Below, one piece after another: positions 1 to 64,000 of a DNA stretch of 64,000 bases (its first letter is position 1; each line of letters starts with the position of its first letter). The position numbers were made by a program, and so were the translations under genes. The notes below the pieces were generated by a model. It ran no database searches, had not been told where the DNA came from, and was given only the letters and a program-made list of their open reading frames with translations. Source of the stretch: a virus; IMG/VR virus record IMGVR_UViG_3300005077_000010, positions 1-64,000 of that record. The stretch is one strand, 5' to 3'.

Positions 1-123
1 CCGCCCACCCTGTTATTAAATTTAATTTCAAACTCAAATAGAAAATAGGATAGATTTTTTGCGTTTTTTATAGTATTGCGGGGCGACTGGATCTTTACCC
101 CGGCTCTATTCTCCTCCTCTTAG

Positions 124-151
124 TTGACTTCTCCCTGTCCTATGCTATACC
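124..151 (+). promoter_or_regulatory. sigma70-type promoter, early cassette 1
   Basis: TTGACT-16 nt-TATACC with extended -10 TG; the same architecture recurs at 1307, 1664 and 2213. Confidence 0.75.
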
Positions 152-204
152 GTATCTATGAATGGGACACGCAATCCCGCAACGTCCCAAGAAGGGAATC
201 GAAC

Positions 205-489
205 ATGGTAGACTACACTCCCGCAATCGCACGCATCGTCCGCCCCGCTCTGGAAACCCTCGCTAGCATGAATGAACCGCTCGCTATCGGATGGTTCAAG
301 AGACTGCAAGAAGACATGCAGATGGGACACACTCTGTCTATGGTCCGTCATACTTTTGCGATTCTCTCGCAAGTGGAGACGGATCTGCGAAAGCGTAATC
401 TCCCAGAAGAATACAACGATTTGCTTTCGCGGAGATTGCGTGAAGATCGCAACTCGCTGAGAATCATTCGGGCCGCGATTATCGGATAG
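205..489 (+). CDS. hypothetical early protein
   Basis: ATG at 205 after GAAGGGA RBS and the promoter at 124-151; the track start at 124 lies in the promoter. Confidence 0.7.
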   Translation: MVDYTPAIARIVRPALETLASMNEPLAIGWFKRLQEDMQMGHTLSMVRHTFAILSQVETDLRKRNLPEEYNDLLSRRLREDRNSLRIIRAAIIG

Positions 490-533
490 ATGGTTTGTTC
501 TTTTAACCTTGTTCCACAAAGAAAGGAGGGACG

Positions 534-599
534 GTGGAACATCTCGCGGTTATCTTTATCGTTGTAGTAATCTGGATCATTCTTGACACTCTAATGTAG
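534..599 (+). CDS. 21-aa hydrophobic peptide (MEHLAVIFIVVVIWIILDTLM)
   Basis: AAGGAGG RBS then GTG; a single TM-like stretch; below the ORF-track cutoff. Confidence 0.5.
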   Translation: MEHLAVIFIVVVIWIILDTLM

Positions 600-610
600 G
601 AGACAAAACA

Positions 611-973
611 ATGGAAAAGGTTTCGTTGTATCGTGCTTTCGATGGGACCATCTTCGCCACAAAGGAAGAGGTCGTTTCTTATGAGACGACCAAGAAGATG
701 GGAAGCGCATTGGATGATTTCGTCGCTGCCAATTACAAGGCGAACATGAGCGAGTCGGACTTCTACAAGATTCTGTCCGACAATCTTGTGCATTTGGCGA
801 CGATGCACGAGACGGCGCGGCCCAAGAGGAAGCGCCGTACCAAGGCAGAGATGGCCGGGGAAACGAACGCGGTTCCGGAAACGGACGCGGCCCCGGAAAC
901 GGACGCGGCCCCGGAAACGGACGCGGCCCCGGCCCCGAAGAAGCGCGGGCGTCCCAAGAAGAATAACGGTTAG
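611..973 (+). CDS. hypothetical protein with PETDAA repeats and AT-hook-like KKRGRPKK tail
   Basis: AGGAG RBS; ORF followed by a terminator. Confidence 0.8.
   Translation: MEKVSLYRAFDGTIFATKEEVVSYETTKKMGSALDDFVAANYKANMSESDFYKILSDNLVHLATMHETARPKRKRRTKAEMAGETNAVPETDAAPETDAAPETDAAPAPKKRGRPKKNNG
874..931 (+). repeat. 18-bp tandem repeat CCGGAAACGGACGCGGCC, 3 copies
   Basis: directly visible; encodes PETDAA x3. Confidence 0.95.
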
Positions 974-980
974 TTAAAAT

Positions 981-1020
981 TGCCCGCTCCCCGTCTATCG
1001 GGGAGCGGGCATATTTTTGT
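981..1020 (+). terminator. intrinsic terminator
   Basis: TGCCCGCTCCCCG/CGGGGAGCGGGCA stem followed by a T-tract. Confidence 0.85.
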
Positions 1021-1119
1021 CCTTTTCACGGAATAGAACAATATGTCATGTAGTATAGATTAGAATACTTTGTAGTCTAATATTAATGATGTGTTATAAA
1101 GTAAAACATAAAGTAGTAA

Positions 1120-1280
1120 GTTATAGGATTTATTTTTTTGTCTCACTCAATATAACCGCCCACCCCGCCCTCCCTGTTTAGAGTTAGTACTATTATGTTA
1201 GTCTAGGTATAACACGTTGAATAGGTTATAGGATTTATTTTTTTGTCTCATGCAGTATAACGCGCCCGCCCCGCCCGCCC
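1120..1280. repeat. two direct repeats GTTATAGGATTTATTTTTTT(T)GTCTCA...TATAAC...CCGCCC, period ~105 bp
   Basis: copies at ~1120-1170 and ~1225-1280; the TATAACGCGCCCGCCCCGCCC part recurs at ~2716. Confidence 0.85.
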
Positions 1281-1306
1281 GATAGTGGATAAAGATACCT
1301 ATAGAT

Positions 1307-1334
1307 TTGACTTCCCTCTGGTCTATGCTATACT
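1307..1334 (+). promoter_or_regulatory. sigma70-type promoter, early cassette 2
   Basis: TTGACT-16-TATACT, extended TG. Confidence 0.8.
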
Positions 1335-1384
1335 GTATTCATGGTCGGGAATGGACCTGACCCCAAACTATGAAGGGAGAGAAC

Positions 1385-1585
1385 ATGCTCCGGTCATTGT
1401 GTGAAGAGTGTGAGTTTATGTGGATCGATGATGAGTCCCCGCCGATATGTCATGCATTTGGAGGAAGAAGTATTTACAGGGATAATGTAGAAATGCCGTC
1501 TATTTTTGCTTCTACATGTCCGCGATTTTTCCCTTGGCTCTTGGCGATTGATTGGGATCGGGAAAGAGTTAACGCAGGAGAATAG
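1385..1585 (+). CDS. small Cys-rich hypothetical protein
   Basis: GAAGGGAG RBS before ATG 1385; CxxC motif. Confidence 0.65.
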   Translation: MLRSLCEECEFMWIDDESPPICHAFGGRSIYRDNVEMPSIFASTCPRFFPWLLAIDWDRERVNAGE

Positions 1586-1721
1586 GATAGGACTGCTCGT
1601 TTTGTTTTCCAAGCGCCCCGCACTCCTTCAGGAGTGCGGGGCGCTGATCCGCCGGGGCCGCGCTTGACTCCCCGGCGGATCATGCTATACTGAAGTTGTG
1701 AGCGGGAATGGACCTGCTCAC
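1580..1721 (+). repeat. ~140-bp cassette-junction repeat, copy 1 (palindrome + promoter hairpin + leader hairpin)
   Basis: near-identical to 2129-2270; promoter TTGACT 1664 / TATACT 1686. Confidence 0.95.
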
Positions 1722-1744
1722 AAAACGCGAAGGGAGAACATGTC

Positions 1745-2134
1745 ATGAGGATAAACCTAAACGACGCGACAAGCTGGGCAGTCGGTGACGGATCCCCCGA
1801 TTGGTATCAGGTCCGCGAGAAAATCGCGGAGATGCGCGGGTGTGTATGGTATGGGGGATTCCCCCATATCGACGAAAAAAAGCTTTCGCGTGCCGAATTC
1901 TGCGCGCTCGTGGACATTGACTGCCTCGCTGAAGAAATCCGCGAGAGCTGGATTGCATCGGATGGCGGACTGACAATGGCCGCGTCCGATGCACTTTCCC
2001 TTGCATTGTGGTGCAAGGGAGAAATCCTCCTCCCGCGATGGTCGCGGGAAGAGATATGGGATGAAATGGTAAACGGTCCCTACACGGGGATCGAAACAGG
2101 CATGATGGAGGCCGTCCTGTCCGCTAAGGAATAG
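1745..2134 (+). CDS. hypothetical early protein
   Basis: GAAGGGAG RBS; lies between the repeat copies. Confidence 0.75.
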   Translation: MRINLNDATSWAVGDGSPDWYQVREKIAEMRGCVWYGGFPHIDEKKLSRAEFCALVDIDCLAEEIRESWIASDGGLTMAASDALSLALWCKGEILLPRWSREEIWDEMVNGPYTGIETGMMEAVLSAKE

Positions 2135-2270
2135 GACAGGATGGCACGTTTTGGTTTCCAAGCGCCCCGCACTCCTGAAGGAGTGCGGGGCGCTGATCCG
2201 CCGGGTCCGCGCTTGACTCCCCGGCGGATCATGCTATACTGTATGTGTGAGCGGGAATGAACCTGCTCAC
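2129..2270 (+). repeat. ~140-bp cassette-junction repeat, copy 2
   Basis: near-identical to 1580-1721; promoter TTGACT 2213 / TATACT 2235. Confidence 0.95.
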
Positions 2271-2290
2271 GAACTGTGAAAGGAGAAGGT

Positions 2291-2644
2291 ATGCATCAGC
2301 TGAGTCGAGAAACCATGGTGGCGTTGAACCGGAACCTTCTGCGGACCCTCAAGTATCCTTTGCGGGACTTGGCCGGTCTTATCGGGCAGGAGCCGGTCCG
2401 CCCGCTGGCCCGTCGGTATGACTGGTATGCCTGTCATCGGTTCGATGTGGCAGCGGTGGGCGCTGCCCGAGCCATCATCCAGGCCGCAACGGACGCGTGG
2501 CGCGGCGTTCTGCTGGCATTGGACGCCGCTGCCCCGGAGGCATGGGACGACCTCAACGCCTACGAAGCGGCGTTGCTGGCAACTGTGGAAGGCCACCATC
2601 GTGACGCGCTCCGCCTGGAGTCGGTCTCGTCGGCACGCTCCTGA
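2291..2644 (+). CDS. hypothetical early protein
   Basis: AAGGAG RBS, ATG 2291, terminator downstream. Confidence 0.75.
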   Translation: MHQLSRETMVALNRNLLRTLKYPLRDLAGLIGQEPVRPLARRYDWYACHRFDVAAVGAARAIIQAATDAWRGVLLALDAAAPEAWDDLNAYEAALLATVEGHHRDALRLESVSSARS

Positions 2645-2656
2645 TCACCCCATCCG

Positions 2657-2693
2657 CCCCCCCGGCCTGGAGAGCCGGGGGGGATTTCTTTTG
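2657..2693 (+). terminator. intrinsic terminator
   Basis: CCCCCCCGGC/GCCGGGGGGG stem followed by ATTTCTTTT. Confidence 0.75.
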
Positions 2694-3216
2694 CCCCAAG
2701 AACTGTTATGCCAGGTATAACGCGCCCGCCCCGCCCCAAAACCGCCCCGCGCCAGAATCGGCGCGGGGCGAAAGATATGAGAGTGAATGAAGAAGTAAGA
2801 ACCTGGACCGCCCGATTAGACCGCCCATACCGCTCCGCCCTCCTGCCACCAAAGCGTTCTGCCAGACTGATATACAAACCAAAAGCAAATTCGCATCCCG
2901 TAGGTAAAGGTAAAAAGGAGTGGGAGGAATCAGTTTATACAGGGATGGTATTAAATAACCAAATATACTCACAGCTAAAATCTCGTTACTTGACAAATGT
3001 GGTTATATAGGAATAGCAATTTATAATAATAGTGGGAATAAGAGGAGAGAGGAAGAGTATTAAGATATCAAAGAGCTAAGAGATGTAAAATAATAAATAA
3101 CAAATACCAAGATAAGGTAAATGATAAATAATAAAGTACAGATCTTAAGTAGAATTGAGTAATGAATTAAGTACAAACAGAATAGATTATAAGCACAAAG
3201 AATCAGAGATATAGGG

Positions 3217-3429
3217 TTATTTTAAATTATCAGAAAGGTTATTCCATAAGGTTAAAGCGGAATTATAAGATAGATAAACAGTAGAAGATATAAAAAATCC
3301 GCAATTGTCATAATCATTGCATTCGACTAACCAGCTACTAACATCATCATCATCACCAATATCATTAGAATCTTTTACAATATTAGCTTTAGAACCACAA
3401 ATAGGACAAGGTTTAATTACAGTAGACAT
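3217..3429 (-). CDS. Lar-like (restriction alleviation) zinc-ribbon protein, paralog 1
   Basis: KPCPICG...VEC..CG...A...WN pattern; AGGAG RBS before ATG 3429. Confidence 0.7.
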   Translation of the reverse strand: MSTVIKPCPICGSKANIVKDSNDIGDDDDVSSWLVECNDYDNCGFFISSTVYLSYNSALTLWNNLSDNLK

Positions 3430-3445
3430 AATAAGAACTCCTATA

Positions 3446-3817
3446 CTATTTAATCCTGTCAAGAATCCACTGTGGCAGGAATTCATACGTCATTTTTTCT
3501 ACAAATTCAGAACTTTTATCACCCCAGCCATAAACTTGACAAAAGATTAAGTATATACCATATTGATTAAGTTCATATTTTGACATTTGTTTTACATCTT
3601 CAAGGGAAATAACAAGAGGGGATTTATTATTAAGCAGGACAGTAACAGTAGGTACACTAGCATCTACAATTTTTTTATCTGTTAAAATAGTTGAAGGCTG
3701 TTGAGTTGCATTGGGAGAGATAGCAGTGTTATTAAATACGGCAAACAAGATTACGATAGCAACAAGGGCAGTCACAATAGCAAAAACAACAGCAAGACTC
3801 ATAAACTTATACATCAC
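3446..3817 (-). CDS. membrane-anchored hypothetical protein, paralog of 11199-11633
   Basis: N-terminal TM segment; shares IS/TxxDxxxMxxxELxxxG and PxWI motifs. Confidence 0.7.
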   Translation of the reverse strand: MMYKFMSLAVVFAIVTALVAIVILFAVFNNTAISPNATQQPSTILTDKKIVDASVPTVTVLLNNKSPLVISLEDVKQMSKYELNQYGIYLIFCQVYGWGDKSSEFVEKMTYEFLPQWILDRIK

Positions 3818-3837
3818 TTGTACCTCCGTGACTTACA

Positions 3838-4167
3838 TTACTGGCATGTAAAAGCATCTCGACGGTCTATTCGGATTTCTTCTACACCAAGTCCTAAAAA
3901 TTGCATAATATCAGCAGTAACAACCAACATATAGCTTTCTTCAGTCAAATCCTCCCCGGCACCGTGTCCGATTAAGACGTTATTGCTCCCGGTAGTAAGG
4001 TTTTTGCCAGCACCAACGCCTATTGCTATGTTATTTTGATGGATCGCACTGAGTTTATCATTAATGCAGCATGTTATTCCACAAAATGTATCATATAAGT
4101 ACGCGCCAAAAAAGCCGCCTATAAGAACCACGACAATCCACACAAGAATCATTATATATTTGCCCAT
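3838..4167 (-). CDS. membrane protein with short NxAIGxGAG repeats
   Basis: N-terminal TM; NNIAIGVGAGKNLTTGSNNVLIGHGAG. Confidence 0.6.
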   Translation of the reverse strand: MGKYIMILVWIVVVLIGGFFGAYLYDTFCGITCCINDKLSAIHQNNIAIGVGAGKNLTTGSNNVLIGHGAGEDLTEESYMLVVTADIMQFLGLGVEEIRIDRRDAFTCQ

Positions 4168-4192
4168 CACTCCCTCCCCAGCGCGTCGGTTC

Positions 4193-4543
4193 TCACATGC
4201 GCCCATCGCCAAGCCTGTCATTTCGTTTTATCTCCTTCAAAGCTGAGAATATTTCCTTAAACGATATACGAGTAACCGCCCCATCGGCATAATGTAGCTC
4301 TAGATTATTAAGCTCCTTTTCAATCAGGGTAACATCATACGGACCAAGAACAAATAGGCTCTCGTCTATATGATTATCATACTTGATCTCCTCTTCCTCC
4401 TTTTTCTTCTCTTCTCCTATAACCCAAGTAGGTGCAAACTTTCCACTCATAGCACCCACAACCGCCCCAATCGCAATCAAAGCGTCTCTTCTTTTCATCT
4501 TACCTCCATCGCGCATATCGATCTCCTTCAGCCTGTCGGTCAT
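4193..4543 (-). CDS. hypothetical protein (MTDRLKEID cassette)
   Basis: ORF with GGGAG RBS inside a repeated junction. Confidence 0.6.
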   Translation of the reverse strand: MTDRLKEIDMRDGGKMKRRDALIAIGAVVGAMSGKFAPTWVIGEEKKKEEEEIKYDNHIDESLFVLGPYDVTLIEKELNNLELHYADGAVTRISFKEIFSALKEIKRNDRLGDGRM

Positions 4544-4595
4544 CACTCCCTCCCCCATACTTTATGTACGCGTGAACCATCATCATTAATATAAA

Positions 4596-4976
4596 TTATG
4601 ATTCATCCTCCTGTAGTGCGGTGGATGCACTGTTAATAATCGAATCTAAAATATTCCATTTTGCCCCTACTGACCTAATCTTTTCGGCCCGCAAAAGAAT
4701 AAATTTCAGCGCACCCCGTAGACGCACACTCTCTGCATCTAATCGCTCAATTTCAACGTGCAATGATTCGTTTAACTCATCGCAACCATCCAACTCCCTC
4801 ACCCGTCCTTGCAGCTTATCATTCTCTTCTTCCAGTGTCCTCACCCGGTCTATCAGGTAGCGGATGTCTGGGACAGGAAACATAACGTAGTGTATTGTTG
4901 ACCACCCTTTGGTAGAAAAAGTGTGAATATCCGCATGATTTATATTGTCCTCGATCTCCTTCAGCCTGTCGTTCAT
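4596..4976 (-). CDS. coiled-coil hypothetical protein (MNDRLKEIE cassette)
   Basis: N-terminus shared with the previous gene; resembles the 4978 ORF (RYLIDRVRTLEEEN vs RFLLDLVRELEEQN). Confidence 0.65.
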   Translation of the reverse strand: MNDRLKEIEDNINHADIHTFSTKGWSTIHYVMFPVPDIRYLIDRVRTLEEENDKLQGRVRELDGCDELNESLHVEIERLDAESVRLRGALKFILLRAEKIRSVGAKWNILDSIINSASTALQEDES

Positions 4977-4977
4977 C

Positions 4978-5310
4978 TCACTCCCTCCCCAGCGCGGCGC
5001 GGGCTCTGGTGCCTCTGTCATTCATCACAAACGGCCATCGTATTTCAATCGTACCTTCGTCAGATATTGGGATCTTGCATTCCATGTAGTTGTCGTAATC
5101 CGCGTACCACTCTAGGGCCTCGCGGAGTCTGGCATTCTCGTGTTGATAAAATGCTACGTTGTTTTTGTTCTGTTCCTCTAACTCCCGCACCAGATCCAGA
5201 AGGAAGCGAATGTACCTATACTCCATCTCGTCTGTGGGGATAAATACCAACTTCTCCTCGATTTCCTTTAGCAATTGTGCCTTATGTGCATTGTTTAGTA
5301 TTTTAATCAT
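4978..5310 (-). CDS. coiled-coil hypothetical protein
   Basis: GAGG RBS before MIKILNN; RLREALEWYAD...ARAAL is a common phage motif. Confidence 0.65.
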   Translation of the reverse strand: MIKILNNAHKAQLLKEIEEKLVFIPTDEMEYRYIRFLLDLVRELEEQNKNNVAFYQHENARLREALEWYADYDNYMECKIPISDEGTIEIRWPFVMNDRGTRARAALGRE

Positions 5311-5725
5311 TTCCTCTTCCTTCTTCTGGATACGTATTATTAAATTCCAAATACTGATCATCACTGTCAGGTTCGCTATAAGAAACTTCAAGAATATGCT
5401 TTCCCGGTGGAACATCATGGAACCAATACCGCAATTCCTTGGCATCATACCTTGCCATTTCTCTAAGATCTTCTAATATTTGAAAATCATAAACGTTTGG
5501 CTCGTCAATCTGATCTTCCTGGGTAGCAGTGCTTTCGCATTTATAAAAACGACAAGTGAAATCCCTAGTAAAGAACCACTCTCCCGGTACATCTTCTTTT
5601 ACAGGAACTTTTGTATCATCTTCAATATCTACAGAGCATAGTAATGACTTGTTCTCATCTTTACTTAGTTGTCTAAAATTAGAATCTTTTTTGTATGTCT
5701 TTTCTGTCACAGTTAGCCTGATCAT
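5303..5725 (-). CDS. hypothetical protein
   Basis: AGGAGG RBS; ORF. Confidence 0.75.
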   Translation of the reverse strand: MIRLTVTEKTYKKDSNFRQLSKDENKSLLCSVDIEDDTKVPVKEDVPGEWFFTRDFTCRFYKCESTATQEDQIDEPNVYDFQILEDLREMARYDAKELRYWFHDVPPGKHILEVSYSEPDSDDQYLEFNNTYPEEGRGND

Positions 5726-6018
5726 GTTACCTCCTAGTCATATGGTTTACTAGTATCATTACAATACGGCAGCATTTTCCACTATATTTTTTCTATAGTT
5801 ACATTTACCCTTACTTTAATAGGGGGCCATCCAGTATACCAGCCCTGCTTTTTACCCTTTTTTGTAGAAAATGCTTCAAAATAGAACATACAAACATTTT
5901 CATAAGGTTCTCCGGTTAAATAACAAAAGTCATTAATTTCTTTTTCAATATCATTAGCCATCCACAATTCGAATGTTTTATTTAGCATATTTAATATTTC
6001 CTGTAATTGTTTAATATT

Positions 6019-6363
6019 TTATTCTCTATAGTCATCATATATTTCAATTGTATCAGGAGAGAGGATAATTGAACCTTCTGTATCAATTAGTTTAAGTAAA
6101 TCATCAAGAGATTCGATATTAACAGCCCAAATTTCTCTAGTACCTTCTTGTCTTTTAATATATCCTTCAGGAGTAATTTGATGATTAGTTCCGTATTCTT
6201 TCCAGGGGCCGTTTTCAAATTTAGCGAATTTTTGATTATATATTTCTTCTGACACAGTTCTAATATGCCAGTTAGGAATAGAAGTTTTAAATGCGGTTTT
6301 ACAAGGTGTTTTTTTGCGTGAACCTATATCTGAAGATCTATATATTTCGAATAACATAATCAA
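6019..6363 (-). CDS. conserved phage hypothetical protein
   Basis: C-terminal IEIYDDYRE motif. Confidence 0.7.
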   Translation of the reverse strand: MIMLFEIYRSSDIGSRKKTPCKTAFKTSIPNWHIRTVSEEIYNQKFAKFENGPWKEYGTNHQITPEGYIKRQEGTREIWAVNIESLDDLLKLIDTEGSIILSPDTIEIYDDYRE

Positions 6364-7363
6364 TATCTCCTGCTAATTGTTTTTGATACAGTTCCATTTG
6401 AGGGGATAGGGCATTAGGATAACCATCTACCCATTGACCGCAAGCCCAAGATAAACCTCCACCGGCAGCACCATTTTTTATATAAGCTAAGTTAACATTA
6501 TAAAAATTTTCTTCTAGGATAGCGTTTTTAGTAAAGGTTAATTTATAATTTGTAAAGAATTTAGTAATTATATTTAATGGGGTAGCGGGGGTTTCTGTAT
6601 CTAATATTGGTTTAGGAGTTGACAAGTATGATTTAACTTTACTTAAAATAAGAGAAACATTAGAGATACGGTTATTCAAGATAGAAGAAGGAGAATTACC
6701 TAAGATGTAGTCATATTGAAGACAAAGATTATTAAAGTGATTACCATAAGGATGAAAGCTAATATAATCTAAACAGTCACCATTCCATTGACAATAAGAA
6801 GAGTTACCAGTATTAATATTTGCTATACTAACAGAGAGCATTTTAGTAGTAAATTGTTTAGCTAAATCACAGCAAGATTTAACCCAAGGATTTTCATTAG
6901 TTTGGAGTTCATTAGCTAATTCCCAAGCGAAGATATTACAAGAGTCATAAGTAGTCATAAGCCATTTGAATCTATTTTCGATAAGAGGGAAAGCATTACT
7001 AGTATATAATTCTTGATAATTAACAAGTGGGCCATTATTTTTAATATTATAAGAGTGTAGATTCCAAGTAAGCGGGTTAGCAAAGTAAATAACAGGTAAA
7101 AGGTAAATATCATATTTTTTAGCAGCAAGACAAATAGGAGTAAAGATGGATTCAAATTTAGTAAAGTTATTAATAGTAGGTTCTAGATAAGTAGGGTGGT
7201 CAATGATAATACGCAGCACATTTTCTTTAGCATTAACCATACGCAAGAAGTATTTATCCACATCAGCTACAGGACAATCAAAGCGATCTAAATGTTCATT
7301 ATGTCCGATGGGAATAAATATTTCAGTATTTTTATAGAAGTAAGAGTCATTAGCAGTAATCAT
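6338..7363 (-). CDS. GH5-like (clan A) glycoside hydrolase
   Basis: IFAWELANE acid/base motif, SFHPYG, KPILDTE nucleophile region. Confidence 0.75.
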   Translation of the reverse strand: MITANDSYFYKNTEIFIPIGHNEHLDRFDCPVADVDKYFLRMVNAKENVLRIIIDHPTYLEPTINNFTKFESIFTPICLAAKKYDIYLLPVIYFANPLTWNLHSYNIKNNGPLVNYQELYTSNAFPLIENRFKWLMTTYDSCNIFAWELANELQTNENPWVKSCCDLAKQFTTKMLSVSIANINTGNSSYCQWNGDCLDYISFHPYGNHFNNLCLQYDYILGNSPSSILNNRISNVSLILSKVKSYLSTPKPILDTETPATPLNIITKFFTNYKLTFTKNAILEENFYNVNLAYIKNGAAGGGLSWACGQWVDGYPNALSPQMELYQKQLAGDIDYVIRNI

Positions 7364-7368
7364 TTTAA

Positions 7369-7698
7369 TTAATCCTCATAAAAGAAGGTATATTTAATAT
7401 AAGATTCAGGGTTAATGCAGTATTGAATATTAAAATCATATAAGGCAACAGGGGACAGTGTATTATTAATAGAATGGTACCAGATCCAGTTGCCATTTAT
7501 GAAGATACGAGTTTGTGCGTGTTTTTGTTTTGAGTTTTTAAATTGTCCTGAGCAGATTTGGATATTAGCTGTAGGGAATGTATCTTTTAATATTAAGGCA
7601 CAATATACGGCTTCATGTCTACATACTCCTTTTATTTTAGTAGAATTATTTATGCAACTTGACAACACGAGTAGTAGGAGTATACATAAATATTTCAT
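7369..7698 (-). CDS. putative lipoprotein, possibly transglutaminase-like
   Basis: LLLLVLSSC lipobox; GVCRHEA...HAQ. Confidence 0.45.
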   Translation of the reverse strand: MKYLCILLLLVLSSCINNSTKIKGVCRHEAVYCALILKDTFPTANIQICSGQFKNSKQKHAQTRIFINGNWIWYHSINNTLSPVALYDFNIQYCINPESYIKYTFFYED

Positions 7699-7700
7699 AA

Positions 7701-8096
7701 TTAATCAGACAATTTAAGGTTATATTTTTTAGCTAAAGAAGCAAGTTGTTTTAATTCTTTATCTTTTTTATTTTGGTTAGCGAATTTTGAAGCGAGTTTG
7801 AATTTTTTTTCTCTAATTAGGCGTTGGATAAGTTCTTGAGTAGATTCTTCCATATCTCCAAACAGGATAATATTTTGATAATCTTCGTATTTATCAATAT
7901 CAATACATAAATTAGTATAACCTAATTCAGTATATTTAATATATAAAGAAGTTAAATGGTTTAAAACTTTATCTAATGACCCGCTAAAGTCATATAAAGC
8001 TAAAGTTATTATTTTTACTCTAGAAGAATAACGGACGGCTGTTTCTATTTCTTTTTCAGTTACTTGAATATCATCATAAGAAGATTTATTTTTCAT
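7701..8096 (-). CDS. hypothetical protein
   Basis: ORF with RBS in the minus-strand operon. Confidence 0.7.
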   Translation of the reverse strand: MKNKSSYDDIQVTEKEIETAVRYSSRVKIITLALYDFSGSLDKVLNHLTSLYIKYTELGYTNLCIDIDKYEDYQNIILFGDMEESTQELIQRLIREKKFKLASKFANQNKKDKELKQLASLAKKYNLKLSD

Positions 8097-8108
8097 TTGT
8101 ATTCCCCT

Positions 8109-8336
8109 TTAGAGATTAGTAATAGCTGTAATAATTTGCTCTTTTATATCCTCTTTAAAATCTTCAATAGCCGCTTCAATATCTTCTGTTATTTGTTCTG
8201 TTAAATCATTTCTAAGCGCATCTAATTCATCACCTAAATCATCAATTTTTTCTTGTAAATCTTCTTTTAGAGAATTAATAGCCTTTTGAATATTATCTAG
8301 TTGTTCCAAAATTTCTTCCATTGTATAATCAATCAT
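8109..8336 (-). CDS. acidic coiled-coil protein
   Basis: AAGGAG RBS; heptad pattern. Confidence 0.7.
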   Translation of the reverse strand: MIDYTMEEILEQLDNIQKAINSLKEDLQEKIDDLGDELDALRNDLTEQITEDIEAAIEDFKEDIKEQIITAITNL

Positions 8337-8357
8337 AGTAATTCTCCTTTAAACTTA

Positions 8358-8669
8358 CTATTCTTTAATTTCCTCAAAAGATACAGTTGCCGGTTTATTT
8401 TGTACATATGCCATTTCAAAATCTAATTTATTATTTAATTGTTCTAGATAATCTTGTAAACTCACATATCGATTACCGTAAGAATGTGTTTCAACTACAA
8501 CATATACACTAGTGGCATATAGCGGTTTATAACTTATACCAGCAACATCGGTTTGTAATTTTTCTATAGTTTCTTGTAATTCTTTTGTAGTTTCTTGAAA
8601 TTTGTATATATACCAGCTAAATATTATGATCGTTACCAAAATAAATATTATAACAATAGGAATATCCAT
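8358..8669 (-). CDS. membrane-anchored hypothetical protein
   Basis: N-terminal TM. Confidence 0.7.
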   Translation of the reverse strand: MDIPIVIIFILVTIIIFSWYIYKFQETTKELQETIEKLQTDVAGISYKPLYATSVYVVVETHSYGNRYVSLQDYLEQLNNKLDFEMAYVQNKPATVSFEEIKE

Positions 8670-8672
8670 AAT

Positions 8673-10811
8673 TTATTCTCCTTTAATATAAATATCAGAT
8701 ATAGGAATATTTACAAACTGGTTATTTTGAATATTTCCTATTATATCTAGCCCATTAATATAAATTGCATAATCTTTAGGGCCGCTCAGATAATTATTTT
8801 CGATTAAGATGTTTTGATGTGCAGTAAGACCGTGCATATTTTTAGAATTAATTACTTCATCATTAATACGAATACAGTTAATATTAGGTTCGATAATTTG
8901 GTTTTTAAGATAGGAAGAATTATTTACCCAGCCAGCATTACGCCAAAAAATATAATTAGGTTCAGAAAGAATACCATTATCAGTATTTCTAATGAATAAA
9001 TTATTAAAGATAAGCGAATTATTACCGTTTGCTCTTATTCCGTTTGCTCTATTAGGACCGAAAATTGAATATGTAATTAAAGTATTAGGGCTATTATGTT
9101 CTGGAATATCCGCCCAAGAATTATCAGGAATAGAAGAATTAAGAGGTTCATTAATTGTTATATCATATCTCATATCGCCATCAACGTAATATAGTGGTGA
9201 CACGGAAGTAATTTGAACCGTCTGTAAAATTTCTCTAGTTATTGAAGATAGAATTCTTAAAGTATCTCCTGGTTTGTATAAGAAATCTAGTACGGGCCAT
9301 TTTCTATTTGGAGATAAAGTAAGATTAATATGGTTATTTGACATAATAGTATAAACAAGGCCAGAAGAATTAGCGCAGTCATCTCCCAAAAATTTAGCTT
9401 CTGCTCCTAAAACTATTGGGCCTTGACGAGTAACTCCAGCGTGAAAGCCATCTCTATTAGCAGAAAGTAATCTAGGCTCAGTTGCAGTTTCAGGTATAGG
9501 TCCAGGTTCAATTGAAATCCATTTATAATAAGTATTTGTAGCTCTTGATCCTCTATGTCTTACTACCATTCCTACAGTATTCCAAAATGTAACTTCTTTT
9601 ATTTCTAATTCTCCATCTAAATATATAGAATCAATAGTAGAAAGTCCATCTCCCGGTTCTTCAAATACAACTTTTAGATTAGGTTTTAAAGTTCCATCAG
9701 TATTTAATATCATTCTTTGCATATCAATTGCTGTTGGTTGTAGTAATTTAAGATATGTTCCTTCTACTTCAAATCCAGTTACAAATCCGAAACCGCTATT
9801 TTGTCTACTAAAAGAATAATGACCATTCAAATTAGGTTCAAATACAAAATAAGTATCAGCATTATGAAAAGAAGTTTGTGTTAATGGATTAGGATAGCCG
9901 TCATCTAATTCTATTATAATTTCACGTTTATCAGATATACCCGCACCTTCATATACAAAATCTATTACTTTGCCTTGTGTAAAAGTTAAAGGATTATAAT
10001 CAATAGTAAATCCTTGAAGTTTAATTTTTGTTGTACTGGCAGAATATTCCATATAAACAGCAGGAACTCTTGCAGTATAAGTTAATATTGCCCCATAACC
10101 ATAAATATTAATACTTTTAGTTGGGAGAATTGCGTGAGTTACATTATGGTTACCTGGAGGAATACACACATTTTCCCAGTCGTTATTTAAAGCATAATTA
10201 ATAAGACAATTAACAGGGTCATCAGAAGAAAGACAATGAGTATTAAAATAATTAAAACTATCAGTACAATCGATTTCTAGTAATAAATAAGGATCTTTAT
10301 CATAGGAATAATCTTTAAAAATTTCAATACCAGAAAGAAATGTAGGAGTATTTGGATTATTAGATAACCAGCGCATATTTAACATATTATCAGATACTTT
10401 TACAAATGGGATACTAATTGAAGATACTTGGTCATTTGGGATAGTAGCTGTATCAATAATAGTAGGCAATTCTTTTTCCATTCTAACTTCAATTATGCCG
10501 TCGTCAATATTATGAGGTTTAATGAAAAACAATTTAATTCTATAGTAACCATTATTAAGAGGAATATCATGTCCAATAAGATATTTTCTACTAGCTAACA
10601 CAATAGGATTACCATAAACGGAGTAGTAAATATTGTCTACTATATTAGCTCCAATTAAATAAGGAATATCCGACTCCCAAAAGTTATTATATTCGTCTGT
10701 AAATGATCCATAATCTCCGACATTAAGAGCTTTTATTGCAGGAGTTATTTCTGGGTCAGGGCAACCAAAACAAAAACAAAGTAATAGTAACGCGAAAAGG
10801 TATTTATACAT
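8673..10811 (-). CDS. secreted/lipoprotein: malectin-like domain plus right-handed beta-helix (GH110-like)
   Basis: signal peptide with Cys; malectin-like N-domain ending LSGIEI; NRDGFH...GDDCAN motif. Confidence 0.6.
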   Translation of the reverse strand: MYKYLFALLLLCFCFGCPDPEITPAIKALNVGDYGSFTDEYNNFWESDIPYLIGANIVDNIYYSVYGNPIVLASRKYLIGHDIPLNNGYYRIKLFFIKPHNIDDGIIEVRMEKELPTIIDTATIPNDQVSSISIPFVKVSDNMLNMRWLSNNPNTPTFLSGIEIFKDYSYDKDPYLLLEIDCTDSFNYFNTHCLSSDDPVNCLINYALNNDWENVCIPPGNHNVTHAILPTKSINIYGYGAILTYTARVPAVYMEYSASTTKIKLQGFTIDYNPLTFTQGKVIDFVYEGAGISDKREIIIELDDGYPNPLTQTSFHNADTYFVFEPNLNGHYSFSRQNSGFGFVTGFEVEGTYLKLLQPTAIDMQRMILNTDGTLKPNLKVVFEEPGDGLSTIDSIYLDGELEIKEVTFWNTVGMVVRHRGSRATNTYYKWISIEPGPIPETATEPRLLSANRDGFHAGVTRQGPIVLGAEAKFLGDDCANSSGLVYTIMSNNHINLTLSPNRKWPVLDFLYKPGDTLRILSSITREILQTVQITSVSPLYYVDGDMRYDITINEPLNSSIPDNSWADIPEHNSPNTLITYSIFGPNRANGIRANGNNSLIFNNLFIRNTDNGILSEPNYIFWRNAGWVNNSSYLKNQIIEPNINCIRINDEVINSKNMHGLTAHQNILIENNYLSGPKDYAIYINGLDIIGNIQNNQFVNIPISDIYIKGE

Positions 10812-10822
10812 TTTAAAAATCC

Positions 10823-11248
10823 TTAATACTTATAAATTTTAGTAGTTAAAGGTTGATTCTTTTTTAGTATTCCGATGGTGCAGTTTTCAAGTTCATTTTC
10901 AGAGATGGTAAAATAAACTGTTCTGATATTTACATAATTAATATAATCCATACAGTAGGGACAGGGTTTAGCCATTGTAAAATTACTTTCTGCGTCGAGT
11001 CTAACAACAAGCATACTACTACCTTTAAGAGTAGTTTTAGCTTTTAGAATAGCATCAGCTTCAGCGTGTATAGAGTTAGGATATCTTTTAAATTTAGGAT
11101 GGAGTTTACGTTTATGAGCAAGAGGTTTATTATAGCCAGTAGAGATAACTATATTTTTATCAAAGATAACCGCACCCATTTTTTGTTTATGAGGTGATTT
11201 AATTGCCTCCTGGTATGCTAGATTTAGTAGGGTGTTCAGACTCAGCAT
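10823..11248 (-). CDS. zinc-dependent cytidine/dCMP deaminase family protein
   Basis: HAE and PCxxC motifs. Confidence 0.9.
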   Translation of the reverse strand: MLSLNTLLNLAYQEAIKSPHKQKMGAVIFDKNIVISTGYNKPLAHKRKLHPKFKRYPNSIHAEADAILKAKTTLKGSSMLVVRLDAESNFTMAKPCPYCMDYINYVNIRTVYFTISENELENCTIGILKKNQPLTTKIYKY

Positions 11249-11633
11249 TTGTTTGTTCCTTTTCTTGAATAGGAATCCAATTAGGAGTTAAAGTATACAT
11301 AATCCGGGTCATTTTATTTATACGTTCTTTATTAGAAATATTTGATTGTAAAATACCTAGATATGCTAATCCAAATAATGATCCTAACTTTATTAATTCT
11401 TGTTCATTCATTTTAGCTAAGTCATCAATTGTAATTTTTAGATATGTATTGCTATCAAGATAAATAAAAATATTATTAATTTCTGTAACTGTATCCAAGT
11501 CCATAGTTAGGTTATCAAACATTACAACCTCGTTATTTACTAAACTTTCAGGATCAGACCTCGTACAGTGTAAATAAAAGACAGTGAATATACATAAACT
11601 AAGTACTGCTATAATAGTTGTAGTATAAGACAT
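11199..11633 (-). CDS. membrane-anchored protein coupled to the gasdermin-like gene
   Basis: TAATG overlap at 11631-11635; N-terminal TM; paralog of 3446-3817. Confidence 0.7.
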   Translation of the reverse strand: MSYTTTIIAVLSLCIFTVFYLHCTRSDPESLVNNEVVMFDNLTMDLDTVTEINNIFIYLDSNTYLKITIDDLAKMNEQELIKLGSLFGLAYLGILQSNISNKERINKMTRIMYTLTPNWIPIQEKEQTNAESEHPTKSSIPGGN

Positions 11634-12319
11634 TAATCTTCCTCCTCTAACCAAAAGCCTCTAGCGGCAAAAGGTACAGTAGGCTCACCTGATATTTCAA
11701 TAGTTTGAGAATTTTTTTGAGCGTATGTCAATGTTGATTGGATATTAACCGATTTAGCATAGTTGACAATTGCTTCAATATCGATTCCCTTTTCAAAAGT
11801 CCAACACAATTTAGTAGCATAAAAAGCTTCAGTAACTACAAAGTCATTTAATAGCCAGTTATACAATTTATTTTCAGGAGTAATTTCAGAGAATAGTTTG
11901 TAAATTTTGTAAGTCACACTAGGGTCATTAAATACTCTAGCTTGGATTTTTTCAATTTGAATTGTACACTTTTGGTTTTTATTAAATGTAGTAAGAACAT
12001 CTAATCCATATTGAGGGAGTTTTATATCACCCTTTATTGTTAAATTATGAGTTAATGTTTCCAATGCAATATTAGCTGGGAGAATTATTGAAGTATAATC
12101 TTCTGCATTTTCATTATTAAACAACTGATATACAAAGCCATTAAAGGCATGAATACTATGTTTCTTTTTATAAATACCTAAAGAGAATATTTTTTTAAGA
12201 TAGAATAATGTTCCTTTTTCCCACATTACATTTAGCACTGCTCCTGGTATAATATGGGAATGAGAAGGAGATAGCAGTTCAGCATTTAATGTTTTTTCCA
12301 TATATGTTTTTAGATCCAT
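11633..12319 (-). CDS. putative gasdermin-like pore-forming protein
   Basis: LLSPSHSHIIPGAVL, FVVTEAFYATKL and TIEISGEPTVPFAARG motifs with two amphipathic beta-hairpin regions in gasdermin order. Confidence 0.6.
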   Translation of the reverse strand: MDLKTYMEKTLNAELLSPSHSHIIPGAVLNVMWEKGTLFYLKKIFSLGIYKKKHSIHAFNGFVYQLFNNENAEDYTSIILPANIALETLTHNLTIKGDIKLPQYGLDVLTTFNKNQKCTIQIEKIQARVFNDPSVTYKIYKLFSEITPENKLYNWLLNDFVVTEAFYATKLCWTFEKGIDIEAIVNYAKSVNIQSTLTYAQKNSQTIEISGEPTVPFAARGFWLEEED

Positions 12320-12342
12320 AAGTATTTGTCCTTTTAGTAAAT

Positions 12343-12413
12343 TGCCCCCAAGTGGTTACGATCCACTGTAATACAATTATAAGTTGTACATTCTACCATT
12401 GAATTATGGGGGC
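12343..12413 (-). tRNA. tRNA-Ile (UAU)
   Basis: GCCCCCA/UGGGGGC acceptor, AUUC/GAAU D-stem, UACAA-CUUAUAA-UUGUA anticodon arm, AGUGG-AUCGUAA-CCACU T-arm; no encoded CCA. Confidence 0.9.
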
Positions 12414-12465
12414 TGTTTTACTTTTGTTTTAAATAATTAGATGTACCAATTACAGGGCGAAATTG

Positions 12466-12642
12466 TTACCTTGTTATTGAATTCCAAAGTTGTATTGCTA
12501 TTTCTTTTGGCATTTTATTAGCTGAAAATATTAAACCGCACTCCCAATTATCACACTCAACTTCCCAACTATCTACTTCATCATTATTATCAATTTGAAT
12601 ACTGGCAGACGCACCACATAAAGGACAGGGTAAAAGTTTCAT
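12466..12642 (-). CDS. Lar-like zinc-ribbon protein, paralog 2 (58 aa, not in the ORF track)
   Basis: MKLLPCPLCG...SWEVECDNWECG...AIQLWN, translated by hand. Confidence 0.75.
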   Translation of the reverse strand: MKLLPCPLCGASASIQIDNNDEVDSWEVECDNWECGLIFSANKMPKEIAIQLWNSITR

Positions 12643-12645
12643 AAT

Positions 12646-12969
12646 TTACTCCTTTACTTTTATACCCTTTACACCTAGAAGGGCAAATAGTTGTTGTACT
12701 GGTTTAGTTTCTGTTTCTACGGTAGTCATATTTAATGTTAATCCCGCCCAATAAGATGCTGAATATAAAAGTTTATCACTATTAAATCTTTCTACTTCAA
12801 ATTTATTTTCTTGTTTATTATAAAATGCCAGTTGAAATCCTAACAATGGATTTTTATATAAATCAGCTAATTCTTGACTATAAATTAAAACACGTTCGTT
12901 ATTTTTAGGTTGGCGTTTATTAATATTACACCAAGGGGCTACAATAGGAATTTTAAAAGCTTTACTCAT
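12646..12969 (-). CDS. DUF551-like hypothetical protein
   Basis: W..I..R.P....VL...SYW pattern. Confidence 0.5.
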   Translation of the reverse strand: MSKAFKIPIVAPWCNINKRQPKNNERVLIYSQELADLYKNPLLGFQLAFYNKQENKFEVERFNSDKLLYSASYWAGLTLNMTTVETETKPVQQLFALLGVKGIKVKE

Positions 12970-13154
12970 ATTTTACTTCCTCCAACCATTCTTCTAGTAT
13001 TCGTTTAATAATTAATTCCCAGTCATCTACATCAGTTAATTTACGTGTTCCTTTAATAATATCAGTAATTAGAGATACTGGAATTATGTGATATCTATTA
13101 TCTTCTGTTTGAATAATTAAATGAGGTCTATGTTCATCCAAGCTTATCAAATTA

Positions 13155-13616
13155 CTATGGTTGGATTCCTTCATATATTTGTCTTTCAGCAGGTTCAGTT
13201 AATAAAAATTCTTTAATAGGATATATTTCTACTACATCATATGAACTTAAAGCTAATCCATTTTTATTGTATGGGTTAGGATCATAAATTTGAGTTCCAT
13301 CCCAATAAATAGCATGAAATGAATCTTCTTCTCTTTGAGATCTAACTACAATATATGCTGGATTATTCTTTAATGAAAAAGATGTAGTTAACTTTGCGTT
13401 TTTTCTTACTGGGGATTTTACAGTATACCCACTTCCAATGTAAAATCCCCAGTGTAATAAGTAAGTAATAAAATCCTTGTCACTATAATTTTGTTTTTTT
13501 CCTATAATTTTTTCCACATCTTGTATTGTAGTGTGAGTAGCCATTGCCATTACGGCTCCTAAACAAATTTCCGATTCGGCTGGCTGTTTAATCGCTTTAA
13601 ATTTACGTTTAGTCAC
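13155..13616 (-). CDS. C39-like papain-fold cysteine peptidase
   Basis: Q-x6-C-LGAVMAM, HAIYWDG, IYDP catalytic arrangement. Confidence 0.7.
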   Translation of the reverse strand: MTKRKFKAIKQPAESEICLGAVMAMATHTTIQDVEKIIGKKQNYSDKDFITYLLHWGFYIGSGYTVKSPVRKNAKLTTSFSLKNNPAYIVVRSQREEDSFHAIYWDGTQIYDPNPYNKNGLALSSYDVVEIYPIKEFLLTEPAERQIYEGIQP

Positions 13617-13631
13617 TCATAGTATCTCCAT

Positions 13632-14213
13632 TTAAATTACTGGAGGTTCTATGCCATTAGCTAAATACCCTTGAACATATTTAATTTTCTTTAATACAGG
13701 ATGCAAAATATTCGTGTCTATATGTAAATAAAACTCTTTCATTTCTTGATTATTTTTACACTCATAAAGAATAATAGCATCATAAATCTTAAGACAAAAC
13801 ATATAAATATTTACTTGTAATATATGTTCACTTTTTGGTGTTGCTAAGTTGTTAAACCCCCAAGCGTTAATTGATTTAATTTCTAAAACATAACGTTTAT
13901 TGTTTATAATAACAATACCGTCAGCACTTCCACAAATTTCATATTTATCATGAATTACAGGAGCTTCAGTTTGTTCCATTATTCTTGCATCTTCCAAATA
14001 AAATTGAATTCTTTCGTGTACTCCCGTGCCATTATCAAAAATACGTAAAGTTTTAGAATCAAATTTTGTATTATTATCCCCGTTTAAATACAAATGATAT
14101 AATTCATAAGCTGATTTATGCAAACTTGAAGGGTGAAAACAGTTCTTCTTTCTATCATCTTTAGGTCGCTGTTGTAAGTAGTCATCTATTTTTGATATTA
14201 ACATTTTATTCAC
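13632..14213 (-). CDS. Cas4-like PD-(D/E)XK exonuclease
   Basis: HPSS, GxxxH, GSADG, LEIKS, QxxxY. Confidence 0.85.
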   Translation of the reverse strand: MNKMLISKIDDYLQQRPKDDRKKNCFHPSSLHKSAYELYHLYLNGDNNTKFDSKTLRIFDNGTGVHERIQFYLEDARIMEQTEAPVIHDKYEICGSADGIVIINNKRYVLEIKSINAWGFNNLATPKSEHILQVNIYMFCLKIYDAIILYECKNNQEMKEFYLHIDTNILHPVLKKIKYVQGYLANGIEPPVI

Positions 14214-14616
14214 TTCTAACTGTTAAATTAGTAGAACATCCCGGTACAGCATGAGTAAGTGTTCCTGTTACAACTTCAGTACAACAAATATCCTCTTCAG
14301 CTGTATCATTAAATTTAGCACACACTTTTACTTCTATAGTAGAATTACAAACTCCTACATAAGGAATAACTGTATTTGTTGTGGTTGTTAATACCCAATC
14401 TAATGTACCTTGAACACGAGTATAAACTTCATATATTAATTCAGTTTGTTGTTCACTAGGTATCGGTTTATTAGGATTATTAGTACAGGTATCAGGAATA
14501 ATAAAATATTGTGGAGCATCCCATGTTATTGTTCCTGTACAGTTTGTGTCCGCTCTAATGTATGCAGGAAATAAAAAAAATAAACAGATAGTAAATAAAC
14601 TAATTAATTTGAGCAT
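14206..14616 (-). CDS. secreted Cys-rich Fn3-like protein
   Basis: signal peptide, TITWDAP...Y.VY. Confidence 0.5.
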   Translation of the reverse strand: MLKLISLFTICLFFLFPAYIRADTNCTGTITWDAPQYFIIPDTCTNNPNKPIPSEQQTELIYEVYTRVQGTLDWVLTTTTNTVIPYVGVCNSTIEVKVCAKFNDTAEEDICCTEVVTGTLTHAVPGCSTNLTVRSE

Positions 14617-15117
14617 TAACGTCTGCATCAGCTTCTTCTCCCATTTGAATACGGGCATATAATGATTTAATTGTCTCATTTGCATATTCAGTTGCCATTA
14701 AAAGTTTATGAAGTTCTAATGAAGCTCCGTCAATTTGTTCCATTAATTTAGTTGATACTTTTGTAATTGAAGGATCTATACTACAAATATTATCTGATTG
14801 TAAAATAACTTCTAAATATGTTCGGCAAGCATCAAGAACTTGTTTAATTGGATGTGGAGGTAAAATTTCATCTTCATTCATCATTTTGTGACTCCTTATC
14901 ATTTAACATTTGCATAATAATATTAACTAAATACTCTATTACTTCTGGTGATTTAGAAACAAAATCTAAATCTCTTGATGTTTGAATTTTCATACATTGT
15001 TTAGGAGTCCAAGGATAAGGACTTAAAGTGTCTAAGTATTCTAAAATTGCAATCATATCCTTTTTTAATACCATTTTGCCTTTTGGAGAATCAAAATTAA
15101 TTTTACGGCTTATTACT

Positions 15118-15360
15118 TCACGAATTGTCATCAGTTATATACTCCTTTATAAGATCGCCAAAATGGATCATTAATTCTTCTGTAATTTCGCTTATAGGTT
15201 TATTTAATGTAAATAAAATGTTGATTACGTCTCTAATATAGGCTCCTCTAATTGTATATAAGTCTAAGTTACTTAATTTGTTTATAATCAGTTTTTCTTG
15301 TGCTTCTAATTGCAGTATTTCATTTTCTAACTTATCCTTTTTTGGCCTTCCTCTTCCCAT
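15118..15360 (-). CDS. small protein with N-terminal GRGRPKK motif
   Basis: AAGGAG RBS; first gene after the promoter at 15397-15425. Confidence 0.7.
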   Translation of the reverse strand: MGRGRPKKDKLENEILQLEAQEKLIINKLSNLDLYTIRGAYIRDVINILFTLNKPISEITEELMIHFGDLIKEYITDDNS

Positions 15361-15396
15361 TGTGTTCTCCTTCTAGTGTACTCTTTATATCCACTA

Positions 15397-15425
15397 CTAT
15401 ATCATATTCGGCGCGGTTTGTCAAG
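15397..15425 (-). promoter_or_regulatory. sigma70 promoter
   Basis: TTGACA-17-TATAGT; TACTTGAC context shared with the other minus-strand promoters. Confidence 0.75.
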
Positions 15426-15499
15426 TAGAAAATTTGAGGTTGATATATTATGCTGTTTTGTATATAATAACACATATACAAATAAAAAGGAATAGTATA

Positions 15500-16102
15500 A
15501 TGAATAAACAGCCTTTTTTGTCAATAATTACACGATGCTATAAACGCCCGCAATTACTACAAAATAATATAAAATCAGTTAAATGTCAGACAGATCCCGA
15601 CTATGAACAAATATTTATAGTAGACAAAGTAGGGCATGGTTTAGCCGCAGCAGATCAGGCTTTAAATAAATATAAAGAATATGTAAATGGTAAGTTTGTA
15701 ATGGTTTTAGATGATGATGATCGTATAAAAGATTCCAAATTTATTGAACTTATAAAGAGTAATAGTACAGCCGATATTATAATTTGGCGTGGGCAGTTTA
15801 AAGATCCTAATACAGTTTTACCACCTCTTGATGAAAATTGGAAATATAAAGTAGTAAAAACTCAAATAGGATCATTTAATTATGCTGTAACAAATAAATT
15901 ATTTAAGAAGTATATTCACGTATGTTTTTCTGGAGAGACAGGAGACTTTGATTTTATTTCTTGTTTATTTAATCAGAAGCCTTTTCCCAAAATAATATGG
16001 CTTGAAAATATATTTGTAGAATGTCAAATTAAGGGTAAGGGTATCCGCGTTACTAGTATTGAGCAACGCGGACACCACAGGATATTAAGACGTTCTAAGT
16101 AA
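15500..16102 (+). CDS. GT2-family glycosyltransferase, paralog of 35040-35606
   Basis: SIITRCY, VLDDDD, GDFDF motifs; lone plus-strand gene in the arm. Confidence 0.85.
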   Translation: MNKQPFLSIITRCYKRPQLLQNNIKSVKCQTDPDYEQIFIVDKVGHGLAAADQALNKYKEYVNGKFVMVLDDDDRIKDSKFIELIKSNSTADIIIWRGQFKDPNTVLPPLDENWKYKVVKTQIGSFNYAVTNKLFKKYIHVCFSGETGDFDFISCLFNQKPFPKIIWLENIFVECQIKGKGIRVTSIEQRGHHRILRRSK

Positions 16103-16421
16103 TTTCTATTTGTTTTGGTACATTAGTCAGGGGTATTAAAGTTAAAATTAATACTCCATTTTCTACAGTTGCTTTAATTTCTTTAGTAGCCATATCAGGT
16201 AAACGTACATCTATGTCTATTAAAGGTACATATGTAGGCAGTTTATCTTTTATGCTTTTAATAGTAATATACTCTGCGTCATCAACTGTAATATTTAATG
16301 TTTCTTTAGAATGCCCGACTACATTTAGATATTTAATTAAGTTAGAGTCTTGTTTTAGCCACCCATGAGATTTGCTATAACGCCTTTCAGGTAAATAGAA
16401 AAATTCATCAAATAAAGACAT
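16095..16421 (-). CDS. Hsp20/alpha-crystallin family protein
   Basis: LP...IKATVENGVL.L......IEI. Confidence 0.8.
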   Translation of the reverse strand: MSLFDEFFYLPERRYSKSHGWLKQDSNLIKYLNVVGHSKETLNITVDDAEYITIKSIKDKLPTYVPLIDIDVRLPDMATKEIKATVENGVLILTLIPLTNVPKQIEIT

Positions 16422-16491
16422 ATTGAGTTTCCTCCTATATTTGTTTATTGTCTAAAGTAGAAGATAAGTATAAATAAATAGAAGTCAACCC

Positions 16492-16959
16492 TTATTCTTT
16501 AATTTTTAATGAATAGATACGCTGTTTTTTTACAACTGGTCTATATGAATTAGGCTTGATAGGAGACATTGAAATTTTCTGTTTACTATCTAATACAAAC
16601 TTATTATAAGAAGAAAACAATTCCGGTGTTTCAATAGCAGTTATTAGATTATTTAGCATAGAAACAGCGGAGTTTTTTAGTAAATTAAAAGCGCGTTCAG
16701 CAATTAAATTGTTTTTCATAGGTAGTTTACTGATACCGTCACAAATAAAATGCCCGCCAAAAAAATAAATAGGACAATATCCGCAAGTACCAGTTAAATC
16801 GGCCTTTTTAAAATTTAGTTTAACGCAGGATCTAATATAAATACATAAAGCACAAGGGGAAGTATAATTAAAATTTGTATTATACTCGTTAGTTTCCCAA
16901 GTTTTAAGAGTAGACTGCAAAACATCTAGTAGTTTTTGTTGTTCAATAGGTGTATACAT
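16492..16959 (-). CDS. Cys-rich hypothetical protein
   Basis: CALC...CGYCP...C. Confidence 0.65.
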   Translation of the reverse strand: MYTPIEQQKLLDVLQSTLKTWETNEYNTNFNYTSPCALCIYIRSCVKLNFKKADLTGTCGYCPIYFFGGHFICDGISKLPMKNNLIAERAFNLLKNSAVSMLNNLITAIETPELFSSYNKFVLDSKQKISMSPIKPNSYRPVVKKQRIYSLKIKE

Positions 16960-18212
16960 TATTTTTGTCCTCGATTAGGGTCAAATCCAATAGTAGTATT
17001 ACCGCTTTCAAAAATCGGATTTTGGTATTCATGAATTATACTATATAATTCAGCTAAAGTAAAACTTGTTTTATTTGGTAACTTTGATACATTGTAATCT
17101 TTAACCTTGGTAGTTAGCCACGTTATTGCTTGGTTTACATTAAATGTAGGAAACTCTAACGATTGTAAACACCTCCCTTGTCTTAAAAAAGCCGGGTCAA
17201 TACTTTCTATTTTTTCATTAGACGTAACTACAAAAAGAAGTCTTAATCCTGCTCCTAATAAACCATCAGTAATATTTAATAATCTTGAAACCGCCCCTCC
17301 TTCTTTATGAGAAGAATCAGTCATAATATAATTTAATCCGTCTTCAATAATAAATAACTTAAGTGGTGTATTTAATGTAGGTTGTGTATCTACGTCATCT
17401 TCGTCTTCTGGTGATTCTTGATATACATTATTATCTTGAGATGATAACGCACTAATAAAATAAGAAGAGTTGTGAATAAATGCTTCAGGATCAATAATAT
17501 AGTATATATTGGCTCTAGTTTTAAATTCTTGTGCTAATGCTCTTAACATATAGGTTTTACCAGTACCAGGAGATCCCCACCAAAAAATAAACTTTCCAAT
17601 TTCTTCTGGTTTATCTAAATTAATTAAGTAATCTAAATGGTTAACAATTAAAGGATAATTATCTTTAATTGTGCTAAATGCTGGGCAATAAATTTCTCTA
17701 GTTTCAACTGAAATTTGGCCGTTGTCAGCATACATAAATGTTATAGGTACAGAAGTATTTTCTAGAGGAACAACAGGGAAACATTTTTTTAAATGCCGAT
17801 TAAATCCTACAAATTTGCCTGTAATGTCTTCAATTTGTTCTTGGGAAGCTAAAGAAGAAAAGTATAATTCAAGATAAACTCGCCTTTTAAAAGCTGCAAC
17901 TTTTAATAATGCGGCATGACCAAATTTGTACCACGCATTTATTCTAGTAGGATTATTATTATCTAATTTTAGTCCTAGAAATTCACTATGAACTTTAGAT
18001 ATATTGAGGGCTTTAAACTGTTCAAATTGCTCAATAACATCTAGTATACGCGGCACCTCATAACCATGTCCTAGTGAAAGTGCCCCGCTTTTTATTTCAT
18101 GTGTTATAGTACAATTATGAGTGTTTAAAAATTGTAATGTCCCATAAATAGAATTATAATATGGCAGTTCATCACAACACATCTCAATATTATGTTTATT
18201 ATTGATGGTCAT
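16959..18212 (-). CDS. AAA+ ATPase
   Basis: GSPGTGKT Walker A, IIED Walker B, LLNITDGLLG, DPAFLRQGR. Confidence 0.9.
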   Translation of the reverse strand: MTINNKHNIEMCCDELPYYNSIYGTLQFLNTHNCTITHEIKSGALSLGHGYEVPRILDVIEQFEQFKALNISKVHSEFLGLKLDNNNPTRINAWYKFGHAALLKVAAFKRRVYLELYFSSLASQEQIEDITGKFVGFNRHLKKCFPVVPLENTSVPITFMYADNGQISVETREIYCPAFSTIKDNYPLIVNHLDYLINLDKPEEIGKFIFWWGSPGTGKTYMLRALAQEFKTRANIYYIIDPEAFIHNSSYFISALSSQDNNVYQESPEDEDDVDTQPTLNTPLKLFIIEDGLNYIMTDSSHKEGGAVSRLLNITDGLLGAGLRLLFVVTSNEKIESIDPAFLRQGRCLQSLEFPTFNVNQAITWLTTKVKDYNVSKLPNKTSFTLAELYSIIHEYQNPIFESGNTTIGFDPNRGQK

Positions 18213-18367
18213 TAATACTCCTTTTAAGTGATAAAGATAAAGGTAATGTAGAACAATCTAAATTAGTCACTATAAGTTTTGCAATAGTTTCTGGGGATTT
18301 ATTATAGTGTTTCTTGATAATTAATGAAATTTCTTCTGTTTTGGATTCTAAAAAAAGTTGTAAGGTC

Positions 18368-19186
18368 TTAGAGTTGAAGTGCATTATCTACTGTCTCCTT
18401 AGCAAAAAACGGGTATTCCCATTCTTCAGCTACTAATCGTTGAATATAATTTCTGTTTTCAGTAAAAATTGGAATATTATCATCCACAATCCATTTTGTT
18501 TCTGGTGGATGCGGGCCGGGAATATTTAAATCTGCTATTCTATTAACATGAAATCCTACTTTAATTACGCATCTACCTCGCTTTAAATATACAGGTAAAT
18601 CATTCCAGTTTAGTCCGCGTTCCTCAAATAATTTATTCTGTAACTGAGAACAATTTAAATTTTGCAGTGCATTATGTGGAAAATTAGCCTGTGCATAAGA
18701 TTGAATTGAGTTTCTTGTGGCATCTTGTTGGCGTTCAATAAAATAATTAACTACTTCGTCTTTAGGTAGATTAAATGCTTTACAATCAAAAGTAGCAAAA
18801 GGGTTAACATCATCTTTTGTGTTTTGTGCCCAGAAATGATTAAAATACACAGAAGTTTTAGCCGCAGAAGTACTAACGATTTTGTTTATTTTATTGTCAA
18901 ACCACGGCTGAGTTTGTAAAGTTGTATAATTATTAATTAGTATATTTATTTCATCACTTTGAATAAACGCTAATCTGGCATTTTGCACTATTTTTTGACA
19001 CAATGTTAATGCTGTTTTATCCATAACTAAATTAATATTGTTATCCCACGGTTTTGCACATTGTAGTTTTTGGGTTAGCATATGAAAATTTTGTCCATCA
19101 ATTCTTAAAATTACTGGAAGTCTAGGAATGAGGTAATGACAGGATACAGCTTCATATTTTCGCATTCGTTCTGATAAACTCTCCAT
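18368..19186 (-). CDS. thg1: tRNA(His) guanylyltransferase Thg1 / TLP family
   Basis: RMRKYE, ILRIDGxNFH, QSDEI, FD.K, RQQDATRNS, KRG. Confidence 0.92.
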   Translation of the reverse strand: MESLSERMRKYEAVSCHYLIPRLPVILRIDGQNFHMLTQKLQCAKPWDNNINLVMDKTALTLCQKIVQNARLAFIQSDEINILINNYTTLQTQPWFDNKINKIVSTSAAKTSVYFNHFWAQNTKDDVNPFATFDCKAFNLPKDEVVNYFIERQQDATRNSIQSYAQANFPHNALQNLNCSQLQNKLFEERGLNWNDLPVYLKRGRCVIKVGFHVNRIADLNIPGPHPPETKWIVDDNIPIFTENRNYIQRLVAEEWEYPFFAKETVDNALQL

Positions 19187-19407
19187 AATTAATCCTCATA
19201 ATTAGAATTTTGTTTATTAATTTTATCCGGTCCTTCGTATTTTCGTTTCTTTTTTAATTTATTATAACTAAATTTAATTATGGCTACTACAGGAATTAAT
19301 GTTGTAGATACATTCCAGCTTCCAACCGTAGAATTACTTTTATACCATTTATATAATTTAGTCAATTGGTTCATTATTTTAATTTCCAAGGACAAAATTT
19401 TATTAAT

Positions 19408-19830
19408 TTATTTAGCATTTTGCATTTCTTGAATAATTTCTTTTACTGTATTACCATCAGTGTTATTACCTAGCTGTTTAAGTACTACACCTACTGCTTG
19501 TAATGCATTTTTAAATTGAGAAAAATCTATATTTAAGGAAATCCACTCTTTAATCTGATCTTTTGATAGTTGTTGTGGGATATAAGAATTAATAACAGAA
19601 ATAAACTCTTGAGAAGATTGAGGATTTAAGCCGGTTTGAATTACCACATTTAGAGTTTCTTCTGTATTTTTACGCAGTTTCTTTAGTAGTGAAATAACTT
19701 CATCGTCATTAGGAGTTTTAGTATTAAGTCTTTGAATTTCTCCTAGGATTACTTTACGATGACTTAATCCTGTTTTATTTCCTAATTTTAAACAATTTTG
19801 TATATCAGTTTTTATTGTATCAATTAACAT
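19408..19830 (-). CDS. GatB/YqeY domain protein
   Basis: YqeY pattern (IK.DI...LK...LGEI...D.EVI...Y.PQQLS); true start 19830, since the track extension overlaps the tRNA. Confidence 0.8.
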   Translation of the reverse strand: MLIDTIKTDIQNCLKLGNKTGLSHRKVILGEIQRLNTKTPNDDEVISLLKKLRKNTEETLNVVIQTGLNPQSSQEFISVINSYIPQQLSKDQIKEWISLNIDFSQFKNALQAVGVVLKQLGNNTDGNTVKEIIQEMQNAK

Positions 19831-19848
19831 ATAATCTCCTTTTTTGTT

Positions 19849-19919
19849 TGGGGCGAGAAGGAGTCGAACCTTCAAGAACTCATTAAAAGTGAGCCATGAT
19901 ACCGTTTCATCACCGCCCC
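19849..19919 (-). tRNA. tRNA-Lys (UUU)
   Basis: GGGGCGG/UCGCCCC acceptor, AUGA/UCAU D-stem, GCUCA-CUUUUAA-UGAGU anticodon arm, GAAGG-UUCGACU-CCUUC T-arm. Confidence 0.92.
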
Positions 19920-20153
19920 TACATCATTTACCCATTTTTAATATCTTGTTCCATAATTGTGTCGTTATCTATTCTAATTCGTTGAGTTTTAATATTAGGT
20001 TTGGTTTTTGTTTCTTGTTCTTCTATCCACCAAATATTTCTAAAAGGATATTTAATTTTATGATCTTTACAGTGAACTATATACATGTTTCCATCAAATG
20101 TTAATCTTTGTACGTCTTCATGCTCAATTGGTTTAATATTAGCTCTAAAAAGT

Positions 20154-20978
20154 TTAACTCGTACTATCATAAAACTCCTCCAATACAAGTGTAAGAAGTT
20201 CTTTAATTTTATCCTGGTTTGTTTCTTTTCCCCAAGGTAGTGACGAATTATTATACAAGTTTTCTAATTGAAGTTCGCGGTCTTTAAATCTTTGGTGTAT
20301 TTCGCTTAAAGAATAAAATCCTTGACGTATTAATTTCAATTCCTCTTTGTTTTGTTGTAAATTTAATGACTGCCCTGTTAAAATTTGTTCACACTCATTT
20401 AATAATCTAAATATATGAAGGGCAAATTTAACATCATAACCAAATTTAGTAATCAGTTCTTTTCTTTCTTCGCTAACTCGTTCATCGGGGTTTGTTTTAA
20501 TTTTACGTAATTGACTATATGCGTACCCTTTAAACTTATGAAAACAACCTTTATGAAGAAACAAATGACGTTGTGATCTAACTTTTTTAAATAAAGAAGA
20601 ACAAATTAATACACAATTGTCAGGAGTAAACAATGAATCAATCATATTAGGATTATTGTCAAATACTAAACTAAAATATTTTGTTATGCTGTATATGACA
20701 ACATCTAAGTGGTCTTTTTTTTGGCCTTTCTTAAATTGTACTTGGAATTGATTAAATGTAGGGAATATATCAAACCCATAAATATAACCAAACATACTAG
20801 GATAAACATATTCTTTAGGAGGAATAGTGACAGCATATATATCGGTATCGCTATTTTCGTGATTAATGCCATAAGACTGACTCCCCATAATTGTCATATA
20901 TTGAAGATTATCTAAAATCCATTCTTGTCCTGGTGTAATAACCTCTTTAATTTTTTGTACGATTGTGTCTTTATTCAT
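20154..20978 (-). CDS. Pol-beta-superfamily nucleotidyltransferase (RlaP/NrdC.11-like)
   Basis: GSQSYG...SDTD, NPNMIDSLF, FKGYAYSQ, YDVKFALH.FRL. Confidence 0.85.
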   Translation of the reverse strand: MNKDTIVQKIKEVITPGQEWILDNLQYMTIMGSQSYGINHENSDTDIYAVTIPPKEYVYPSMFGYIYGFDIFPTFNQFQVQFKKGQKKDHLDVVIYSITKYFSLVFDNNPNMIDSLFTPDNCVLICSSLFKKVRSQRHLFLHKGCFHKFKGYAYSQLRKIKTNPDERVSEERKELITKFGYDVKFALHIFRLLNECEQILTGQSLNLQQNKEELKLIRQGFYSLSEIHQRFKDRELQLENLYNNSSLPWGKETNQDKIKELLTLVLEEFYDSTS

Positions 20979-21009
20979 AATTACTATCCTTTCTATATTC
21001 AAAAAATAA

Positions 21010-21142
21010 GGAGAGGATTAAAGGGAAGCAGTATACATGATATCCTAAAGGCTAAACTAGGAGTGATTCTTAATAACTCTTCCTAAATAAGTTATATAGG
21101 TAAAGGAGGTTAAACCCTATATATTATACTTTAATCCTCTCC
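21010..21142 (-). ncRNA. structured intergenic element closed by a 14-bp perfect stem, immediately downstream of Ro60
   Basis: GGAGAGGATTAAAG/CTTTAATCCTCTCC; internal UAUAUAGG/CCUAUAUA hairpin; U-tract after the stem. Confidence 0.55.
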
Positions 21143-21148
21143 AAACCA

Positions 21149-22750
21149 CTAAAAACTATTATTAATAAATTGGTTAATTACAATAGGAATATCAGAACTT
21201 AATCCGGCAATATCTAACATTCCAGCATCATTAGGGTCAGCTATCGTAAATTTAGTTGATGTAAATGCCACCACAATCAATTTGGCATCAGGATTTACTG
21301 CACTTCTATATTGCTGAAGTGCTTGGTAGGGATGCGTTTTACCACACCAAGTTTCATTGTCAGTATAAATAATAAATGTATCATACTTAATATTATGTTT
21401 ACGCGCATAAAGCATAGGAAGCGCACAATCAGTACTTCCAAACCCCATACGAATAGCGATTGTACATGCATCCTCTAATCTAGTAGAAGGAGTAATAGGT
21501 AAAGGTTTAAACTGATGACTAAAAGCGTAAATAGCATAATTAGGTTCAGTATTAGCTGTTACAAGAGCCATTGCCGCCGCCGCTTCTATAGGCGTAATAA
21601 TATTTTGGTAGCTATCAGCAAAAGTCATAGAAGAAGAAACGTCTACTGCAAGCATAAGCTTTTTATTAGTAGGCTCTACTGTTTTAAATGCCAAATAAAA
21701 CGCCTTATCTAAAGCGTCCATAACTCTAGTAACAGGCGTCCATGTTAATTGGCCTTTAAATCCTCTACCTTGTGCATATGTTTTAGCCGCGACCAGAATT
21801 CCCATAGGATGAATTCTGGCAGTCTTTAAATAGTCTACATTTGTAAGTTTACTTTCAATTTTACTAATTAAGTCTAAACTATCATTAGTAAGAATTTCCA
21901 TACTAGAGAGCTTACCCAAATTACGAATTAAGGCTGTAAGAGGCATATTTTGCGCTAATGCTTCGTACACCACCTTATCGTTTTTAAACTTAGTAGGAAT
22001 CATTTCGTGAGTAAGCTTGTATTCATCTATCATTTTAGCTACTTTTTGTGGTGTAATAGTCTTATCTGCTAAAAGCCGCTTATATGCATCTAAAAGACGA
22101 ATACCTGTATCAGAATTAACTTTCTTTCGATCTGTACACCATTGATACAGATAACTATAATGGTAGTTTTTTGGCTTTACATGAATAATTCTAAGAGCAT
22201 CAGCCTGTGTCCACTTATCTCTATTTTGGTATTTAATCATTTGGTAAGCTAGATCGTCTACTGGCTTATTGTACCAAGCATTCATAATTTTTTTTACGCG
22301 CTTATTCCATTTACACAGCGTATTAACATAATTAGTAAATGTAAGATGGTGTGTGCCTGTTCTTACTATCATATTAATAGTAGAATGAGGGATGGTTTCA
22401 TTTTTTGGCAGATTAGCAATTACAACAGCAAGAGCAAATAAAGTTGGTTCTTGCTTATGCGCTAGTCCATTATAAGACACATCAATAATTTCATTTAATA
22501 CTCGTGCATAATCTTCTTTAATACACTCTTCTACACACTTAGTATTATTAAAAGCATGTGTAGTTTTATTTACATAATAAGTTCCAGATTCAGCACCAAG
22601 AATAAGAAATCTGCGTAGTTGCTGCCATTTAGAGATTTGAAATACAAAACCTCCAGCATTATTTTCTACTTGGTCTTCACGGGCTTTGTCAGTTTGAAGG
22701 GTATTGTCTAAATTGTGGTTGTAAATAGCAGCATAATTAATCTTATTCAT
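21149..22750 (-). CDS. rsr: Ro60/TROVE domain RNA-binding protein (Rsr)
   Basis: NNAGGFVF, RRFLILG..GTYY, KYQNR, ALIRNL, vWA DVSSSM and TDNETW; start 22750 after AAGGAG. Confidence 0.95.
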   Translation of the reverse strand: MNKINYAAIYNHNLDNTLQTDKAREDQVENNAGGFVFQISKWQQLRRFLILGAESGTYYVNKTTHAFNNTKCVEECIKEDYARVLNEIIDVSYNGLAHKQEPTLFALAVVIANLPKNETIPHSTINMIVRTGTHHLTFTNYVNTLCKWNKRVKKIMNAWYNKPVDDLAYQMIKYQNRDKWTQADALRIIHVKPKNYHYSYLYQWCTDRKKVNSDTGIRLLDAYKRLLADKTITPQKVAKMIDEYKLTHEMIPTKFKNDKVVYEALAQNMPLTALIRNLGKLSSMEILTNDSLDLISKIESKLTNVDYLKTARIHPMGILVAAKTYAQGRGFKGQLTWTPVTRVMDALDKAFYLAFKTVEPTNKKLMLAVDVSSSMTFADSYQNIITPIEAAAAMALVTANTEPNYAIYAFSHQFKPLPITPSTRLEDACTIAIRMGFGSTDCALPMLYARKHNIKYDTFIIYTDNETWCGKTHPYQALQQYRSAVNPDAKLIVVAFTSTKFTIADPNDAGMLDIAGLSSDIPIVINQFINNSF

Positions 22751-22787
22751 GGCGGTTCTCCTTATTAAATTAAGGTTGAACAAATAT

Positions 22788-22906
22788 TTGGACAAAATCG
22801 TTAAAGGAAAATATCTGCCTCGTTATCAAGAGGCAGATAGGATGGGCAAGTGTCACAGTAAGCCCATATCATTAGTATTATAGGTAATCCTTTAACAGCG
22901 GTCCAA
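22788..22906 (-). ncRNA. Y RNA-like ncRNA 1 (~119 nt)
   Basis: UUGGAC-CGCU-GUUAAAGGA-UUACC...UCCUUUAAC-GAUUUU-GUCCAA; two internal hairpins; directly upstream of Ro60. Confidence 0.8.
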
Positions 22907-22922
22907 GATTTCTTAAAATAAA

Positions 22923-23000
22923 TTAGAGCTAAATTGATAAACGCGGAAAATCACAGTTAAATTTCAAGTTTAAGGGATAAGCGTTTAACAGCGGCTCTAA
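22923..23000 (-). ncRNA. Y RNA-like ncRNA 2 (~78 nt) with anticodon-like arm (UGA)
   Basis: UUAGAGC-CGCU-GUUAAACGC-UUAUC...GCUCUAA; internal UUAAA-CUUGAAA-UUUAA. Confidence 0.8.
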
Positions 23001-23003
23001 GTT

Positions 23004-25352
23004 TTATCTCCATTTACAATTATTATAAATACTATTTTTATTTATTCTTTTTACATATTTTGATACAAGTAATAGCATTTCAATTATTACTTCTTCAGTT
23101 AAGAAATTAGGTTTTAGTCCTAAGTCAAATAGTGAAGTATATTCGGGTTCATAAAATTTAACATCTTCGTTTTCTACTCTAGGATTTGGAGTATTTTGAC
23201 TTTTTATTTGAAGTCCTATTTTCTCCCCTGCACTTATTATTTTATGTGCAAGTTCATTAACATTAAAGGTTTCTGTCATTTGATGATAAATTTTTAATTC
23301 TTTAGCATTAATAGGGTTTGTTGCAAATAAATAAACGCTCTGTAATGAGTCATTCAAATTAATATATCCGCGTTGTTGTCCTCCTTTACCATAAATAGTA
23401 AGAGGATAACCACAAACTGCCTGAACAATAAATCTGTTGACGCAATTATGTACAATAAGCCCATCTACTAAATAAGTATTATCGTTTTCTACTTCTAAGT
23501 TATAAACAGTAATGTTTTGGCTTTTTATGCGGTTGACTCCAAGTATTTTATAAGCAACATATACATTGTCGTCATGCAAATTTTTAGCGCTATAAGATTC
23601 ATTATTTATAGTAGTAATAAACTTATTAAGGTATTTTTTGGGAATTTGTAGTTGGTGGTCATCAAAAATACCATTTATTTTATGTGTTTTGAACTCACAA
23701 AGAATATGCCTCTTACGGCTAAATAATGTTGTCGGTATCCCCCAGCCAATTAAAATTGTTTTAATTTGCTGTAGTAGTTGTTTATTACACGAACAAAAAG
23801 AACCTGCTGTAAGAGATTTACTTAGCCATCCATCACCTTTAAAATACCCATAAACAAGCCCTGTAGTCACTTTTAGTCTAATTAGTCTTTTATCGATACG
23901 TTTGTGCTTTGCATGTTGTCCACACAATTTAATTAATAGCTGCGTTAGTATTATTGAATTAACTATAATACGACAACAATTGTCCGTATATTTAAGAGTA
24001 GGCATTAATCCAAATTGGGATTTAATTATATTACACGCATCTTCAATTAAGTCATCTTCATGTGCGTTAAATGATAGAGAAATTCGGTATTTTGTTGCAT
24101 CTCCTTCGGCTAAATAATATCCTAATAACCGTGCAACGTCACCATTAATATTAATATACTCATTAATGCCCACGCCACCTTTTGCGTTTTGGGACATCGC
24201 ATTTTGGGGATACACTTTACCCTGGTGTACGTACAAATTTAAATGTTTTAACTCCTCTTTAAGATCTAAAACTAGTTCTGGTTGAGAAACAAATGTAGGA
24301 GCATACAAAAAGTATTCTTTAGTAGACCCGTTAATTAGTTTGTGTATTTCTTCACTTGTTTTCCATCCTAATTGCCTTATCTCTACATTTTGTCCTTTTC
24401 CGTTTCTATATAGCTCCCCAAGTAAAAATGGGTGTTCTTTTGTAGCTGTTATAGGTGTTTGCCCACGGTATTTAATTTGGAATTCATATAAATCTCCGGT
24501 GTATTCTTTTTTAAAAGAATAAGAAACTTTTTGGGGTCTTCCTTTATCAGTTATAACTAAATCGCCTATCTTAATATTTTGTATGCTTTGAAGCGTCCCG
24601 TCTGCCATTGTAATAGGCGTATCTTTTGTAAAACATGTTCCGTAATGTTCCCCGTAATAAAAAGCTGTAAATAAATTTTCATCTTTTTCCATTTCATCAG
24701 TTATAGCACCTACAACTGGACCTTGCATACTATCATAAGCTTTCAATCCAAAAGTACGACAAAAAAACCAAATTAAATCTGTATCCATAATTTTAGTCAT
24801 GTGATATACGCTTGGCCCTTCCCTTGGATATAGCCTACGATCTTTTCTTCCTTTATATTCGTATTCTAAAAACCCATCTGCTGGAATTGCTGTATTAGGA
24901 CACGTGAACTCACCGCTTGTGCCCAACTTAATTAGTACAATGTTTCTATCAATTTCTTTTATTGCTTCTAATAAATTATATGTCCCAATTAAATTATTTG
25001 TTATTGTGCGCCTTCCATTTTCATAGTTGAACATACTCCAAGGTGAAGAAGGTTGTTCAGCATAATGCAATATTACAGTAGGTTTGAATTCCTCAATCAC
25101 AGAATATAAAAATTTATAGTTAGTTATATCCCCAATTTTACATTCCATTTTATTACTATCGTGTTTATTATTCCAGTATCTAACTTTTTCTGGTAAAGTT
25201 TTAATTGGAAATAGCGGTTCTTCATTTACTTCTAATGCAAATTTACGTTTTATATAATTGTCTATTCCTAATACTGTATGTCCTCTTTTAGAAAAATACA
25301 TCATCGCGGGCCAGCCTATATATCCATCAGCCCCAAGTATTAAAACATTCAT
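23004..25352 (-). CDS. sqdB: UDP-sulfoquinovose synthase (SqdB/Agl3 SDR family), intein-containing
   Basis: GADGYIGWP, HYAEQPSSPWS, KLGTSGEF, YHMTK, QGPV.G, GT|C.NRF.VQA, YGKGGQQRG, NPR.E; 385-aa extein. Confidence 0.88.
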   Translation of the reverse strand: MNVLILGADGYIGWPAMMYFSKRGHTVLGIDNYIKRKFALEVNEEPLFPIKTLPEKVRYWNNKHDSNKMECKIGDITNYKFLYSVIEEFKPTVILHYAEQPSSPWSMFNYENGRRTITNNLIGTYNLLEAIKEIDRNIVLIKLGTSGEFTCPNTAIPADGFLEYEYKGRKDRRLYPREGPSVYHMTKIMDTDLIWFFCRTFGLKAYDSMQGPVVGAITDEMEKDENLFTAFYYGEHYGTCFTKDTPITMADGTLQSIQNIKIGDLVITDKGRPQKVSYSFKKEYTGDLYEFQIKYRGQTPITATKEHPFLLGELYRNGKGQNVEIRQLGWKTSEEIHKLINGSTKEYFLYAPTFVSQPELVLDLKEELKHLNLYVHQGKVYPQNAMSQNAKGGVGINEYININGDVARLLGYYLAEGDATKYRISLSFNAHEDDLIEDACNIIKSQFGLMPTLKYTDNCCRIIVNSIILTQLLIKLCGQHAKHKRIDKRLIRLKVTTGLVYGYFKGDGWLSKSLTAGSFCSCNKQLLQQIKTILIGWGIPTTLFSRKRHILCEFKTHKINGIFDDHQLQIPKKYLNKFITTINNESYSAKNLHDDNVYVAYKILGVNRIKSQNITVYNLEVENDNTYLVDGLIVHNCVNRFIVQAVCGYPLTIYGKGGQQRGYINLNDSLQSVYLFATNPINAKELKIYHQMTETFNVNELAHKIISAGEKIGLQIKSQNTPNPRVENEDVKFYEPEYTSLFDLGLKPNFLTEEVIIEMLLLVSKYVKRINKNSIYNNCKWR
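23445..24635 (-). mobile_element. intein with LAGLIDADG homing endonuclease in sqdB (397 aa)
   Basis: CFTKDTPI...ATKEHPF...LLGYYLAEGD...GYFKGDG...VYNLEV...VHN|C. Confidence 0.95.
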
Positions 25353-25394
25353 CCTTTACTACCCCTCATTTACACCATTAATTACAATATATAA

Positions 25395-25423
25395 AAGGTA
25401 GCACAAGATTTTTATTTTGTCAA
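25395..25423 (-). promoter_or_regulatory. sigma70 promoter upstream of sqdB, Y RNAs and Ro60
   Basis: TTGACA-17-TACCTT with TG extension. Confidence 0.6.
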
Positions 25424-25431
25424 GTAAATAA

Positions 25432-26214
25432 TTATAATTTTAATCCGCAGTTAGGACAGAATTTATTATGATATTTCTGTTTCGCTCCACACCTAGGACA
25501 ATATTTAGGCTGATTTACTGTTACAGAGTTAGCAAACGGCATTAATTGTAACTGTAAAATAGTTTCTGTGGCGAAATCTTTATAAACCTTAGTTGTTTCT
25601 GTGAATTGCTGCTGGGATTTATCACCTTCGATTGTAGCACCAGGACTAATAGATCTAGTTATGCCTTTTGATGGTGAAGTACATGAATTAGAACAGTAAG
25701 TACTATTTATATTAAATTCTGATTTGTAACCATCATTAGTATTAGTATTATCATTATATACATAATAAGGATAATATTCCCACATATTAGGATAATAAGG
25801 ATAATATTCCCACGTATTAGGATAACTAATTATATAATCAGGAATAATTGGATATTGAACTCGTTCTAACCAAAAGGTAACTTTAATTATTCCATTTTCT
25901 TTATTAGTTGGATCTGAGACATTAGGATGATATTTTTCTACAAATTTGAATTTTCTACCTTGAGTTAAATTGCCATCCAAAATAAATCGTTCAATTATAG
26001 CGGTTGAATTTGCGTTAATTTGAAATTCCTGACTGCCTGAAATATACATACCGTCAATTTCAATATTAGCAATTGCTTTACGATATTTATTAAGATTTTT
26101 AATAAGTAGTTGATATTCTGAGTTAAATGGAAGAAATACTTGTTTATTTTTATTTTCTCTAAGAATCTTACCGTTATGTTTTACAGCCAAGACAAAGTTA
26201 TTCGAATGCATCAT
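25432..26214 (-). CDS. conserved phage protein with C-terminal zinc ribbon
   Basis: LPFNSEY.L.IKN; CPRCG...FCPNCG. Confidence 0.8.
   Translation of the reverse strand: MMHSNNFVLAVKHNGKILRENKNKQVFLPFNSEYQLLIKNLNKYRKAIANIEIDGMYISGSQEFQINANSTAIIERFILDGNLTQGRKFKFVEKYHPNVSDPTNKENGIIKVTFWLERVQYPIIPDYIISYPNTWEYYPYYPNMWEYYPYYVYNDNTNTNDGYKSEFNINSTYCSNSCTSPSKGITRSISPGATIEGDKSQQQFTETTKVYKDFATETILQLQLMPFANSVTVNQPKYCPRCGAKQKYHNKFCPNCGLKL
25762..25825. repeat. 30-bp tandem duplication (YPNxWEYYPY x2)
   Basis: two copies with one mismatch. Confidence 0.9.
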
Positions 26215-26275
26215 AATACCCTCCTATAGCTTTACGGCTAGAAGCTAAATTTATTTAAAGCCGTAATGGGTTAAA

Positions 26276-26590
26276 TTATGAAAGATACTCAATATCTTTA
26301 GATGGGGCAATAGGTAAATGAAATCTCCAGTTTGCTCCACATCCTGCAATACACCTAATTACAATTACGATAAAATGGTGTTTGCATTCAAAATATTGCT
26401 CTTTCATATATACTGGTTTTCGGCACTCTTTACAAAATAAAACAGCACCGCCAGCAAATCTTTTATCATCTTTAACTAAGTAAAATTTTTCAAATATTGT
26501 CGGGTCATAATATGTAGGTATTTGAGATACTGTATCATAATCTTCAAATTCTGTTTTACAATTACCTATATTAAGATCATGATCGCACAT
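26276..26590 (-). CDS. Cys-rich hypothetical protein
   Basis: GGAG RBS; CxxC motifs. Confidence 0.65.
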   Translation of the reverse strand: MCDHDLNIGNCKTEFEDYDTVSQIPTYYDPTIFEKFYLVKDDKRFAGGAVLFCKECRKPVYMKEQYFECKHHFIVIVIRCIAGCGANWRFHLPIAPSKDIEYLS

Positions 26591-26608
26591 AGAATCTCCA
26601 ATAAGAGA

Positions 26609-26690
26609 TTTAGGACAAAATTTATATTAGCATAAGTTTACGTCACAGATTATAAGTCTATTGTAGATAAGCTAATATTGCGGTCCTAAA
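26609..26690 (-). ncRNA. Y RNA-like ncRNA 3 (~82 nt) with anticodon-like arm (UAU)
   Basis: UUUAGGAC-CGCA-AUAUUAGC-UUAUC...GCUAAUAU-AAAUUUU-GUCCUAAA; internal AUAGA-CUUAUAA-UCUGU. Confidence 0.8.
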
Positions 26691-26699
26691 ATATTAAAA

Positions 26700-26757
26700 A
26701 GGGCAAAAAATGTATAGGAATATTTTTGTCCGATTGATAATCCTATATCGCGGCCCT
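26700..26757 (-). ncRNA. Y RNA-like ncRNA 4 (~58 nt, minimal)
   Basis: AGGGC-CGCGA-UAUAGGA-UUAUC...UCCUAUA-CAUUUUUU-GCCCU. Confidence 0.75.
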
Positions 26758-26771
26758 CTCATTTTTAATTC

Positions 26772-26800
26772 AATGTATCATAATCTTATTAATTAGTCAA
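26772..26800 (-). promoter_or_regulatory. sigma70 promoter for Y RNA-like 4 and 3
   Basis: TTGACT-17-TACATT with TG, ~15 nt upstream of ncRNA 4. Confidence 0.7.
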
Positions 26801-26809
26801 GTACTATTA

Positions 26810-27175
26810 TTAAATTTTACGCTTTGGGGGAGGGAAAAAAATATTATTGTTAAAATAACTATCAATGTCTGTAGCATCAAGGTTGACTTGCTTTAGAACA
26901 CGCTTATTAAGCTTTTCAAAATAATACGGTACTCCCATAACTGCGGCGGTTACAGCCCTGCCAAATGCGATTTCTCTTCCACGTTTCTTATTAGGAATAT
27001 CATTAAGTGAACAAAAACTTAATCCTTTATACCAATTATCATTATAGTTAATAGAACATACAGTAATGAGTGGAACGCCTTTGTTATTTCTAAAATAGAA
27101 GAACTTAGTATTCTTAATGCTAGAAAGAATTACGGTACTCTTAAGTTTACGCAGTTTTACAGGTGGCTTTTCCAT
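26810..27175 (-). CDS. conserved phage hypothetical protein
   Basis: GLSFCS..D...K.RGREIAFGRA. Confidence 0.75.
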   Translation of the reverse strand: MEKPPVKLRKLKSTVILSSIKNTKFFYFRNNKGVPLITVCSINYNDNWYKGLSFCSLNDIPNKKRGREIAFGRAVTAAVMGVPYYFEKLNKRVLKQVNLDATDIDSYFNNNIFFPPPKRKI

Positions 27176-27304
27176 TTCATACCCCTTTCAATTTAAATGA
27201 ATTAATAGGATACATGCTATGCATCAACCATTATGACCCCACTCTACCACAAAACGCGGAGTTTGTCAAGTACTATTTTCAAAACCGTTGTTCTACTCTG
27301 TAAA

Positions 27305-27931
27305 CTATGTCGTGTATACTTTGAATTTACTTAAATCTGGATAAGGTAATTCTAAATCTTCATTATATTTAGGGGTTCCGTCAGTATTATAAAATTGTTT
27401 CATTAATAATAGTCCTCTACTAGCAACATCAGGAGTCATATAAAAATTCCATCCTAACATATCAAAATTATCATCGTGATAACTACATTCTCTTCTTCCA
27501 GAATAACGGGCGCGCCTAAACCATAAATAAGCGTAGTAATTATCAGTTAAAATTGCTCCGCCCTTACCTAGTTTTAGATGTTTATACGGACCTGTAAATG
27601 AAATACACATGTATGTTCTTGGTATATACATATTATAAGTAAAACGTAAGGCTGAATCCCATACATTAGATCCTTTTAATTGGTATGCCCCTTTTAAAAA
27701 TTTGGGGGAGTGTTCAAAATTTACTTTTCCTCCTGCGTGTATAATCTCACAAGGGACAGAAGGATAAGTACATGAAGGAATTGTTATTATTTTATTTTTA
27801 ATATCGTCAAACATTAGAGATAAAAATAATGCGTTAGATGCGTTATCAACTACAATAACATAAGGAGCTTTAGTATAATTACTAATAGCTGCCTCAAATA
27901 AATTAGTTACTTCATATAATGGATCAGACAT
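27305..27931 (-). CDS. short DegT/DnrJ/EryC1/StrS PLP-dependent sugar aminotransferase
   Basis: DNASNAL, WDSA, SF...KHL..GKGGAILTD, GWNFYM. Confidence 0.88.
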   Translation of the reverse strand: MSDPLYEVTNLFEAAISNYTKAPYVIVVDNASNALFLSLMFDDIKNKIITIPSCTYPSVPCEIIHAGGKVNFEHSPKFLKGAYQLKGSNVWDSALRFTYNMYIPRTYMCISFTGPYKHLKLGKGGAILTDNYYAYLWFRRARYSGRRECSYHDDNFDMLGWNFYMTPDVASRGLLLMKQFYNTDGTPKYNEDLELPYPDLSKFKVYTT

Positions 27932-27932
27932 T

Positions 27933-28457
27933 TTATTTAATAGCCTCTATAATAAGTTCATGGTTATATGGGCGACATTCTAAATTTTGTAGTTCTATAT
28001 AGTTACTTTCATGCCACATTACAGTTTTATAAGAACTAAACCCGCAGTTAAGTAAAACATTAGTTAGTTCATTGTAATCATATACAAATTTGTGTCCCCA
28101 ATTATGTAAGCCTTCATTGACCATTTGACACGGGGTTTTGGGGGTCCAATCAACATTTTTCCACTGATTAATTTTTTTTGATATATATTGGTGTATTAAG
28201 AATTCTAAATCTGGCGTAGATAGTCTTAAAATACCTGACGGTTTTAATAAAATATTACACTGTGTTAAAAACTTAATACCTTGTAGAAGCGTTATGTGTT
28301 CTATAAAATGTTCTGTAAATATAAAAGAAATAGTAGAAGGTTTAAATGGCAAATTAGTTTTTGTGATATCTAATTTTAAGTCACAAGGCGGATTTATATC
28401 GATGTTTATCCAGTTTTTTATATAATTTTTTCCACAACCAATATGTAAATTTTTCAT
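27933..28457 (-). CDS. class I SAM-dependent methyltransferase
   Basis: LHIGCG, NID, EHFIEH, LKPSG.L..STPD. Confidence 0.9.
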   Translation of the reverse strand: MKNLHIGCGKNYIKNWINIDINPPCDLKLDITKTNLPFKPSTISFIFTEHFIEHITLLQGIKFLTQCNILLKPSGILRLSTPDLEFLIHQYISKKINQWKNVDWTPKTPCQMVNEGLHNWGHKFVYDYNELTNVLLNCGFSSYKTVMWHESNYIELQNLECRPYNHELIIEAIK

Positions 28458-29152
28458 GTTACCCCTTTAAACTCTTGTAAATGTGAACACGTAATTTTGT
28501 TAATACATATACTTTTTAAATTATTTTTTGAAATATAACGATGCATTCTTCTCCAAAGGTCATAATCAGCCGGTAGATTTTCAGAATCTCTAAGTCGCAA
28601 TAGGATTGTTTTATAATTATAACATGTAGCTGAGTGAATTACATCCTCTGGTTTAGGTATGTAATCAACGTATAATTGATTTTTATTTTTAATATTCGGT
28701 AAAACTCTAGAAGTTGTTTTATGTGTAGATTTAGTACATATAAAATCTGCCTTATATTTGTGTATTACGTCATTAATTAAAATTAAATGAGTCTTATCCC
28801 AAATATCATCATGATCTAAATGGCATATATATGTGTATCCTTCGTTTAATGCTTGGTTAACTCCGGTGTTACATGCAGTTACACCCCCATTATTCCATTT
28901 ATATCTTTTATTATCTTTATATTTTGTGCGTTCAACGGCTATTTTAAGATTTGTTGTATATAACTCAAATTTATTAAAATACGCGTGTGAAAATTGTTCA
29001 AACTCGTTGTTATTAGTATAACAATCCCCAATAAGAAAAACTTTAAATTCTTTATGTATTTGATTATATACTGAATCTAACGTTTTAGTTAATAATTCAG
29101 GCGTTGCCCCATCTGCCCGTTGATAAGTAGCAATTACAATAGCAAATTTCAT
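28454..29152 (-). CDS. GT2-family glycosyltransferase
   Basis: IVIATYQR, HLDHDD.W, PADYDLW. Confidence 0.85.
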   Translation of the reverse strand: MKFAIVIATYQRADGATPELLTKTLDSVYNQIHKEFKVFLIGDCYTNNNEFEQFSHAYFNKFELYTTNLKIAVERTKYKDNKRYKWNNGGVTACNTGVNQALNEGYTYICHLDHDDIWDKTHLILINDVIHKYKADFICTKSTHKTTSRVLPNIKNKNQLYVDYIPKPEDVIHSATCYNYKTILLRLRDSENLPADYDLWRRMHRYISKNNLKSICINKITCSHLQEFKGVT

Positions 29153-29739
29153 GGGTTCTCCGTACTTAGCAATTTTTTTTCTAAATTAAGAAGATTTTTA
29201 GAACGATTTTTAATCTTTTTAGCAGGAATTCCTGCATAAATACCCCAATCTGATAAATTTTTTGTAACTAAAGATAAAGCCCCTACGGCAACGCCCACCC
29301 CAACTGTAATATTAGGAAATACCACACAATTAGAACCAAGTATAGCATGTTTTTTAATAATAACTGGACCTTTAGTTACATTTAAATATTTTTTTGGTAT
29401 TGTAGGGCCAGTAAGAAATTCTCCACTGTAATCATCTGATCTGCTATAAATTTTTCCGCCTTGTGATAGCGCACTGAACGCTTCAAATTCAATTCCGTCT
29501 CCTCCTGATAAAAAACAATAACCTCCTATGTGTATGTAAGAATGTAGATTAATCCACCCATTATCTGGAGCAATTAAAGAACAAAAAGGATCAATACGTA
29601 TATTATTTCCAATAGATATGTTTTCTATCCCTACTATATTACAATTTTTGGCTATTAATACATTTTTGCCCAATGATTTAAATGGTACTGAGTTTAAATC
29701 GTGTTCCGTATAATAGCCAACTGAAAAAATGTTATTCAT
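29149..29739 (-). CDS. hexapeptide-repeat sugar O-acetyltransferase
   Basis: left-handed beta-helix repeats, GIPAK.IK.R. Confidence 0.9.
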   Translation of the reverse strand: MNNIFSVGYYTEHDLNSVPFKSLGKNVLIAKNCNIVGIENISIGNNIRIDPFCSLIAPDNGWINLHSYIHIGGYCFLSGGDGIEFEAFSALSQGGKIYSRSDDYSGEFLTGPTIPKKYLNVTKGPVIIKKHAILGSNCVVFPNITVGVGVAVGALSLVTKNLSDWGIYAGIPAKKIKNRSKNLLNLEKKLLSTENP

Positions 29740-30658
29740 TTAATATCTCCTGTAACTTACAAATAAACTCTTGACCACGAATATCTGCTGTATGATTATT
29801 ATGTACTAAATTATAACCGTTATTGGATAATTCATTTAGTTTATTTTTATCATTTAGTGTACAGGCTAATTGTTCTTTAATAGGTTTATCTAATGTTAAT
29901 TCTATCATATTAACATCATTTATAAAACCTAAATCTGTTAATTCTGGAATATAGGAGGAACATAAAATAGAATTACACGCGGGAATTTCAAATGTTTTTA
30001 GCACTACGTAATTTAAAATAGAAGTACAACTAATAGAATAAATTGATTTATTTAAAAGTTGAGCATATTGAATTTCCATAGGCCAATTATGAATAGATGC
30101 TGTATAACCAGGGTGGGGAATGTATGTATAACCAGAATATCCGCTTAGTTCTATATATACTTTATTTCTTAGTGGGTAATAAGGAGTGGTAATTGCCCCA
30201 GTTTGTAAAATTATAAACTCTTTTTTAAGTTTATAGTCTTTAAATATTGCTGTATCAATACAAAACGGATTCCATATAATTTTTAGTTTTTTAAAAATAT
30301 AAGGGTGTAAAGATTTTAAAGGAGAATAATAAGTGGTTGCCCCAGCATTAAATCCGTAAGCTATATAAGTAGCTATAGCATTTTTAATATATTTTCCGTG
30401 TAAGTCATTTAAAAAAAATATTTTAGGTATATTTATTTTTTTCCACCCTATAAAGTTCAGTAAATATATATCAGTATAAACAAGATCGTAATTATTGTTT
30501 ATATATGTGTAATTTTGTAACAATTCTGGCGGGTTGTTATCATTTTCAACAAAAATTGAGGTAACATCTGCAAACTTAGACACAGCCAACCTAAATCCTT
30601 TAAAATAATGATTTAAAATTCTATTTGTTTTATCTCGTGTTACCCATAAAATTCGCAT
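29732..30658 (-). CDS. CgeB-like GT-B glycosyltransferase
   Basis: DLH, YPLR, HPGY, KTFEIPAC, HT...R. Confidence 0.8.
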   Translation of the reverse strand: MRILWVTRDKTNRILNHYFKGFRLAVSKFADVTSIFVENDNNPPELLQNYTYINNNYDLVYTDIYLLNFIGWKKINIPKIFFLNDLHGKYIKNAIATYIAYGFNAGATTYYSPLKSLHPYIFKKLKIIWNPFCIDTAIFKDYKLKKEFIILQTGAITTPYYPLRNKVYIELSGYSGYTYIPHPGYTASIHNWPMEIQYAQLLNKSIYSISCTSILNYVVLKTFEIPACNSILCSSYIPELTDLGFINDVNMIELTLDKPIKEQLACTLNDKNKLNELSNNGYNLVHNNHTADIRGQEFICKLQEILNE

Positions 30659-30670
30659 TAGTAACTGTCC

Positions 30671-31558
30671 TTATTTTTTTAATACGCTAATTTTTTTTAG
30701 TGCTTTTTCTAGATACATAGTATTTGAGTAATTATATTTTAAATCTTTTGCAACTTCTGTTTGAAATTGTATTCTTTCTTTTATATGTGTAGCCCAATAA
30801 TTAATTGTAGAACTTAACTCAATATTAGGTGCTATAATCATATGTTTATTAGGAATAAAAGGATTATATGAGTTATGTTTATTACACAACACTAATTTGT
30901 GTTTACAGGCGATTAGTAAGTAGTGCAACGGCGGAAATTTATAATTTTCATAAGCTTTAATTATTAAATTTATTTTAGAATTTAGTATTAAGTTATCTCT
31001 TATTGCTCCATAAACATTTGTATAATTAACTATTTTAAGTTTACTAACTACAATTTGCCGGTATTCTGTCATTGTCCCAAATGTAAATACCGTGTTTTGT
31101 TTACTATTTGGATATATTATACTACTGGAGTTATTATTGCTATAGGCTTGTGACCAGCCTAGGGGGCAAGAAATTAAATTCTGTGTTCTATTTAATAACT
31201 TATTAGGTAAAAATGTATAAAATATGTAATCAAACTTAATTTCTACTTTACTAAGGCGCTTTAATATACTCGTTTGTTCTAATAATACTAAAATATTAAT
31301 AGAAGACCTGTAGCGTTTTATATACATATGTTGAAATCTTTCATGATGTAGTAGTTTAAACCGTCCTACAATAAAAAAATTTAAGTCGCTTACAGGTGGT
31401 AGTTTGGTGCTATCCATATCTATAATAAATACTGTATTAACAACGTTTATTCCTAGTTGTGTTAATGATTGTTTATAGGCTTGTGCTAATTCAATAAAAG
31501 TTAAAGCACTACCAAAAATAATAAGATTACATTTAATCATTTTTGTCATTACCGCCAA
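30671..31558 (-). CDS. putative glycosyltransferase
   Basis: GT-B C-terminal pattern (FG..T.YR...YG..RD.....SKINL); cluster context. Confidence 0.55.
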   Translation of the reverse strand: MAVMTKMIKCNLIIFGSALTFIELAQAYKQSLTQLGINVVNTVFIIDMDSTKLPPVSDLNFFIVGRFKLLHHERFQHMYIKRYRSSINILVLLEQTSILKRLSKVEIKFDYIFYTFLPNKLLNRTQNLISCPLGWSQAYSNNNSSSIIYPNSKQNTVFTFGTMTEYRQIVVSKLKIVNYTNVYGAIRDNLILNSKINLIIKAYENYKFPPLHYLLIACKHKLVLCNKHNSYNPFIPNKHMIIAPNIELSSTINYWATHIKERIQFQTEVAKDLKYNYSNTMYLEKALKKISVLKK

Positions 31559-32615
31559 GTATTAATCTATTATTAATTAAGTGTACCGTTGTAGTTTTTA
31601 TGCTGTTGTCTCTTTTTTTATGTTTTTTATTTCGCATAGGTAACGCATTATATTCGTCTTTTGTCCTCCATAAATCTAAGGATTTCTTCTTCTTTTTTGG
31701 AACGGTAGATAAAGGTATTATAGGTGGCTGGATAAGTAAAGGTACGGGCGGATAAACTTCTTTATTTTCATTACCGTTTTCGTTATCGTTTTCGTTATCA
31801 TTATTATTATAATCATAGAACCAATAATTATTTTGTGATTGGGTATCTGTACAAAATATTTGATTATTTTTATTTCCCCATGAATATATTAAATTATTAT
31901 GATGCTCTTCCCAATTATCTTTAGTAAACGACTTAAAAAGTTTTAATTTTTTTAACACCTGTAACTCTTTCTTAGTTGTTTTTGGGTGAAATAAATGCCA
32001 TATTTCTTCATTAATTTGATCTAAAGTATACCCATATGCTTTAAGCTTAAATACAAAAGCATTATCTTCTCCTCCCCAAGACGGGTAAAAGTCTTCAGGA
32101 ACGCCGTTAATACTAAAAAATACCTCACGCTTAACAACTGTAATTCCTCCAGCTGCGGCGGATACTTTAGGAATAAAAACCTTTGTAACCTCTAAATTAT
32201 TCAGGCTCTTAGTGACCATGTATTTTTTAGTAGCATCGTCTGATAAGTAATTAATTTTTTTCCACCCAAACGCACAATTTCCAGTATACTTTTTCAGCTT
32301 TTCTACCCAATCAGTAGAAATTATAATATCATTATCTATTAATATAATATAATTCCCAATAGATAAATAACGTACCGCTAAGTTTAATACCCACGCTCTA
32401 TGAAATTCTCCTTCAGATTTTATGTATAAATATTTAATATTATTATCATTTATTAAATCTAAAGACTCTAAATAACTTTTCGGTCCTGTTTCACATATGC
32501 ATATTTCAGAATTAATATTTTTAGTTAAGTTTACTAGTTGGTCAATACAAAATAAAATATAATCATAGTTTTTACGTAATTCATGATATTTATAAGGTAT
32601 AATAAACGAATACAT
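31533..32615 (-). CDS. GT2/GT7-like galactosyltransferase with basic C-terminal tail
   Basis: SFIIPY, F.RA...N, DND, WGGED, HL.H. Confidence 0.85.
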   Translation of the reverse strand: MYSFIIPYKYHELRKNYDYILFCIDQLVNLTKNINSEICICETGPKSYLESLDLINDNNIKYLYIKSEGEFHRAWVLNLAVRYLSIGNYIILIDNDIIISTDWVEKLKKYTGNCAFGWKKINYLSDDATKKYMVTKSLNNLEVTKVFIPKVSAAAGGITVVKREVFFSINGVPEDFYPSWGGEDNAFVFKLKAYGYTLDQINEEIWHLFHPKTTKKELQVLKKLKLFKSFTKDNWEEHHNNLIYSWGNKNNQIFCTDTQSQNNYWFYDYNNNDNENDNENGNENKEVYPPVPLLIQPPIIPLSTVPKKKKKSLDLWRTKDEYNALPMRNKKHKKRDNSIKTTTVHLINNRLILGGNDKND

Positions 32616-32630
32616 TTTTAGTTGGTTATC

Positions 32631-33638
32631 CTATAAAGAATTTAAAAACTTTGTGAACCTTTCACATCTAATTTGCATTGTATGGTATTTATGTACCATA
32701 TTAAATCCGTTTTTTGTTATTTCACTTATGTCTTTACGATTAAGTATTGTAGTAATTTGCGAATTTAAATTAGTATTATTGTAAATTACACACATAGTAC
32801 TGTGATTAAATCCTAGTTCTTCTAATTCTGAAGTTAAATTACCAATTAATAAAGTATAACTTGCAGGAATTTCAAAATACTTACTAACCGCATAGTTATA
32901 CACACTTGAGGTGCTTATTGCTCCTATATAAGTATTAAGTAACTTAGAATATTCTTGTAATCTGTAAGGAGTTTGTGCTTTGTTATCTATAAAATTATTA
33001 TGGTAATGCGGTAACGTTGTTATTAATTTTGAATTTATTTTACTTATTTTAAGTAACTCGCACCGTAATGGATAATGTCCTTTATTTATTCGTCCAGATA
33101 ATAGTACATTATTTGTTTTTTTATTATTCCAATTTTTAAAAATAGTAGGATCAATTGCTAAAGGTAACCATAATGAATGTTTAATATGACTATATACTAA
33201 GTTAGTTAATATTTGTTGTTGTGTGGCGTATTTATATGTATAAACAAGATAATTGTACTTATGAAGCACCAAAGATTTTTTACGCAGTTTACTGATTTTA
33301 TTATTATGCACATCATTAATTAATGCTATTTTAGGTTTATTAATATCATGAAGATTAATATCAGGGTAAACTCCCAATGCGTCAGTAATTATGCAGTCAT
33401 AAGTGCTAGAATGTAACAAGTCATTTATATTTTGTGTATCAGGTAGTTTATTTATGTTATTGTTTATGTTTATTATATAATTACTTTCTAAAGTATACTG
33501 TTCTGGTTCGCGTAAAACTACATGTATATTATGCTGCTTTTTCATATACTTTAATAGTAAAGGATAATATTGAAATGCCCTATGTGGTCGATTTACCGAT
33601 AGCCATATGATATTTAAGGAATTATTATCCGCTGCCAT
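32631..33638 (-). CDS. CgeB-like GT-B glycosyltransferase
   Basis: DVH, YPLR, KYFEIPA, HT...R; paralog of 29732. Confidence 0.8.
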   Translation of the reverse strand: MAADNNSLNIIWLSVNRPHRAFQYYPLLLKYMKKQHNIHVVLREPEQYTLESNYIININNNINKLPDTQNINDLLHSSTYDCIITDALGVYPDINLHDINKPKIALINDVHNNKISKLRKKSLVLHKYNYLVYTYKYATQQQILTNLVYSHIKHSLWLPLAIDPTIFKNWNNKKTNNVLLSGRINKGHYPLRCELLKISKINSKLITTLPHYHNNFIDNKAQTPYRLQEYSKLLNTYIGAISTSSVYNYAVSKYFEIPASYTLLIGNLTSELEELGFNHSTMCVIYNNTNLNSQITTILNRKDISEITKNGFNMVHKYHTMQIRCERFTKFLNSL

Positions 33639-34423
33639 TTATTATAATATCTCTCTTTACTAATTGTTGTTATTTTTTTATCGTGCCGTATCTTACTATA
33701 TTCTTTAGAATTATGCCCTGTATTAACTGCTTTAAGTCCTTTAACAGCTAACATCGCAATTTTCCAGTTGTTATGTACCATCTGCGCGCAAAAATCCATA
33801 TCTCCCCATCCTATATAATATTCAGGATCTAAATTACATGTTTTAAATACTTCCTTTCGTACACACATTGTTGCTGATCCTATAGCTTTGACATCTTCTA
33901 TAATTTTTTGTGGAGAACGGTGAACTAACATATTGTTTTGTTCTTCCCACACAGCCGTCCAAGGATCTAACCATAATCCTACTGCACCTATTGTTGGATT
34001 ATCTACTAATATAGAAATTAAACTTTCAATACCATAACGCGGCATATGAATATCATCGTCTAATGTTAAAATAAATTCACTATCAAAATGATTTAATGCT
34101 CTATTAACTACATCGTGGCGCGGAATACCTGAACCGTGATTTTTATAAGTAAATTGCACATCATAATTTTTATAACCCCTATGTAGAAGTTCTAAAACTT
34201 TTAGTTGGTATTCTAATGGCATTTGATCAACCGCTTGTACTCTTAAGCAGATATTAATAGGGATACAGGCTGTTTTAGCATTAATTTTTAGTGTACTAAA
34301 TAAATCTTTATACCTAAAAAGAGATAATGTGGCTAATGTTACTATTGGAGGATTATTAATTATGTTAACTATTGTTTGTTTATTTAATACTCCTTCGCTA
34401 TTAGCAATGATAACATCTAGCAT
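33614..34423 (-). CDS. GT2-family glycosyltransferase
   Basis: LTLDDD, GWGDMDF. Confidence 0.8.
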   Translation of the reverse strand: MLDVIIANSEGVLNKQTIVNIINNPPIVTLATLSLFRYKDLFSTLKINAKTACIPINICLRVQAVDQMPLEYQLKVLELLHRGYKNYDVQFTYKNHGSGIPRHDVVNRALNHFDSEFILTLDDDIHMPRYGIESLISILVDNPTIGAVGLWLDPWTAVWEEQNNMLVHRSPQKIIEDVKAIGSATMCVRKEVFKTCNLDPEYYIGWGDMDFCAQMVHNNWKIAMLAVKGLKAVNTGHNSKEYSKIRHDKKITTISKERYYNKWQRIIIP

Positions 34424-35040
34424 TATTTTACTCCTCTGTAATTTAAATGTTCTAATATTAAATTATACAATATATAATCCTGTTTATTATAAGAACGTAT
34501 AATTTCTTTATCACTATCCGATACTTTTTGTTTATTTATTCCTATATTATAATTAGGATAAGAAGTCGGTAAAGATAAATTAAATACGTCCTGAAATCTT
34601 TTTAAAGAATCTGTATAAAATTCTTGAACTCCTATAAATGTGTATTTTGAAATATCATTTCCCATATACGTTGTCATTTGATTCGGGATTATGCGGGCAA
34701 ATTCAGTAATACCTATTTTATTTTTAAACTTTTTTATTTGTGACGGCCCTATATTAACATATTTTGTGTTTTCTGTGTAAAAAGCCCAAAAATAATGAGA
34801 AATTACTCGCTCAATGGGATCTCGTACCCATGTAATAAAAGACCGCGCACCTAACCCGCATTTTATAGCTTTATCATAACTAAAATGCCCCAAAATAACA
34901 TTAAATTGAGCAATTTGTTTATTCTTAGGTATTCCTTGAATATAGTGTTCTTGATATATATTTTTTATTAGTTTATGAAAGGTTCCACCCCCCGTTTTTG
35001 GTATATGAATAAAAACAAATTGTGGTAACGTTTTAGTCAT
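34423..35040 (-). CDS. sulfotransferase family protein
   Basis: FIHIPKTGGGT (5'-PSB) and VRDPIERVIS.Y (3'-PB). Confidence 0.9.
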   Translation of the reverse strand: MTKTLPQFVFIHIPKTGGGTFHKLIKNIYQEHYIQGIPKNKQIAQFNVILGHFSYDKAIKCGLGARSFITWVRDPIERVISHYFWAFYTENTKYVNIGPSQIKKFKNKIGITEFARIIPNQMTTYMGNDISKYTFIGVQEFYTDSLKRFQDVFNLSLPTSYPNYNIGINKQKVSDSDKEIIRSYNKQDYILYNLILEHLNYRGVK

Positions 35041-35606
35041 TATATATCCTCTGGTTTTCCAAACGATTTTTGCTGTGTTTGTGCCATTATATTGGTTAAC
35101 CATCTTATTTTACTGCGGTCTAATTCGGATACTACACCTTCTAAAAAATCAAAATCTCCAGATACTCCTGTAGCACATAAATTAATATATTTTTTATATA
35201 ATTCTGTTTTAACACAATAATTAAATGACCCAATTAAAAATTTTACAGGTTGGTCATTCCATCTAGTGTCAATAGGAGGAAGTACAAAATCAATTTCAGT
35301 AAAATATCCTCTCCAAATGATTAGTTCAGGAGAAAAAAACTTATCAACATTTTTAATTGTTTTAATAAAGCTTTTGTTAGTAATCATATCGTCATCGTCT
35401 AAAACTAATACAAATTTACCATTAATATATTCTTTATACTTATTTAAAGCCTTGTCTGCTGCGGCTAAACCATGCCCTACTTTGTCTACTATAAATATTT
35501 GTTCATAATCTGGATCTGTTTGTATTTTTAAAGATCGTATATTATTTTGTAGACATTTTGGTTTTTTATAACATCTAGTTACTACTGTTAGAAATGGAGA
35601 ACTCAT
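35040..35606 (-). CDS. GT2-family glycosyltransferase, paralog of 15500-16102
   Basis: N-terminal half nearly identical to the 15500 gene. Confidence 0.85.
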   Translation of the reverse strand: MSSPFLTVVTRCYKKPKCLQNNIRSLKIQTDPDYEQIFIVDKVGHGLAAADKALNKYKEYINGKFVLVLDDDDMITNKSFIKTIKNVDKFFSPELIIWRGYFTEIDFVLPPIDTRWNDQPVKFLIGSFNYCVKTELYKKYINLCATGVSGDFDFLEGVVSELDRSKIRWLTNIMAQTQQKSFGKPEDI

Positions 35607-36202
35607 TCTTTTTGTCCTTTATCTTTCGTTTTATAATAATCAAAAATACTTTGCTCAATTATATATTTCCTTGTTCCCATATCTGTATCAAGTATATAAA
35701 CAGTATTATCAAAAGTCATATGTCCATCCATCTCAAATAACAATCCTTTTACTATATAAAATACTCTTAACTGCTCACAAATATCAGATGGAGACAATAA
35801 ATCTTGCTGTACGTCAAATAAAGGATTTATACAAAAAATAATATCATAAGTTTTACGTGCATGAATTGTTGCTTTATGTTGGTAGTGTAAAACTTCAGTA
35901 GTATCTAAATTATTATTAAACGCTAGTAAATAACCTAAATTATCTAGTGTTGATCTATCTGATACAAATCCTTTACTCTTATGTTTAGTTTCCCAATATG
36001 TTTTATGATTTAATAACTCTTTTTGAAAATTAAAATTATCTTTTCTTGCATTTATTAAACTTCCATCATATTGATCATTAATTAGTCTACGTGTTTGGTT
36101 TAAATAAGAATATTCATAATTATACTTCTTAATTACCCATTCTGCAAGCGTCGTTTTTCCACTACAATTTCCACCAACAAATACAATATTAGGTTTTCGC
36201 AT
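35603..36202 (-). CDS. P-loop nucleotide kinase-like protein (AAA_28/NadR type)
   Basis: GGNCSGKTT, VSDRS.LD...Y. Confidence 0.8.
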   Translation of the reverse strand: MRKPNIVFVGGNCSGKTTLAEWVIKKYNYEYSYLNQTRRLINDQYDGSLINARKDNFNFQKELLNHKTYWETKHKSKGFVSDRSTLDNLGYLLAFNNNLDTTEVLHYQHKATIHARKTYDIIFCINPLFDVQQDLLSPSDICEQLRVFYIVKGLLFEMDGHMTFDNTVYILDTDMGTRKYIIEQSIFDYYKTKDKGQKE

Positions 36203-36203
36203 A

Positions 36204-37229
36204 CTATTCCCCTTTTAAATTAAGTAGTTTAAGTAACCCAATCTTAAGATAATTTAAAAGATCTTCGTATTCTTCTACCGCTTCTTGTTTAAAATTACGC
36301 TTGTCTTGATCTAAATTTAAAGGACCATATTTAAATTGTCCTCTTTTGTACTTTAAAAGACATTGCTCATCAATATGTTTTAAAGCCTGTTCTATTTGTG
36401 ACTCTTCCATATCAGCACTAAATAACTGACGTTTATAACAAGTAGTATTAAATCCTGCTGCCGCTTTATGTCCTCCACCACCCATTTTAGATGCTGTTTC
36501 AGATACATCTACTATACCATCAGACCGTAAAGAATATTCTGTAATATTATCTTTATCATAATATATTAAACCCTGGCCGTAATCAGTTGCTAATCTATTT
36601 CCTAATTCTGATTGCCACACAGGAGAATTAATAGCTTTAACCTTTTTATTATTAATCGAAATTTCTGTGGTATTATTATTTATGATATTATTAATTTTTC
36701 TGTCTACATACTTTTTAATTATAGTTCCTTGTTTAATTAACGTTTCAATTCCTTTATCTCCTAATTTAAATAGTCGATCAAATTCAGGAAATATACGAGG
36801 ATAAGAGTCTAAAGCATAATAAACTTCATCAGTATTAGCAAGTATTTTTTTCCACAAATCTATATCATCAATATATTCGTATAATAGAGGAGCTTTAACC
36901 CAAAAAAAGTGTTTCCATGTAGCTAAAGAAGCAGACATATTAGGATTATAATGAAAGTAAGAAAGATCACCTAATTTACGGTAGGCTGTTATATGATGGT
37001 CAATGATTAAAAGATTTTGTGCCAGTTCTTTTATCTTTAAAGTAGTAGCCAAATCAAAAGAAAAATCTAAGATGTAAACATTTTTATTTTTAACTAAGTC
37101 TAAATCAAGTTCTTTATCGTGGGTAAAAGGATAATAGTCTACTGCCCACTCATATTGCCTCCATATACAAAAAGCCGCCGCAAAACCGTCCCAATCATCA
37201 TGGTAAATACAAATATCATGATTTTCCAT
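36204..37229 (-). CDS. DHH/DHHA1 phosphoesterase with MazG-like C-terminal domain
   Basis: YH..DG, LDFS, IDHH, D.DLW, YSLRS, GGGH..AAG; tail G..KYG...EE..D...Y. Confidence 0.85.
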   Translation of the reverse strand: MENHDICIYHDDWDGFAAAFCIWRQYEWAVDYYPFTHDKELDLDLVKNKNVYILDFSFDLATTLKIKELAQNLLIIDHHITAYRKLGDLSYFHYNPNMSASLATWKHFFWVKAPLLYEYIDDIDLWKKILANTDEVYYALDSYPRIFPEFDRLFKLGDKGIETLIKQGTIIKKYVDRKINNIINNNTTEISINNKKVKAINSPVWQSELGNRLATDYGQGLIYYDKDNITEYSLRSDGIVDVSETASKMGGGGHKAAAGFNTTCYKRQLFSADMEESQIEQALKHIDEQCLLKYKRGQFKYGPLNLDQDKRNFKQEAVEEYEDLLNYLKIGLLKLLNLKGE

Positions 37230-37233
37230 ATTA

Positions 37234-37974
37234 TTATTCCTTTCCTATATCAATAATTTCAATTTCTTTTGGCTTATTCCATTCAAGCTCCATTTCTTCT
37301 AGTTGTTTAGTAGTTAATTTTTCATTTTCTGAACACCATTTACGAAGAAAGTATAAAAACATCTTTTCTTTTTTACTTAAATGCGGAGTGTAATTAGAAG
37401 GAATTTGAAATGCGTTTCCTAATGTAGTAGTAATTCCTGCTGTAGTAAATTCACGTTTAAGAGATGAGTGGGTAAAATTAATATAAAGATGTGTATATGC
37501 GCGGGTAATGTCAAAAGATACGTTAAAAGGCATAACATTAAACTGCTCAAATTGTAAATACGGATAACCTTCTTTACTAAATTGGAATTTTAGTGTTTCA
37601 ATAACCCCATTAAATTTGTATGTTTTATCCACTTCAAGCCGTTCTTTTACCTTTTTAGTTCTTTTTACTTTTGTATGTGCGTTAGAAGCAATAAAATCTT
37701 CTGGAATACTATTTTGTTTTGTCGGTTTAACTTCTGTCGAAATTTTCGCTTTTTTAACTTTCTTCGTAAAAGATTTTGTAGTTAACTTCTTTGTTTTTTT
37801 AATGCTTTTAACCTTATTCTTTGATCCTTTTGGCCTACCACGTTTTCGTTTAGGTGGAGTAGTAGATTTTCGAGCCGCCGCGTATTCTACAGTAATTATG
37901 TCATCAAAATATACTTTTTCGGGCAAATCAAGTTTAACTGTATTCTTTGAAGTAATTACATTTACAATAGGCAT
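37234..37974 (-). CDS. basic protein with AT-hook motif
   Basis: KRKRGRPKGSKNK and a Lys-rich segment. Confidence 0.7.
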   Translation of the reverse strand: MPIVNVITSKNTVKLDLPEKVYFDDIITVEYAAARKSTTPPKRKRGRPKGSKNKVKSIKKTKKLTTKSFTKKVKKAKISTEVKPTKQNSIPEDFIASNAHTKVKRTKKVKERLEVDKTYKFNGVIETLKFQFSKEGYPYLQFEQFNVMPFNVSFDITRAYTHLYINFTHSSLKREFTTAGITTTLGNAFQIPSNYTPHLSKKEKMFLYFLRKWCSENEKLTTKQLEEMELEWNKPKEIEIIDIGKE

Positions 37975-37991
37975 GATTTTTCCTTTCTATG

Positions 37992-38483
37992 TTATAAAAT
38001 ATCTCCATTAACATACTTTTCTAATAAGTTAACCGCCCTATCTTCACACTGCCTAATATACTCTCGTGATACTTTATATTCTTGCCCTATTTCATGTAAT
38101 GTTTTTTTGCCGTAAAATCTATCACAAACTATTTTAGCTAACTTTCTGTTTTTGAATTTAAGAATAGCTGTTAGTTGTATTTCTGGATCTAAATTATGTG
38201 CTGTTAAACTATTTAAAAATTTTGAAATAGTTTCATATTTATCCTCCATGTGTGTTACTCGTTTAGGTACAAATAAAGATATTTCTATTTCTTTTTTACA
38301 GTTTGGACATAATAAATCTGTTTCTTGCTTTTTCGATATTATCTTTTCACATACTGAGCAACGTAATGGAGGGCTTTGGATTGCGCGTAAAAACCATCTG
38401 TAACAAGATAAACATAATCCAAAGGCGTAAGGTTTTTCTTCTTTATGACACCACCAACACTTATGCATGACAAAATACTCCAT
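37992..38483 (-). CDS. zinc-finger plus sigma70 region-4 HTH protein
   Basis: four CxxC pairs; TLHEIGQEYKVSREYIRQ.E.RA. Confidence 0.8.
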   Translation of the reverse strand: MEYFVMHKCWWCHKEEKPYAFGLCLSCYRWFLRAIQSPPLRCSVCEKIISKKQETDLLCPNCKKEIEISLFVPKRVTHMEDKYETISKFLNSLTAHNLDPEIQLTAILKFKNRKLAKIVCDRFYGKKTLHEIGQEYKVSREYIRQCEDRAVNLLEKYVNGDIL

Positions 38484-38505
38484 ATCTAAAGGGATTTATA
38501 CTCCT

Positions 38506-38534
38506 TTATACCACACTTTCGACCATTTGTCAAG
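38506..38534 (-). promoter_or_regulatory. sigma70 promoter
   Basis: TTGACA-17-TATAAA with TG. Confidence 0.75.
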
Positions 38535-38536
38535 TA

Positions 38537-39001
38537 CTAAACAATGTAGACTGGGGTGTCGTTTTTATCTAGTATAACAACTTTTCCCCACGTTGACTGC
38601 ACGGCGAACAACTTTTTTTCCACATTTAAAATTGCGAAATAAACATTAAATCTTTTCTTGCCGTCTTCTGTTACTTCATCCTGCCAAACATCAAGAATAG
38701 GATAAATTACATCAGAACTAAATTTTGCAACTTGGCCTAATTGAGAAATAGCATTATTATTTAGTTCTAAGTTAATAAAATATTCTTCTCCATTTTCTGT
38801 TATATCTTCACACCATTTAGCAGGGATAACAAATGTATTTCCTTTATCATCAGGTATGGCAAAATAATAGATAAACTTTCTAGGAGAGGCAACATGAAGG
38901 TCTTTCCATTTACAAATAATAGGATATCGTGATAGTTTAGTATACTTTGCTAAATTTTTAAGTTTTTCTTTCCCGTATTCATTAATTCCTGTTTCAAGCA
39001 T
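38537..39001 (-). CDS. hypothetical protein with internal duplication
   Basis: YPI...W.D...YFAI occurs twice; GGAGG RBS. Confidence 0.7.
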   Translation of the reverse strand: MLETGINEYGKEKLKNLAKYTKLSRYPIICKWKDLHVASPRKFIYYFAIPDDKGNTFVIPAKWCEDITENGEEYFINLELNNNAISQLGQVAKFSSDVIYPILDVWQDEVTEDGKKRFNVYFAILNVEKKLFAVQSTWGKVVILDKNDTPVYIV

Positions 39002-39109
39002 TCTAATACCCTCCAAAAAACTAATATTCTTAATAAAACTAGTTGACAAACATAATATAATTATATAATATAGAATTACTAAATGCAATAAAAAAGTTAA
39101 AGAGGTCAC

Positions 39110-39697
39110 ATGTCTACTTCAAAATTAGTTAAATCTACTAGAAATATTGAAGAGCATATAGATAATTTAGTAGCAGTACAAGAAGCTAAAGCTAAAGGAA
39201 AAGCTGATAGTGTTATCTGTAAAGAACTTCAAATCAGTCATACCACACTACAAAAGTATAAAGCTATATTAGTAGAACAAAGTTTAAAAACATTAACCCC
39301 TGAATATCAAGATGCTAAACGTTGTGAATTAGATGAACAAATACAAACAATAATTAGAAAAATATTCAGTGTAGTTAATACTGTAGATGACCAATATGAT
39401 ATTATACGAAGAGAAGTTGAAGATGCACTAAATGATCCAGAATTAGAACCAGAAAATAGATTACGTTTAAGACGGGCTGCACGATATCCTGTAGAAGATA
39501 TTGTGGAACTTAAGAAAATATTAATTTCTGCTGTTGAATTGCGATCTAAAGTATGGGGCTTAGATAAAGAAAATAATCAAAAAGTACAAATTAATAATAA
39601 TCGTAAATTAATTTTCCAAGTAAACCATCAGTTGGAGGATAAAACAGGAAAATTAGATCAATTAGCTAATTCAATTATTTCTGGAATTAGTGAATAG
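39110..39697 (+). CDS. putative terminase small subunit
   Basis: N-terminal HTH, R.K.WGLD motif, position upstream of terL. Confidence 0.65.
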   Translation: MSTSKLVKSTRNIEEHIDNLVAVQEAKAKGKADSVICKELQISHTTLQKYKAILVEQSLKTLTPEYQDAKRCELDEQIQTIIRKIFSVVNTVDDQYDIIRREVEDALNDPELEPENRLRLRRAARYPVEDIVELKKILISAVELRSKVWGLDKENNQKVQINNNRKLIFQVNHQLEDKTGKLDQLANSIISGISE

Positions 39698-39928
39698 GTG
39701 AATTATGGGTTGTAAATGTAATGAGCGAAAAGAAAAACCTAAAAATCTATTAGTAGCTGTCAAATACATATACTGTCCTCAATGTAATAATGTCATTGTC
39801 GAACGGTTAACAGAAAGTGAATCAATAGGATATAAGTGTAAAAAGTGTAAAAGTAAAGTTGCTATTTTTATGCGCCCTCCTTCTCCTAATAGATTGAGTA
39901 TGACCAAAGAAAGAATGGGAGTTTAATA

Positions 39929-42550
39929 ATGGCTGAATTAGAAGTAACTATGGAAGAATGGTTACAATTATGCTATAAAAGACCTGATGTATTTGCACAT
40001 TATTATTTTGATCATATAATTAGATGCCCTAGTAGTAAGTTTCATTTTTTACTTTATGATTTAATCTATAAAATTAACCAAAGTAACTATTCTAATCGTG
40101 TTGCTATTGCCGCCCCAAGAGGTAACGCTAAAACACAAATTATTCATGTTATTCTACCTATTTGGTGTATCGCGTTTGAACAAAAAAAATACATTGTAAT
40201 GGTTAGTGATACAAGTAGAGCGGTAGAAGCTAATTTGGAATCTATTAAATATGAGTTAACAACAAATGAAAAATTAGCAGAACATTTTCCTCATATAGTA
40301 GGGGAAGGGCCGAAATGGAAAAAGGAAGAAATTGATACAAATAATAATGTACGTATTGTAGCTTTAGGTGCAGGAAAACAATTACGCGGTACACAAAAAA
40401 AGGGTGCTAGAAGACCTGACGCAATCCATCTTGACGATCTCGAAAATGATGAGCATGTCAATACAAAAGCGCAAAGAGATAAATTAGAGGATTGGCTAAC
40501 TAAAGTTATTTTAGGTATGGAGGGTGCAAAAGAAGAAGGTTATAAAATGGATGTTATTTTAACGGGAACAATTATTCATCCAAAAAGTTTATTAGCTAAA
40601 TTAGTCAGCCCATCTGAGTTTTTAGGTTGGGATAAACATTTATTTAAAGCGGTTTATAAAGATTCTAAATCTCCATTATGGCAAACATGGAAAGACATTT
40701 ATACTAATTATTCAGATAGTAATAGAATTGAAACAGCTGAATTATTTTTTAATACGCACAAAAAAGAAATGTTAGAAGGGGTTGAAGTTTTATGGCCCGA
40801 AGGTGACCCATATTATAGAATACAAGAATATAAAATTAATGCCGGAATAAAAGCCTATAGTTGTTTTAAACAAGGCACTCCTATTATTTTAGAGGATTAC
40901 AGTTTTAAAAACATCGAAGATATAAAAGAAGGTGATAAAGTAATAACTAAAGACGGAAGTTCACAAAAAGTAACATACGTGAATTCTAGGTATACCGATT
41001 CTGATATATATAAAATTAAAATAGCGGGGGTATCTCAAACAATAGAAGCAACTGAAGAACATCCATTTTTAATTTGGCCCCAAGTAAAATATAAACAATA
41101 CATACTAAATCACCAACATTTATCAGCATATTTAAGCGGATTTAATACTGAATATAAACAGCAAACAGTAAATAACAGAATACTTACTAACGAAACCCGA
41201 TGGAAGTTTGCAAAGGATATAAATGTCGGGGATGCTGTTATTATGCCACTACCGCCAAAAGTGCAGGGAAAACACCTATGTGACCCTGATTGGTGGTGGT
41301 TAATTGGGTATTATTTAGCGGAAGGGTGGACAAGTACAACAAATAATACAGTAAATTTTGCGGCTCATATTGATGAAATCCCATATTTTAATGAAGTAAT
41401 TAGAATAAGTAAAAAATATAACTACGGACAAACTTTTACTATACGAGAAGGTAGTAGTGAAAGTGATAAGGTTATTACTTTAACTTTTAGTTCTCCTGAG
41501 TTATCACAGTATCTTAAATTATATGGAAAAGGAGCAAAGAACAAACATTTACCGTATAATGAAATTAAATGTTTGTGCAAAGATTGTTTTTCTTCTTTAT
41601 GGGGTGGTTATATTGCAGGAGATGGATATGACATTCGAGGTTATAAAGGAGTTAATAGTATTAGTTGGCAGTTACTACATGATTTTCAAATTGGGTGGTT
41701 AAGACATAGAGAAATTACTTATATGTATAAAATGAAAGATCATGGAGAAATTAACTTTCGTGGGAAAACATATTCTACTCAGCCTTTATGGAGTTTACAA
41801 AAAATAGAAACTAAACGGGCAAAACAAGTTTGGATATATGAAGAAAATTTATACAGTAAAATTCAAAAGATAGAGAGAGTTATAACAAATCAGCCGACAA
41901 AAGTATATGGTATTTCAGTAGACGTTAACCACAACTACACAATTCCAAATGCGGTTGTCAAGAATAGCGAAAAACAGAATAATCCAATTGATCCAAGTTC
42001 TGTGCTATTTGATACAGAAAAAATAGTTTATTATAACAGAAGTGATATTGATTTAGATACTTTAATTATTTATGGCGCAATTGATCCTGCTAGTGGAGAT
42101 GCTAAAAAGAAAGGGGACTTAACTGCTATTGTAACTATCGGTAAAAGTCCTAAAACTGGTATAATGTATGTTTTAGATGTGAAAGCTGATAATACACTAA
42201 GCCCTTCTGATAGTATTAAATATATTAAAAGAATGCATGAATTATATGATTATAGATATTTTGGTATTGATTCTGACGCATTGAAATTATATAAAGATTT
42301 AATATTACGAGAAGTACCTAGTTTAATGGGAAAACTAAAATTATATAACTTAAGAGTAAATAAACGTTCTCGTATAGATAGATTAGAACCTCCCATAAAT
42401 AGTGGATTAATACAAATACAAAAAACTCAATACGAATTACTAGATGAGTTAATGCACTTTCCAAAATCAGAATACGATGATGTACTTGATGCTTTGGAAA
42501 TTGCGTCTACTGTAGCTGGTAATCGTAAATGTAGGATTTTAACATACTAG
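39929..42550 (+). CDS. terL: terminase large subunit, intein-containing
   Basis: APRGNAKT Walker A, RPD.I.LDDLE Walker B, IDPA and DD..DALE nuclease motifs. Confidence 0.95.
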   Translation: MAELEVTMEEWLQLCYKRPDVFAHYYFDHIIRCPSSKFHFLLYDLIYKINQSNYSNRVAIAAPRGNAKTQIIHVILPIWCIAFEQKKYIVMVSDTSRAVEANLESIKYELTTNEKLAEHFPHIVGEGPKWKKEEIDTNNNVRIVALGAGKQLRGTQKKGARRPDAIHLDDLENDEHVNTKAQRDKLEDWLTKVILGMEGAKEEGYKMDVILTGTIIHPKSLLAKLVSPSEFLGWDKHLFKAVYKDSKSPLWQTWKDIYTNYSDSNRIETAELFFNTHKKEMLEGVEVLWPEGDPYYRIQEYKINAGIKAYSCFKQGTPIILEDYSFKNIEDIKEGDKVITKDGSSQKVTYVNSRYTDSDIYKIKIAGVSQTIEATEEHPFLIWPQVKYKQYILNHQHLSAYLSGFNTEYKQQTVNNRILTNETRWKFAKDINVGDAVIMPLPPKVQGKHLCDPDWWWLIGYYLAEGWTSTTNNTVNFAAHIDEIPYFNEVIRISKKYNYGQTFTIREGSSESDKVITLTFSSPELSQYLKLYGKGAKNKHLPYNEIKCLCKDCFSSLWGGYIAGDGYDIRGYKGVNSISWQLLHDFQIGWLRHREITYMYKMKDHGEINFRGKTYSTQPLWSLQKIETKRAKQVWIYEENLYSKIQKIERVITNQPTKVYGISVDVNHNYTIPNAVVKNSEKQNNPIDPSSVLFDTEKIVYYNRSDIDLDTLIIYGAIDPASGDAKKKGDLTAIVTIGKSPKTGIMYVLDVKADNTLSPSDSIKYIKRMHELYDYRYFGIDSDALKLYKDLILREVPSLMGKLKLYNLRVNKRSRIDRLEPPINSGLIQIQKTQYELLDELMHFPKSEYDDVLDALEIASTVAGNRKCRILTY
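40862..41965 (+). mobile_element. intein with LAGLIDADG endonuclease in terL (368 aa)
   Basis: YS|CFKQGTPI...ATEEHPF...IGYYLAEG...GYIAGDG...VVKN|SEKQNNP. Confidence 0.93.
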
Positions 42551-42562
42551 GAGAATAACCAA

Positions 42563-44191
42563 ATGACAGAATTTAAAATTAAAGATCGCCGTCACCCTTT
42601 ATATGATGCGTATATTGATGATTGGGAGTTCTATCTTCTAAGTTTTAATGGAGGAGATGAATACATTGAAACCCATTTAGAAACTCATAGACTTGAAAAT
42701 CCTGGCGATTATACCCGGCGTAAGAATAGAGCATATTATCTAAATTATTGTAGTCCTATTGCTACTATCCCTTCTGACTTTATTTATAAAAAAGAAGCCA
42801 CTCGCCCCGCAGATAAAAAACTTACTATATTTAGAGAAAATGTAGATAGACGAGGAACTAATATTCATGAGTTTATGAGAAAAGTGTGCATTCTTGGGGC
42901 TTTATATGGTACTATTCACATTCTAATTGATAAACCAAATAAAACTAAAGAAATGCTCCAGTTAGAAAAAGAAGGAAAAAAGTTAACTAAATATCATAAT
43001 TCTCTTTTAAACCCCTATGCTACTATTGTACAACCTCAAAGTTTATTAGATTGGTCAATTAATCCAGAAACTCAAGAATTAAATTGGATTTTATTATGCG
43101 AAACTGTATATGATGATGCTGATTTTATGCAAGAACGTATAGAAAGTGTTCAATATAAAGTGTGGACTCCTAATGAATGGATTATTTATAATGAAAATAA
43201 TGATGAAATTGACAGAGGATGGCATGGTTTAGGACGTATTCCTTTAGTTACGCATTACCATAAAGATGTTGATTTAAATCTTGTTGGGGAAAGTATGATA
43301 AAGGATGTGGCTGAATCTAATAAAGCTATTTTTAATTGGTGTAGTACTCTAGATGAAATGATTTGTAGACAAACTTTCTCTCAATTAATATGTCCAGATG
43401 ATGGTTCTATGACTGCCGATGAAGTAGATGGAGAAGGTGGTTCAAGAGCATTAAAAGCAATAGGAACAGCATCTGCATTTACATACCCTGCTGAAGCTAG
43501 ACATCCTCCTGCATTTATTTCTCCTGATACTAAACAACTTCGTACTATTTGGGATATGGTAGTTAATCATGCTAGAGAAATGTTTAGATTATCAGGACTA
43601 GTATCGGCTAAAACTTCTATGATTGAAAAGACAGGACAAACGGGTAAAGCAGAAGAAATGAAATTCTTAGATATGGCTGTATTTCTTGCTGCTAAAGCTA
43701 AAAGTCTAGAAAATACCGAAAATAAAGTTAATGAATTTGTGTATTTATGGCAAGGGGAACCTAATATTATTCCTGAACGAGTACACTATCCTGATAAGTT
43801 TGATATTACTTCACCATTAGATATTGTTGATTTATATGTTAAAGTAACTACTAATGCTATTTCTGGACGATTAAATAAAGAAATGGCAAAAAGATTAGTA
43901 CATCAAGTATTACCTCACGCAGAAGATGAAATAGTTTCTGAAATTTATAAAGAAATAGAAGCTAATAAATATCTGGATGATCCCACTTTATTATATGATG
44001 GAGGAGGGAACACAAATACAGTAAGTGACACTATGGTAGGCAAAGAAGGGCAACAGTTAGCAACAGAAAATACCCAAAAAGTACAAGAAGAACAAAATAA
44101 ACAAAATCCTAAGCGTATTACAGAACCTATTCCAAATATAAAAAAGCCGAGTAGACAAGCAAAATTTAGACGAAATAAAACGAGTGTTTAA
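42563..44191 (+). CDS. portal protein
   Basis: HP.Y......W, E...Y..R..RAYY.N; size and position after terL. Confidence 0.88.
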   Translation: MTEFKIKDRRHPLYDAYIDDWEFYLLSFNGGDEYIETHLETHRLENPGDYTRRKNRAYYLNYCSPIATIPSDFIYKKEATRPADKKLTIFRENVDRRGTNIHEFMRKVCILGALYGTIHILIDKPNKTKEMLQLEKEGKKLTKYHNSLLNPYATIVQPQSLLDWSINPETQELNWILLCETVYDDADFMQERIESVQYKVWTPNEWIIYNENNDEIDRGWHGLGRIPLVTHYHKDVDLNLVGESMIKDVAESNKAIFNWCSTLDEMICRQTFSQLICPDDGSMTADEVDGEGGSRALKAIGTASAFTYPAEARHPPAFISPDTKQLRTIWDMVVNHAREMFRLSGLVSAKTSMIEKTGQTGKAEEMKFLDMAVFLAAKAKSLENTENKVNEFVYLWQGEPNIIPERVHYPDKFDITSPLDIVDLYVKVTTNAISGRLNKEMAKRLVHQVLPHAEDEIVSEIYKEIEANKYLDDPTLLYDGGGNTNTVSDTMVGKEGQQLATENTQKVQEEQNKQNPKRITEPIPNIKKPSRQAKFRRNKTSV

Positions 44192-44199
44192 AATATACC

Positions 44200-44228
44200 T
44201 TGACTTTAATAATAAAATATAATACTAT
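44200..44228 (+). promoter_or_regulatory. promoter for scaffold/capsid genes
   Basis: TTGACT-17-TACTAT. Confidence 0.6.
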
Positions 44229-44331
44229 AATAATAGAAATGATAACACTGTGTAATACAGACAGAGTAAATAATTAATATTATTTACTTTTATTTTTAAG
44301 TAGCTCTGACGATTCGGGGCAGGAGGTTATA

Positions 44332-45237
44332 ATGGCAGATCCAATTAACCAAGAACTGAAGGCAACAGAAACGGGTGAACGAGGACGTAAGGTAGCAGAC
44401 GATCCTGTAGATAAACAGATTGACCTTGAACGTAAGTATCAAGAAGCACTAAAACAAAAACAAGGTTTGGCACAATCTGTAACTGAAGGAAAATCTACTC
44501 CCCCTGAAAGTGAAGATAGCGGTATGCATAAGGACGATGATAAACTTAATGTTGATCGTAACTATATTCAGCAGCTAAGAGAAGAAGCCCGAGAAACAAG
44601 AAAGAAATTAGAGGCTCAACAAAAGAAAGAGTCCGAATTTCAAAGTTTATTAGTTCAACATTTTGGTGTTGATAACCCTCAAGATTTAAAAGATAAACTT
44701 GAGGAAGCCCGACGATCTAAGGAGAAAGAGGACGAATCTAAACTCAGTCGGGTAGAAATAGCAGAGAAACGTGCTAAGGAGTTAGAAAAGACTAAAGAAG
44801 AAATGAGAATTAAGTTTGAGCAACGTGAAAGAGAGTTAATCAAATCTCGTGATGAAACTATCATTCAAAATGCTTTAATTCAAGCCGCAGTTGCTAATGA
44901 TGTAGTTAACCCTAAACAACTACTACAACTCCTTAAACATGAATTCGTAGTTGATCAAGATCGATTAATCCCAATTTATAAGGCAGAAGACGGTGAAATG
45001 TCTTTAAATGAGCGCGTAAAAGTATTTCTTGAAGACCCCGATAACTGGAATCTTGTTGGCTCCAAGGTTGCCGGTAGCGGAAGTGGGTCACAAGGAAATC
45101 TAGGCACAATCAGTGGCGGAAAACGCATGTTCTCAAAGGCTGAATTAGCTGATATGCGTAAAAATAGGCCAAAGGAATACAAAGAACGCCAGCGCGAAAT
45201 TCTAAAAGCCTACAATGAAGGACGAGTACGAGAATAA
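44332..45237 (+). CDS. capsid scaffolding protein
   Basis: YIQQLREEA coiled coil, GSGSGS linker, position before the major capsid gene. Confidence 0.85.
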   Translation: MADPINQELKATETGERGRKVADDPVDKQIDLERKYQEALKQKQGLAQSVTEGKSTPPESEDSGMHKDDDKLNVDRNYIQQLREEARETRKKLEAQQKKESEFQSLLVQHFGVDNPQDLKDKLEEARRSKEKEDESKLSRVEIAEKRAKELEKTKEEMRIKFEQRERELIKSRDETIIQNALIQAAVANDVVNPKQLLQLLKHEFVVDQDRLIPIYKAEDGEMSLNERVKVFLEDPDNWNLVGSKVAGSGSGSQGNLGTISGGKRMFSKAELADMRKNRPKEYKERQREILKAYNEGRVRE

Positions 45238-45279
45238 ATTGATCAACATTATTCATTATGACCGTAGGAGGTTATACTA

Positions 45280-47158
45280 ATGGCTTTAGGTACAAGTTTT
45301 ATAACACACGATGATGAAGTGACCTGCTTTATCCCTAACCGTTAATCTTGGGGCTTATATAGGTGACTATATAAGAAAACACTTTTAATTCAGGGAACAT
45401 CCTATAAAAGGACAATCCTGAGCCAATCGGAGACGAAATGCAACAACAAAATCCTCTATCATTAAAATATAATATATATGATTTTAATGCTAAGATTAGT
45501 AATGCCGTCTGCGAAGGTGCAACGACTATGGCTGGTAATAAAACAAGGGAGAAATGGTTCAAAGATGGACTAGCCCGTACAACGCATGTATTTAATTCCG
45601 CTATGCTTGGAATGTATTTAGGAGATAGTTACGGTCACCGATTAAAAAGTGGTAATATTGCACTATATATTCGGCACGGGGGTGACCAATTAGATTTAGT
45701 AGACGAAAAAGTAAAATTTTTATCTCCTTATATTAAACCAAAAAGTTTACGTACTTGTGTAGATAATAACGGATATAAATACAGATACGCATATTATAAT
45801 GAAAGAAAACTTAAACATCTTTTTAATTTAATATATGGAAAAGGTGAACCAATAAAGCGAATTAATAGAAAACTTTTAAATCGTTTTACAGACGTTAGTC
45901 TCGCTTTTCTATATATGGATGATGGGCATCTTTCATTACGTAGGAAAAAAGAAACAAATAAAATTCAAGGGCGTTATATATATTTAAATACCCAAGGTTT
46001 TACAGTAGAAGAAAATCAAATGTTTGCAGTAATGTTAAAACAAAAATTTGATTTGTCCTTTAAAGTGTCGTTTGATCATGAACACGCCAGATTGTGGTGC
46101 AACACGCAAAACGCACTAAAATTTATAAGTATTGTAAAACCTATAGTGTCTTTTTTTCCTACTATGCAGTATAAATTAGATCTTAAATACCAGCAACAAA
46201 TAAGTGAGACTCATAATAACGAGTCTATGATACAGTCTGAACTACACGGAAACGTGTAGAGATAATTAGAGATAATTATCCGCCTAGTTTTAATACTAGG
46301 TCATAAAGTAACAGCGCGGAGATTTGGGCAGACGAAGTTCTAGATGCACTAGAACACAACCTAGTCATGGCAAAACTAGTTAACACGAGTTATTCCGACC
46401 TAGTTCGTGGGAAGGGTGACACCGTTAATATTCCTACTCTATCTAATTTAACTGCTCATGATAAGGCAGTAAAGACAGCTGTAACAGTTCAGGCACCCGA
46501 CGAAAGTTGTCTAGCTATTACAGTAGATAAGCATAAGGAAACAAGCTTTGTGGTTGAAGATTTTGTAGAGATTCAGACTTCTGTAAATCTACGTGGATCT
46601 TACACAAAGCGTGCTGGTTATGCGATTGCTAAAGTAATTGATGATGATTTAATTACAAAGGCGGGAACTTGTTTTGATTGTATCGATTCAACTTCCGTTG
46701 GTAACTCTAGTGTGCTTGATGAGAACGACATTCTACTTGCCAAGACTCTACTTGACGAGAATGATGTTCCTCCTGAAGATCGGCACCTAGTAGTAGCTCC
46801 CCAGCAATATAATGAGCTACTTAAGATTGCTCGTTTTACCGAACATCGTATGCTAAACAATGATGGTATGCCTATTCAGAAGGGTCTACTTGGGACTATT
46901 CATGGGTTTACTGTATGGATGACTCAGCAATTAGCGGCTACTGGTACTGGAACATCTGATACCATTAATACGCTAGCTTTTCATCGGGATGCTATTGCTC
47001 TACTAATGCAAATGAATCCTCGTGTACAGGCTAACTATATTCCTGAGTATCTTGCTTGGCTAGTAACGATTGACACTATTTATGGTATGGGGTGTTTACG
47101 CGCAGATTTTGGATTTATTATTCAGAACGACGCAATTACCTACTCATCTTGTACTTAA
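45280..47158 (+). CDS. major capsid protein, spliced (exon 1 45280-45336, exon 2 46319-47158; 298 aa)
   Basis: joining gives MALGTSFITHDDEVTCFIP|EIWADEVL, restoring the FIPEIW motif; GDTVNIP, LA...D, D..YG. Confidence 0.92.
45337..46318 (+). mobile_element. group I self-splicing intron (982 nt)
   Basis: exon ends in U paired with G in P1 (CCCUAA/UUGGGG); P AAUUCAGGGAA, Q AAUCCUGAGC, R GCAACGACUA, S AUGAUACAGUC, P9 with GAAA loop; terminal G. Confidence 0.92.
45528..46259 (+). CDS. intron-encoded double-motif LAGLIDADG homing endonuclease
   Basis: MLGMYLGDS and LAFLYMDDG motifs; probable start 45528 after AAGGTG. Confidence 0.88.
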   Translation: MAGNKTREKWFKDGLARTTHVFNSAMLGMYLGDSYGHRLKSGNIALYIRHGGDQLDLVDEKVKFLSPYIKPKSLRTCVDNNGYKYRYAYYNERKLKHLFNLIYGKGEPIKRINRKLLNRFTDVSLAFLYMDDGHLSLRRKKETNKIQGRYIYLNTQGFTVEENQMFAVMLKQKFDLSFKVSFDHEHARLWCNTQNALKFISIVKPIVSFFPTMQYKLDLKYQQQISETHNNESMIQSELHGNV

Positions 47159-47167
47159 TTTTTTGAC

Positions 47168-47204
47168 TGAATAGGGGGGTAGGGGTAACTCTACTCCCCT
47201 ATTC
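47168..47204 (+). terminator. hairpin after the capsid gene
   Basis: GAATAGGGGGGTAG/CTACTCCCCTATTC. Confidence 0.6.
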
Positions 47205-47230
47205 TATTTATATATAGAAGGAGAATTAAA

Positions 47231-47665
47231 ATGCCCCTAGCAATACGGACAATAAAGAAAGTAGCAGACGGGTCTATAAAGAGAGTAAATGAAGGTGTTG
47301 CTGCTAATATGGTGGGAAAAGGATTATATGTATATGCAGATGACGGTCCTGATTTAAGTAGAGCATTTGTTGTTGCGAACTCTAAAACCCTTGACAAGTT
47401 AGAAAAGCGAGAGACTCCTATTGTAGATTTTAAAAAGGATTTAAAGCCTGTAAAGTCTACTGAAGCAAAATCAACTACTCCGAAGAGAATTAAGAAAGAA
47501 AGTATACCAAAAGAGCAGATGGATGCGATTAAAGCTATTAATGCAGCACAACCATCTCCCGCAATTAATACACAAGCTGACGGATTTTCAAATTTAGTTA
47601 AACATGCCAAAGACAGATTAAAGAAAACCCAAACTAAAATTCCTCTAAAACTGCCAGAAAAGTAA
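47231..47665 (+). CDS. hypothetical virion-module protein
   Basis: AAGGAG RBS; follows the capsid gene. Confidence 0.75.
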   Translation: MPLAIRTIKKVADGSIKRVNEGVAANMVGKGLYVYADDGPDLSRAFVVANSKTLDKLEKRETPIVDFKKDLKPVKSTEAKSTTPKRIKKESIPKEQMDAIKAINAAQPSPAINTQADGFSNLVKHAKDRLKKTQTKIPLKLPEK

Positions 47666-47679
47666 TAAAAGGTGAAGAA

Positions 47680-48519
47680 ATGAAAGAGAATAGAAAAACA
47701 GGCGCGATTCATCAACTAGATAAAAAATTAAGTGTTCCGAAACATAATATTATTGGATTAGATGGAAAACCCTTAAAGAAAGAATTTAGGCGGTTTGATG
47801 CTGATCCTGACAAAAAGAAATTGCTTTGTATTTATGTTCCTGTATCTATGCCTTTTGTATACAGAAAGTTTTTTGCCAATTTTTTACGAATCATTCATCC
47901 TTCTCATTTTATTAATTGGAAAAAGTATGGTGTAGTAAGTTATTATACACAGATACAAACGACATTTCCATTATGTAAAAATAGAAATGAAGCGGTATTA
48001 AAAGCATTAGAGCATGAAGCAGATTATATAATGTTTGTGGATGCTGATATGCAACATCCGGCAGAGATTATAACACAATTATTAGCGCATCAGTTACCAG
48101 TTGTTAGTGGTATGTATTTTCATCAAGCTCCGCCTCATTTACCTGTAGTTTATAAGCACAAAGAAGGTATTCACTATACACATTATTATGATTATCCTAA
48201 AGATGAGTTATTTACTGTAGATTTAGTGGGAATGGGATGTATGTTGGTAGACACTAAAATCTTTAAACATATAGAATTACCTTATTTTGGTTATCGGTCT
48301 AGTAGAAAAGATGGGATAGTTGAAGGGACAGAAGAAGTTATATTTTGTGAAAAAATTAGAGAAGCCGGTTTTGATATAGTTGTCGATCCAAAAATTCAGT
48401 GTACTCATTTTGCTATTGAAGATGTATCTGAAGTTTCATTTGACAGTTATATGAATGAATACAAAACAGGGCAAGCATTATTAGAAAAATTTGGAGAAAC
48501 TTATAGAAATGCTACTTAA
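47680..48519 (+). CDS. GT2-like glycosyltransferase within the virion module
   Basis: RN......L...ADYIMFVDADM, GMGCML, E...FC, DP.I.C.H. Confidence 0.85.
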   Translation: MKENRKTGAIHQLDKKLSVPKHNIIGLDGKPLKKEFRRFDADPDKKKLLCIYVPVSMPFVYRKFFANFLRIIHPSHFINWKKYGVVSYYTQIQTTFPLCKNRNEAVLKALEHEADYIMFVDADMQHPAEIITQLLAHQLPVVSGMYFHQAPPHLPVVYKHKEGIHYTHYYDYPKDELFTVDLVGMGCMLVDTKIFKHIELPYFGYRSSRKDGIVEGTEEVIFCEKIREAGFDIVVDPKIQCTHFAIEDVSEVSFDSYMNEYKTGQALLEKFGETYRNAT

Positions 48520-48778
48520 TATAATTTTGTATATATTATGTGTTTATGGTATAGCAACAATTATTTCTTCAGAATATATATTTTCATTAGTTATAGATAA
48601 ATTTAAAAAATATAAAACTTTGTATTATTTACTAACTTGTAATAAATGTATGACAGTTTGGGTTGGATTTATAGTATCTTTATTAGGGTTTGGTATCATT
48701 AGTCCTATAGTTGACCCATTTATTGCTTATACATGCACACTATTTTTAAATAAATTTCTCGAAGATCCTGAAATTTAG
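48509..48778 (+). CDS. DUF1360-like membrane protein
   Basis: TM segments, LLTCNKCMTVWV. Confidence 0.6.
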   Translation: MLLNIILYILCVYGIATIISSEYIFSLVIDKFKKYKTLYYLLTCNKCMTVWVGFIVSLLGFGIISPIVDPFIAYTCTLFLNKFLEDPEI

Positions 48779-48846
48779 TTGATTATTAAATTTTAAAATG
48801 ATATCATAATATAGAATGCTATAAATACGAAGGGAGTATTCTATCT

Positions 48847-49440
48847 ATGGATATCATACTAAGTAACGCCCATTCTAGTTATGCTAAAGGTGCTTCTGGA
48901 GATTTTGGAGGCAAACTTTATGCTGAATATGATTTATCTGCCTCTATAAATAAATTATTATACGATTTACTTATTAAAGCTGGGTTTACTACTACTATTA
49001 TTGACGCTTCTCATATAACTCCATATTCAAAATCATTAGAATATAAAGCTAAAGCAATTAGTGATTACACCCCAAAAGTGGCAGTTGAAACTCATTTTAA
49101 CGCAGGGCCGAATGTCGTTTTATCTAAAGTTAGTTGCGGAATGGAAATTGTATATACTGATAGGCATACTAAACAATGTGAATTATTAGCTCAATGTTGT
49201 ATGCAAAGTATGATACATTCACTGCCTTTTAAAATACGAAGAGATGGTAGTGGATTATATAAACATAATAAAATTTATTTATTAAATACTGTTACATGTC
49301 CAATTATTATTGTCGAAGTTTGTTTTATTACTCATCCTATAGATAGATTATTTTTATTACACCCTAGAGCTATTGATATTATTGCTAATAGCTTATGTAC
49401 TGGCATTATTAATTTTTTAAAAGTTAACAAGGGGGAGTAA
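48847..49440 (+). CDS. N-acetylmuramoyl-L-alanine amidase (Amidase_3), putative endolysin
   Basis: H...E, HFNA, P.IIVEVCFI Zn/catalytic motifs. Confidence 0.85.
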   Translation: MDIILSNAHSSYAKGASGDFGGKLYAEYDLSASINKLLYDLLIKAGFTTTIIDASHITPYSKSLEYKAKAISDYTPKVAVETHFNAGPNVVLSKVSCGMEIVYTDRHTKQCELLAQCCMQSMIHSLPFKIRRDGSGLYKHNKIYLLNTVTCPIIIVEVCFITHPIDRLFLLHPRAIDIIANSLCTGIINFLKVNKGE

Positions 49441-49441
49441 T

Positions 49442-49783
49442 GTGGGAGATAGTACATTCGGCAAAGAGGATATGTATTTATTTATGGAATCCCACAAGAA
49501 TATGGTGGAACTCCATACTCTTGTGTTAACTCAACTTCAAGCTTTATTAAAAAGTAACGAAGAATCAGTTAAAAAAACAGATCAAGTATTACAAGCGATT
49601 AGTAATATGACAGATAAAATGGGAGATTATGTAGAAAAAGCTGGACAAATACAAATTGCAATGGCACAAAATCAATCTGAAAATACTAAAGCCCATGAAG
49701 CTATTAAAAATTATATGTATGTGGGTTGGGTAGGAATGGCAAGTATTATTTTATTACTTGTGTTAACATTTATAATAGTATAG
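49442..49783 (+). CDS. coiled-coil protein with C-terminal TM, possibly holin-like
   Basis: topology and position after the amidase. Confidence 0.45.
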   Translation: MGDSTFGKEDMYLFMESHKNMVELHTLVLTQLQALLKSNEESVKKTDQVLQAISNMTDKMGDYVEKAGQIQIAMAQNQSENTKAHEAIKNYMYVGWVGMASIILLLVLTFIIV

Positions 49784-49794
49784 CAGGATTAAAA

Positions 49795-50988
49795 ATGGAT
49801 AAGATAGATCAAATTACAACGGCCACAATTCTTGATAACATTCCAGCATTAGTATACGTAAAAGATACCAATAATAGATTATTAAAAGTCAATAACTCAT
49901 TAGCCGTTGCATTAAATCTACAAAAGGACAAAATAGAAAACAAATCATGTTGGGAGTTATGTCCTCATGATTTAGCAGACATATATTGGGAACATGATCA
50001 ACTTATCCAAATAAATGGCGAACCGATAAAAAATATTGTAGAAGAAATAGTAGTTAACGGGGTTAGACGATGGCATAGAACAGATAAATATCCATTAAAA
50101 AACGAAGCAGGAAAAGTAATAGGTATTGTGGGTATTTCAATTGATATCCACGCAAATAAGAAAGAACACGAACAATTAGTACAACTGCAAACAGCAATGG
50201 AATTTTCTCATAGTGTAGTAATAGTTACAGACACAAAAGGAATTATTACATATGTTAATCCGCGTTTTACACAAGTTACAGGTTATACGCGAAAAGAAGC
50301 ATTAGGTAAAAGTACTAGGATGCTAAAATCTGGTAAACTTTCTCCATCTATATATACACATTTATGGGATACTATTACTAATGGAAATGTATGGAGTGGA
50401 GAATTTTTAAATAAGACAAAATCAGGAGAATATTATTGGGAAGTAGGAAATGTAGCCCCAGTTAGAAATACAGAAGGAGAAATCACTAATTTTATTAAAG
50501 TATCTTCCGCATTAACTGATTTAAAACGTACTGTATTTAATGTTTGGAATGTATTTGAGGATTCCAATAATTTAATTGTCGTGCTAGATAAAACAATGCA
50601 AATAATTTATTGTAATCAAGCAGTGGCGTTTCAATTAGGATTCCCATCATCAAATGAACTTATAGGAAAAAGTTGGAAAGAATTTATTCCTACAGAGTCA
50701 AAACATATTGTTGAATTAGTACATAGTGAATTAATTAAAGGATCATATAAAGTAAAAGAATTTGTAAATGATATTCAAGATATTAATGGTAATACTTATA
50801 TGGTACGGTGGTTTAACTCAAATATTAATGGAAATACGGGGTTAACTTTTAGTATTGGTGTAGTAGCAAAATCTACAATCAATATTAATGACTCTGTTGA
50901 AACTATACGTAAACATTTTAAAATGTCTATTGATAAAGATAAACATTTTATTTTAGCCATGAAAAAAAGTTTACAACATGAAATATAA
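49795..50988 (+). CDS. triple PAS-domain protein with no output domain
   Basis: three PAS/PAC repeats (VYVKD..NR; ITYVNPRFTQVTGY..EALG...W.GEF.N..K.GE.YW; I.YCN). Confidence 0.9.
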   Translation: MDKIDQITTATILDNIPALVYVKDTNNRLLKVNNSLAVALNLQKDKIENKSCWELCPHDLADIYWEHDQLIQINGEPIKNIVEEIVVNGVRRWHRTDKYPLKNEAGKVIGIVGISIDIHANKKEHEQLVQLQTAMEFSHSVVIVTDTKGIITYVNPRFTQVTGYTRKEALGKSTRMLKSGKLSPSIYTHLWDTITNGNVWSGEFLNKTKSGEYYWEVGNVAPVRNTEGEITNFIKVSSALTDLKRTVFNVWNVFEDSNNLIVVLDKTMQIIYCNQAVAFQLGFPSSNELIGKSWKEFIPTESKHIVELVHSELIKGSYKVKEFVNDIQDINGNTYMVRWFNSNINGNTGLTFSIGVVAKSTININDSVETIRKHFKMSIDKDKHFILAMKKSLQHEI

Positions 50989-51313
50989 TAATAATACCAA
51001 ACAACATATAGTATCAAATATGTTACGCCTTTCTTCAAATTATCAAAAATGGAGAAATGAAGTAATAAAAATACAAGGTAATAGATGTCAAGTATGTGGA
51101 ACTAATAAATATTTACAAGTACATCATAAAACAGAAGTATCAGAAATATTATATAAGTATTTTAAATATAAAAATCGCAAATATATAGATTTTCAAGAAA
51201 CTTTAAAAGATTTAGATAATATTCCTGAATTATGGGAAACCTCAAACGGGGAAGTACTTTGTAAATATTGTCATGCAGCTGAACATCCTGATAACTTGGA
51301 TATGTTAATTTAG
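50978..51313 (+). CDS. HNH endonuclease
   Basis: CQVCG...VHH...NG..LC..CH...H. Confidence 0.88.
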   Translation: MKYNNNTKQHIVSNMLRLSSNYQKWRNEVIKIQGNRCQVCGTNKYLQVHHKTEVSEILYKYFKYKNRKYIDFQETLKDLDNIPELWETSNGEVLCKYCHAAEHPDNLDMLI

Positions 51314-51323
51314 GAGATTTAAT

Positions 51324-51512
51324 ATGCCGAATGTACAAAAGGGCGAAAGCCAAAAAGACTTTGTTTCACGGTGTATTCCTTATTTAATGAAACAAGAACA
51401 AAAAACTCAAGCACAAGCAACTGCCATTTGTTATAATTTATATAAACAAGCTAAAATTAAACCAAAACGCCGATCTAGAAAAAAACGTCAAACCCCAACA
51501 AAAAGGAAATAA
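51324..51512 (+). CDS. small basic phage protein
   Basis: MP....GES..DFVSRC...QA.AIC. Confidence 0.7.
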   Translation: MPNVQKGESQKDFVSRCIPYLMKQEQKTQAQATAICYNLYKQAKIKPKRRSRKKRQTPTKRK

Positions 51513-51516
51513 TATA

Positions 51517-51711
51517 ATGGCAAAACCCTGGATTAAAAATGCTATTAAAAAGAAAGGGGCTTTACGTAAAACATTAAAGAAAAAGAAAGGCAAAAAAATT
51601 ACATTAAAAGATCTAGCAAAAGCTAAAAAAAGTAAAAATCCTACTACACGACGTAGAGCAGCACTTGCTATGACTCTTAGAAAATTTAATAAAAAACAAC
51701 ATAAAAAATAA
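51517..51711 (+). CDS. small, highly basic phage protein
   Basis: WIKNAIKKKGALR...RRAALA.TL. Confidence 0.75.
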   Translation: MAKPWIKNAIKKKGALRKTLKKKKGKKITLKDLAKAKKSKNPTTRRRAALAMTLRKFNKKQHKK

Positions 51712-51725
51712 ATAGGAGAACTACC

Positions 51726-52139
51726 ATGGGAGCTATTGCAGCATTTGTAGCTAAATTTGGAACTGCTATTCAGTTTCTTATCCCATTATTACGGCTACTA
51801 TGGAAAATCTTGAATCCTAAAATTAAAGGAATATTAGATACTTTATGGGATTATACAGAAGATTATGTTGAAAAAGAATTACAAACACTAGAAAAGAAAA
51901 ATTTAGGGGACTCAAAAAGTAAAATTAAAGAAGCTGTGTTTAATACAACTGCTAAAAAAGCGTTGTCATCACAAGGGTATTCATTAACTACAGCAGAACT
52001 TAATTTGGCTAGAGAACTTATACATTATAAAAAAGTTAAACCCAAAACTCGTAAAGTAAAATCGCGTAAACAAACAAAAAAGCAAACCAAAAAATCGTGT
52101 AAACAAACCAAAAAATCTAAAAGCAGTAATAACCAATAA
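51726..52139 (+). CDS. hypothetical protein with basic tail
   Basis: AGGAG RBS; ORF. Confidence 0.7.
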   Translation: MGAIAAFVAKFGTAIQFLIPLLRLLWKILNPKIKGILDTLWDYTEDYVEKELQTLEKKNLGDSKSKIKEAVFNTTAKKALSSQGYSLTTAELNLARELIHYKKVKPKTRKVKSRKQTKKQTKKSCKQTKKSKSSNNQ

Positions 52140-52150
52140 AGAGGACCACA

Positions 52151-55100
52151 ATGAAAAAATTTACTTTTGTTATTTTACTACTCACACTTTTTATCCCCTT
52201 TAATGTTAATGCCGACCTTTCTCCCCCAGCTACTGTAGAAAGCGGATCTGTTACAACTGAAAAAGACCTTGTAACAGGTACAGGACTTACAGGGGGAGCA
52301 AATGATGTACTTGTTGGAGAAGACGGGGATGTTACAATTAGTACAGTACAAGATATCGCAACTACAGCAACTCCGTCATTTTCAGGTATTAATTTAACAG
52401 ATGATACGGATCTCAACGGAAACGACCTTTCAGAAGTTGGAAATTTATCAGTAGAAGATAATATAACAAGTGATGATAGATATCAGTGCGGAGCAGTTAC
52501 GTCCGCACTTCTTAACGGTGCGCCAGTAGTTTATGATGGAACAGACTACCTAAATACACCTGCTGAATCAGGATGTGCTAGCGGATACATTCTATTTCTA
52601 GTAGCAGAGGGAGAGCCGTCTTATGCTACATGTGATAGTCCATCTCTTGATATTTCCACCGCATATACTGATCCAAATGGATTTTTTGATGATGAAGCGG
52701 ATATATATGTTGCAGCAGTGAACCTTCCAGGTATGGGAATGCATGGTACTTTCTACTTTACAAATTATACGGAATTTGCGGCTGTAGTAGAAATGTTGGA
52801 GGGATCGATTGATGCATATGAAGTAGCATTCAGTTGGAACAGTACAACTTGCGAATATGATACCGAGACTTTATCAACTGTTTCATGGTATACAGACACG
52901 TGTAGCGGGGATGATGCAAACTGTCCTGCTACTACATTTCCTTCTCCTTCAGTTACGGTCACCGCATCACCAATTTACAGTTTTAACTTTGATGCTACCA
53001 CGAAATCACTGACGATAGAAAATGATATAACTGCCGGTAACACTATAAGTGGAAGTACTCTTAATGGTACTTACTCTACAATTACTGATGGTGTAGCAGT
53101 TGGAGAAAATACAGAATTAGAAGTAGAGACTAATCTTAATCAGGCTGGGGTTGTTATACATAAAACTTATACAGATTATGATGAAAGTCTCTATGCTGGA
53201 CCTGGAGAACCCAACTCAAATTATGTTAGGTCAGGGCTACGAATTCAAACGTTTGCCAATCCTGCTACTGCATATGATGGATCAGGTTATTATCAGATTA
53301 CATACGGACTACAAAACTTAGTTATGTCGGGTACGGCTAATAACATCGATCAGGTATACGGAAGTTTAAACCAAGCTTACGTGTCTGGCGATGGTCAAAC
53401 TGCTTACGGGGTTACAGGAGTTAATTCTCAGATTGGTACCACTCATGCTAACGCAACAATTGCTTCAGGTTATCTATATAATGCTAGTATTGCTTTTGCG
53501 TTAGGAACTCATACGTCAGTGGTAGGGTATAACGTAGAAGATCTGACCACGAACGCAGTCACCGCTTGGGGTATTAAGTCAGCTACTGATATGTTAGCAC
53601 TAGATAATATCGAATGGGTATTTGGGACTGACAGTGATATACGTATTGGTCATAACGGAACGGCTGGGGAACTGACAATTGCTGACGGAGTGGGCGATCA
53701 AGATATTAAACTACTCTTTAATGGTACTACGAATGACGGCACTATTACATATATGGAAGATGAAGATTTATTTAATTTTGATGAATCAATTACAACATCA
53801 GCATATTTAGGTTTAGGTGTACTAGCAGATGCCCCCGGAAGTACTAACGGTATAATATGGGTTGAAAGTGATGGAATACACGCTTATTATGGTGATACAG
53901 AACATACATTAGGAGTGTCTAATGTAGTTGTAGAAGATGACGCATATGGAAGCGGATGGGATGACGACACTACTAATGCCCCTAGCCAAAATGCGGTATA
54001 TGATATTCTAAACCAATATGATACAGATGATGATGGAGATATTGATAATTTGGATTCTGGTGTAATAGTAAATACGGAGTGTACTTTAGTTTCAACATTT
54101 ACAGATGATGCGATTAATACAGCAATAGACGCATTAACCGATGGCGGGTGTGTTCAATTATTAGAGGGAGAATACGTAGTAGATACCGGAATTGTTATTA
54201 CTAAAAGTAATATCACCATACAAGGGGTAGGCTGGAGTAGTATATTAAAAATTCCAACTAACACAAATACTGGATTATATCGTGTATTAAGTAACCGCTA
54301 TGCAGCAGGAGCCGATCCTAATGATGAGTATGCGGTTAATAACTTAACACTTAAAGATTTTGCAATAGACGGCAATAATGCAAATCAATCTTCAGGTGAT
54401 CATAACGGTATTGAAATTAGTGGTATGGATAATGTTATGATTGATCATTTATATATTCATGATTTACTAGATCGTCCTATTAGAGTACAAGATAATAAAG
54501 CTACAGGTTTAGTAGATCCTGATAACTTAACAATAAAAAATTGTACATTAGATCGAGAAACTGATACTGATCAAGTTATTTATATTACCGACGCTTCAGA
54601 TGTTTTTATTACTAGCAATAAAATAATGAATGGCGATACGGCTATTATTATTTATTTAAATGACGGAAAAGGGATTATAACAAATAACGTGTTTACAAAT
54701 GTAAATGGCGCTATTTATACGGGTAATTCTATTGGGTATTATGTAATAGCTAATAATGATATTTATGCGTCAGGTGGAGGTAATGATTACGGTATTCAAT
54801 GTTTATCCGATAAATCCGTTATTCAAAGTAATAACATATATAATACATTAGCTGCTGGTATTTATATTGACCAAAGTGATTATGTACTAGTGTCTAACAA
54901 TTTATTATATGAGTGTGGAAATGAGTTTAATCACACACTTATAAATAGTGGAGATTACAACTTAATTATAGGAAATTCAATAATTGACACTGTAGGAACA
55001 CACGGCATATATATAATGTCAAATTCCGACAATAGCGTAATATCAAATAACTATGTGAACGGCGCAAATGCTGAAGATATTGAAGATGATTCTTCTCCTG

Positions 55101-55954
55101 GTGATAGTTTTATATCATTTAATGCATCTTCTGCTAATAGGTATTTAAAAATAGGTGGTGGAGGAGGTACAGGAGGGACAGTTGAATTACCAGATAGGTT
55201 AGTCCACATAGAAGGGTACACAACGCTAACTAATACAGTTGATTATCCATTACGAATTGGTACAACTACAAACGGCACACCCGCAGCAAGTATCGGAGTC
55301 GGACTAGAAGCTGAAATAGAAACAGCGGCAGATAACTATGAAGTAGGAGGAACGCTTGAATTTGCTGCTACAGATGTGGGAAATGCTAGTGAAGATTTTG
55401 ACTTTATTGTTAAATTAATGGCTGGCGGATCTGCGGCGGCACAAATGTTTAAAGTAGATAGTACAGGGACAGTAAGTGCTACTGATTATACTTCTGGAAG
55501 TGGTACAGGATCAGTTCCTACTTACTCATTTACATCAGATCCAGACACAGGAATGTATAATGGATCTGGTGATGTATTATCATTTTCTGCTGGAACAGAA
55601 ACTATAATGACAATTATAGAATCAGGAGTAGATTATGTAAATTTCGCAAGAAGTGTTGTTTATGCCCCAGCTAGTGTAACGTGTTCAGATCCTACGGATA
55701 CTTGTACAGATGATGTAGGTAAAAGTACAGTTTATTTAACTACTGGATCGGATGGTCAAGCGGATACATGTACAGTAGCAGATTCTTCAGTAGATGGATT
55801 GAGAAAAACATGGTGGCATCTTGCGGGAACAGACTCCGTTACAATTGACACTGGCGGGGAAGATGTTGTACTTGCAGATCAATTTGATACAGTAACACTT
55901 GAATGGTTAGGATCTACTCATAAATGGCGGATATTAGCATCTTCGGGACTATAA
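52151..55954 (+). CDS. large fibre/spike-like protein with right-handed beta-helix and N-terminal signal peptide
   Basis: INTAIDAL..GG.V.L.EG.Y pectate-lyase-like start, NosD-like repeats; MKK-hydrophobic-VNA. Confidence 0.75.
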   Translation: MKKFTFVILLLTLFIPFNVNADLSPPATVESGSVTTEKDLVTGTGLTGGANDVLVGEDGDVTISTVQDIATTATPSFSGINLTDDTDLNGNDLSEVGNLSVEDNITSDDRYQCGAVTSALLNGAPVVYDGTDYLNTPAESGCASGYILFLVAEGEPSYATCDSPSLDISTAYTDPNGFFDDEADIYVAAVNLPGMGMHGTFYFTNYTEFAAVVEMLEGSIDAYEVAFSWNSTTCEYDTETLSTVSWYTDTCSGDDANCPATTFPSPSVTVTASPIYSFNFDATTKSLTIENDITAGNTISGSTLNGTYSTITDGVAVGENTELEVETNLNQAGVVIHKTYTDYDESLYAGPGEPNSNYVRSGLRIQTFANPATAYDGSGYYQITYGLQNLVMSGTANNIDQVYGSLNQAYVSGDGQTAYGVTGVNSQIGTTHANATIASGYLYNASIAFALGTHTSVVGYNVEDLTTNAVTAWGIKSATDMLALDNIEWVFGTDSDIRIGHNGTAGELTIADGVGDQDIKLLFNGTTNDGTITYMEDEDLFNFDESITTSAYLGLGVLADAPGSTNGIIWVESDGIHAYYGDTEHTLGVSNVVVEDDAYGSGWDDDTTNAPSQNAVYDILNQYDTDDDGDIDNLDSGVIVNTECTLVSTFTDDAINTAIDALTDGGCVQLLEGEYVVDTGIVITKSNITIQGVGWSSILKIPTNTNTGLYRVLSNRYAAGADPNDEYAVNNLTLKDFAIDGNNANQSSGDHNGIEISGMDNVMIDHLYIHDLLDRPIRVQDNKATGLVDPDNLTIKNCTLDRETDTDQVIYITDASDVFITSNKIMNGDTAIIIYLNDGKGIITNNVFTNVNGAIYTGNSIGYYVIANNDIYASGGGNDYGIQCLSDKSVIQSNNIYNTLAAGIYIDQSDYVLVSNNLLYECGNEFNHTLINSGDYNLIIGNSIIDTVGTHGIYIMSNSDNSVISNNYVNGANAEDIEDDSSPGDSFISFNASSANRYLKIGGGGGTGGTVELPDRLVHIEGYTTLTNTVDYPLRIGTTTNGTPAASIGVGLEAEIETAADNYEVGGTLEFAATDVGNASEDFDFIVKLMAGGSAAAQMFKVDSTGTVSATDYTSGSGTGSVPTYSFTSDPDTGMYNGSGDVLSFSAGTETIMTIIESGVDYVNFARSVVYAPASVTCSDPTDTCTDDVGKSTVYLTTGSDGQADTCTVADSSVDGLRKTWWHLAGTDSVTIDTGGEDVVLADQFDTVTLEWLGSTHKWRILASSGL

Positions 55955-55957
55955 TAC

Positions 55958-58900
55958 ATGACTAAAATTTATACCTATATTATTTTATTACTACTATTGC
56001 TAATTGGAAATCCGTTAGTATACGCACAAAGCCAAGGGAATATATTAACTATTCCAGCAGCTAACAGATTATATTTAAGATTAGATGGGAGTAATGAAAC
56101 GACGGGAGAAATTTATTTTGGAGGTGATCTTCATAGTGCCACAAAAAATGGATGCTTTATTCCATCAGTAGCCACATTAAATGGTACTCCTTACACATAT
56201 AATGGACATGATTATAATGGTCATCCTCTAAAAGGCACATTAAATTGCTCTGATCCAAATTGTGACAAAGTAATTTATGCCTCTAGCCCAGATATGGAAG
56301 ATACAGCCGTTATTTGCTGCGACAGTACTTCTTCAAATGTTATGGTACTATTTGATAACGGAGGGAGTTATACTACACCTTATGATTTAGATGTATGTTT
56401 ATTTACAGCAAGTACTATTGATAATGGAGGATTATATTTTGGTTCTTATCCTCGTTTCGCTACTATTATTAAAGCAGGAGAATGTGCAACTGCTTTAACC
56501 GCATGGAATATTTTAGGAGCAAATGCTGTTTTAGATACAACTTTAAGTGATGTTTATACTTGGGATACTGATACGTGTTCATATACTTATAATTCTCCTT
56601 CAGGTGCTACAGAATGGACTAGTAATTGTGGTTCAGATTGTGCCAGTTCATCTTTCCCAGAAACACCAACATTTACTGAAAATTCTACTCCTATTTATAA
56701 CTGGGAAATAGACGATTCTGAAGGAGATTATAAAGCCATTGGGGATATTGATATTGATGGAAATTTATCTCTTGATGGCAATTTAACTGTCGGGGGAACA
56801 AGTACATTTAATGGTGATGTGTATACTGATAGATGGTTAGGTTTAACTTCTAATTTATTTTTAGGACCGGGAGTTATAGGTGCAGAGAATATTACTACAG
56901 GAGCACAAAAAACTGTTGCTCTTGGTTCTGATGCTTTATACAATTTAGTAAATGGTGAAGGTAATGTAGGAATAGGTCAAAAATCATTATATTCTTGTAC
57001 TGCTGGAGTGGGCAATTTAGCAATAGGACAAGAAAGTTTATATGACACTACAACTGGGTCATTAAATGTTGGATTAGGATGGATGGCAGGACACGCAAAT
57101 ACAACTGGAGGATTACAGGTTTATATTGGTGCAGGGGCAGGGCGATTTTGTAATACTGGTTCGTTAGGAAATACTGGATTAGGTGCCGTTTCTTTACAAT
57201 ACGCTCAAGGCAATTATAATACAGCAATAGGCATTTGGGCAGGATCAAATATAACAGGTGAAGGACATAATAACATATTTATAGGGAAAGAAGCTGGAGC
57301 ATACTTAGCAGATACTTCCGTAGCAACAGACTTAAGTAATTGTACTTTTATTGGTACGTCAACAAAAGCTTATACTGATTTTATTAGCAATTCAACAATT
57401 ATAGGTTATGATACTACAGGACACGGGTCAAATACAGTTACAATAGGAAATGATGATATAACAGATACATATTTACGAGGAATACTACATTTAAATGGTG
57501 CTTATGCGTTTCCAATTATTGATGGGACAGACGGACAAACTCTCACAACTAATGGAGCAGGAGAAGTTTCTTGGGCTTCATCTTCTACAGCTTTAGATAC
57601 GGTCTACGCTCGCCTTGACGGCACAAACACACCTACAACCGGCACGTGGGATTTCGGTGGTGACATCCTGACAGACAGATGGGACACAAACAAACGGAAC
57701 GTCTTTATTGGAAAGGAAGTTGCTGGGGGAACAGGAACTAAGACAGGGGTTTATGAAAATGTGCTAATTGGATATCAAGCCGGGTACAACATGACCCACA
57801 ATTCTGGCTTTGAGGCTAAAAACCTTGTGGGGATAGGGTACAGAAGTCTTTACAGCAATACAACGGGGAGAGACAACACAGGGATAGGGTACGAGGCTGG
57901 AGGAAGAAACACTACAGGGTCGTATAACTTTTATTTGGGGGCTGAATCGGGAAGTTCAGGGCTACAAACTTGCAGCTGGAACACGGCCATAGGTACCAAA
58001 GCAATGCTTACAATCGGCGGGGATGGTGGAACCGCTATTGGATATCTGGCAATGGGACAAGCTTACAATGGCGGATACAATACTGGGATTGGGTACAGGG
58101 CTGGGGCCGATTATTGGTGGGACGATAGATGGGGACCGGGAGATCATGATATCGGAGCGGCGACAGAAGTCAGCAACATTACTATGATTGGGGCGGGTGC
58201 TGCTCCGCAATACTACACGGATACCAATGAGACGGCCATTGGGTACCACGCACACGGTAGAGGATCGAACACGGTTTCCCTTGGGAACAGCGATGTTACA
58301 GATACCTATGTGCGCGGATACCTCCATGTAAACGATGCCTACAAACTCCCAAACGCAGACGGAACCGTTGGACAGATCCTAGCTACCGATGGGGCGAGTA
58401 CTGTTTCTTGGGCCTCCTCTTCTTCTGCACTCGATACGGTCTATGCCAGACTCGACGGTACTAATGGCCCGACACAAGGAGAATGGACATTCGAAGATTA
58501 TGCAAAATTTGATGATGAACTTGATCCAGTAGGAATAGGGGACGATGGACAAGGTTTTTCTATTCTTGATGGATCTGGAAATGAAATGGCATCGGTTTCC
58601 TATTATCCCAGTGTAACTATTATGGGAGGTATTCCTGCTACCGGATTCATAGCTAATACCAAGGAAGGTGGAATATCGGTTGTTCAACTTCGGGATAGTG
58701 ACGGAGAAAATCCAGTTCAGATACTTGTAAACGAGGCGAATAGTTCATCATCGTTGCAGTTCTTTAATACAGTCGAAAGCCCACTGTCGTATCTCCAGTT
58801 TGGAAATGCTGGGGCCGATAAAATGATCAGGCAATATCTTGACGATACAAACGGATGGTATTGCATTTATGGGTACGACGATAATGATGCGGGTATTCCA

Positions 58901-61540
58901 GGCATTGTTTTTGGGGCTGAAGATGGAGAAAACATTTCCGATCACGGTCTAAGTGAAAATGATGTTGTAGTTAATAGGGATCTTGAAATTAATGGTAGTA
59001 GTTATTTTGATAATAATGTGTACGGGCCAGAGTCCGCGTGTACCACGCCTACCACACTGACCATCGACGGTGCGCCTGGAGCGTATGGCGGCAACGACTA
59101 TGATTATGACACAATGGGAGTCGGGTGCATTGACGGGGGCGTTGCGGTAGTAGACGACGGCATAACATCAGCGGTGGGATTTTGTAAGGGTGACCCAGAG
59201 AAAGAAATTAAAGATATTACCGGGCTGACACTTGGCACTGACAATATCAGGGCGTGCCTCTTTGATCTTACATCGGTTTTTGGTCCTGATGGATATGCTA
59301 CATTTCTTATGCCGTCATCTGACTCTTGTGCAAATTTGCTTGACAGCGCTCTTGGCCCAGGCCACGGGCTGACGGCTGATGTGGACGACCCGGAGTTTTT
59401 GTCGTGGAACCCGGATACTTGTGAATATGATGATCGTAACAGATCCGAAACCTACACCATTGTTAGTACATGGGATGACCCGATAGAAACAACGGACGAT
59501 TCCGCTATGGAATACTTCTGGGCGGTCAATAGTAATGGGGAAGCGGAATTTGCTAGTATTACTACGAATGCGGTTGTCGTTGGTACAACTGGCAGTGATT
59601 ATGCAATGCCAGCAACTCGTGGGTTGGACTATCAAACGTTAACGACAAATGGCGACGATACAACGGCTTGGGAATATCCAGCCTACAATCCAACAATGTT
59701 CTACGTAGGTGTGAACCCGGGTTTTGTAACTGATGATGTGGGGATCGGAGCGTATAACACAACGCAGGATAACAACACAACACCGTTTTTTTCTGGCCGG
59801 TTTGACGCTACTGCAACACACACGGTTTCGGCTAGAACAATCCCGATGAGTGGTATATTCGGATCAGCAAAATACGAAGGAGATCAGGAGCTACAAAGCA
59901 GTATATTAGGACTAAATTTTTATACGGAATATGCGGGATCGTATGATTCTGTTAATGGGTCCGCGTCTGGCATTATTGTAAATATGGTGCAGAGTGGAAG
60001 TGGAGACATCGGACTTATAACGGGCGTGACCCCAGTTATGTCTCATACAGGTACCGGAAATGTCGCAACGGTGCGATATTTTTCTTTTGACGAAACGTCA
60101 TCCCCGCAAGGCGCGTTAGCATACCAGACCGGCCTATATGTAAATACGCTAGAAAACGCTGATGTAAACATCGGCATTGAGATATCTGCATCTGCAATAA
60201 CCGATAACAATGATTGGGGAATTACTAGCGAGATGCCGATGTTGGCAAAAGACGGTATTGCATGGTGGTTTGGGACAGAGCGCGATGTGGCACTTTCGGC
60301 CAGCATAGCAGATCAATTAGATTTTACGCCAAGCACTACAGACGGGGATGTAGCAATTAATGTTATAGGCACAGGTGGTTTAACTATTGGTGATAATCTG
60401 TCATTAGGAGCATCTACGCATCTAGTATTACCGAATGACAATGATTCAGTAACTCCCACATTAGCATTCGGAGACGGGGATACAGGAATATACGAATCAT
60501 TGGATGATGTATTAATATTTGTTGTTGAAGAACTTCCGGTGTTATCTTTAACATCCTCTGGAACATTAATAAGCGGAAGAACAGTGACTTCGACATTGGC
60601 GGGAGATGTAGCTTTAAATATGATAGGAATATATGAAAACAGTACAACGTCAGTAAGTGATGCATATATAGGTGCCTTTCCAAGTTTATTTGGTGACATT
60701 TTATACTTTATAGGTGGGCCAAATGTTGCGACGAGCCTTAATGGCGGGTACCAATTTTCAATAGAAGATGGGACAGGCAACGCAAAGTTTTCCATACATA
60801 AAGACGGTTATGTAGGAATAAATAATGGAGGTCCAACTGTAGGATTACATATAGGAACAAATACCACAACCCACTCACTATCGGGAACAACAGCGATATT
60901 AATAACAGGTGATACTGAAATTGACGGTACTACATATTTAGATAATTTAGTGTATATAGCAAACGAGACAAAAATAGGTGATGGCGGAACAACGAATTAT
61001 ACTAAATTAGCTACAGACGGGGAAATAACATTATTTGGTACTGCTAGAGTATATAAAAATGAATGGATAACAGTTGGAGCATTAAAGGCACCTGGGGTTA
61101 AACCGGCAGCTTATACTGATTATGGTATTTCTGGGGCATACGCTTTTGATGACTCTGATGCCGAAGTGGTAGTTGCTAATATTAGGTTACCACAAGACAT
61201 GGATAAAACAGTTGTTCCTGATATTAATATTGGGTGGGGAGCAAACGCCACAAGCGGAAACGTAGTATGGCAAGTTGAATATTTATATAGAGCAGATAAT
61301 GAAGCATTAGATTCAGGAACGCCGGATGACACGTTAACTGTTACATCTGGTGTTTCAGGAACCTCAGATGGGTTAGTAGTTTCTTCTGTAACACTAGCAG
61401 CACCGGGAAGTTCTGACAAATTATTACTATTACGCATTAAAAGACTAGGTACAGATGGAAGTGATGATTTATCAGGGGATGCTTATTTAGTAGGATGCGG
61501 GTTAAAATATACGGCAGATAAATTAGGTCAGGCGTATTAA
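55958..61540 (+). CDS. 1860-aa mosaic fibre/adhesin-like protein with N-terminal signal peptide
   Basis: NxAIGxxA repeats, P..DGT.GQ.L.T.G...SW linkers, duplicated module; MTK-hydrophobic-VYA. Confidence 0.75.
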   Translation: MTKIYTYIILLLLLLIGNPLVYAQSQGNILTIPAANRLYLRLDGSNETTGEIYFGGDLHSATKNGCFIPSVATLNGTPYTYNGHDYNGHPLKGTLNCSDPNCDKVIYASSPDMEDTAVICCDSTSSNVMVLFDNGGSYTTPYDLDVCLFTASTIDNGGLYFGSYPRFATIIKAGECATALTAWNILGANAVLDTTLSDVYTWDTDTCSYTYNSPSGATEWTSNCGSDCASSSFPETPTFTENSTPIYNWEIDDSEGDYKAIGDIDIDGNLSLDGNLTVGGTSTFNGDVYTDRWLGLTSNLFLGPGVIGAENITTGAQKTVALGSDALYNLVNGEGNVGIGQKSLYSCTAGVGNLAIGQESLYDTTTGSLNVGLGWMAGHANTTGGLQVYIGAGAGRFCNTGSLGNTGLGAVSLQYAQGNYNTAIGIWAGSNITGEGHNNIFIGKEAGAYLADTSVATDLSNCTFIGTSTKAYTDFISNSTIIGYDTTGHGSNTVTIGNDDITDTYLRGILHLNGAYAFPIIDGTDGQTLTTNGAGEVSWASSSTALDTVYARLDGTNTPTTGTWDFGGDILTDRWDTNKRNVFIGKEVAGGTGTKTGVYENVLIGYQAGYNMTHNSGFEAKNLVGIGYRSLYSNTTGRDNTGIGYEAGGRNTTGSYNFYLGAESGSSGLQTCSWNTAIGTKAMLTIGGDGGTAIGYLAMGQAYNGGYNTGIGYRAGADYWWDDRWGPGDHDIGAATEVSNITMIGAGAAPQYYTDTNETAIGYHAHGRGSNTVSLGNSDVTDTYVRGYLHVNDAYKLPNADGTVGQILATDGASTVSWASSSSALDTVYARLDGTNGPTQGEWTFEDYAKFDDELDPVGIGDDGQGFSILDGSGNEMASVSYYPSVTIMGGIPATGFIANTKEGGISVVQLRDSDGENPVQILVNEANSSSSLQFFNTVESPLSYLQFGNAGADKMIRQYLDDTNGWYCIYGYDDNDAGIPGIVFGAEDGENISDHGLSENDVVVNRDLEINGSSYFDNNVYGPESACTTPTTLTIDGAPGAYGGNDYDYDTMGVGCIDGGVAVVDDGITSAVGFCKGDPEKEIKDITGLTLGTDNIRACLFDLTSVFGPDGYATFLMPSSDSCANLLDSALGPGHGLTADVDDPEFLSWNPDTCEYDDRNRSETYTIVSTWDDPIETTDDSAMEYFWAVNSNGEAEFASITTNAVVVGTTGSDYAMPATRGLDYQTLTTNGDDTTAWEYPAYNPTMFYVGVNPGFVTDDVGIGAYNTTQDNNTTPFFSGRFDATATHTVSARTIPMSGIFGSAKYEGDQELQSSILGLNFYTEYAGSYDSVNGSASGIIVNMVQSGSGDIGLITGVTPVMSHTGTGNVATVRYFSFDETSSPQGALAYQTGLYVNTLENADVNIGIEISASAITDNNDWGITSEMPMLAKDGIAWWFGTERDVALSASIADQLDFTPSTTDGDVAINVIGTGGLTIGDNLSLGASTHLVLPNDNDSVTPTLAFGDGDTGIYESLDDVLIFVVEELPVLSLTSSGTLISGRTVTSTLAGDVALNMIGIYENSTTSVSDAYIGAFPSLFGDILYFIGGPNVATSLNGGYQFSIEDGTGNAKFSIHKDGYVGINNGGPTVGLHIGTNTTTHSLSGTTAILITGDTEIDGTTYLDNLVYIANETKIGDGGTTNYTKLATDGEITLFGTARVYKNEWITVGALKAPGVKPAAYTDYGISGAYAFDDSDAEVVVANIRLPQDMDKTVVPDINIGWGANATSGNVVWQVEYLYRADNEALDSGTPDDTLTVTSGVSGTSDGLVVSSVTLAAPGSSDKLLLLRIKRLGTDGSDDLSGDAYLVGCGLKYTADKLGQAY

Positions 61541-61549
61541 GGAGTAAAC

Positions 61550-62044
61550 ATGGGTGAAACTATTTATATAGGAGACACAATATATAGACAATTTACTATA
61601 TTTAATACAGATGGTGTTACTCCTTTATCTGGTGAAAGTTACTCTGACTTCTCTATTTATTACGTAATTAATAGTTCAGCTAAATCTTTTACACTAAGCG
61701 GAAGTAATTTAATTGAAATAGGATCTAGCGGCACATACAGTTTAGTAATTACTCCAACGGAAACAGGAAATCATTATATTCGAATTAAAGGTACAAATGA
61801 CGTTTATGCCGCATGGAAAGAATTTTATTTTACAGTTAGTAATGTTACATCAGGTATTAATATTATTGAAAAAATACTTACAAATAAAATGGTAATAAAA
61901 GCTCAAGGTGGACATTATTATCAAATTGTATATGATGATGATGGAACAACGGAATTAATAAAATGGCGATTGTATACTTTAGCTGATGGTAATCCTACAA
62001 TTGCCACAACTGCCCCTGCGTCTAGAGGAACGCCGATAACTTAA
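61550..62044 (+). CDS. virion-module hypothetical protein
   Basis: VYDDDGTT.L motif; AAGGAG RBS. Confidence 0.7.
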   Translation: MGETIYIGDTIYRQFTIFNTDGVTPLSGESYSDFSIYYVINSSAKSFTLSGSNLIEIGSSGTYSLVITPTETGNHYIRIKGTNDVYAAWKEFYFTVSNVTSGINIIEKILTNKMVIKAQGGHYYQIVYDDDGTTELIKWRLYTLADGNPTIATTAPASRGTPIT

Positions 62045-62045
62045 A

Positions 62046-62510
62046 ATGATTATTACCCAAGGTTATATTAGCGGAAATATGTGTACTCATGGTTATGGGG
62101 CCATGTATACCGAAGAACATATTAGTGAATGTAGATTTTTATCGTTTTATTTTGGAACACTGGATACAAATTATACATTAAAAACATTGGGAGTAAGTAC
62201 CTCATTATTAACTGATACTCAACTTTTAAACTGTGAAAGTACTTTATCAGCTATAAATATGGAGGTTACGCATTTTAAAAAACTAAATTGTACTTATGTA
62301 TTTTCAGTAATCAAAAAAAATAAAAAAGAAATTACACTAGATATCACGTTTAGTTCGTATAATACAACAGAAACTTTATCCACTTTAGACTCAACAACAG
62401 TACAAACACCCCCATTAATTAGTACAGGGGATATTAAGTATTTATCAGTAGTTATAACGTTTAAAAAATATCATATGACTGCGGCATTTAAATGTGACCC
62501 GCAATTATAA
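62046..62510 (+). CDS. hypothetical protein
   Basis: MIITQGY start; ORF. Confidence 0.65.
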   Translation: MIITQGYISGNMCTHGYGAMYTEEHISECRFLSFYFGTLDTNYTLKTLGVSTSLLTDTQLLNCESTLSAINMEVTHFKKLNCTYVFSVIKKNKKEITLDITFSSYNTTETLSTLDSTTVQTPPLISTGDIKYLSVVITFKKYHMTAAFKCDPQL

Positions 62511-62512
62511 GC

Positions 62513-62541
62513 TTGACAGACGTTTTAAATTTTACTATACT
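62513..62541 (+). promoter_or_regulatory. sigma70 promoter
   Basis: TTGACA-17-TATACT. Confidence 0.75.
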
Positions 62542-62572
62542 ATTTAAAACACATGTAATAGGAGAATAAGCA

Positions 62573-62854
62573 ATGAAAAATTTAATGATTACTATTTTAA
62601 TAATTATTTCTTTACTTTTTAGTGTAAGTGCTTTATGTCAAGATAATAAAACAGCATCTCAGGATACTTCACAATCTACAATAGATACAAAGTTAGAAAA
62701 AGTAAAGGCAGATTTAGATCAAGTTAATATAACGATTGAGAAACTACAACAGCAATTACTACAGGCAAATAAACAGCTATTATTATTACAAGGGTATTAT
62801 GCGGCACTTCAAGAAATTAATGCTGATAACGCCTCACAAAATCTTCCTAAATAA
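62573..62854 (+). CDS. secreted coiled-coil protein
   Basis: signal peptide, heptad repeats. Confidence 0.7.
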   Translation: MKNLMITILIIISLLFSVSALCQDNKTASQDTSQSTIDTKLEKVKADLDQVNITIEKLQQQLLQANKQLLLLQGYYAALQEINADNASQNLPK

Positions 62855-62870
62855 ATGAGGATCAAAATAA

Positions 62871-63179
62871 ATGGAAGAAGTCAACGAGAAATCTACAGTA
62901 ATCTTAACTTTAGCTTTTACAGATGAAGATGGTAACGCTTTTATTCCAGATAGTTTAACGTATATCTTATATGACAAAATAAGTGGTACAGAACGAGCAT
63001 CTGGGACATTAGTTCCTGCGGCATCTGTAGATTTAGAGTTAACACCGGCACACAATGCAATACTCGATCAAAATAATAGATATGAAATTGCAGAAGTACA
63101 AGTAACATATGTTTCCGGTACAAAAACTGGAAGAAGTACATATGCGTATAAAATAATTAATTTACCTAAAACTACATAG
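62871..63179 (+). CDS. virion-module hypothetical protein
   Basis: VNE.ST......F.D..G pattern. Confidence 0.7.
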   Translation: MEEVNEKSTVILTLAFTDEDGNAFIPDSLTYILYDKISGTERASGTLVPAASVDLELTPAHNAILDQNNRYEIAEVQVTYVSGTKTGRSTYAYKIINLPKTT

Positions 63180-63190
63180 GAGAATATACA

Positions 63191-63583
63191 GTGAGTATAG
63201 GTAATAAACGACAAAAAAGATATGTTTATGACACAGGAACAGGAAGATATGAGGCTGTTCTTACAGGTGAAGGAGTAGGATCTGTTGGGCATAACACGAC
63301 ATTAGCATTAGCCAGCGGTGTGTGGAATAGCTGGACAATACCACTTGGAGCTAGAAATTTTACAATTCAGGCAAGAGGTGGTGCAGTAGTGCGAATGACA
63401 TTTGATGTGTCTCATACTAATTATTTAACAATTAAAGCTAATGCGGTATTTAATATGACTGAATTTTTTGGTCAAGGTGGTGCCGGATCAAATGGAGTGC
63501 GAATTTATTTTTATTGTGCTTCAAACGAGGTTTTAGAAATTTTGTATTTTACTGATGGGGCTGGTGGTGAATGCCAAAGCTAA
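63191..63583 (+). CDS. hypothetical protein
   Basis: AGGAG RBS, GTG start. Confidence 0.7.
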   Translation: MSIGNKRQKRYVYDTGTGRYEAVLTGEGVGSVGHNTTLALASGVWNSWTIPLGARNFTIQARGGAVVRMTFDVSHTNYLTIKANAVFNMTEFFGQGGAGSNGVRIYFYCASNEVLEILYFTDGAGGECQS

Positions 63584-63596
63584 TATTGAGGTATAA

Positions 63597-64000
63597 ATGG
63601 CATCTAGGATATTATTTATAGATGGGTGTAGTCAATATAGTACTAATCTAAGTTTATCTAATGACCATATTAAACTATATTATGACACAGTTACCTCTAA
63701 TGTTGTTTGTGAAAATACATATCCTAGGCATACTGGTATTGGATACATAGTTGCGCCGGGTGCAGTTACAAATGAGTATTTTGAATTAAACCAATCAACA
63801 AGTGTATATACTTCAGCCGTACTTAGCTTTGCATTTATGGTAAAACCGTTATCTTCAACAGCAACAATATCCAACTCATTTTACCACACGTTTTTAGTTA
63901 TTTTAGGTACTCCTGGCGGTCCTGGTGCAGGGACCACAGGAGTATGTGTTATTTTGCGTAATGAATATGGGCGATTATGTGCCAAACATAGTTCTATTAG
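63597..64000 (+). CDS. partial CDS running off the window (MASRIIFIDG...)
   Basis: GAGG RBS; open to the window end. Confidence 0.7.
   Translation, partial: MASRILFIDGCSQYSTNLSLSNDHIKLYYDTVTSNVVCENTYPRHTGIGYIVAPGAVTNEYFELNQSTSVYTSAVLSFAFMVKPLSSTATISNSFYHTFLVILGTPGGPGAGTTGVCVILRNEYGRLCAKHSSI

Follow-up and report, generated by a model that had tools for sequence, protein, structure and literature searches.

The gene at positions 11633–12319 (minus strand) of the analysed window, which comprises the first 64 kb of a 91,659-bp IMG/VR virus record (CheckV, 80% complete), encodes a 228-residue protein, P0001, whose predicted fold is that of the gasdermin pore-forming domain. Bacterial gasdermins (bGSDMs) and most animal gasdermins are executioners of host cell death, kept inactive by an inhibitory C-terminal part until a protease removes it (10.1101/2021.06.07.447441; PMC10153256). 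Here we describe the predicted fold of P0001, the absence of a tail and of a protease, the location of the gene in a phage, and its coupling to a downstream gene. We propose, with a probability of about 55%, that P0001 is a soluble gasdermin homolog that corresponds to the pore-forming domain and naturally lacks the tail, and that it would act as a cleavage-independent permeabiliser of the host membrane in phage conflict.

The open reading frame starts with an ATG, ends with a TAA at 11633–11635, and opens with the residues MDLKTYM. An earlier note, made from the DNA letters, had described a 228-residue frame with a series of motifs and a stop four residues after the last of them; the frame is present, every quoted motif was found in its translation, and the residues EEED follow ...RGFWL at the end. 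In an exhaustive HMMER search over 1.84 billion cluster representatives (E ≤ 1e-3), 39 proteins matched, most of them full length (200–236 residues) and a few of them shorter fragments. The frame is therefore a real gene. A 574-residue repeat-like match from this search looks spurious. The relatives all come from metagenomes or metagenome-assembled genomes (MAGs), mostly as singletons on short contigs. In the maximum-likelihood tree, P0001 groups with three AT-rich relatives, P0002–P0004 (support 100/99), and P0005 is the sister of these four (99/95), with the rest of the family outside.

The assignment to a phage, also made in the earlier note, is clear from the large terminase and the portal in the record. 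A Cas4-like exonuclease, a Lar-type restriction-alleviation protein, and a dCMP deaminase flank the gasdermin-like gene on the same strand, and the GC content around the gene is uniform (0.29–0.31). The gene is present in a single copy in the record. No integrase, resolvase, or serine recombinase was found in the record, incomplete as it is, suggesting that this uncultured phage is probably lytic.

For the fold, profile comparisons gave weak but consistent matches. P0001 and its close relatives showed no meaningful match in Pfam, PHROGs, or NCBIfam, and P0001 had no Pfam match although Pfam 38.1 includes the Bact_GSDM family. The PADLOC bGSDM model matched P0001 with an E-value of 0.0033, placing residues 160–220 on profile positions 148–211 of 257, and matched 9 of 34 relatives, with a best E-value of 1.2e-6. 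When the family profile was compared with the PDB, the two top hits were the Vitiosangium bGSDM (8sl0 and 7n51; E 0.02–0.03), in which family profile positions 69–216 cover residues 61–218 of the chain. A further PDB profile match, "SUSP1 Vipr protein" (E 0.14 over 42 residues), was judged to be due to chance, and its fold is absent from the structure searches. The identity of P0001 to known bGSDMs is only 13–16%, and single-sequence searches gave no link between the P0001 family and the canonical bGSDMs.

Structure prediction pointed to the same fold. AlphaFold2 with the single sequence gave an unusable model (pLDDT 35.8), whereas with alignment A1 it gave a confident model of the soluble state (pLDDT 86.9, pTM 0.83). 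This model superposes on the twisted beta-sheet N-terminal domain fold of the solved gasdermins; in the Foldseek search against the PDB, gasdermins occupied all of the 18 top rows, 7n51 scoring E 2.7e-5 with a TM of 0.62. The ESM Atlas has its own, independent model of P0001, which matches a cluster in which 79% of the members belong to PF26164 (Bact_GSDM), with a TM of 0.63. These results support the claim of the earlier note that P0001 is a homolog of the gasdermin pore-forming domain, and the failure to superpose that would have spoken against it was not observed.

The earlier note had also claimed that an inhibitory C-terminal peptide is missing, and this is borne out both by the alignment to 7n51 and by the C-termini of the family. 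Residues 1–228 of the P0001 model align to residues 6–224 of 7n51, the structure of the 266-residue Vitiosangium protein, indicating that P0001 stops after the last core strand and before the cleavage loop. For the Vitiosangium bGSDM, the active form without the C-terminal domain has 237 residues (the length in 8sl0), and the inhibitory C-terminal domain has 29 residues (PMC10153256). Positions 212–257 of the PADLOC bGSDM profile are left unmatched by P0001. In most relatives, the C-terminus falls a few residues at most from the conserved motif VPFAxRG, and the longest extra tails amount to 9–11 residues. The family's only long forms are P0053 and its cluster mates (316 residues), which carry a 97-residue N-terminal extension; it is absent from the 219-residue members of the same 90% cluster, and probably reflects a mis-called start rather than a fusion.

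The lipid anchor is missing as well. Canonical bGSDMs carry a conserved N-terminal palmitoyl-cysteine together with an inhibitory peptide of 20–40 residues, and the palmitoylated cysteine is needed for full toxicity (10.1101/2021.06.07.447441; PMC10153256). The only cysteines of P0001 are C118 and C172, neither of which is near the N-terminus, and none of the 34 aligned relatives has a cysteine at residues 2–5, in agreement with what the earlier note had read from P0001. Alignment A1 contains no family-wide conserved cysteine; C172 is not conserved. C118 (window positions 11966–11968) opens the long core strand that follows the first finger, is conserved in P0001–P0004 only, and may be a clade-specific site of lipidation or of a disulfide.

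In addition, no protease was found to accompany the gene. The neighbours of the P0001 gene include no protease family, the 91.7-kb record contains no CHAT or Peptidase_C14 protein, and an adjacent protease, which canonical bGSDM systems have as a caspase-like, CHAT, subtilase, or trypsin-type gene, is absent at all four readable loci of the family. A 153-residue protein (13155–13616, minus strand), for which an embedding-based search gave a lead to Peptidase_C39 (13% of one cluster), was considered as a C39-like protease partner and rejected, as it has no Pfam or PDB support. It groups with hypothetical proteins in large clusters whose members are mostly viral, and is a common phage protein rather than a dedicated partner.

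Two regions of the family appear able to form amphipathic, membrane-spanning beta-hairpins. The period-2 (beta) hydrophobic moment was calculated on the family-averaged hydropathy and compared with 300 column shuffles. The whole protein contained 52 strongly beta-amphipathic windows against 12.6 ± 7.7 in the shuffles, of which the maximum was 47 (0 of 300 reached 52), and these windows are concentrated at residues 90–119 and 174–198. The predicted finger 1 (residues 89–120; 11960–12055, minus strand) consists of two beta-amphipathic strands, at residues 90–99 and 107–119, across which the moment exceeds 1.3 in the family profile; the strands are arranged around an LPQYG turn (residues 101–105). 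In the HMM alignment, the LPQ[YF]G motif is placed on Vitiosangium L90–G94, adjoining V89, a residue of the beta3–beta5 fingertip (PMC10153256). The predicted finger 2 (residues 174–201; 11717–11800, minus strand) shows beta periodicity family-wide. [quoted passage not shown] In the clade of P0001–P0004, some finger strands give a weaker beta-amphipathic signal than they do elsewhere in the family.

The conserved motifs fall on the bGSDM fingertip and on residues relevant to toxicity. In alignment A1 (n = 34), G26 and P216 are invariant, P25, W33, G105, F130, and G221 are near-invariant (G221 at ≥90%), and the family motifs are PG, LPQ[YF]G, D-x-LVTE, and VPFAxRG. The last of these, VPFAARG in P0001 (residues 215–221; 11657–11677, minus strand), forms the last core strand and is the most conserved motif of the family, with the protein ending 7 residues on. 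It aligns to Vitiosangium L211–C217, with VPFA on L211–G214, and the Vitiosangium substitutions L211A and F213A partly disrupt or reduce cell death (PMC10153256).

These features bear on the possibility that the gasdermin fold is kept without pore formation, such that P0001 might bind lipids or ligands as a soluble protein, or serve as a scaffold, and would resemble the inactive gasdermin state only. The AlphaFold2 model is confidently that of a soluble state, the family lacks both the palmitoyl-cysteine and the tail, and stand-alone chromosomal copies of the gene must be harmless most of the time, all of which speaks for such a protein. However, the strong family-wide beta-amphipathic periodicity falls exactly in both finger regions, including the segment modelled as a helix, and conservation is highest in the motifs that fall on the fingertip and on residues at which mutations make bGSDMs less toxic. 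We consider a non-pore-forming protein to be unlikely, while still giving it real weight.

The distribution of the family indicates that the tail-less architecture is not peculiar to the phage. For two short loci found in a metagenome scan (L002 and L003; 31–32% identity), the gene stands alone, with neither a protease nor a coupled downstream gene. A third locus, L004, holds a 74%-identical copy of another clade on a 184-kb contig of a Verrucomicrobiae MAG, where the gene also stands alone. To one side of it lie MarR, isochorismatase, and MFS genes, to the other ferritin-like and GMC-oxidoreductase genes; neither a protease nor lysis genes adjoin it. A homolog of DruA (Druantia) lies about 4 kb upstream (2875–3768 of L004, minus strand), a faint hint of a defence neighbourhood. 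The family was carried by 1 of 401 sampled Verrucomicrobiota genomes; the PADLOC bGSDM model had no match in 301 Verrucomicrobiota genomes, but its controls matched nowhere either, which makes that search uninformative.

Among phages, no relative was found. A tblastn search of 50,697 phage records returned only chance matches (E ~0.6), pattern scans of IMG/VR with alignments A2 and A5 yielded no relatives, and the BFVD structure library contained no match (all TM <0.25), so that the search for phage homologs proposed in the earlier note came back empty. Taken together with the loci above, these results indicate that the family is rare, patchily distributed, stand-alone, and not restricted to phages, and that the missing tail is a family trait rather than a phage-specific truncation, as the same tail-less family occurs in the Verrucomicrobiae chromosome. 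The view of the earlier note that a phage has co-opted a gasdermin is plausible and unproven; the missing tail, being shared with the chromosomal gene, does not set the phage protein apart.

The same distribution bears on another suggestion of the earlier note, namely that P0001 is an anti-defence decoy or dominant negative that co-assembles with, or caps, the activated gasdermin of the host and thereby blocks abortive infection. The gene lies beside the anti-restriction gene Lar, and poxviruses suppress pyroptosis with gasdermin homologs that they have captured (PMC10715236), both of which fit a decoy. The poxvirus proteins, however, stem from the regulatory C-terminal domain and have their effect on caspases, and do not correspond to the pore-forming half. 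P0001 has no cleavage site with which to compete for a protease, and at 13–16% identity to canonical bGSDMs it could co-assemble only if the host gasdermin came from this same rare family. Moreover, the membrane-insertion periodicity and the fingertip motif are kept rather than lost, and the tail-less architecture recurs in a bacterial chromosome, in which a decoy would serve no purpose. A decoy is thus the least supported of the roles that the earlier note had offered, and we regard it as highly improbable.

For the genomic neighbourhood, the sequence suggests a single transcription unit containing the P0001 gene. A sigma-70-like promoter match (15396–15424, minus strand; TTGACA-17-TATAGT, 11 of 12 positions, with a TG extension) is the best on its strand; it is a consensus match only, the number of matches in the region being no higher than in shuffles. 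No terminator-like site was found on the minus strand between this match and the P0001 gene, and the match may mark the start of the operon. A tRNA-Ile(UAU) gene (12343–12413, minus strand; ARAGORN) precedes the start codon of the P0001 gene by 23 nt and itself follows the Lar gene. The P0001 gene uses ATA for 6 of its 21 Ile codons. A second tRNA gene in the window, tRNA-Lys(UUU), occupies 19849–19919. Two genes downstream of the gasdermin-like gene, in the same operon, a 712-residue protein (8673–10811, minus strand) has a lipoprotein-like leader (…LLLLCFCFGC) and beta-helix-like repeats, with no Pfam or PHROG family.

Immediately downstream of P0001, a 144-residue orphan protein (11199–11633, minus strand) has one N-terminal hydrophobic segment resembling a transmembrane (TM) segment, at residues 1–25. 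Its ATG (11633–11631) overlaps the TAA of the P0001 gene by one base (TAATG), and a Shine–Dalgarno-like GAGGAGG (11641–11647, minus strand) lies within the EEED codons, 7 nt from that ATG. The overlap and the nearby GAGGAGG indicate that the two genes are translationally coupled. The orphan has no Pfam or PHROG family and no homolog in a word search of 5.8 billion proteins, and its gene is absent beside the relatives of P0001; it cannot, therefore, be a family-wide regulator. It could be a phage-specific modulator. As to a pore held off by a partner protein, which the earlier note had also suggested, the predicted complex of P0001 with residues 24–144 of the orphan scored 0.02, which speaks neither for nor against binding.

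The probable lysis genes lie elsewhere. A conventional-looking cassette at 48491–49783, on the opposite strand and 37 kb from the gasdermin-like gene, consists of a holin-like 95-residue protein with at least two TM segments (48491–48778), an Amidase_3 endolysin with neither a signal peptide nor an N-terminal TM segment (48847–49440), directly downstream of the former, and a 113-residue tail-anchored coiled-coil protein (49442–49783), directly downstream of the amidase. All three are on the plus strand, and are followed by a triple-PAS protein (49726–50988, plus strand).

The earlier note had named a lysis effector among the possible roles, and P0001 could in principle be an auxiliary or alternative one, accumulating to a threshold in a holin-like manner and opening very large holes in the inner membrane through which the cytoplasmic amidase would reach the wall. 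An Amidase_3 protein without an N-terminal signal or TM segment needs a large hole, bGSDM pores of more than 200 Å have been reported (10.1101/2021.06.07.447441; PMC10153256), and, as with holins, concentration could set the timing of a protein that has no inhibitory tail. On the other hand, the window already provides the cassette described above, the gasdermin-like gene lies among Lar, the exonuclease, and the dCMP deaminase rather than among late genes, and the bacterial relatives are not beside lysis genes. The separate cassette weakens the claim, and we judge an auxiliary role in lysis to be rather improbable. The accessory and anti-defence neighbourhood, taken together with the separate cassette, argues against P0001 as the main holin, which it probably is not, and favours a role in conflict or takeover.

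The preferred reading, a tail-less and cleavage-independent permeabiliser, would operate as follows. P0001 would be transcribed with the accessory and anti-defence genes (Lar and the Cas4-like exonuclease), coupled to the orphan single-pass membrane protein, and would accumulate in the cytoplasm as a soluble monomer with a stable, inactive-like fold. P0001 contains no TM-like segment, the maximum 19-residue Kyte–Doolittle mean being 1.01. A non-proteolytic trigger, which may be a concentration threshold, the state of the membrane or its lipids, or a bound partner, would cause the helical proto-fingers to refold into beta-hairpins, and the refolded protein would oligomerise and permeabilise the inner membrane of the host. 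The role would be a phage-controlled permeabilisation for conflict, in the form of competitor exclusion or host takeover, rather than the canonical lysis at the end of the cycle. Pore formation, its trigger, and this biological role are what we infer here. As neither a tail nor a protease is present to restrain the protein, the simplest reading is a self-contained gasdermin, and the stand-alone chromosomal copies mean that the protein cannot be constitutively lethal. A constitutive pore expressed early would harm the phage, and some form of control must be assumed.

Compared with the known bGSDM–protease systems (Vitiosangium 7n51/8sl0, Bradyrhizobium 7n50, and Runella 7n52; Johnson et al., 10.1101/2021.06.07.447441, PMC10153256), which have a cleavage loop and an inhibitory peptide of 20–40 residues, P0001 lacks both of these elements as well as the N-terminal palmitoyl-cysteine and the neighbouring protease, is encoded by a phage, and belongs to a separate sequence family. 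Cleavage-independent gasdermins of eukaryotes are represented by Trichoplax GSDM (8jyv/8jyw) and Neurospora RCD-1 (8jyx–8jyz), from which P0001 differs in having no family-conserved cysteine and in being a single copy. Control is exerted by a disulfide-locked dimer in Trichoplax GSDM and by two antagonistic alleles in RCD-1. Phage holins, which are small integral membrane proteins timed by concentration, share with the proposed activity a phage-encoded breach of the inner membrane without a protease step, and possibly also concentration-dependent triggering; P0001, in contrast, is a 228-residue soluble, beta-rich protein without a TM segment, and its gene lies outside the lysis cassette.

Among viruses, a parallel is offered by poxvirus A47, also a diverged gasdermin-derived gene that is recognisable mainly by structure (PMC10715236). 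Vaccinia A47, however, is a homolog of the regulatory C-terminal domain and interferes with caspases (PMC10715236), whereas P0001 corresponds to the pore-forming N-terminal domain without a regulatory part. The phage gene thus reverses the usual roles, the virus carrying the executioner half where poxviruses carry the regulatory half. Full-text searches of the literature brought up no description of a gasdermin encoded by a phage or of a family of bacterial gasdermins without a tail, and the only viral gasdermins found there are the poxvirus C-terminal domain homologs.

We tentatively suggest, at odds well short of even, that P0001 is the first virus-encoded gasdermin pore-forming domain and represents an undescribed family, free of a tail, a protease, and a lipid anchor and set off by a non-proteolytic trigger, which a lytic phage would use as a weapon for competitor exclusion or for host takeover or killing at a time set by the phage, possibly gated by the orphan membrane protein whose gene is coupled to that of P0001. 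Gasdermins that have kept the resting fold and the membrane fingers, yet have no tail, protease, or lipid anchor, would have to be activated in some other way. If active, P0001 would offer a minimal, protease-free pore former for study, and a new kind of phage membrane effector.

Other genes of the window include a cluster at 18368–22795 (minus strand) that encodes a Thg1-like tRNA-His guanylyltransferase, an RlaP-type nucleotidyltransferase, and a 548-residue PHROG_850 "RNA-binding protein". An NAD-dependent epimerase/dehydratase gene (23004–25352, minus strand; 782 residues) is interrupted by a Hint and LAGLIDADG intein. For the large terminase (39929–42550, plus strand; 873 residues), the PHROG_38 match is split in two, and residues ~311–680 share PHROG matches with the intein part of the epimerase, suggesting that the terminase probably carries an intein as well.
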